DNA of 63,858 bases, counting the filler, from Octopus bimaculoides (taxonomy: Eukaryota): assembly GCF_001194135.2 (NCBI RefSeq). It is 3 parts of 2 records of this genome, joined end to end, with 100 filler letters (N's around TTAATTAATTAA, not from the genome) between each part and the next. Parts side by side here need not be neighbours in the genome. Positions count along the whole stretch, not along the records: positions 1 to 12,789 come from NC_068982.1; 2 more parts are not named here. The stretch is one strand, 5' to 3'. The notes beneath the pieces were generated by a model. That model was given only the letters and a program-made list of their open reading frames with translations, ran no database searches and was not told the origin of the DNA. The position numbers and the translations under genes are program-made. Shown one piece after another: positions 1 through 63,858 of the stretch; positions within the stretch are counted from its first letter, which is position 1, and every line of letters begins with the position of its first letter.

Positions 1-210
1 ATATATATAAATATAAGGTCCCGGGTCGAGGTGTAGGAAGTATCCGAACAATCCGTAGTAAATATAAAAACAAACAACTTTGAGGAACAATTGTAGTTTA
101 TTGACACGGAAGGTTGCGGATTATTTTTCTTTATCGAAGAACGATGAGCAGAAATAAGTTCTTTTTATATTCCATGGTAGGCGAGCAGTGTTGCTGAGTG
201 TGCCCAAAAG

Positions 211-594
211 AATACAAGAGTTACAGAATGGAGCAGGGAAAATCCGGGATACACGTGTTTCGTAGCGAGTGGAAACTCAGAAGTGGTAAAATCCAAGTGA
301 GGTGTATATTGCCGGCTACTCTTTAGGCTAAGGATATCTTGATTAGATTGAAGTCTACATTGTCGCAAGGAGATACATGTTGATGCAAAGTAGGTATATG
401 TTTGCATCAACACGTACTTCCTTCGAACGATGTAGCCCTTAATCTAATCACGATATCCTTCACCTGAAAAGTAGCCGGCGGTATACACCTCACTTGGATG
501 TTACCACATCGGATGTTACCACATCGGATGTTCCACACGCTATGAAACATATGTAGCCCGCATTTTTCCTACTGCATTCTGTAACTTCTGTATT
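211..594. mobile_element. Long imperfect fold-back (inverted repeat) element, about 180-bp arms around an 11-nt loop
   Basis: 211-389 is the approximate reverse complement of 401-594, e.g. CCAAGTGAGGTGTATATTGCCGGCTAC vs GTAGCCGGCGGTATACACCTCACTTGG. The centre is TGTTGATGCAAA-gtaggtatatg-TTTGCATCAACA. The right arm carries a 15-bp tandem duplication (497-526). A homologous linear copy lies at 35155-35458. Confidence 0.8.
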
Positions 595-596
595 TG

Positions 597-614
597 TATA
601 TATATATATGTATG

Positions 615-689
<75 letters not shown>
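597..689. repeat. (TA)n microsatellite abutting an assembly gap, representative of dozens of (TA)n, (CA)n, (GA)n, (ATCT)n, (ATAC)n, (ATG)n, (AAT)n and (AAG)n tracts across the window
   Basis: Read directly from the sequence; most N gaps are flanked by such tracts. Confidence 0.98.
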
Positions 690-1472
690 NNNNNNNNNNN
701 NNNNNNNNNNNNNNNNNNNNNNNNNNNNNNNNNNNNNNNNNNNNNNNNNNNNNNNNNNNNNNNNNNNNNNNNNNNNNNNNNNNNNNNNNNNNNNNNNNNN
801 NNNNNNNNNNNNNNNNNNNNNNNNNNNNNNNNNNNNNNNNNNNNNNNNNNNNNNNNNNNNNNNNNNNNNNNNNNNNNNNNNNNNNNNNNNNNNNNNNNNN
901 NNNNNNNNNNNNNNNNNNNNNNNNNNNNNNNNNNNNNNNNNNNNNNNNNNNNNNNNNNNNNNNNNNNNNNNNNNNNNNNNNNNNNNNNNNNNNNNNNNNN
1001 NNNNNNNNNNNNNNNNNNNNNNNNNNNNNNNNNNNNNNNNNNNNNNNNNNNNNNNNNNNNNNNNNNNNNNNNNNNNNNNNNNNNNNNNNNNNNNNNNNNN
1101 NNNNNNNNNNNNNNNNNNNNNNNNNNNNNNNNNNNNNNNNNNNNNNNNNNNNNNNNNNNNNNNNNNNNNNNNNNNNNNNNNNNNNNNNNNNNNNNNNNNN
1201 NNNNNNNNNNNNNNNNNNNNNNNNNNNNNNNNNNNNNNNNNNNNNNNNNNNNNNNNNNNNNNNNNNNNNNNNNNNNNNNNNNNNNNNNNNNNNNNNNNNN
1301 NNNNNNNNNNNNNNNNNNNNNNNNNNNNNNNNNNNNNNNNNNNNNNNNNNNNNNNNNNNNNNNNNNNNNNNNNNNNNNNNNNNNNNNNNNNNNNNNNNNN
1401 NNNNNNNNNNNNNNNNNNNNNNNNNNNNNNNNNNNNNNNNNNNNNNNNNNNNNNNNNNNNNNNNNNNNNNNN

Positions 1473-1815
1473 CCACACCAATACCCTCGCATCACACCGC
1501 GCACACACTACAACTGACCAACTACTTTCTCCCTTCCCCATTTTCACACTACATACGTCAAGATCACCAGCATTCTATCTCCCACACACAGCCCCTCGTT
1601 CTTCGATCACCGTTTGTTATCTCCCCCTTTTCTTAGCTCTCCTGAAAAAAGAATTTCTAACTTCCGGCAACCATTGTTATGATCAGCCATTATTATGATT
1701 GACCGTTGACTGGACACTATTCAATTTTTTTTCTCCGTGTTTTTCTCCTTGTCTCCGTATTCTATCTGTTGAAGAGCGTAGCTCGAAACGTCAAAGACTT
1801 TCCGTATTCCCGGAG
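1473..1815 (+). mobile_element. Dispersed repeat, probably a Penelope-like terminal repeat, with a minimal hammerhead-like motif at 1761-1797
   Basis: TCTAT-CTGTTGA-A-GAG-cgtag-CTC-GAAA-CGT-C-AAAGA. Homologous minus-strand copies at 42808-43010 and 54458-54640. Assignment to Penelope-like elements is inferred from the motif architecture. Confidence 0.65.
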
Positions 1816-2141
1816 TATATTTTGAAATGATATTATTATTGGGCAGTCTTACCTACACTGCATTATAAATTTTAACAGTTGAACAGGTTAGCAGACATTT
1901 CATGCTGCACTGTAAGGTCAGGATAAAGTCCATTGTCAAAATGGGGGAAGGTAGGTGTAAATAGCCAAACTGTGAAACTATAACAAATTGGCTAGACTTT
2001 AGCAAACCTATATAAGCAGAGACAATTGTACACTCAGTTTTTGTGACAGTTAAAGATTTTTTCTGTGAGACAAGGTTGTTCAATTGGATTCTGGAAGCTA
2101 TGATTGCCAGTTTAGTTCATGTATTTTGTGCTTTCTGTTAG

Positions 2142-2224
2142 GCATTTATGGACTTATCTTATGCTCGAGGAATTCGCCAGAACTTTTGCTTGTCAGATTT
2201 AAATAATTTCTGTGTCACATCTGG
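2142..2224 (+). CDS. Candidate isolated internal exon, product unknown (AFMDLSYARGIRQNFCLSDLNNFCVTSG)
   Basis: Acceptor ttttgtgctttctgttAG, donor GG|GTGAGT, 83 nt, one of three frames open. No homology recognised. Confidence 0.35.
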
Positions 2225-2597
2225 GTGAGTACAAAAATCTCTTAAATTATATTATTGTAATATTTATGCGAATTTTGAAACCTGCATTTGTGGTAGGTTG
2301 TGTAGTAATTTTGCTTGCTATTTTCTGTTAAGACAATGTTGAAAAATTTGTATAAATAGCTAAAAGGTGTATGAATTTAATTTTTCATGTAGCTAATTTT
2401 TGGTATAAGACAACTAAAGTGTAAATTTTGTCTAATGGTTACTCAGCATGCTTGTATGAATTAGTTTTGTGTGAATTTATAGCAAATTTATTATTTGTTT
2501 GGCCTTATTTTTTAACTATAATTATTGATGTAGTAGGGCAGCCGTTTTGTGTCATGAACTTTTAGTTTAAATTGTTGCCTTGACATTAGATTTACGT

Positions 2598-2760
2598 CCA
2601 AATTTCGAAAACCAAATTTATGAAACCAAATTTACGAATCCAAATTCTGAAAACCAAATTTATGAATCCAACGAAACTAAATTTACGAATCCAAACTTTT
2701 GAAATAAAATTTAGGAAATCAAATTTATGAAACCGAGTTTCTGAATCCAAATTTCTAAAT
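2598..2760. repeat. Degenerate 14-bp minisatellite, consensus about CCAAATTTATGAAA, roughly 12 units
   Basis: ccaaatttcgaaaa ccaaatttatgaaa ccaaatttacgaat ccaaattctgaaaa ccaaatttatgaat ... Confidence 0.9.
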
Positions 2761-2865
2761 TGTATATATTTTACTTTTGTAAATAGTTTGACTGCACGTC
2801 TAGTGTGGCATTAATTTATTGGTTCCTATATATTTACATATATACATATACACATACATATACTT

Positions 2866-2959
<94 letters not shown>

Positions 2960-3189
2960 TTATATATATATATACATATATATATACTTATATATACATA
3001 TACATACACACACACACATATATATATATGTATATATATACTCAAGTATTTGATATGAGCATTTCAAAGTTCGTTTCGACATTTTTCATTTTCTGCCGAC
3101 CGAAACTGCGTCTGCGCAGTGGATTTTGAAAAAAATATAATATATATCTAGAAGATATGTGTGTTTTGTCTCGTAGTCATACGTTAATC

Positions 3190-3276
3190 TTTGACGGCTG
3201 GTTACTGAAGAGAATTTGCCTAGTAAATTTTTTTATCTACTAAAAAAATTCGAAACCTATAGGTCTAACCGTTAAA
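3190..3276 (+). ncRNA. Type I hammerhead ribozyme, apparently intact; predicted GUC cleavage after C3265
   Basis: Stem I GGTTA(3200-04)/TAACC(3266-70), extended by TTTGAC/GTTAAA beyond a GGCT bulge. Core CTGAAGA(3205-11). Stem II GAATTT(3212-17)/AAATTC(3246-51) plus TAGTA/TACTA. GAAA(3252-55). Stem III ACC-TATA-GGT (10-bp palindrome), then C17. All canonical core positions are present. Confidence 0.88.
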
Positions 3277-3578
3277 AATAAGGTAAAAGTCTTTTTTCTT
3301 CCCTTTGAAATGTTTTAACGTTGTGGATTTCGGTCGTTTTTGACTGTCTTCTAGCGTGTAGTAATTATAGGTAATTTGTCTTATATTTTATATATATATA
3401 CTTATATATATATATATATATACATATTTATACTCATACATATATATTTATACTTATATATACATATATATATATACATATATATATACACATATACATA
3501 CATATATATATATATATATACATATGTATATATATATATATGCATATATATATACTTTTATATATATATATATATATA

Positions 3579-3636
<58 letters not shown>

Positions 3637-3641
3637 TGTGT

Positions 3642-3676
<35 letters not shown>

Positions 3677-4014
3677 CAATTAGAATGATGGTAAATGAAC
3701 TGAAAGAATGCATATATATTATATACATGTACGTATAATATGTAAATACGATATATTACATATGTATATATTTATACTTACCTATATAATGTGTGTGAGT
3801 GTGTGTTATATGACGAGCAGAACCAATGAAAAATGTTTCACAAGGGTGTCATTAATATTACGCTTGAAAAGGAATGGTAAACTATTTTGGATATTTCTGA
3901 CATTAAGTGTCCTTCACAAGAAAATCGATAGGAAGAAGGGTGGTGGGTGGAGGGAAGAAGGTAATATATATCTTATCTTTTTATTTATTACAACTATTAG
4001 ACTGCAGCCAGGCT

Positions 4015-4172
4015 GTCGCTACTTTCTGAGTTCAAATTTCGCCCTGGACGACTTTGCTTTTAATCTCTTCAGGGTCGATAAGCTAAGTACTAGTTGAGTA
4101 CTGGAATCGATGTAATCGACTATCCCTCTTCCCCAAATTTCAGGCCTTGCGCCTATAGTAGAAAGGATTATT
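4015..4172 (+). mobile_element. tRNA-derived SINE fragment (family A)
   Basis: B-box-like GAGTTCAAATT followed by the conserved body ...GGGTCGATAA...AAGTAC...TCGATGTAATCGAC, shared with 7262-7475, 9855-10077, 48195-48410 and others. Confidence 0.75.
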
Positions 4173-4199
4173 TTCTAAAACCTGGCTCTTATCATATCT

Positions 4200-4480
4200 G
4201 GCTTCCGCCGATCCGCTGGGTTACAGGGACGTAAACACATCAAAAACCGTTGTCAAGCAGTGACGGGGATAAACTCAAACAGAAAGACACTCACAAATAC
4301 ACGCACAAACACACACATACACATCTATATACATATATACACAGTTTCTGTCTATCAAATTTTACTCACAAGGCTTTGTTCGACCTCGGACTATAGCAGA
4401 AGATACTTGCTCAAGGTACCAAACAGTAGGAGGTACCAAACAATATTATGTAACACGGGACCATGTAGTTAGGAAGCAAA
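4200..4480 (-). mobile_element. tRNA-headed SINE (family B), decayed
   Basis: actcacaaggctttgttcgacctcggactatagcagaagatacttgctcaaggtacc matches the reverse complement of the family B copies at 12148-12630 and 57018-57175. Confidence 0.65.
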
Positions 4481-4806
4481 ACCAAGTAGCATCTGCGTCT
4501 GCACTTGTGTGTGTCTGTTTGTATTTTTGTGTGGGTGTATATATTCATATGTGCGTGTATACTCGTGAGTGTGTGTGCGTTCGTGTGTTTGCGCACGCGC
4601 GCGTACGTGCTTATATAAGATTGTTTTTGAAGTTTTGAGAATAACAACTGAAGATATACTGTTGGTGTGACAATATACCGAGAGTCATAAATTTCCATCT
4701 AGCAAAAATTGTTTACGTACCACATGAGAATTTGCCACGAATGATGGTCACTGAAAAAAATAAACAGAACCTATTCATTTACTCAGCAATACTAAAATCT
4801 CCTTAT

Positions 4807-4978
4807 CTGTAACCATGTACCTTTACCTATTTGTGATTGAAACAGGTAAATAACAACTGTTTTGCTTGTGAATTGATAAATATAGCACATCTGTAGCCAT
4901 GTACCTTTACCTATTTGTGATTGAAACAGGTAAATAACAACTGTTTTGATTGTGAATTGATAAATATAGCACATCTGT
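4807..4978. repeat. Two-copy 84-bp tandem duplication, near identical
   Basis: CTGTAACCATGTACCTTTACCTATTTGTGATTGAAACAGG... at 4807 and CTGTAGCCATGTACC... at 4891. Confidence 0.95.
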
Positions 4979-5848
4979 GCATGAAAATCGAACAGAAGAA
5001 CATCTGACGCAGCACTGAGACCAATTAACTTGATTACCAATCGTATTTGCTTGCATTAGAGAATATATTCATTTATATATTTTCTACTAACCTACCTCAA
5101 TCATATCGGTAAACACCACCGTAAAACTTAGAATTGAAAAATTTCCAGATTCCAATAAAATATGTTCATTGTAACGTATGGGTTGAATACTTTTCGACTT
5201 TTGTAACGACAAAATTTCATATTCGGTATATAACTAAATATATACAAACGCACACAAAGTCAAGTGCAAACGAATATACGCATTGAAGAGAAAACAGAGA
5301 GAGAGAGAGAGATCAGGAGGAGGAACGGCGCTGCGTGACAGAAATAAAGAGAAATGGGGAGAGAAAGCTAGAGCGGAAAACTAACGAGGACAAAGATGTG
5401 GATATGCGAAAGACGGTGACAAGGAGGAGTACATGTCACAAGAAATGCTTCTATATGTTTTTAAAAAATCATTAAGTGCCTGTAAAATCGTATGTTAATA
5501 GTTATATCTGTCCCTGGTCTCGTTTGAAAATGGACATTGTCCGACATGTCTGTCATAAATCATGAACTGACTCTGTTGTAATATATCAAGTTTAAAAGTA
5601 TCTCAACATTAAATTACATTGCTGTAGAGTTGGGTAGCAGACGTAATAAAACGTTTGACATAAAATATAGTAGAACTAATGGAAGCTGGAACACACAGCC
5701 TCACGCAGATTTTCTTATGGTTATGTCATATAGCCACAAATACATAGACACACACACACTCATCTATATATTCGTTTGTATGTAGCTGTGTGTGTCTGTG
5801 TGCGCGTGCGTTTGTGTGTATATGTATACATACCACACACACACACGC

Positions 5849-5892
<44 letters not shown>

Positions 5893-5906
5893 TTATATAC
5901 ATATAT

Positions 5907-6088
5907 ATAATTGTCACTAAATGTGACCAGGGCGTTAGAAACACCTACATTGCTAGAAATATGAGCTAAAATGCTCAAAAGCCGTAGTCAACGCACATAA
6001 TTAGACTACAACATTAAAGCATTTTAGCACTTATTTCTAAAAATGTAAGTGTTTCTAACGTCCTATTCACATTTACTAACAATCATAA
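5907..6088. mobile_element. Hairpin MITE-like element with 64-bp inverted arms
   Basis: 5911-5974 TTGTCACTAAATGTGACCAGGGCGTTAGAAACACCTACATTGCTAGAAATATGAGCTAAAATGC pairs with 6019-6082. The loop contains an inner GTAGTC/GACTAC hairpin. Flanks are TA-rich. Confidence 0.8.
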
Positions 6089-6249
6089 TTCTCCATTTTG
6101 GTGAAACATTTGGTGAAACATATATTAAGGGCATTACTATACATAGACGCCTCACGCTAGGAGGGACTCTTAAAGTCAAAACTACCATAATAAACACATT
6201 TTACCGAACGCGAGGGAATGCAAGTCTCGAAGCGAGCCTCCTAAAATCA

Positions 6250-6324
6250 GACTCAGATGTGTATCATATGATTTCGTAATCAGTGCACAAGATGCATTCT
6301 TTACTCTTCAGTACACGCATAGTC
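6250..6324 (-). ncRNA. Type I hammerhead ribozyme, near-intact (one mismatch at the 2.1:1.1 pair of stem I)
   Basis: Minus strand reads GTGTA-CTGAAGA-GTAA-agaa-TGCA-tcttg-TGCA-ctga-TTAC-GAAA-TCATATGA-T-A-CACAT. Canonical core (plus 6305-6311 and 6272-6275), G-C-closed stem II, palindromic stem III ATCATATGAT (6263-6272), AUA triplet, distal stem I extension GACT/AGTC. Confidence 0.78.
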
Positions 6325-6459
6325 AAGACATACAAAAATAAACATACCAGACGAACACCCCATGTATCCAGCATAGTACATAGAAATTGTTTATACTATA
6401 TTAATTGTTACCAATTTGAGCTAATCGAGATATGGATCAAAAATTGTTCAAAATTCATT

Positions 6460-6808
6460 TCAAGTTCCCGACCATTTATTTTTTATCTGTGAGCCCTTTT
6501 AACTACTATTTTATTCTGTTGGAACCCCATATTCGATATTTAAAAGCGAGATTTATAGAAACTCCTTTCAAAGTTCTTATTTTGCTTTTAAAATATTAAA
6601 CTTGTGAAAGTTGAAAAGTATAAAATGTTAGAGAAAAAAAACCTAGCTGTTTCTTGCAATACATACCAATACATACATCTAAAGCAAAATTTTTCAGGGG
6701 TCCTTAAAATGCATTTGTAGATCCTCGATTTACTATGCTGTTGCGTGGATCCTCCAAAATCTTATATGGACCCCCAAAAGCCATATGGACTACAGTTGAG
6801 AACCACTG
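6460..6808. mobile_element. Decayed hAT (Charlie-like) non-autonomous element
   Basis: The right end reads CAGTGGTTCTCAACTG on the minus strand, a typical hAT-type terminus. The left end caagttcccgacc is only a degenerate match; no TSD confirmed. Confidence 0.4.
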
Positions 6809-7261
6809 AGTTAGTGTTTTCAAAATGTTAAGCATTTCAAGTAACTCATCAGTTTTAAAATTCTACCAAGTACCATTTCTTATAGAGGACATTTCAGACG
6901 TCTATGTATCGAGGGAAATACATACCTAATAATGTAACATAAGATGTAATAACGCTACCATAAATATTTTAAAATTGCAAGTTAAAATTAATTACGATAT
7001 GCATTATAAATACGATACCAAAGTTAAACATCCCAGGAGTGTGACCTCGAACAGTCATATATGAAAATAAAAATACATATTTTGAGCTAAGTTTGGTTTC
7101 TGCAAAAGTGAACTCGTCTTAATTTTCCAGCGAAGGTAAGAAACATACATATATACATACATATTGGCATAAATCTTGAGATAAAACTGAAAAATGACAT
7201 ACATGCTTATCGTAATTTTGAGCGGCTTTCTAGAAGAAAAATAGACTATATATATATTATT

Positions 7262-7475
7262 TCTTTATCGCCCAAAAGTGGCTAAACATAGAGGGGACAA
7301 ACAAGGACAGACAAAGTGATTAAGTCGATTACATCGACCCCAGTGCGTAACTGGTACTTAATTTATCGACCCCGAAAGGATGAAAGGCAAAGTCGACCTC
7401 GGCGGAATTTGAACTCAGAACGTAACGGCAGACGAAATACCACTAAGCATTTCGCCCAGCGTGCTAACGTTTCTG
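7262..7475 (-). mobile_element. tRNA-derived SINE (family A)
   Basis: gattaagtcgattacatcgaccccagtgcgtaactggtacttaatttatcgaccccgaaaggatgaaaggcaaagtcgacctcggcggaatttgaactcagaacg; the B-box is on the minus strand. Confidence 0.9.
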
Positions 7476-7729
7476 TTGGTATGTGTGTATGTGTGTGTGT
7501 GTGTGTGTATGCATGTGTGTACGCGCATACACACACACACACANNNNNNNNNNNNNNNNNNNNNNNNNNNNNNNNNNNNNNNNNNNNNNNNNNNNNNNNN
7601 NNNNNNNNNNNNNNNNNNNNNNNNNNNNNNNNNNNNNNNNNNNNNNNNNNNNNNNNNNNNNNNNNNNNNNNNNNNNNNNNNNNNNNNNNNNNNNNNNNNN
7701 NNNNNNNNNNNNNNNNNNNNNNNNNNNNN

Positions 7730-7765
<36 letters not shown>

Positions 7766-8580
7766 CACACATATATGCGTACATGTCTAAGTGTTTATTT
7801 TTACGGTTGCGATATAGTAGGAAAATGCTATGTTGATATCTTTCAGCAAGTTAGTTGTTAATCTCATATGAACTGAAACTTGAGAAAGGTCAAGAAGGAC
7901 GAAAGTGAAGATGATAAAGCGAGAGAGGAAAGAGCTGGATGGACGTGAGGATCAGAAATTGGGGGAGATGGATGGGCAAGTTCGTCTAACAGAAGTCTTA
8001 CAGTTTTAATTATCGACTTCTAATATGGCACAGGTCCAGACATTTGTTAGAAAAATATATTGGTCGATTTAATCGACAACGATACTTGACATTTGCTACT
8101 TATTTTTGTCAATATCGTAGGGATGGGAGGTAATCCATAAGACAGCACTTGAAGGAACGTAACTAAATATCGCAAGATAATGTGTCCGGTACGCTACTGA
8201 ATCTACTAACCGTCACATTTTCATTGTTTTGTTTATCATTTACTTTATTTTACGTTGCTTTTTGTGACCAATAGCGTTGTTGATTATCAGAAACTAGCGA
8301 GACAATCAACAGTTCAGTGTTTATAGACGACACATAGCGAAAATGAGATTCTATGCTGCTTGAAAGGAACAAGATAGCAAAAACGATTTCGTTCGAATAC
8401 ACTCATTAATTTTCTCGCTATTATGCAAGTCTGTCATCAAATTACGACTTACCATTCATTTAGTCATACATACATACGTGCATACAGACATGCATACGTA
8501 CATACAAAGATGCATGCATGCATACATACATACATACATATAATATACATACATACATATAATATGCATACGCACATATA

Positions 8581-8646
<66 letters not shown>

Positions 8647-9854
8647 TATTTTGCTTAAAAGAGTTCCAACACTGTCTGTTTTTTATGTTTTATTTATATT
8701 CCTGCAGAACTAATGTGGGGTATAGAATATGGAATATACAATATATAATATGATATACAATATACAATATAAAATAAAATAACATAAAAATGGATGGCAC
8801 CATGAAAGAAAGTATTGAATGTAGATGAAATATTGAGTGTTCAATATAAAGGATCAAATATATAAATATAAATATATATATATAAAGGCGACTCGAGTTT
8901 CNNNNNNNNNNNNNNNNNNNNNNNNNNNNNNNNNNNNNNNNNNNNNNNNNNNNNNNNNNNNNNNNNNNNNNNNNNNNNNNNNNNNNNNNNNNNNNNNNNN
9001 NNNNNNNNNNNNNNNNNNNNNNNNNNNNNNNNNNNNNNNNNNNNNNNNNNNNNNNNNNNNNNNNNNNNNNNNNNNNNNNNNNNNNNNNNNNNNNNNNNNN
9101 NNNNNNNNNNNNNNNNNNNNNNNNNNNNNNNNNNNNNNNNNNNNNNNNNNNNNNNNNNNNNNNNNNNNNNNNNNNNNNNNNNNNNNNNNNNNNNNNNNNN
9201 NNNNNNNNNNNNNNNNNNNNNNNNNNNNNNNNNNNNNNNNNNNNNNNNNNNNNNNNNNNNNNNNNNNNNNNNNNNNNNNNNNNNNNNNNNNNNNNNNNNN
9301 NNNNNNNNNNNNNNNNNNNNNNNNNNNNNNNNNNNNNNNNNNNNNNNNNNNNNNNNNNNNNNNNNNNNNNNNNNNNNNNNNNNNNNNNNNNNNNNNNNNN
9401 NNNNNNNNNNNNNNNNNNNNNNNNNNNNNNNNNNNNNNNNNNNNNNNNNNNNNNNNNNNNNNNNNNNNNNNNNNNNNNNNNNNNNNNNNNNNNNNNNNNN
9501 NNNNNNNNNNNNNNNNNNNNNNNNNNNNNNNNNNNNNNNNNNNNNNNNNNNNNNNNNNNNNNNNNNNNNNNNNNNNNNNNNNNNNNNNNNNNNNNNNNNN
9601 NNNNNNNNNNNNNNNNNNNNNNNNNNNNNNNNNNNNNNNNNNNNNNNNNNNNNNNNNNNNNNNNNNNNNNNNNNNNNNNNNNNNNNNNNNNNNNNNNNNN
9701 NNNNNNNNNNNNNNNNNNNNNNNNNNNNNNNNNNNNNNNNNNNNNNNNNATATATAAATTCAAATTACGATGAACGTAAACAAACAAATGAAGTTTGCTT
9801 TTGGAAGCGTTGAGATGTCTTAGAAAGTTAAAGTGAGATGTAAGAAAATATATT

Positions 9855-10077
9855 TATTTCTTTATTGCCCACAGGAGGCTAAACATAGATGGGATAAACA
9901 AAGGGATTAAGTCGATTACATCGACCCCCAGTGCCTAACTAGTACTTATTTTATCGACCTTGAAAGGATGAAAGGCAAAGTCGAACTCGGTGAAATTTGA
10001 ACTCAGAACGTAAAGGCAGACGAAATACCGCTAAACATTTCGCCCGGTGTGCTAATGTTTCTGCCAGAGCACCGCCT
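9855..10077 (-). mobile_element. Full-length family A SINE with a 14-bp target-site duplication
   Basis: Same body as 7262-7475; flanked by TAAGAAAATATATT at 9841-9854 and 10078-10091. Confidence 0.92.
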
Positions 10078-24274: not shown

Positions 24275-27271
24275 NNNNNNNNNNNNNNNNNNNNNNNNNN
24301 NNNNNNNNNNNNNNNNNNNNNNNNNNNNNNNNNNNNNNNNNNNNNNNNNNNNNNNNNNNNNNNNNNNNNNNNNNNNNNNNNNNNNNNNNNNNNNNNNNNN
24401 NNNNNNNNNNNNNNNNNNNNNNNNNNNNNNNNNNNNNNNNNNNNNNNNNNNNNNNNNNNNNNNNNNNNNNNNNNNNNNNNNNNNNNNNNNNNNNNNNNNN
24501 NNNNNNNNNNNNNNNNNNNNNNNNNNNNNNNNNNNNNNNNNNNNNNNNNNNNNNNNNNNNNNNNNNNNNNNNNNNNNNNNNNNNNNNNNNNNNNNNNNNN
24601 NNNNNNNNNNNNNNNNNNNNNNNNNNNNNNNNNNNNNNNNNNNNNNNNNNNNNNNNNNNNNNNNNNNNNNNNNNNNNNNNNNNNNNNNNNNNNNNNNNNN
24701 NNNNNNNNNNNNNNNNNNNNNNNNNNNNNNNNNNNNNNNNNNNNNNNNNNNNNNNNNNNNNNNNNNNNNNNNNNNNNNNNNNNNNNNNNNNNNNNNNNNN
24801 NNNNNNNNNNNNNNNNNNNNNNNNNNNNNNNNNNNNNNNNNNNNNNNNNNNNNNNNNNNNNNNNNNNNNNNNNNNNNNNNNNNNNNNNNNNNNNNNNNNN
24901 NNNNNNNNNNNNNNNNNNNNNNNNNNNNNNNNNCACACACACACACACACATACACCGATATACATAAATCTCTCCGCACACATACATACATATATATGT
25001 ATGCATACATACTCACACACACATTTCATTTTATTAATTTTTATTGAACCTTTCCTGAACTATTTCACACAGAAAAATATTTTCTCCCTATTTTCAAGAA
25101 CTTATTCTTATAATTATTACTCACAAAAAGGCATCCAACACAGGCCAGCAAATCTTTTGCTTAGTATTTCATATATTGAGGTGAAAAAGTACCTTTCCTT
25201 CTCCAAAGTATCGAGGTGGTGTTCATCCTTAAAAAGGCAAAATTAAACCGAAACAAAGGCGTGTGAGTGGCTGCTGACACCTTATCGAACTCGTAATTAT
25301 GCATAGTTTATAGGGATAATGTTTTTCTGCCAGGCAAAATGCTGCAGCGAATGATATTCATGTTCATAACTCCCAGTGAAATGATTTTGAACAAAACAAC
25401 TATCGACAATATCGTCTCACTCAATACAAGAGACGCCACTTCCTTTATATAAATAATAGTTTAGAGAGAAAAATATACTTTTAAAACAAGCATCTGAACC
25501 CAAAGAATCGTTAGGACTCATAACATATTTGACAGCGATAACAAAATACAATTTATGACAGAGAGAAACCTTATTGCAAAGACAAGCAATAAAACTATAA
25601 AACAAGGTAAAATATAAGCCACGGCGTATGATCTTTAGTTTAAGCAAGGACATTTTCTGTGAAGGGAGGAATTAAAATGGTATAAATTAGATTCAAAATA
25701 GGTATAACATTCTTATTAATGGCCGGAAATTATGAGCAAATAATGTCAGAAATTAAGATGAAATTGTAGCATATTTACATTTTTATATTTTATGGTCGGC
25801 TACATTTATACTCTAACGTTTTAGACAAAACAACAAGAAGGAGAAGAAGAAGAAGAAGAAGAAGAAGAAGAAGAAGAAGAAGAAGAAGAAGAAGAAGAAG
25901 AAGAAGAAGAACGACAAGAAAAACAAAGAAATTCTTCTAAAACCGGAGGGTGGACCAAAATGTGAAGGAACTTTTAATTATAGACTTGGTTTTATTTTCT
26001 TTTCACTTCTTATTTGGTTTGCTGTTTTGAAATTGTTTGATACCAACATTCTGGGAAGNNNNNNNNNNNNNNNNNNNNNNNNNNNNNNNNNNNNNNNNNN
26101 NNNNNNNNNNNNNNNNNNNNNNNNNNNNNNNNNNNNNNNNNNNNNNNNNNNNNNNNNNNNNNNNNNNNNNNNNNNNNNNNNNNNNNNNNNNNNNNNNNNN
26201 NNNNNNNNNNNNNNNNNNNNNNNNNNNNNNNNNNNNNNNNNNNNNNNNNNNNNNNNNNNNNNNNNNNNNNNNNNNNNNNNNNNNNNNNNNNNNNNNNNNN
26301 NNNNNNNNNNNNNNNNNNNNNNNNNNNNNNNNNNNNNNNNNNNNNNNNNNNNNNNNNNNNNNNNNNNNNNNNNNNNNNNNNNNNNNNNNNNNNNNNNNNN
26401 NNNNNNNNNNNNNNNNNNNNNNNNNNNNNNNNNNNNNNNNNNNNNNNNNNNNNNNNNNNNNNNNNNNNNNNNNNNNNNNNNNNNNNNNNNNNNNNNNNNN
26501 NNNNNNNNNNNNNNNNNNNNNNNNNNNNNNNNNNNNNNNNNNNNNNNNNNNNNNNNNNNNNNNNNNNNNNNNNNNNNNNNNNNNNNNNNNNNNNNNNNNN
26601 NNNNNNNNNNNNNNNNNNNNNNNNNNNNNNNNNNNNAAAACCTTTTAATTTTTTTTTTCTCCATAAAGAATAAAGAATAAAGAACAGAAAGCATTTAGTA
26701 CAGCAAATCGTAGTTATGGCCTCTGAATCAGGGGCTAAAATGTAGTATTTTGCGGGGTTATTTTACATCATTTGGATGGCCTTTTAGGAGCAGAGATATC
26801 TTCGAGGATGGTCGGATGCAGAAAGGAATAAAGTTACAAGATATGTGAGGATTGAATGTAGGGTTGCAGTTGTTCTTTGTTTAAAAAGGGACAGTAAGAA
26901 AAACAAAAACGAGTCGAAGAATTTTCTGGAGGTTACACGTCTGTGCATATGTGTGTGTGTGTGTTTGAGGGTTACTGTATGAGATGTTTCTGAAATGCTA
27001 TATGAGGTCACCATCAAAGATCGCAAGAGGGTGGGTGGTTTTAGTCTCGTGTAGCTCTTGTTATTGGTATTTCTTCTCTCCCTCCTCCTCCTCCTCCTCA
27101 TCATCATCATCATCATCATCCTCATCATCATGTTAATGTTCGTCACTCCCCCTCCGCAATGATCCATCAACATCCTCATCTTATTCATCACTGCAAGCAT
27201 AATTATCGACATCCTCTTTCTCATCCACCTCCTGCCCCTATTCATCTTCATCACGATCCTCTTCTTCAACG

Positions 27272-27303
<32 letters not shown>

Positions 27304-27791
27304 GTCATCGTCTTCTTTGTCATCGTCAATGTTGTGATCATCTCTGATGTCGTTGTCATTGTCGTGGTCGTGGTCNNNNNNNNNNNNNNNNNNNNNNNNN
27401 NNNNNNNNNNNNNNNNNNNNNNNNNNNNNNNNNNNNNNNNNNNNNNNNNNNNNNNNNNNNNNNNNNNNNNNNNNNNNNNNNNNNNNNNNNNNNNNNNNNN
27501 NNNNNNNNNNNNNNNNNNNNNNNNNNNNNNNNNNNNNNNNNNNNNNNNNNNNNNNNNNNNNNNNNNNNNNNNNNNNNNNNNNNNNNNNNNNNNNNNNNNN
27601 NNNNNNNNNNNNNNNNNNNNNNNNNNNNNNNNNNNNNNNNNNNNNNNNNNNNNNNNNNNNNNNNNNNNNNNNNNNNNNNNNNNNNNNNNNNNNNNNNNNN
27701 NNNNNNNNNNNNNNNNNNNNNNNNNNNNNNNNNNNNNNNNNNNNNNNNNNNNNNNNNNNNNNNNNNNNNNNNNNNNNNNNNNNNNNNNNNN

Positions 27792-27827
<36 letters not shown>

Positions 27828-27880
27828 CCTGCACCATAATCATCACTTCCACCATCATCATCATCATCACCATCATCGTG

Positions 27881-27975
<95 letters not shown>

Positions 27976-28507
27976 CAGTAGCAATAGTGGTAGTATATTT
28001 CTATATTTAATTTATTAAGTTTCAGAGATTACAAAAGAAAACGAAAAGAAATACTCAATAATATAAAAAAAAACGACACAATATATGTAAAAAAAAAAAC
28101 CTCCCAAAAAAAACAAACAAAGATTACAAAATAAATTAATAAACAAATAGATTCTTGAAAAAATATTTACTAAAGTACTAATATCAACAGCAACATCAAC
28201 AACTACCTATTATTTGGAATACATTTTTACGTGGCTTCCGGGTAACAGTCATTCGTGTTTCGATTCTAGTCAAATCCTACCCCCACCCCATAACACCACC
28301 ACCACCACCACCACTAATAACAACAACAACAACAACGTCTACTCCGATAAAAACATCAATTTTTTTTTCTCTCCGTATTTTTTTCATTCTGTTTTTTTTC
28401 TCTCCCCCCCCATTTTTGTCTTTTATTTTCGTCAATATTATTATTTCAGGAAGCATGTACGTGGGGGCAGTCTTTCGCATAATGCCTGAGAGTAATTTGT
28501 TGCACGC

Positions 28508-28545
<38 letters not shown>

Positions 28546-28549
28546 GCTC

Positions 28550-28593
<44 letters not shown>

Positions 28594-28620
28594 TTAATAT
28601 TAATAATAGTAATAATAATA

Positions 28621-28668
<48 letters not shown>

Positions 28669-29829
28669 NNNNNNNNNNNNNNNNNNNNNNNNNNNNNNNN
28701 NNNNNNNNNNNNNNNNNNNNNNNNNNNNNNNNNNNNNNNNNNNNNNNNNNNNNNNNNNNNNNNNNNNNNNNNNNNNNNNNNNNNNNNNNNNNNNNNNNNN
28801 NNNNNNNNNNNNNNNNNNNNNNNNNNNNNNNNNNNNNNNNNNNNNNNNNNNNNNNNNNNNNNNNNNNNNNNNNNNNNNNNNNNNNNNNNNNNNNNNNNNN
28901 NNNNNNNNNNNNNNNNNNNNNNNNNNNNNNNNNNNNNNNNNNNNNNNNNNNNNNNNNNNNNNNNNNNNNNNNNNNNNNNNNNNNNNNNNNNNNNNNNNNN
29001 NNNNNNNNNNNNNNNNNNNNNNNNNNNNNNNNNNNNNNNNNNNNNNNNNNNNNNNNNNNNNNNNNNNNNNNNNNNNNNNNNNNNNNNNNNNNNNNNNNNN
29101 NNNNNNNNNNNNNNNNNNNNNNNNNNNNNNNNNNNNNNNNNNNNNNNNNNNNNNNNNNNNNNNNNNNNNNNNNNNNNNNNNNNNNNNNNNNNNNNNNNNN
29201 NNNNNNNNNNNNNNNNNNNNNNNNNNNNNNNNNNNNNNNNNNNNNNNNNNTATATATAATTACTGTAATGGTGGCGCTGCTTGTGTTAGTATGTATATAT
29301 GTGTGTATGTGTGTATGTGTCTGAGATTCTGTGTGTGTGTGTGAGAGAGGCCGAGACAGGATTTTCGTGTGTTGTCGGGTGAATGTGTGTATACGTGCTT
29401 GTACACTCGAGTGTGTGTGTGTGTGACTGTCGGAAATAGTGTATGTTGTAGATGGGTGAGTGTGTGTATATGTGTATGGTTTATTCCTGTTTCTTTTTAT
29501 GTATATATATATTTGTGTGAATGTAGACTGAGAAATATGTTTGTGTCTATCAGCGTGTGCATGTTAAAATTTCGTGCAATCTTGCCCTTTGTGGGTTTAT
29601 ACATAGAAATATGTATGTGTGAATAGCTGTGTAAATATGACGTAAATGTTTTGTGCGTATGGCAATGTATAGAAGTTTGTGTGTGTAATTATGTAACTGT
29701 GGAAGTAAAGACATCTATGAGAGTGTTTGTGAGAGAAAGAAGGCGTGTGTGGATGGTTGTGTGTATATGTGCATTAATATGTGTGTATGTTGTGTTTGTG
29801 GTGTATATTTTTGTGTGTACGGGTGGAGG

Positions 29830-30085
29830 CTACCGCTGGCCACAATCCGTTTTGCAATGTTTTGGTATTCGAATGATGCCACTCCGGTGGTCAGATGAGC
29901 TGGCCAACAGTGACCCCCTCCCCGCCACCGTTCGGTAGGCTATTTCGTCGCACGGTTACTTATCTGGAGGAATGTGAAATGAAGTGTTTTGCTCAAGAAC
30001 ACAACACGCAAATCGATCCGGAAATTGAACCCACGATCTAGCGATCATGAGAGCAGCACCATAACCACTCGGCCACGCACTTTCG
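29830..30085 (-). mobile_element. Family D SINE
   Basis: gtgttttgctcaagaacacaacacg...gaaattgaacccacgatctagcgatcatgagagcagcaccataaccactcggccacgcac. Confidence 0.7.
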
Positions 30086-30145
30086 TTTATATGCATATAA
30101 ACATGTGTATGTGAAGCATAGCAAAATATGTGTGATATGTGTGTA

Positions 30146-30344
30146 CAATAATCCCTCGACTATCGCGGGTATTCCATCCCCATCCCCCGCGATTCGTGAA
30201 AATCTGTGAAGAAGAAATAATACTGTACTGTATATTTTTTTTAATTATTTTCATAATTTGTATATAATTATTTTAGGCAAAACAACACCATGGAGGAATT
30301 GACGTGAGCTTAAAAAATAAACCGCGATATGACGAGAGATGACG
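30146..30344. mobile_element. pogo/Tigger-like MITE, copy 1
   Basis: TA|CAATAATCCCTCGACTATCGCGG ... CCGCGATATGACGAGAGATGACG|TA: imperfect ~23-bp TIRs with TA flanks. Confidence 0.75.
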
Positions 30345-30430
30345 TATTTATGTATGTAGTATGTTTATCAAATCTCTTTACTATATGAAGCTTAAAAGTA
30401 TGGAAGCCGTAAAGATAATTTATGGACATA

Positions 30431-30723
30431 CAACAATGCCTCGACTATCGCGGCTGTTACGTAACATAACCCCACTGCGATAAATGAAAATCCGTGAAGT
30501 AGAAATAGTACTGAATTGTATACATTTTAAATTATTTTTATAATTTGTGCTTATAAATGCAAAACAACTTCACGGGGGAATCAACGTAAGCTTAAATAAT
30601 AAACTACGATAGGTGGGCCGCTATAGGTGAATCGCGATAGTTGAACCGCGATAAGTGAACAGCAATAGATGAACTGCAATAGGTGAACCGCGATAGGAAA
30701 CCGCGATATAGCGAGATATTACT
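30431..30723. mobile_element. pogo/Tigger-like MITE, copy 2, with an internal 14-bp minisatellite
   Basis: TA|CAACAATGCCTCGACTATCGCGG ... CCGCGATATAGCGAGATATTACT|TA. The interior is homologous to copy 1, plus about 7 units of AACCGCGATAGGTG at 30601-30700. Confidence 0.78.
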
Positions 30724-31632
30724 TATATATAAGCATATGTATCTGTGTGAATGTCGACGTGTATATGACAACATTTTCGGGTGTATAGTGGTGTATACAA
30801 ATGTGTATGTGTTTATCTAGCAGTGTGGAAGTGTACGTACCTATGACTTAAGTTTGTACCTATCAATATGTAAGTATATGTACCGTAATGAGCGCTTGTG
30901 TATATGTGTGTAGATATTCTTGAAGTTTTCGCCTAATTTCTTGTGTATATGAACGAATGTGAATGTCTATAAAACTATAATATATGCTTGTGTATGTACA
31001 TATAGTATTTGTAAAGATGTATATATGTATATATTCTTTTATTCTTTTACTTGTTTCAGTCATTTGACTGCGGTCATGCTGGAGAACCGCCTTTAGTCAG
31101 TGTTAGAGCTTTTCAGTTTAGGAATAGGTATATGTTTTTTTGAAAGAATATACACTTAAGGATGGATGTATGTATATGCGTATATACCAATAGAAACATC
31201 CTCTCGAATAATGAAACCTCCATTCGAGCATCATATACACAGTAAATAGGTTTCATGAAATCCTCAGAGATAATCAAATCAGAATCACTATCGTTATACA
31301 TCTGGAAACTTAAAAGTATAGAAGTCCACAATGATTGCGATCAGATTAAATGTTGTCGAAACAAAACGATGCTAGAAAATGCAGCTTGAGCATTGCAGAA
31401 AAATGTTGTATATTCATAAAAATAGCTTAAGCCTTAAGCGGAGCAAACAAAGAATTTACAGCATAAACATATAGAAAATATTTTCCGAACGGCATTTAAG
31501 TTAAAACTATAAGTTTTTTTAAATATGTGACACTGAGACGGACATAGAAATCCTTATTATTAATTATTGTTTGAAAACTCACAGCTTATTTTGTTGGGTA
31601 TTATGGAAAGTGTCAGTTGCCCGTTATTGTTA

Positions 31633-31705
<73 letters not shown>

Positions 31706-31920
31706 TAGTAGTAGTAGTAGTAGTTGTGGTAGTATTATGTTTTTAAAAGTTGTTTAACCCTAGGTCTGAGCTGGTCTATCAAGTGTATGAACAAAGGTAT
31801 ACTTGTATTGTCCACCAGGCCTTTATGTATATCTTGGACTACATTATCTCGGTGTGTGGTGGTGGTCGTGACAACGAGAACGACGACAACGAAGACAATA
31901 ACATGTGCGCCAATAGTGAA

Positions 31921-31951
<31 letters not shown>

Positions 31952-32793
31952 GTGATGATACTGGTGATGCTGCTGCTGATGATGATGATGGCTTTGGTAC
32001 TCATGGCAATGACAATGACCATTTCGGTGATGATGATGACAACGACGAAGACGACGACGACGACGACGATGACGGCGATGATGATGATGATGATGATGAT
32101 GACAAAGAAGGTTGTGGCGATGGTGGAGGTGGTTGTGGTGGCAGCGGTTGTACGATATTGGCGGTAATGGCAATGACGATGTTAACGACAACGATTGTGA
32201 TGATGACGATGATGATGATGACGATGACGATGACGATGATGTCATAGTCACCGTTAATGCAGCAGAACTGTCATTATAGGGCAATTAAGTTTTTGGCGTC
32301 TGGTGTTTTTCTGTTGATTGTGTCTGAAGAAAGAAGAAATGGAAGACAATGGCATTGTCTTGGAGTGAGAGGGAGAGCGGGGGGGGGAGAGAAACAATGG
32401 AAGAACACAAGAAAGTAGTCGGTGTCAAAGTCGGAGCAGAAATACCAACAACAGCAACAACAAGAACAAAAACGAGAACAACGGTAAATTGAGAAGAGAA
32501 ATAGAAAACGAAAAACGGAGAAAGGAATTACNNNNNNNNNNNNNNNNNNNNNNNNNNNNNNNNNNNNNNNNNNNNNNNNNNNNNNNNNNNNNNNNNNNNN
32601 NNNNNNNNNNNNNNNNNNNNNNNNNNNNNNNNNNNNNNNNNNNNNNNNNNNNNNNNNNNNNNNNNNNNNNNNNNNNNNNNNNNNNNNNNNNNNNNNNNNN
32701 NNNNNNNNNNNNNNNNNNNNNNNNNNNNNNNNNNNNNNNNNNNNNNNNNNNNNNNNNNNNNNNNNNNNNNNNNNNNNNNNNNNNNNNNNNNNN

Positions 32794-32824
<31 letters not shown>

Positions 32825-33066
32825 CATAAAAGTATATACATAGATAGACTGAGGAACAGAGAGAGAGAGAGTGATAGAGAAAGAGAATGAGTGTGAGAGA
32901 GAGAATTGGCTTGAGATCGAGAAATACAAATTGAAAGAAAGAAGCGACCGACAGAGTGAGAAAAGAATAAAATGTAAACCGAAAAGAACTGGAAAGATAA
33001 ATATCAAGTCATGTTTAAATACATGCATTTATACATACAGGTATAGATGCATGTAAATACACTCAC

Positions 33067-33124
<58 letters not shown>

Positions 33125-33199
33125 ATATATATATATATGCATATATATGCATATATATGTATTTAGCAATATCTCGCTGTATCGAGAAAACCGATGAGT

Positions 33200-33634
33200 G
33201 TCATTGCACACAACCGGACCCAATCCGTTTCTTCTCGATCAAATGATGCCATCCCTTTGGCAGGTCAACATTTCCTCTGACATGAACGTCAGTCCGTTGC
33301 AGGGTGACCCATTTGCAGCTGGGTGGAGTGGAACAACGTGAAATAAAGGGTTTTGCTGAGGAACACAAGGCATCTCCGTCCTGGTTATCGAAACCACTAC
33401 CCACAGACGAAACGCCTTTACGCACGCGGACACACACACACACATACAAGTGTGTGTTCGAGTGGTAGTACAAGAATCTAAATTCAACTCAAAACCTAAA
33501 TACGTCTTTAATTTATAATTTTTTAGAATTTATTTCCTTTAGTGATTGGCTTTCGGCCATGTTGGGTCATTGCAGATCGATCCAACCTCGCGATCGTAAG
33601 CTCGGCACTCTAACCACTGAGCCATGCACCTTCA

Positions 33635-33635
<1 letters not shown>
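33200..33635 (-). mobile_element. Family D SINE pieces
   Basis: agctgggtggagtggaacaacgtgaaataaagggttttgctgaggaacacaag (33310-33370) and gcgatcgtaagctcggcactctaaccactgagccatgcacct (33590-33632). Confidence 0.6.
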
Positions 33636-33669
<34 letters not shown>

Positions 33670-33841
33670 GCGACATTGCTTCTTGTTTCCTTCAGTTTTC
33701 CATTTTGATTATTTCAAAATAAAATTCTCTCTTATTTTAAATATCTTTATTCTTTCTCTCACTTTCTTGTCCTCCTTTCCCCCTCTTTCTCTATTACTCT
33801 TTATTGCTCCATTTCTCTCATCCTCTTTCTCTTGACTCAGT

Positions 33842-33881
<40 letters not shown>

Positions 33882-33967
33882 NNNNNNNNNNNNNNNNNNN
33901 NNNNNNNNNNNNNNNNNNNNNNNNNNNNNNNNNNNNNNNNNNNNNNNNNNNNNNNNNNNNNNNNNNN

Positions 33968-34013
<46 letters not shown>

Positions 34014-34082
34014 ATACACACATATATATATACATACATATATATATATACATTTATATATGTTTATATATATATATGTATG

Positions 34083-34153
<71 letters not shown>

Positions 34154-34387
34154 NNNNNNNNNNNNNNNNNNNNNNNNNNNNNNNNNNNNNNNNNNNNNNN
34201 NNNNNNNNNNNNNNNNNNNNNNNNNNNNNNNNNNNNNNNNNNNNNNNNNNNNNNNNNNNNNNNNNNNNNNNNNNNNNNNNNNNNNNNNNNNNNNNNNNNN
34301 NNNNNNNNNNNNNNNNNNNNNNNNNNNNNNNNNNNNNNNNNNNNNNNNNNNNNNNNNNNNNNNNNNNNNNNNNNNNNNNNNNNNNNN

Positions 34388-34438
<51 letters not shown>

Positions 34439-34714
34439 AAGAAATATGCATACACACACACACCACACCATAAGTGTATCATATATGACTTTTATTTCTG
34501 GCTGAAATTTTGACTACAGAATTTAAATAGAATACAAGATAATATAATGTACTTTTTATTACTTTTCCTCTTGTTATTTTATTTATGTCATTTTAATATT
34601 TTGTTTTTAATCTGAATCGTTTTAAATATCATATCTGTGGCGCTACAGTATCGACCTCCTCCCGCCCCTCCCCCCAAAAAGTCTCCTCCTTGCCCACACC
34701 ACTACACACACACA

Positions 34715-34758
<44 letters not shown>

Positions 34759-34802
34759 NNNNNNNNNNNNNNNNNNNNNNNNNNNNNNNNNNNNNNNNNN
34801 NN

Positions 34803-34814
34803 TTAATTAATTAA
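34803..34814. other. Artificial six-frame-stop linker TTAATTAATTAA inside an N gap
   Basis: Same as 12834-12845. Confidence 0.85.
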
Positions 34815-34858
34815 NNNNNNNNNNNNNNNNNNNNNNNNNNNNNNNNNNNNNNNNNNNN

Positions 34859-34897
<39 letters not shown>

Positions 34898-35154
34898 GTC
34901 AAAATAAGTAATACGATTTCAAGTAGTAATGCAGTATGACCGTTTCAAGTGGCTCCATTTAATTGATCAATGCAGTCATTACGCCAATTTAAAATACTGT
35001 GCTATCTTCAGTTGCACAGATATGGAATTTCAGCAGACAATATAATTTTTCTTAAATATTGTAACAGAGCAAGAGGATGAAAGAGAGTTAGTTGTGTTGT
35101 GGCTACTGTAGCAGAAATCTACAATTGCAGCAAGAATATATATATACATATATA

Positions 35155-35458
35155 TCCATATATAAATTTAAGATCCAGCAGTCAAGATGTAGAAAGACAG
35201 TTAGCTTGAAGCAATCTGTAGTAAATATATAAAACAACTTTCAGGACAATAGTGGTCTATTGAGTCGGAAGGTTTGTCTGTAAACATGTACCTGCTTGCG
35301 ATGATGTAAACTTTCATTTAATCAAGATATCCTTGGCCTGTAAATACGACTGCAGTATACACCTTCTTTGAATATTTATCACTTCTGAGGTTCCGCTCAC
35401 TATGAAACACATGTAGCCCAGATCTTATCTACTCCATTCATTAACTCTTGTATTTGTA
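35155..35458 (+). mobile_element. Linear, non-palindromic homolog of the element at 1-594
   Basis: 35155-35275 resembles 1-115 (…aaacaactttcaggacaatagtggtctattgagtcggaaggtt). 35272-35458 resembles 400-595 (…gatatcctt…gtatacacc…tatgaaacacatgtagccc…taactcttgtatttgta). Confidence 0.75.
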
Positions 35459-35533
35459 GAGAGAGACAGGAAGAAAGAAGGAAAATACAACAATATCTGT
35501 TTCAACACACGATTTCACATCAAGAATAAAGCA

Positions 35534-35690
35534 GGCGTTAGGAAGGGCATCCAGCTGTAGAAACTCTGCCAAATCAGATCGGAGCCTGGTGTAGCCACCT
35601 GGTTCATCAGTCCTCAGTCAAATCGTCCAACCCATGCTAGCATGGAAAGCGGACGTTAAACGATGATGATGATGATGATGATGATGATAT
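35534..35690 (+). mobile_element. 5'-truncated SINE with an RTE-type (GAT)n tail (family C)
   Basis: gtagaaactctgccaaatcagatcggagcctgg...ccaacccatgctagcatggaaagcggacgttaaacgatgatgat; 5 mismatches to the copy at 36381-36497. Confidence 0.85.
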
Positions 35691-35719
35691 ATGTATATAT
35701 ATATATGTATGTATATATA

Positions 35720-35786
<67 letters not shown>

Positions 35787-36380
35787 GGAGAGCAAGAGAG
35801 ATGGAGAGCTATGCAACTCAGAAAAGAAGCAGCAGAAGATGCACTCAGCTGCTATAGAGTAATGGACAAACAGAAGAAAAGAATAAAATCAAAATGAAAT
35901 ATCCTTTCACAATATTTCAAAAAACAATAAAAAGATTATTATTATTATTATTTTTTTTTGTACTTTTTTTTCTGCATATGCTAATGCAAATTAATAAACT
36001 CATAAAACATAAAAGACCATCCAACTCATTTATGTCCTTCTTTATTTATATCGATTTCATTCCATTTCTTCCTGTAAGGTGTTTCAGAGAAATTAAAAAT
36101 TTAGTTATTTTCCAAAGTCTAGACATCAATTGCTGATATTAGTTGTATTTATTTATTGAAAGGCTAATAGTCTTCGAAATAGGATATTGTGCCCGTGATC
36201 AAGAGGTCACGAGTTTGATTCCTGGCTCGAGTTGCATGCTGTACCATTTGAGCAATGCACTTTATTTAAATATTTGTCACAGTCTACTTAGCCGAAACGA
36301 GTACCAACCGACTTTTGGTTCAGCCTTCTCTCACACCAACAGATGGTCTATTGGGTCAAAGATGGGAGAGATGAGTGAAT

Positions 36381-36497
36381 GTAGAAACTCTGCCAAATCA
36401 GATTGGAGCCTGATGTAGCCACTTGGTCCACCAGTCCTCAGTCAAATCGTCCAACCCATGCTAGCATGGAAAGCGGACGTTAAACGATGATGATGAT
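36381..36497 (+). mobile_element. 5'-truncated family C SINE
   Basis: Near identical to 35557-35673; ends in a GAT repeat at a gap. Confidence 0.85.
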
Positions 36498-36527
36498 NNN
36501 NNNNNNNNNNNNNNNNNNNNNNNNNNN

Positions 36528-36576
<49 letters not shown>

Positions 36577-36723
36577 CATTAGCAAAGCATAGTATTGACA
36601 GTAACTTCAAAGTTCTTGAATTTTCTGGGATAAGTAGAACTCTGTTGAATGATAATTAGGTTGTAGATTAAGTTGTGATAGAAAGGTATTATAGATGTGT
36701 ATTGATTAAATTTGGAGTCATGT

Positions 36724-36755
<32 letters not shown>

Positions 36756-36957
36756 CATACATACATACATACGTACATACAGATGGACAGACAGATAGAT
36801 AGATAGATAGATGGATAAACATATGTGTGTGTGTATGTATATGTATATATAACTATATATGTATATATATATATACACACACGTACATATATGTATATAT
36901 AATATATATGTGTATGTATGCATTTATGTATATATATATATTATATTCATGCATGAA

Positions 36958-36995
<38 letters not shown>

Positions 36996-37462
36996 TATAT
37001 TTCTATATGTATGAATATGTGTGTGCGTTTGTGCATACACCAATAAATGGATAGAGAGATAGATAGGTTTATACATTGCAGAGCAATATGTATGCACAGA
37101 GGGGGGGGGGAGAAAGAGAAAGAAAAAGGGTGATAGACATGTGCACAACCATATATTAGCAAGTATTCAGCTGTCAGTGATGGTCTCATTGAACATACAA
37201 AAATAATTGAAGTTACTAATAATGTATATTTGTCAAATAAATCATTTTGGTACCATAAATCTATTCAATTAATTTTACTTATGATTAAAATGTATATGTA
37301 TTTCATGTAGATGTATTATATTTTTATGTATTGTGGTTATAAAAACATGAGTACTTATCTCGCACACGCACAAATACACACACATGCAACCACACACACA
37401 CATACTTAAATTGCTTTCTCTCAACTTATAAACATATATATATATAAATGTATGTATATATA

Positions 37463-37514
<52 letters not shown>

Positions 37515-37825
37515 GCAAGACACAGAGAGAGAAAGAGATAGCAGTTGATGTACTTTTATATATGTATACAAACACACACACACACACACATACACATATA
37601 TATAATATGTTATCACGTATGTATAGATAACCCATGCCAGCATGGAAAGTGGATGTTAAATGATGATGTGTACACATACATACACACACACACATGTGCA
37701 CACACACACATGTGCACACACACACATACACACACACACACATACACATATCATATATCATAATCATCATCAATGTACAATGATGATGATGATGATGATG
37801 ACAACAATGATGATGATTACAATAG

Positions 37826-37857
<32 letters not shown>

Positions 37858-38764
37858 GTAATGATGATGACAATGATAATGATGATGATGGTAATGACAA
37901 TGATGGTAATGATGATGATGATGGTAAAGATGACGATGACGACGACGATGACAACAACAACAGCGACGATGACAGTGACGATGTTTATAGAGTGGCCTTT
38001 TCTAACCACCACTAGTTGCATTATTTGTCATCACATTCATAAATTTCAATCTCTGGAATTCAACTTCTACTACTTTTGCTCATGTCTTCCTCAGTTTCCA
38101 TCTTCCAAAAATTCACACACACAGGGCCTTTTGGAACTTATTTACCAAACTGCCATTATGTTTACACTGTACTCCCTTTTCTTGCAAACTTCCCCTGGAC
38201 CCTTTTATACACCGAGGTTGTCTTTTACTTGCCTGTGTCACATCGTTCACGTAAACTAACAGAACACTTGTCATAAAGTGCCAGTACCGCCCTCTTAGTT
38301 CTTTCTCTGATTCACACATTTTTACAATTCCAGACATATGGTTTGTTAACAACTTACCAAATATCTCATGCACAAGCATTAGAGAATCTACCATTTCGTT
38401 TCATGGCAGAATCTCTATAGTACCAGTTGAGGTAACAGCTCACTGAACTTTTGCTACAAACACACACATACACACACTGAAGAGATACAGCAAGAGGTAC
38501 AGGCTATGCCTGATGGAGAAAAGAGCTACACTAAAGAAATCTCTTCACCTGGATACCTACCTGAGCTATGAAAATCAAGTCTTTCTAATCCTGCCGACAT
38601 GAATAAAACCATGTGCTGAGATACAAGTCAACTGCACCATGTGTATAAATGTTAGAGCCTCCACCAACATTATTAACCACCACCATAGCCTGAAGATTTA
38701 ACAAGAGGTTTAGCATTACATACATACACACAAGCATATATATATATGTTTACACACACACACA

Positions 38765-51550: not shown

Positions 51551-52133
51551 CACAGACATGCAGGAAGTAAATAGACACCTTTAATTTTCAAACTTTCTGA
51601 TCTAAACATCCTAATATGTTTTCAGCGGTGTAGAATTTACAATGTAATTATTCTTTTTCATTCCATGTGCCATTATATTAAGCATTTGTGAAGAGTAACC
51701 ATGCCACGCACAAAAAAAATTCAGCAGAACTGTCAGATTTTCAAAGAGGTCTATCGTTGGGCAATCTGAGGCTGGTCTTGGCCAGCGAAAAATTGCTGAA
51801 AATCTTCAAATTCCTCTTGCTATTTATTGTTAATAGAATTATGGTGCAATTCAAAAGCCAAGGAAAAGAATCAACAGATTCTTGTCCCAATCGATCTGGG
51901 CCCTTGGAAAGGAAGCTTCGCTGTTTGAAGAGAATCGTGGAAAATGAACCCAGTTCAAAGGCTTCTGACATTGCAAAACAGCTAGAAGTTAGTCCAAGAA
52001 TGTGTGTTACATATCTGCATAAGCTTGAGTATTATGGACGAGCAGCTAGAAGAACACCTCTCCTTCAACTAATTAATATCAAATGAAAGATTTTGAAAAT
52101 GAAAGGTGTCTATTTACTTCCTGCATGTTTGTG
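51551..52133 (+). mobile_element. Tc1-family transposon internal-deletion derivative: intact TIRs and TA TSD, retaining only a frameshifted N-terminal DNA-binding region
   Basis: TA|CACAGACATGCAGGAAGTAAATAGACACCTTTAATTTTCAAA ... TTTGAAAATGAAAGGTGTCTATTTACTTCCTGCATGTTTGTG|TA. From the ATG at 51701 it reads, across frameshifts, MPR..ELSDFQRG.IVGQSEAGLGQRKIAENLQIP..VNRIMVQFKSQG...LRCLKRIVENEP..ASDIAKQLEVS...GRAARRTPLL. No DDE domain. Confidence 0.92.
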
Positions 52134-52639
52134 TATATCTATATTTATAGAGAGTGAAAGTAGGAGATACATACATACATACATACACACATACATACAT
52201 ACATACATACATACATACATACATACATACATACATACATGCATGCATACATACATACATACATAAATATATACATGCATGCATGCATACATACATACAT
52301 ACATACATGCATACATACATACATACATGCATATATATGTATATATAAATATATACCAAAACAGAAGATTGGAAAAAATTTGATATATTTTTAATTATTA
52401 AAAACACCATAATTTTTCAGTCTTCCTCAAAGTGAATTCGCCACAAAACTCCAGTTGCTATGTATATCACATTGAAAGCAAAACATCTATATATGCATAC
52501 ATATATACCACATGCCACATGTTTACAGTAGACAGGAGGTATCTCATGGAGCTGGGGAGTGACTGGGATTCTTCTATCTGACAGTTTGCCAGGAAGGACC
52601 TTGGAATACACTGATAAATGATTAATGCAGCAATGTGTT

Positions 52640-53012
52640 GCAATGGTGCATACCCCTACACCTGGAAGGATGAAAGGCAGAGTCGACTACGACAGCATTT
52701 GAACTCAGAACATAAAGTCAGACAAAATATTGCTAAGCATTTTGCCCAGCATGGTAACAATTCTGCCAGCTCAATGCCTTATTATTATTTATAATAATAT
52801 TCCTTTCTGCTAAAGTCATAAGGCCTGAAATTTCAGGGAGGAGATTAGTTGATTGCATCGACCCCAGTGATTCACTGGTACTTAATCTATCGACCCCGAA
52901 ACAATGAAGGGCAAAGTCGACCCCAGCGGAATTTGAACTCATAACATAAACACAGACGAAAAGTCACAGAGTATTTTGTTCAGCATGCTAATGATTCTGC
53001 CAGCCTGCTACC
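52640..53012 (-). mobile_element. Two adjacent family A SINE copies (52640-52780 and 52790-53012)
   Basis: The segment gatgaaaggcagagtcgac...tttgaactcagaacataaa...ttctgccagc occurs twice. Confidence 0.8.
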
Positions 53013-53269
53013 TTTAAACTTAAGATTATATTAACATATAGTTGTTGCTGTTAGTGGTGGTGCTGTTTGTCTTTTGGACAACTTTAGTCGTGGAGATTTA
53101 TGATCAAGAGCATTGTAGCCTCGACCATCTCATTCTTTTAAAGAATGTGGTATTATATTATTCAATGCATCCTATTCCTTCCTTAAGATGGTAGTGTGTA
53201 AGTGAGGAGGTTTAGGCTGCTATTTCTAGCTGATTGAACGGTCACATAGAGGCTAACTCATTGGCTCAT

Positions 53270-53520
53270 AGACATGTGGTGAGAATGTACGATGAGAGCC
53301 AAATGGAGAAACATTGTGAGATGGCAGTTATGTTTTTCAGCAATGGCAGATTAAAGATATCCATGTGACATGTGATAAGAATGGGTGAAGAAGTCTAAGA
53401 GATTATGAGATGGCAGTAGCCAAGAGTGGCATTAAATAATGTTGAGGTGTTACAGACATGTGGTAAGATTGGATAATGAGAAGTGGGTGAAGAGGCATGG
53501 GAGGTGAGATGATAGTTAGA
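53270..53520 (+). mobile_element. RTE-clade LINE C-terminal segment in three diverged tandem units of about 90 bp
   Basis: GACATGTG..AGA.TG at 53271, 53367 and 53455, encoding HVVRMYDES, HVIRMGEE and RCYRHVVRLDNEKWVKR, similar to the RTE motif LRW.GHV.RM...RW.K. Confidence 0.6.
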
Positions 53521-54457
53521 TGAGAAGTCATGTTGCTTCACACGATAAGAAGAATTAATCTTGCCAAGATATCAATATTTCTCTACAGAACAAAGTACTT
53601 AACTCTCCAACATCTGCCAATAACCATGTGGTTGCTTATTATATACTCGAGCAGAGAGAATCAATACTGAAATGTCTTGATCAATAAAATATGCTTTTAA
53701 ATAATTAGTGGGTGGTACGAATCTGATATTTAGTAGTGAGAATACAATAGAAGAAATAATTGTTAGCGCTGACACCTTTCTTCAACTAAAGAGGAATTCA
53801 TATTATCTCAAGACGCTGCCTGACATACAATTGGTGTTAAAAGTCCCGATCCATTCTTTCACTGGAAGGAATATGAAGGCCACTTCCAGGCTCATTCTGT
53901 GATCCTACTACAAACAGATCAGACAGATTATGATGAGATGCAAGATATCATAAAGGATAAATGTTCGGTGTAATAGATATTCATTAATTTGACTCACCAG
54001 GCCAATGTTTCACTGTTTAAAGGTCTCTCTCTCTCTATCTCTCTGTCTCTCTATCTCTCTGTCTCTGTCTCTCTCTCTGTCTCTGTCTCTCTGTAAATTT
54101 AGACTCTAAACAATGCAAGCATTTTATTATATACTTGGTCAGTAACAACTCTGATACAACAACCCCCACCAGGTTTGTTTAGAAAATTTACTTAGTAATG
54201 GATAAATTCTATGATGCTGTAATGTAACTATGCATGTAAAAGTCCCAAGGGGGTGTTGGGATTCTACTGCTTTGTACATATTTTATGATGTTAAGCAGGA
54301 GAGATATAAAACTTCACCTGGATATAATATTAGACTTCTATTGTTAACATCACCAAAAGAGCTGTTGTCTCTTCTGGAGGCTTATGACTTAGTAGTTAGG
54401 GTGTTACATATATATACATATAGATATATATATGTATGTATTTATGTATATATACAT

Positions 54458-54640
54458 AGTTGAAATTTACAGAAAAACAAAAGACAAAGACAGGTATATG
54501 AACAATAAGCAGGTGTATTAGTTTGATGCTTGGGAAGGTGAGAAAGTCCTTTATGTTTCGAGCCTATGCTCTTCAACAGAAAGAAAGACGAGGAAATAAA
54601 CAGAGAGAATAAAAAACTTGTGGATTTAGTGGTCAATCAT
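54458..54640 (-). mobile_element. Third copy of the 1473-1815 family; hammerhead-like motif at 54546-54584
   Basis: Minus strand: TCTTT-CTGTTGA-A-GAG-catagg-CTC-GAAA-CAT-A-AAGGA. Confidence 0.75.
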
Positions 54641-55150
54641 GGTATGTCCCTGTAACTTAGTCATTCAGCAAAAGCGACCAATAGACCGATAGGATAAGCA
54701 CTAGGCTTACAATAAATAAGTCCTGTGGTCGATTTGTTCGACTAAAGGCGGTGCTCCAGTATGGCCACAGTACAGTCAAATGACTGAAACAAGTAAAGAA
54801 TAAAAGAATAACAGAATCTAATTATATGATGTCCCTGTCAATTTGAAATGTCAAATCATTAACGATAACGATGACGCAACATAATTCCTTCTCCACAATT
54901 GAAACTAGGTCTCCAGCCTTGATCACGTAGAACATATCTTATCGTCTTATCTTTGGTCTCTCTTTCCCAAACTAAGCCACACACACACACATCACCACCA
55001 CCAACAACAACAGCAACAGCATCAACAATAATTTTATATACTTATTAATATCTAAAATATTAAAGAAACTTCAAGGAACAACTTTAAATGTTTTTCCAGT
55101 GCTGTTATTAAAGTTTGCTTTACACATTTAAGCATGTGTCATATATGTGA

Positions 55151-55223
<73 letters not shown>

Positions 55224-55821
55224 GGTATATGTATATATATGTAAACACATATATATAAATGTAAATATATGTGTATATGTGTGTATATATGTATATGCAT
55301 ATATTTGCAAATTATGTAACATCACAGTTATTTTGCCCTTTCGTCAGCTGTATCTGTCTATCTAACTGTCTGTCTATCTAACTGTCTGTCTATCTATTTG
55401 TGTTAGCTATTATTATTTCATATCTTTCACCTTGTAAAAGAACCACAGCGCACTAAACTACCTCTGTATTTGCTGTATACAACTAATTAATTCTGTGTGT
55501 TCGGTCCCCAAAGCTATATGATTAAACAGCTATTATTTTGAGAGGGGTAAATAATTTTTTCTCCCCTTTTTCTATATACATACATGTGATAAAGTATACA
55601 GCATATATATATACCAACAAATTTATGAATATATATATATGTATATGTATACGAATATATATATATATATATATATATGCAGACATACATAGATATATAT
55701 GCATATACACATAAATATACGCATACATATATAATATGTTTGTTTCTGTAAATGTATGTTTATGTCTGTTTCAGTATGCATGCTAATGGTATATAGCATA
55801 TAATAATAGCAATAATGATGT

Positions 55822-55864
<43 letters not shown>

Positions 55865-56551
55865 TATAAATACTATATAATGTACAGATAGATTGCTATG
55901 TAGATAAATAGATAGCATTTAATTATTATTTAACCATCTTTTAAATTGCTTTATCCACAAACTACTCGTCAAAGCTTAGAAAATTAGGATCTTTCCTCAG
56001 TATGGAAACAATATTTTTCAAAAATATATTATGTATTGTAATTAATTTTGATGTTATTTTTCATTCATTCATACTTTTACTTATTTATTCATTTACATAT
56101 ATTATGTTATATGCATATTGTGTCTGTATGTATACACACATATACATATATACATACATATAAATACATATATATATATAAATATATACAGACACATATA
56201 TATACATATATACATACACACGCACGCACATACATACACACACATATGTATATGTATTATATATATATAATACATATATATATACACATATATATTAATA
56301 CTTCAAACACGCGTTAATATATGTTTATGTACATCATATATACACAAGTATTTCAATAATGAATAAGCTGGTATATAATCATAGAGGGGCATTTATATAT
56401 ATATATATATAAATATATATATATATACACACACACACATATACACATATATACATACATATACAATCGCATAAATAAAGATATAGGCATAAATACATGA
56501 ATTCACACTCCTTCAAATTTATAAACTCACATGCATACATGCTCACACACG

Positions 56552-56610
<59 letters not shown>

Positions 56611-57017
56611 ACAAATGCACAAAGAAACTGAATTAGGTTTCAGAAATGTAATTGAATTTCATTTGTAAATTTACAAATTTATGATAAGTTTTAACTCTAT
56701 ACATTTTTCTGTGTTGTTATTGTTTTGTAACATCCATGTTCCCTGCTTTTGCATTTTCTTTTTATAGCAGTGGAGGGTTAGTTCATTTAAACTATTCCTG
56801 TTTTCCATGTAAACAATTTGCAATAATCCAAATTACCTTTTGAAGAAGCGCTTCGGCCAATTCGTGTATAGATTAGTGGTATAGCTGAACCTTGATATAT
56901 TACCGGTATGGGCATAGATAATGAACAACTTCATTAGGTATTCTATTTACGAATGTCATGATATATACTGCATAGAAATGCACATGTCTGCGTATATGTA
57001 GATAACATCACCATCAG

Positions 57018-57175
57018 GTGTGGCCATGTGGTAAGAAGTTTGTTTCTCAACCACATGGTTCCGGGTTCAGTCCCTCAGTGTGGCACCTTGGGCAAGTGTC
57101 TTCTATTATAGCCTTAGCCTGACTAAAAGCCTAGTGGTTGTATCTGGTCAACAGAACCTGAAAGAAGCCCATCAT
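57018..57175 (+). mobile_element. Family B SINE
   Basis: gtggccatgtggtaagaagtttgtttctcaaccacatggttccgggttcagtccctcagtgtggcaccttgggcaagtgtcttc. Confidence 0.85.
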
Positions 57176-57266
57176 CTATCTATCTATCTATCTACCGCCA
57201 GATCCAGGTATTGAACCCTTGTTCTCACAGTCATGAGTGCAACACCTCACACCTTGCATACATATA

Positions 57267-57514
57267 CAACCATGGCCAAAAGTTTGGAACGTTATTTTTA
57301 AAATTAAAATTATTATGTTGGAGTACAATTTGATTCAAATATATACAACATATATATTTAGTCATTTGATATAAAATTCTAATTTTCCAAGACCTATGTT
57401 CCAGAGTTTTGGTCAAAATAATTAATTATATATTGCAAATTAAATATAGCTTTGGGTATTTGATATAAAAATTCTAATATTCAGACTTACGTTCCAAAGT
57501 GTTGGCCATGACTG
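57267..57514. mobile_element. Tc1-type MITE (248 bp) with 26-bp TIRs, TA TSD and an internally duplicated right end
   Basis: TA|CAACCATGGCCAAAAGTTTGGAACGT ... ACGTTCCAAAGTGTTGGCCATGACTG|TA (22/26 match). 57364-57415 repeats 57458-57508. Confidence 0.85.
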
Positions 57515-58301
57515 TATGTATGTATATATGTGTGTACATTTGTATGTATGTATATGTGTGTACATTTGTATGTATGTATATGTGTGTACATTTGTATGTA
57601 TATGTATCATCATCATCATCATCATCAGTCTTTGATAATAATGCAAAAAGGATGCTGGTAGGAAAGAAAACCTTTGATTAAAGGTTTGCTCACTCATGAC
57701 TAATCAGTGTGCTAAACAACAAAACAACAAAAAGAATAAAGAAAGGAATTGCCATTTATTACAGGGACAATGACATCTTGGATTTATGAAGAAAGAATGA
57801 TGAAGCTGAACTTGTGAAATGGTCATTCCAGAAATACAATTGGCGACTTTGGTAATAGTTTTTTTCTGTTATAGGCACTAAATTTTGTGGGAGGGAGGTG
57901 GTTGATAGCAGCACCACCATTTCTAAACTAGTACTCATCCTACTGACCCCAAAAGAAGGAAAACCAAAGGTGGTTTTCGCAGAATTTAAAGTCGCCATGT
58001 AAATCTGGAAGAAATGCCACTAACCATTTTATCTGGTTTCTCACAATTCTTCCAATTCACCACCTTTGATTTTGGTAATATTAAAAATGGAGACTGCCTC
58101 CCTTGTAGGATGAAGTTAAAATAATAGATAGAGAACACCACTGAAAAATAGGAAAACTAAAAGAAGCAGTACATATGCTAGGACACAACTACCTCTTAAG
58201 AAGACTGAGTGCAGATATGAGTAATATATGGGAACCGGTATTAACAAAGGATAGGAGAATATTAAATTTATAAGCCCTAAAATTCACTCCTCAATTGCCC
58301 A

Positions 58302-58550
58302 TGGCCATATGGCATAGTGGTTAAGAGCATGGGCTACTAACCCCAAAATTCCGAGTTCAATTCCAGGCAGTGACCTGAATAATAATAATAATAATAATAG
58401 TAATAATAACATCGAAAAATACCTTAGGAATGAGAACCCAAGTTCGAAATTTTCCCAAGACACATGATGAAAGCTGGAGGGTATATCAGCCAAAATGTGT
58501 TAACAACGAACAAGATGAGGACAAATATCCATCAAATGTAAATAATGTAC
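58302..58550 (+). mobile_element. tRNA-like head, (AAT)n linker and a tail with a decayed hammerhead-like motif (58459-58501)
   Basis: A-box TGGCATAGTGG (58310-20) and B-box-like GAGTTCAATTCC (58353-64). Tail GACAC-ATGATGA-A-AGCTG-gagggtatat-CAGCC-AAAA-T-GTGTT. Confidence 0.6.
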
Positions 58551-59172
58551 ATTATTCCTCATCTCTTAAATATAGAGAACTAACTCTTCTTTGCAAGCGA
58601 TCAAATTATACATCAACTGCTGACAAGGGGGTGTTTGTAATCACACAACAGCTAAATGTTATTGGACATTACATAAAAAAATCAAAATCACAGCAGTTCC
58701 ATGAAAAACAATTTAGTGATAAGAAATTCACAGAATTGAGCATTAAAAGAAAAATCAGGCCATAAAGAATTATAAAGTAAAGAAAAGACAAAATTAACTT
58801 AATGACTAATATTATGGCAAGTATGGAAGAAAATTCCGGACACATTTTGGTCTTATTAGACTGTCAAAAAGAATAGTCTTTTTAGCACTTACCAAAAGAG
58901 CAATGTAAATTGACATTATTGAGTCAAATAAGCATTAAATACACTTTATTCTCTGTATTTTGAATTCTGTTAAGAACTGAATTGCTAGTTGTGGATTGCC
59001 AGCAGACCAATCACTGGTTGTGTGCATATGCAATGGTAAGAACGAAAAGGGAGTGTCTGTACAATGAAGCAGAACAATTATTACTCAAAGAATTGTTGCT
59101 TAAAATCACCAGATTATCAAATATCTCTTTAAGACACATAGGAACATACACTGATCCTTGCATAGAAATAAA

Positions 59173-59215
<43 letters not shown>

Positions 59216-59225
59216 NNNNNNNNNN

Positions 59226-59268
<43 letters not shown>

Positions 59269-59529
59269 GTCAGCAGAGTCATTAGAGTGTCAAACAAAAT
59301 GCCTTGTGCATAGGTTATATGGTTAGAGGTATTGGAGTGAGAGAGGCAAGAGAGTTTATTCATATGCAATTCACCATCATATATTTTAGCATTCATATTA
59401 CATATGCTTGTGATAACGATAACATTTCTAACACCAGATTTCTTAATCTTGTGCATAAGTCATCACAACCTTAAATTATTTTAAAAGCAGTTCTGTAAAA
59501 ATCTACAATTTATTCATGAGCAAACACAG

Positions 59530-59567
<38 letters not shown>

Positions 59568-59932
59568 TGTGAGTGCAAGTGTGNNNNNNNNNNACAGGAA
59601 TAAACATGCATGTATGCACACACACACACACACACACATATAGATGGAAGATAAATTGATGGGTACATGATTTTACAAAATACATGCTTGTAAATTTATT
59701 AACACACACAAAGTGTAGACAGAAAGAGAGACAGACAGAGAGAGAGAGACATAGAGATAGAGGGAGAGAGAGAGAGAGAGATTTAAACTCACATATAAAT
59801 GATGTATGCAATGTTAATGATGGTGACCACAACGGTTAGCACTGGAGGGGCAATAAGAATGGCGCCCATAGTAATATCAACAATGGCTACAAGTCTTGAA
59901 CTAATGTGTGGTGACAATGGCAGCAAAATAGC

Positions 59933-59967
<35 letters not shown>

Positions 59968-60662
59968 GTTATCATCACCATTGTAATGATGAAAACAATG
60001 TTGGCGATGACAACGACGATGATGATGATGATGACGACAACGACGATGACAATGACGATGACGATGATGATGATGACGATGACGATGATGATGATGACAC
60101 CACCCTCACCAACACTGAAGATAATTATAATTATGATTATGAATACATTTGTAATGATTGTTAGGGTTCAATGAAAGAATTGCCTCTTCAGAAGATGAAG
60201 GAATAAATAATGGGGCCAAATGACAAATAAATGATTCTATAAAATAAATACATTCATGCAAACCCTGAAACTAGAAACAGAGGAGGAAAAGGACATACAT
60301 ATATACATGTATACACACACACTTATATATATATGTATATATATGNNNNNNNNNNNNNNNNNNNNNNNNNNNNNNNNNNNNNNNNNNNNNNNNNNNNNNN
60401 NNNNNNNNNNNNNNNNNNNNNNNNNNNNNNNNNNNNNNNNNNNNNNNNNNNNNNNNNNNNNNNNNNNNNNNNNNNNNNNNNNNNNNNNNNNNNNNNNNNN
60501 NNNNNNNNNNNNNNNNNNNNNNNNNNNNNNNNNNNNNNNNNNNNNNNNNNNNNNNNNNNNNNNNNNNNNNNNNNNNNNNNNNNNNNNNNNNNNNNNNNNN
60601 NNNNNNNNNNNNNNNNNNNNNNNNNNNNNNNNNNNNNNNNNNNNNNNNNNNNNNNNNNNNNN

Positions 60663-60700
<38 letters not shown>

Positions 60701-61025
60701 GTGAGTTTTTTATTTGTATATCTATGTGTGTGTGTGTGTACATATATATATATGTATGTATGTATGAATGTATGTATGTATAAACCAAAAACGAGGCATA
60801 GTAAAATAAAGTTCCACTTTCTCCGCTCCTCTCTCTCTCCCTCTACTCTCCCCCTCCCACCATCCTTCTCTTGCCATCCACACTTCATGCAAATAACATT
60901 TACAAACGTGACAAAATGATATCAGAGTTATTAGGCAGCTTAATTAATTCATTAGATTCACAGCAACAGTAGCGATAGCAGCAACATCATCAACAACAAC
61001 AACAACAACAAATGCAATAATAATA

Positions 61026-61095
<70 letters not shown>

Positions 61096-61120
61096 AAATA
61101 CCATCTTCTCTCAGTGACAT

Positions 61121-61155
<35 letters not shown>

Positions 61156-61365
61156 ACATTATCATCTTCCTCATTATCATTCCCTCCATCACAATCCTAC
61201 TCTTCCTCCTCCTCCTCCTCCTCCTCATCATCATCATCATCATAATCATTATCCCCATTCCATAATCAATAACATTACCATTATTATCATTGTTGTTGCT
61301 ATACATACACACACACACACACATACACACACATATATATTCATCTATCTATCTATTGATATCTG

Positions 61366-61396
<31 letters not shown>

Positions 61397-61441
61397 ATAT
61401 GTATATATATATATATGTATGTATATGTATGTATACATATA

Positions 61442-61545
<104 letters not shown>

Positions 61546-62169
61546 CACTCATACACGTCCATGCATATATAATTCCTAATACAGTGACACATACACACAT
61601 GCACACAAACGTACATATACATGATTCTCTGCTATTAGACAGAGCATGAATAAACTCTTTTTGTCTCAACTGATTATACTCGTAAACTCTGCCAAGTCAA
61701 CAAGCCCGACCAACCTCCTGCCCTCCCCAAGCTCGTTCCACTAGGAGCTTGATGCTTCACACTCCAATGTGTTAGCTAGATTTGCTAATTAACAGGAAGC
61801 ATTAACTATTTATGTCGTTTAGCAGTCACTAGCAAAATAATTTTTCCTGATATCAGGTTCAAATCTGATGAAACTGTTTACAACGGTGAGACTGCCATTA
61901 AAACCGAAAAACAGGAATCTGATATTTGCTGGTAAATTCTTGAAACTTAGCATGGAAAAAAAATAAATAAATAAAAAAAATAAAAGAAAGAAAAAGAAAC
62001 ATTATTAGATCTTCCACACTGCTGGTATAGGGAGGAGAGAGGGAGAGAGAGAAAGTGGGGTGGGGAGAAGGGGAGAAAAGTTGGCCATTAAAACAATGGT
62101 GATGATGATCTTAATTACAATGATGATGAATATGATGATGATGATGATGATGATGATGTAGTGATGATA

Positions 62170-62252
62170 ATGATGTGATGGTGTTGGTTTGATGATGACG
62201 ATGACAATGACAACAATGACGACAACGACGACGACGACGATGATGATGATGG

Positions 62253-62291
<39 letters not shown>

Positions 62292-62420
62292 GGATGATGA
62301 TGGTGATAATGATGCGATGGTGTCGGTTTGATGATGACAATGATGATTTGATGACGATGACAATGACAACAATGACGACGACGACGACGACGACGAAGAT
62401 GATGATGATGATGATGGTGA
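62170..62420. repeat. Two-copy ~139-bp duplication of a compound (GAT/GAC)n microsatellite unit
   Basis: ATGATGTGATGGTGTTGGTTTGATGATGAC at 62170 and ATGATGCGATGGTGTCGGTTTGATGATGAC at 62309. Confidence 0.75.
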
Positions 62421-62974
62421 GAATGGCTAGGGTGATGAGGTGATGATGAAGATGTTATAACGATAATGCTGGTGTTGATAATGACAAAGGTGATGATACT
62501 GCTGGTAGCGTTATTGTTGTTGCTGCTACTGATGAGGATGTGGAGGAAGAGGAGGGGGAGGTTTCTGATATTGTTTATCTGTCTGTTGGAGTAGAGTTAT
62601 CAATGATCAAAGTCATTCCATTCGTGACCACCCTGTCTTTTATTCAGACGTAGTATATCTGGGACTACAATCTCCTCGATGTATTCTTCCTTTAACAAAA
62701 GAGTAAAGTATGATTTGAAAGGTAATTGACTACTGTTTCTAGAAAAATCAAGCTATGACAACATAAAAAAAATCCCTCATTGAATAACAAATTGGTGATG
62801 ACGACGACGACAAGGGTGATGACAGTAACATCGACGATGATGATGATGGTATTGATGATGAGGAGGAGGANNNNNNNNNNNNNNNNNNNNNNNNNNNNNN
62901 NNNNNNNNNNNNNNNNNNNNNNNNNNNNNNNNNNNNNNNNNNNNNNNNNNNNNNNNNNNNNNNNNNNNNNNNNN

Positions 62975-63005
<31 letters not shown>

Positions 63006-63047
63006 GGAGGAGGAGGAGGAGGAGGAGGAGGATGTTGAAGATGATGG

Positions 63048-63096
<49 letters not shown>

Positions 63097-63817
63097 ATTG
63101 ATTACTATGTCTAGAGAAAACAGATCAATAAAACAACAGAAACTGATTGAAATCAAATTGTCGTTATGGTACTTTGTCTTTGTCCTTTCCTGTGTGTTTT
63201 ATTTTAGAAATGAATTGGAAGAGGAGGTTGTGACGTTCATCCTTTTTTTGTAGAATTGCTTATACTGTAAATGAATATATTAGATTTGTAGCATAAATTA
63301 GATTACTACAACTGTTTTCATTAGCAATTATGACTATATTTTCATTAATTTATTTAGGTGCCTCTGTAGTCCTGAACAGCCTTGGACACACATCCTCTCA
63401 GCCATCTGACCCAGAATCACCTTAGCAGCAACTGAGAAAACCAATACACAGAACCCTATTGTATATAATTATAGACAGCAAACTACAGCATATGACAGGT
63501 ACCCAAACATAACCAGAAACAGTCTCTATGGAACAAGCCCATTATAGTTCAGTCTTCTGCTGCTAGAAGCTACTTGATGTGGTCTTCAGGCAGCAGTCTG
63601 CTGATTGGCAGCATCGAGTGAAGTCATACTGTCATGTGGTGTATCTTTGTTTTGCAGTGCTTGTCCCCTGTTTGTTGATTTCTGCAAGGGGGTCAATTTC
63701 TTCGACTAAAGGGTAGTGCTCCAGCATGGCCACAGCCAAATGACTGAAACAAGTAAAACAGTAACAGATATACATACATACATATATATCCTTCAGATGT
63801 ATGCTTTATCATCGTCA

Positions 63818-63858
<41 letters not shown>

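What the first reader, a model, noticed from the sequence alone, without database searches (positions are those of the whole stretch)
3190..3276. Apparently intact full-length type I hammerhead ribozyme with complementary stem I and stem II bulges
Seen: every canonical element is present in the correct order. These are stem I GGTTA/TAACC, CTGAAGA, a G-C-closed 6-bp stem II, GAAA, stem III ACC-TATA-GGT and a GUC triplet. Stem I extends past a GGCT bulge (3196-99) and stem II past a GCC internal loop (3218-20); GGC and GCC are complementary. Established: natural hammerheads need stem I-stem II tertiary contacts to cleave at physiological Mg2+, and palindromic stem III is typical of Penelope-associated and retrozyme hammerheads. 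Inference: this is a young or maintained, probably active ribozyme. It lies in a ~330-bp CpG-rich block between (TA)n tracts, with an upstream palindrome ACTGCG-tctg-CGCAGT (3105-20) and a TATA-like stretch, resembling a solo Penelope-type terminal repeat.
Basis: partly seen in the sequence, partly recalled or inferred. Interest (0 to 1): 0.9.

Follow-up and report, generated by a model that had tools for sequence, protein, structure and literature searches.

The report
Hammerhead ribozyme in a dispersed repeat
The sequence is a genuine, intact-looking hammerhead ribozyme motif, but it sits in one silent copy of an about 335-bp mobile repeat present roughly 100-200 times per genome, which is the ordinary way such ribozymes occur in animal genomes.

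Summary
A structure descriptor finds exactly one hammerhead in the window, with about 7e-4 expected by chance. Rfam gives no hit at its curated cut-off. The best is the RAGATH-1 hammerhead model at 16.9 bits (cut-off 56.3), because stem II is 40 nt and stem III only 3 bp.

The motif is not a lone locus. The block 3041-3380 is one copy of a middle-repetitive family, roughly 100-200 copies at 80% likeness or more, found in four coded organisms. The hammerhead segment is one of its two best-conserved segments. Independent copies share the same 5' and 3' ends and are each flanked by (TA)n. No head-to-tail unit joints were seen, so the family consists of dispersed monomers inserted into TA microsatellites.

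Best reading: a short non-autonomous retroelement of the Penelope-like/non-LTR-retrozyme kind. Its type I hammerhead has a palindromic helix III (ACCUAUAGGU) that probably works as a dimer.

This copy is about 4% from the family majority. It has an A.C mismatch in distal stem II, lacks 17 nt of a 3' hairpin, has no partner ribozyme within 12.8 kb and no detectable transcript. It is a new member of a known kind, of low to moderate interest.

The parts
3041..3380 (+). One monomer of a middle-repetitive, ~335-bp dispersed repeat family (about 100-200 copies per genome, four coded organisms)
   Evidence: Contigs and reads of DNA runs lie on 3041-3367 at 80-99% likeness. Depth was calibrated against contigs taken as single-copy. 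The 5' end at 3041/3042 and the 3' end are shared by independent copies.
3200..3204 (+). Helix I, 5' strand (GGUUA)
   Evidence: Pairs with 3266-3270. No variant at 10% or more is listed across the family.
3205..3211 (+). Catalytic core C3-A9 (CUGAAGA)
   Evidence: No variant at 10% or more is listed in the family.
3212..3251 (+). Helix II: 6-bp G-C-closed stem, 3x3 internal loop, 5-bp distal stem (8 bp in most copies), loop
   Evidence: The family majority has A3230 and T3237, which restores UAGUAAAU/AUUUACUA.
3252..3255 (+). Core G12 A13 A14 and A15.1 (GAAA)
3255..3264 (+). Helix III: ACC-UAUA-GGU, a 10-nt perfect palindrome that can form an intermolecular 10-bp helix in a dimer
   Evidence: RNAcofold gives the dimer -46.2 kcal/mol against 2 x -16.7, with this helix formed between the strands.
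3265..3266 (+). Predicted self-cleavage site (GUC|U, after C3265)
   Evidence: Position 17 of the motif. No read ends accumulate here in RNA runs. This is predicted, not shown.
3266..3270 (+). Helix I, 3' strand (UAACC)
3190..3199 (+). Possible distal extension of helix I (UUUGAC, pairs with 3271-3276) and GGCU bulge
   Evidence: The alternative register GACGG/CCGUU is preferred by the energy model. Variants seen in other copies (3192G, 3195T, 3273G, 3275G) give no clear covariation.
3059..3123 (+). Second strongly conserved block of the repeat, holding the palindrome ACTGCG-tctg-CGCAGT (3105-3120); function unknown
   Evidence: Depth peak in every DNA run. Palindrome read.
3350..3380 (+). 3' end of the unit. 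This copy lacks 17 nt (between two TTATAGG) that in most copies form the hairpin AAGUUACC-UGUUAUA-GGUAAUUU
   Evidence: Loose-end consensus AAGTTACCTGTTATAGGTAATTTCTCTTAT behind 3361 in all DNA runs.
2827..3040 (.). Upstream (TA)n microsatellite: target or flank of the insertion
   Evidence: Other copies also have (TA)4-6 directly before their 5' end, followed further upstream by unrelated sequence.
3389..3633 (.). Downstream (TA)n microsatellite
   Evidence: Some other copies end ...GGTAATTT followed by ATATATATAT.

Best explanation
3041-3380 is one dispersed, monomeric copy of a short (~335 bp), protein-less retroelement family that carries a type I hammerhead ribozyme. The family is probably a non-autonomous derivative or partner of Penelope-like elements, the same kind as animal 'non-LTR retrozymes' and Penelope pseudo-LTRs. 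Proposed mechanism, all inferred: the unit is transcribed and the hammerhead folds with helix I open. Because helix III has only 3 bp but is a perfect palindrome, two ribozymes (two units on one transcript, or two transcripts) pair through a 10-bp helix III and each cuts after GUC (C3265 here). This trims transcripts to defined ends for reverse transcription. A GIY-YIG endonuclease/reverse transcriptase supplied in trans then inserts the copy into (TA)n microsatellites. Shown here: the motif, its family-wide conservation, the copy number, the defined ends, the (TA)n flanks, and the lack of transcripts from this copy. This particular copy is most likely an inert relic whose catalytic core happens to be intact.
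For: The motif is complete and occurs once in the window, and chance expectation is ~7e-4. Family: summed contig depth over the hammerhead block is 1.0-1.37e4 in runs whose contigs taken as single-copy have depth ~50-65, which gives ~150-250 copies. Organisms B, C and D give ~60-130 copies. The hammerhead block 3196-3279 and the block 3059-3123 have the highest depth, while 3148-3183 has 5-10 times less. All seven listed variants at 10% or more within 3190-3276 fall in helix II. None is listed in the 47 nt of core, helix I and helix III, where about 5 would be expected at the unit's overall rate (6 variants of the table were not printed). The majority T3237 restores an A-U pair, giving an 8-bp distal helix II. 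3213 A>G (~35%) and its partner 3250 T>C (~45-60%) could be a compensatory A-U to G-C change. Independent copies begin at the same base, preceded by (TA)n and then unrelated sequence, and end at ...GGTAATTT(CTCTTATATTTT). Dimerisation through the palindromic helix III is favoured by ~13 kcal/mol. Literature: animal type I hammerheads typically have a 1-2 bp helix III with a palindromic loop and act as dimers, and they occur in Penelope pseudo-LTRs (PMC4209133). ~300-bp low-GC units with type I hammerheads are non-LTR retrozymes (PMC7229834). Retrozyme monomers are common and dispersed, and retrozymes are related to Penelope pseudo-LTRs (bioRxiv 10.64898/2026.07.22.740005). (TA)n is a preferred target of some Penelope-like clades (PMC8557442).
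Against: No Rfam hammerhead model reaches its cut-off. No cleavage has been observed. The few RNA reads and RNA contigs of the family run across 3265/3266 uncut. No reverse transcriptase or GIY-YIG ORF lies in the window, and I could not compare the unit with any Penelope-like consensus, so the Penelope link rests on resemblance and on the (TA)n target. Other retroelements also target TA repeats (from my own knowledge, not tested). Covariation could not be phased: 3212 G>C and 3251 C>A in a subfamily would break the G10.1-C11.1 pair. The energy model prefers a non-hammerhead fold (-16.7 against -10.5 kcal/mol). Copy numbers rest on a rough depth calibration, because the stretch chosen for calibration turned out to be repetitive too.
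Confidence: 0.7

Rival explanations
1. It is a solo pseudo-LTR or an extremely 5'-truncated copy of an autonomous Penelope-like element, not a separate non-autonomous family.
For: The hammerhead is of the type found in Penelope pseudo-LTRs (PMC4209133). It has (TA)n flanks (PMC8557442). Retrozyme consensus sequences match the termini of Penelope-like elements (bioRxiv 10.64898/2026.07.22.740005), so the two categories grade into each other.
Against: Copies from several individuals and species start at the same position (3041/3042), with (TA)n and then unrelated sequence upstream. They show neither a graded series of truncation points nor a common longer upstream consensus. The depth profile shows no 3' bias. 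No RT/EN remnant lies in the window.
Confidence: 0.2
2. The hammerhead-like motif is a chance or decayed feature of an unrelated repeat (SINE, satellite or other) and has no catalytic role.
For: No Rfam hit at threshold. Chance motifs of this descriptor are expected ~100 times in a genome of a few Gb. No cleavage signal is seen in RNA data. A subfamily has changes at the 10.1/11.1 pair.
Against: The motif segment is one of the two best-conserved parts of the family in four organisms, with no listed variant at 10% or more in core, helix I or helix III. Helix II is longer and more regular in the majority sequence than in this copy. The palindromic helix III and the G10.1-C11.1 closure were not required by my descriptor, yet they match the published hallmarks (PMC4209133). 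No tRNA-like head was found.
Confidence: 0.07
3. This individual copy has been recruited by the host, for example to process a host transcript or produce a circular RNA at this locus.
For: The core is intact and CpG is relatively enriched.
Against: No read at 95% likeness or more to this copy appears in ~36 million RNA-seq reads from three runs. No coding sequence or long ORF lies nearby. The surroundings are microsatellites, assembly gaps and other repeats. There is no second ribozyme to release a defined RNA.
Confidence: 0.03

Closest known systems
Animal non-LTR retrozymes (Cervera & de la Pena 2020, PMC7229834; Li, Clavereau & Pollet 2026 preprint, 10.64898/2026.07.22.740005)
   Same: The unit is protein-less, low in G+C and ~300 bp long, and carries one type I hammerhead with a short helix III. 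It is multi-copy and conserved across related species. Monomeric dispersed copies are reported as common derivatives.
   Different: Retrozymes are defined by tandem arrays with a hammerhead in every unit and by abundant linear and circular RNAs. Here the locus is a single unit, no unit-to-unit joints were seen in DNA contigs or reads, and RNA is barely detectable. Helix II is far longer (40 nt with an internal loop) than the canonical 4 bp plus loop.
Hammerheads in the pseudo-LTRs of Penelope-like elements (Cervera & de la Pena 2014, PMC4209133; Craig et al. 2021, PMC8557442)
   Same: A type I motif with a G10.1-C11.1 closure, a longer-than-usual helix II (6 bp or more), a short helix I (5 bp) and a small palindromic helix III suited to dimers. 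The insertion lies in a (TA)n microsatellite.
   Different: No RT/GIY-YIG ORF is nearby, and there is no unpaired nucleotide between A9 and 10.1. Helix III has 3 bp plus a tetraloop rather than being minimal. Homology to a Penelope terminus could not be tested.
Schistosoma Sm-alpha repeat, newt satellite 2 and cave-cricket pDo500 hammerheads (classical animal type I hammerheads, cited in PMC7229834)
   Same: ~330-bp repeated units, each carrying one type I hammerhead. The newt ribozyme also needs dimers because of a weak palindromic helix III.
   Different: Those are high-copy satellite or SINE-like families (thousands to >100,000 copies), mostly tandem and well transcribed. I saw no sequence resemblance beyond the core, but that rests on my recollection of those sequences, not on a test.
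Rfam RF03152 RAGATH-1 hammerhead and the other Rfam hammerhead models
   Same: The core, helix I and the GUC site align to the model.
   Different: The score is 16.9 bits against a cut-off of 56.3. The model's short helix II is replaced by a 34-nt insertion, and 12 positions of its 9-bp helix III are deleted. The RAGATH-1 family is bacterial, so the match is one of shape only.

Membership tests
Hammerhead ribozyme (type I) | Conserved core C3 U4 G5 A6 N7 G8 A9 ... G12 A13 A14, an A15.1-U16.1 pair, and H17 (not G) at the cleavage site | tested here: met
   CUGAAGA 3205-3211, GAAA 3252-3255, A3255-U3264, C3265.
Hammerhead ribozyme (type I) | Three helices around the core, with helix I open (the 5' and 3' ends) | tested here: met
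   Helix I has 5-6 bp, helix II has 6 bp plus a distal stem, helix III has 3 bp plus a tetraloop.
Hammerhead ribozyme (type I) | Match to a curated covariance model at its gathering score | tested here: not met
   The best hammerhead model is RF03152 at 16.9 bits (cut-off 56.3). No Hammerhead_1 or Hammerhead_3 row appears at E<=10. Overlapping matches of one clan are collapsed by the tool, so lower-scoring hammerhead models may be hidden.
Hammerhead ribozyme (type I) | Helices supported by compensatory changes among homologues | tested here: inconclusive
   Only per-site variant frequencies were obtainable. 3213 A>G with 3250 T>C, and the majority T3237 opposite A3226, fit pairing. 3212 G>C with 3251 C>A does not. 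No haplotypes are available.
Hammerhead ribozyme (type I) | Site-specific self-cleavage leaving a 2',3'-cyclic phosphate and a 5'-OH | not testable with these tools
   RNA reads are too few. Those present cross 3265/3266.
Hammerhead ribozyme (type I) | Tertiary contact between helix I and helix II elements | tested here: inconclusive
   A bulge 5 bp from the core in helix I and an internal loop 6 bp from the core in helix II exist, and GGC/GCC are complementary. No variant of these positions is listed at 10% or more, so there is no covariation. An alternative pairing of the GG exists.
Non-LTR retrozyme | Tandem head-to-tail units, each with a type I hammerhead | tested here: not met
   The window has one unit and one hammerhead. 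No unit-to-unit joints appear in DNA contigs or reads of six runs. One minor rearranged contig (3271 to 3082) is seen in X13.
Non-LTR retrozyme | Abundant unit-length linear and circular RNA | tested here: not met
   4-9 reads per ~12 million in three RNA-seq runs, with no back-joints. RNA contig depth is 2-25. The libraries may be poly(A)-selected, which would miss circles.
Non-LTR retrozyme | Short (150-450 bp), low-GC, non-coding unit | tested here: met
   ~335 bp, 33% G+C, no unit-specific ORF.
Penelope-like element (autonomous) | ORF with a telomerase-like RT and a GIY-YIG endonuclease | tested here: not met
   No non-repetitive ORF of 70 aa or more lies near the unit. The listed ORFs are microsatellite or N translations.
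Penelope-like element (pseudo-LTR or non-autonomous derivative) | Sequence homology to the terminus of a Penelope-like element of the same genome | not testable with these tools
   No eukaryotic repeat library or genome is at hand. The metagenome scans gave only a chance 22-nt match.
Penelope-like element (pseudo-LTR or non-autonomous derivative) | Insertion bias for microsatellites such as (TA)n | tested here: met
   This copy lies between two (TA)n tracts. At least five other copies have (TA)n directly at the 5' end, and some have it at the 3' end.
tRNA-derived SINE | tRNA-like head with A and B boxes | tested here: not met
   ARAGORN finds nothing. By eye only a partial A-box-like GCGCAGTGG is at 3114-3122, and no B box follows.
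MITE (Tc1/mariner-type, TA target) | Terminal inverted repeats | tested here: not met
   The 5' end ACTCAAGTATTTGAT and the reverse complement of the 3' end show no similarity (read). Self-BLAST shows no inverted match between the ends.

The most novel reading that the evidence does not exclude
The family may represent a distinct architectural variant of the animal type I hammerhead. Its tertiary clamp would be a 3-bp Watson-Crick interaction between a helix I bulge (GGC 3196-3198) and an internal loop of an unusually long helix II (GCC 3218-3220), instead of the canonical loop 1-loop 2 contacts. The ribozyme would be carried by a retroelement that spreads as single units into (TA)n rather than as tandem arrays. 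That would mean the ribozyme acts in trans between transcripts, or as a monomer, during retrotransposition.
Probability: 0.12. Interest if true: 0.5.

Novelty: new member of a known kind. Interest (0 to 1): 0.25.

Why it matters
It adds one more family to the large catalogue of hammerhead-bearing retroelements in animals. It also gives a clean example in which the ribozyme-bearing unit is dispersed as monomers inside TA microsatellites rather than arranged in tandem. If the family's autonomous partner were identified, it could help test what hammerheads do for Penelope-like elements, which is still an open question (PMC8557442 notes that the function is unclear). For this particular locus nothing suggests a host function.

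Tried and rejected
(1) Rfam scans of the whole piece and of 3150-3320 gave no hammerhead at threshold. The many miRNA 'hits' (mir-3149, mir-297, mir-466 and others) all lie on (CA)n/(TA)n low-complexity hairpins below their gathering scores and are artefacts.

(2) The simple pattern CTGANGA-N6-36-GAAAC found nothing because helix II is 40 nt long.

(3) I looked for other copies inside the window by BLAST and found none.

(4) I looked for relatives in metagenome contigs. The 29-mer gave nothing. The 21-mer gave one chance match in a GC-rich, bacterial-looking contig (L001) with no homology beyond 22 nt.

(5) My first copy-number estimate (~10,000) was wrong, because summed contig depth had not been divided by sequencing depth. 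After calibration it is ~100-200.

(6) The palindromic loose-end sequence GGTTCGTCCATCGATCGATGGACGAACC in runs X23 and X24 looked like a variant helix. It appears at unrelated places as well, so I take it to be a library bridge or ligation junction, not biology.

(7) I considered a second, degenerate hammerhead at CGAAAC-ACTGCG..CGCAGT-G (3100-3121). I rejected it because there is no CUGANGA, no helix II, and a G at position 17.

(8) SINE and MITE readings fail (no terminal inverted repeats).

(9) Organism identification failed. An exact-protein look-up of a window ORF found nothing. The extreme microsatellite density made me think of a penaeid shrimp, for which Penelope-element hammerheads with a small palindromic helix III are mentioned in PMC4209133, but this is a guess and nothing rests on it.

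Full report
OBSERVATION. The sequence at 3190-3276 contains, in the correct order, every element of a type I hammerhead.
- Helix I: GGUUA 3200-3204 with UAACC 3266-3270.
- Core: CUGAAGA 3205-3211.
- Helix II: closed by G3212-C3251, with 6 bp, a 3x3 internal loop (GCC/AAA), a 5-bp distal stem UAGUA/UACUA and a 12-nt loop.
- GAAA 3252-3255.
- Helix III: ACC-UAUA-GGU at 3255-3264.
- GUC, with the scissile bond after C3265.

Each pair was verified. A distal extension of helix I (UUUGAC/GUUAAA) past a GGCU bulge is also possible. A descriptor I wrote finds exactly this one site on either strand of the piece. It requires helix I >=5 bp, helix II >=4 bp, helix III >=3 bp including A15.1-U16.1, and H17. 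In order-2 Markov sequences trained on the window it finds 0 sites in 40 Mb and 86 Mb, and 4 in 112 Mb. That gives about 7e-4 expected here, but of the order of a hundred chance sites in a genome of a few Gb. So the motif is real as an observation, but by itself it does not prove a ribozyme.

COVARIANCE MODELS. Rfam 15 gives no hammerhead match over the whole piece at E<=10. In a 171-nt scan only RF03152 (RAGATH-1 hammerhead) matches, at 16.9 bits against a cut-off of 56.3. The alignment shows why. Helix I, both core strands and GUC align. The model's short helix II is replaced by a 34-nt insertion, and 12 positions of its 9-bp helix III are deleted. The field finds Penelope-type and retrozyme hammerheads with structure descriptors rather than with these models (PMC4209133, PMC8557442). 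I therefore treat this as a failed membership test of the curated models, not as a refutation. The minimum-free-energy fold (-16.7 kcal/mol, z = -1.75) keeps helix II but mispairs the core. The hammerhead fold evaluates to -10.5 kcal/mol. Energy models ignore the tertiary structure of the core, so this is weak evidence either way.

THE MOTIF BELONGS TO A REPEAT FAMILY. Public DNA runs of the source organism (coded A) and of three other coded organisms (B, C, D) hold many diverged copies of 3041-3367. Summed contig depth over the hammerhead block is 1.0-1.37e4 in runs X1 and X3. Contigs taken as single-copy in the same runs have depth about 50-65. This gives roughly 150-250 copies at 80% likeness or more. 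Organisms B, C and D give about 60-130 copies. Raw reads of X24 give about 50. My first impression of about 10,000 copies was an error of normalisation.

Depth, and hence conservation, is highest in two blocks, 3059-3123 and 3196-3279, the second being the hammerhead. It is 5-10 times lower in 3148-3183. Of the variants that reach 10% of depth, 24 lie in 3040-3189. Seven lie in 3190-3276, all of them in helix II. None is listed in the 47 nt of core, helix I and helix III (six variants of that table were not printed). The family majority has T at 3237 and A at 3230. T3237 pairs with A3226 and turns the distal helix II into a perfect 8-bp stem UAGUAAAU/AUUUACUA, which the window copy breaks with an A.C mismatch. 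3213 A>G (about 35%) and its pairing partner 3250 T>C (about 45-60%) may be a compensatory change. However, 3212 G>C and 3251 C>A in part of the family would break the 10.1-11.1 pair. Without read-level haplotypes I cannot phase any of these.

ENDS, FLANKS, ARRANGEMENT. Contigs from several individuals and species start to match at 3041/3042 (ACTCAAGTATT...). Directly upstream each has a short (TA)n run and then unrelated sequence. At the 3' side most copies read ...AGTAATTATAGG-AAGTTACCTGTTATAGG-TAATTTCTCTTATATTTT and then diverge or run into (TA)n. The window copy lacks 17 nt between two TTATAGG repeats. This removes a hairpin (AAGUUACC-UGUUAUA-GGUAAUUU) present in most copies.

No joint linking the end of one unit to the start of the next was reported in any DNA run. 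One low-depth rearranged contig was seen in X13. The window holds only this one copy and no second hammerhead. The family is therefore a set of dispersed monomers with defined ends, inserted into TA microsatellites. It is not a tandem satellite, and it is not a graded series of 5'-truncated long elements. The unit has no tRNA-like head, no terminal inverted repeats and no coding capacity.

EXPRESSION. About 12 million reads were sampled from each of three 2026 RNA-seq runs. Only 4-9 reads per run lie on the unit at 88% likeness or more. None is 95% alike, so none can be assigned to this locus. No ends pile up at 3265/3266 and there are no back-joints. RNA assemblies of other runs contain a few family members at depth 2-25, and these contigs and the few raw reads run across the predicted cleavage site. 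The libraries may be poly(A)-selected and would under-sample cleaved or circular RNAs. This shows that the locus is silent in these samples. It does not show that the ribozyme is inactive.

WHAT IT MOST LIKELY IS AND HOW IT WORKS. The architecture matches published descriptions. Animal type I hammerheads usually have a very short helix III capped by a palindromic loop, which makes them poor monomers but good dimers. Penelope-element variants have a longer helix II, a short helix I and a conserved G10.1-C11.1 pair, and they lie in the pseudo-LTRs (PMC4209133). Units of about 300 bp and low G+C with such ribozymes are the 'non-LTR retrozymes' (PMC7229834). A 2026 preprint relates these to Penelope pseudo-LTRs and reports that dispersed monomers are common (10.64898/2026.07.22.740005). 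(TA)n is a preferred target of some Penelope-like clades (PMC8557442).

Here ACCUAUAGGU is a perfect 10-nt palindrome. RNAcofold predicts a dimer at -46.2 kcal/mol against -33.4 for two monomers, with that helix formed between the strands.

My best explanation (confidence 0.7) is a short non-autonomous retroelement of the Penelope/retrozyme kind. Its hammerhead, acting mainly as a dimer, trims element transcripts. Its copies are inserted into TA repeats by an enzyme supplied in trans. The steps from transcription to insertion are inferred. The motif, the family, the ends and the flanks are shown.

The window copy is about 4% diverged from the majority, with about 13 substitutions plus the 17-nt deletion. 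It has an intact core but a weakened helix II, and no partner ribozyme nearby. It is most likely an inert relic that might still cleave in vitro.

RIVALS.
- A solo pseudo-LTR or truncated autonomous element (0.2). This cannot be excluded without the genome's Penelope-like consensus sequences, but the shared 5' end argues against it.
- A chance motif in an unrelated repeat (0.07). The family-wide conservation of exactly the catalytic parts, and hallmarks my descriptor did not ask for, make this unlikely.
- Host recruitment of this locus (0.03). Nothing supports it.

A bulge 5 bp from the core in helix I and an internal loop 6 bp from the core in helix II are in plausible positions, and GGC/GCC are complementary. 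No variant of these positions is listed in the family, so nothing can be said from covariation. The same GG can also pair with C3269-C3270 in the alternative fold. The idea remains an untested hypothesis, and I give it about 0.12.

VERDICT. This is a new member of a known kind, not a new kind. Interest is low to moderate (0.25). A specialist would expect such motifs in an invertebrate-like, repeat-rich genome. The only mildly unusual points are the long, interrupted helix II and the strictly monomeric, TA-targeted dispersal.

Noticed in passing
window 1500-1832: A super-abundant interspersed repeat. Summed contig depth reaches up to 2.3e6 in runs whose contigs taken as single-copy have depth ~60, which is tens of thousands of copies. 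Raw-read depth is ~11,000 against ~1.5. Nearly all other copies continue past 1812 with AGCGTCATACTAATA..., so the window copy is truncated or interrupted there. It is also present in organism B.
   Followed up: partly
window 1833-2600: The stretch I chose as a 'unique' calibration region is itself moderately repeated, with depth 5-100 times that of contigs taken as single-copy. Almost the whole piece seems to be made of repeats, microsatellites and gaps.
   Followed up: partly
window 7257-7475 and 9854-10063: Two direct copies (88-92% identical, ~210 bp, 2.6 kb apart) of another repeat. Each is followed by a (TG/CA)n-rich tract. This is probably another interspersed element.
   Followed up: no
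window 4805-4972: An 84-bp unit duplicated in tandem at 97-98% identity, which looks like a young local duplication.
   Followed up: no
window 2598-2754: An AT-rich minisatellite of a 14-bp unit (CCAAATTTATGAAA, ~11.6 copies, 68% matches), directly upstream of the (TA)n tract that flanks the hammerhead unit.
   Followed up: no
window 12619-12789: A GGT/GAT-rich minisatellite (periods 6, 15 and 39) that runs into (TG)n at the edge of the piece.
   Followed up: no
window 690-1472, 7544-7729, 8902-9749, 11132-11755: Four runs of N (186-848 bases, 2,441 in all), each adjoining a microsatellite. These are assembly gaps at simple repeats. About ten dinucleotide or tetranucleotide microsatellites lie in 10 kb of real sequence.
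   Followed up: yes
window 5787-5871, 10712-10853 and other (CA)n/(TA)n tracts: Dozens of sub-threshold Rfam miRNA matches (mir-3149, mir-297, mir-466, mir-1277 and others) fall on low-complexity hairpins. All are far below their gathering scores and are artefacts of simple repeats.
   Followed up: yes
runs X23 and X24 (loose ends on window 1775-1806, 3132, 3223-3267): The palindrome GGTTCGTCCATCGATCGATGGACGAACC is joined to reads at many unrelated positions. About 90-95% of these reads run on into unlike sequence. It looks like a bridge or ligation junction of a proximity-ligation library, not genome sequence.
   Followed up: partly
window 3100-3121: CGAAAC followed by the hairpin ACTGCG-tctg-CGCAGT and then G resembles the 3' half of a hammerhead (GAAA plus helix III). 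It has G at position 17 and no CUGANGA or helix II upstream. It lies in the second conserved block of the repeat, whose function is unknown.
   Followed up: partly
L001 2801-2822 (metagenome contig WNFR01135549.1): A 22-nt exact match to GGTTACTGAAGAGAATTTGCC(+1) in a GC-rich, bacterial-looking contig. There is no similarity beyond it, so it is a chance match.
   Followed up: yes
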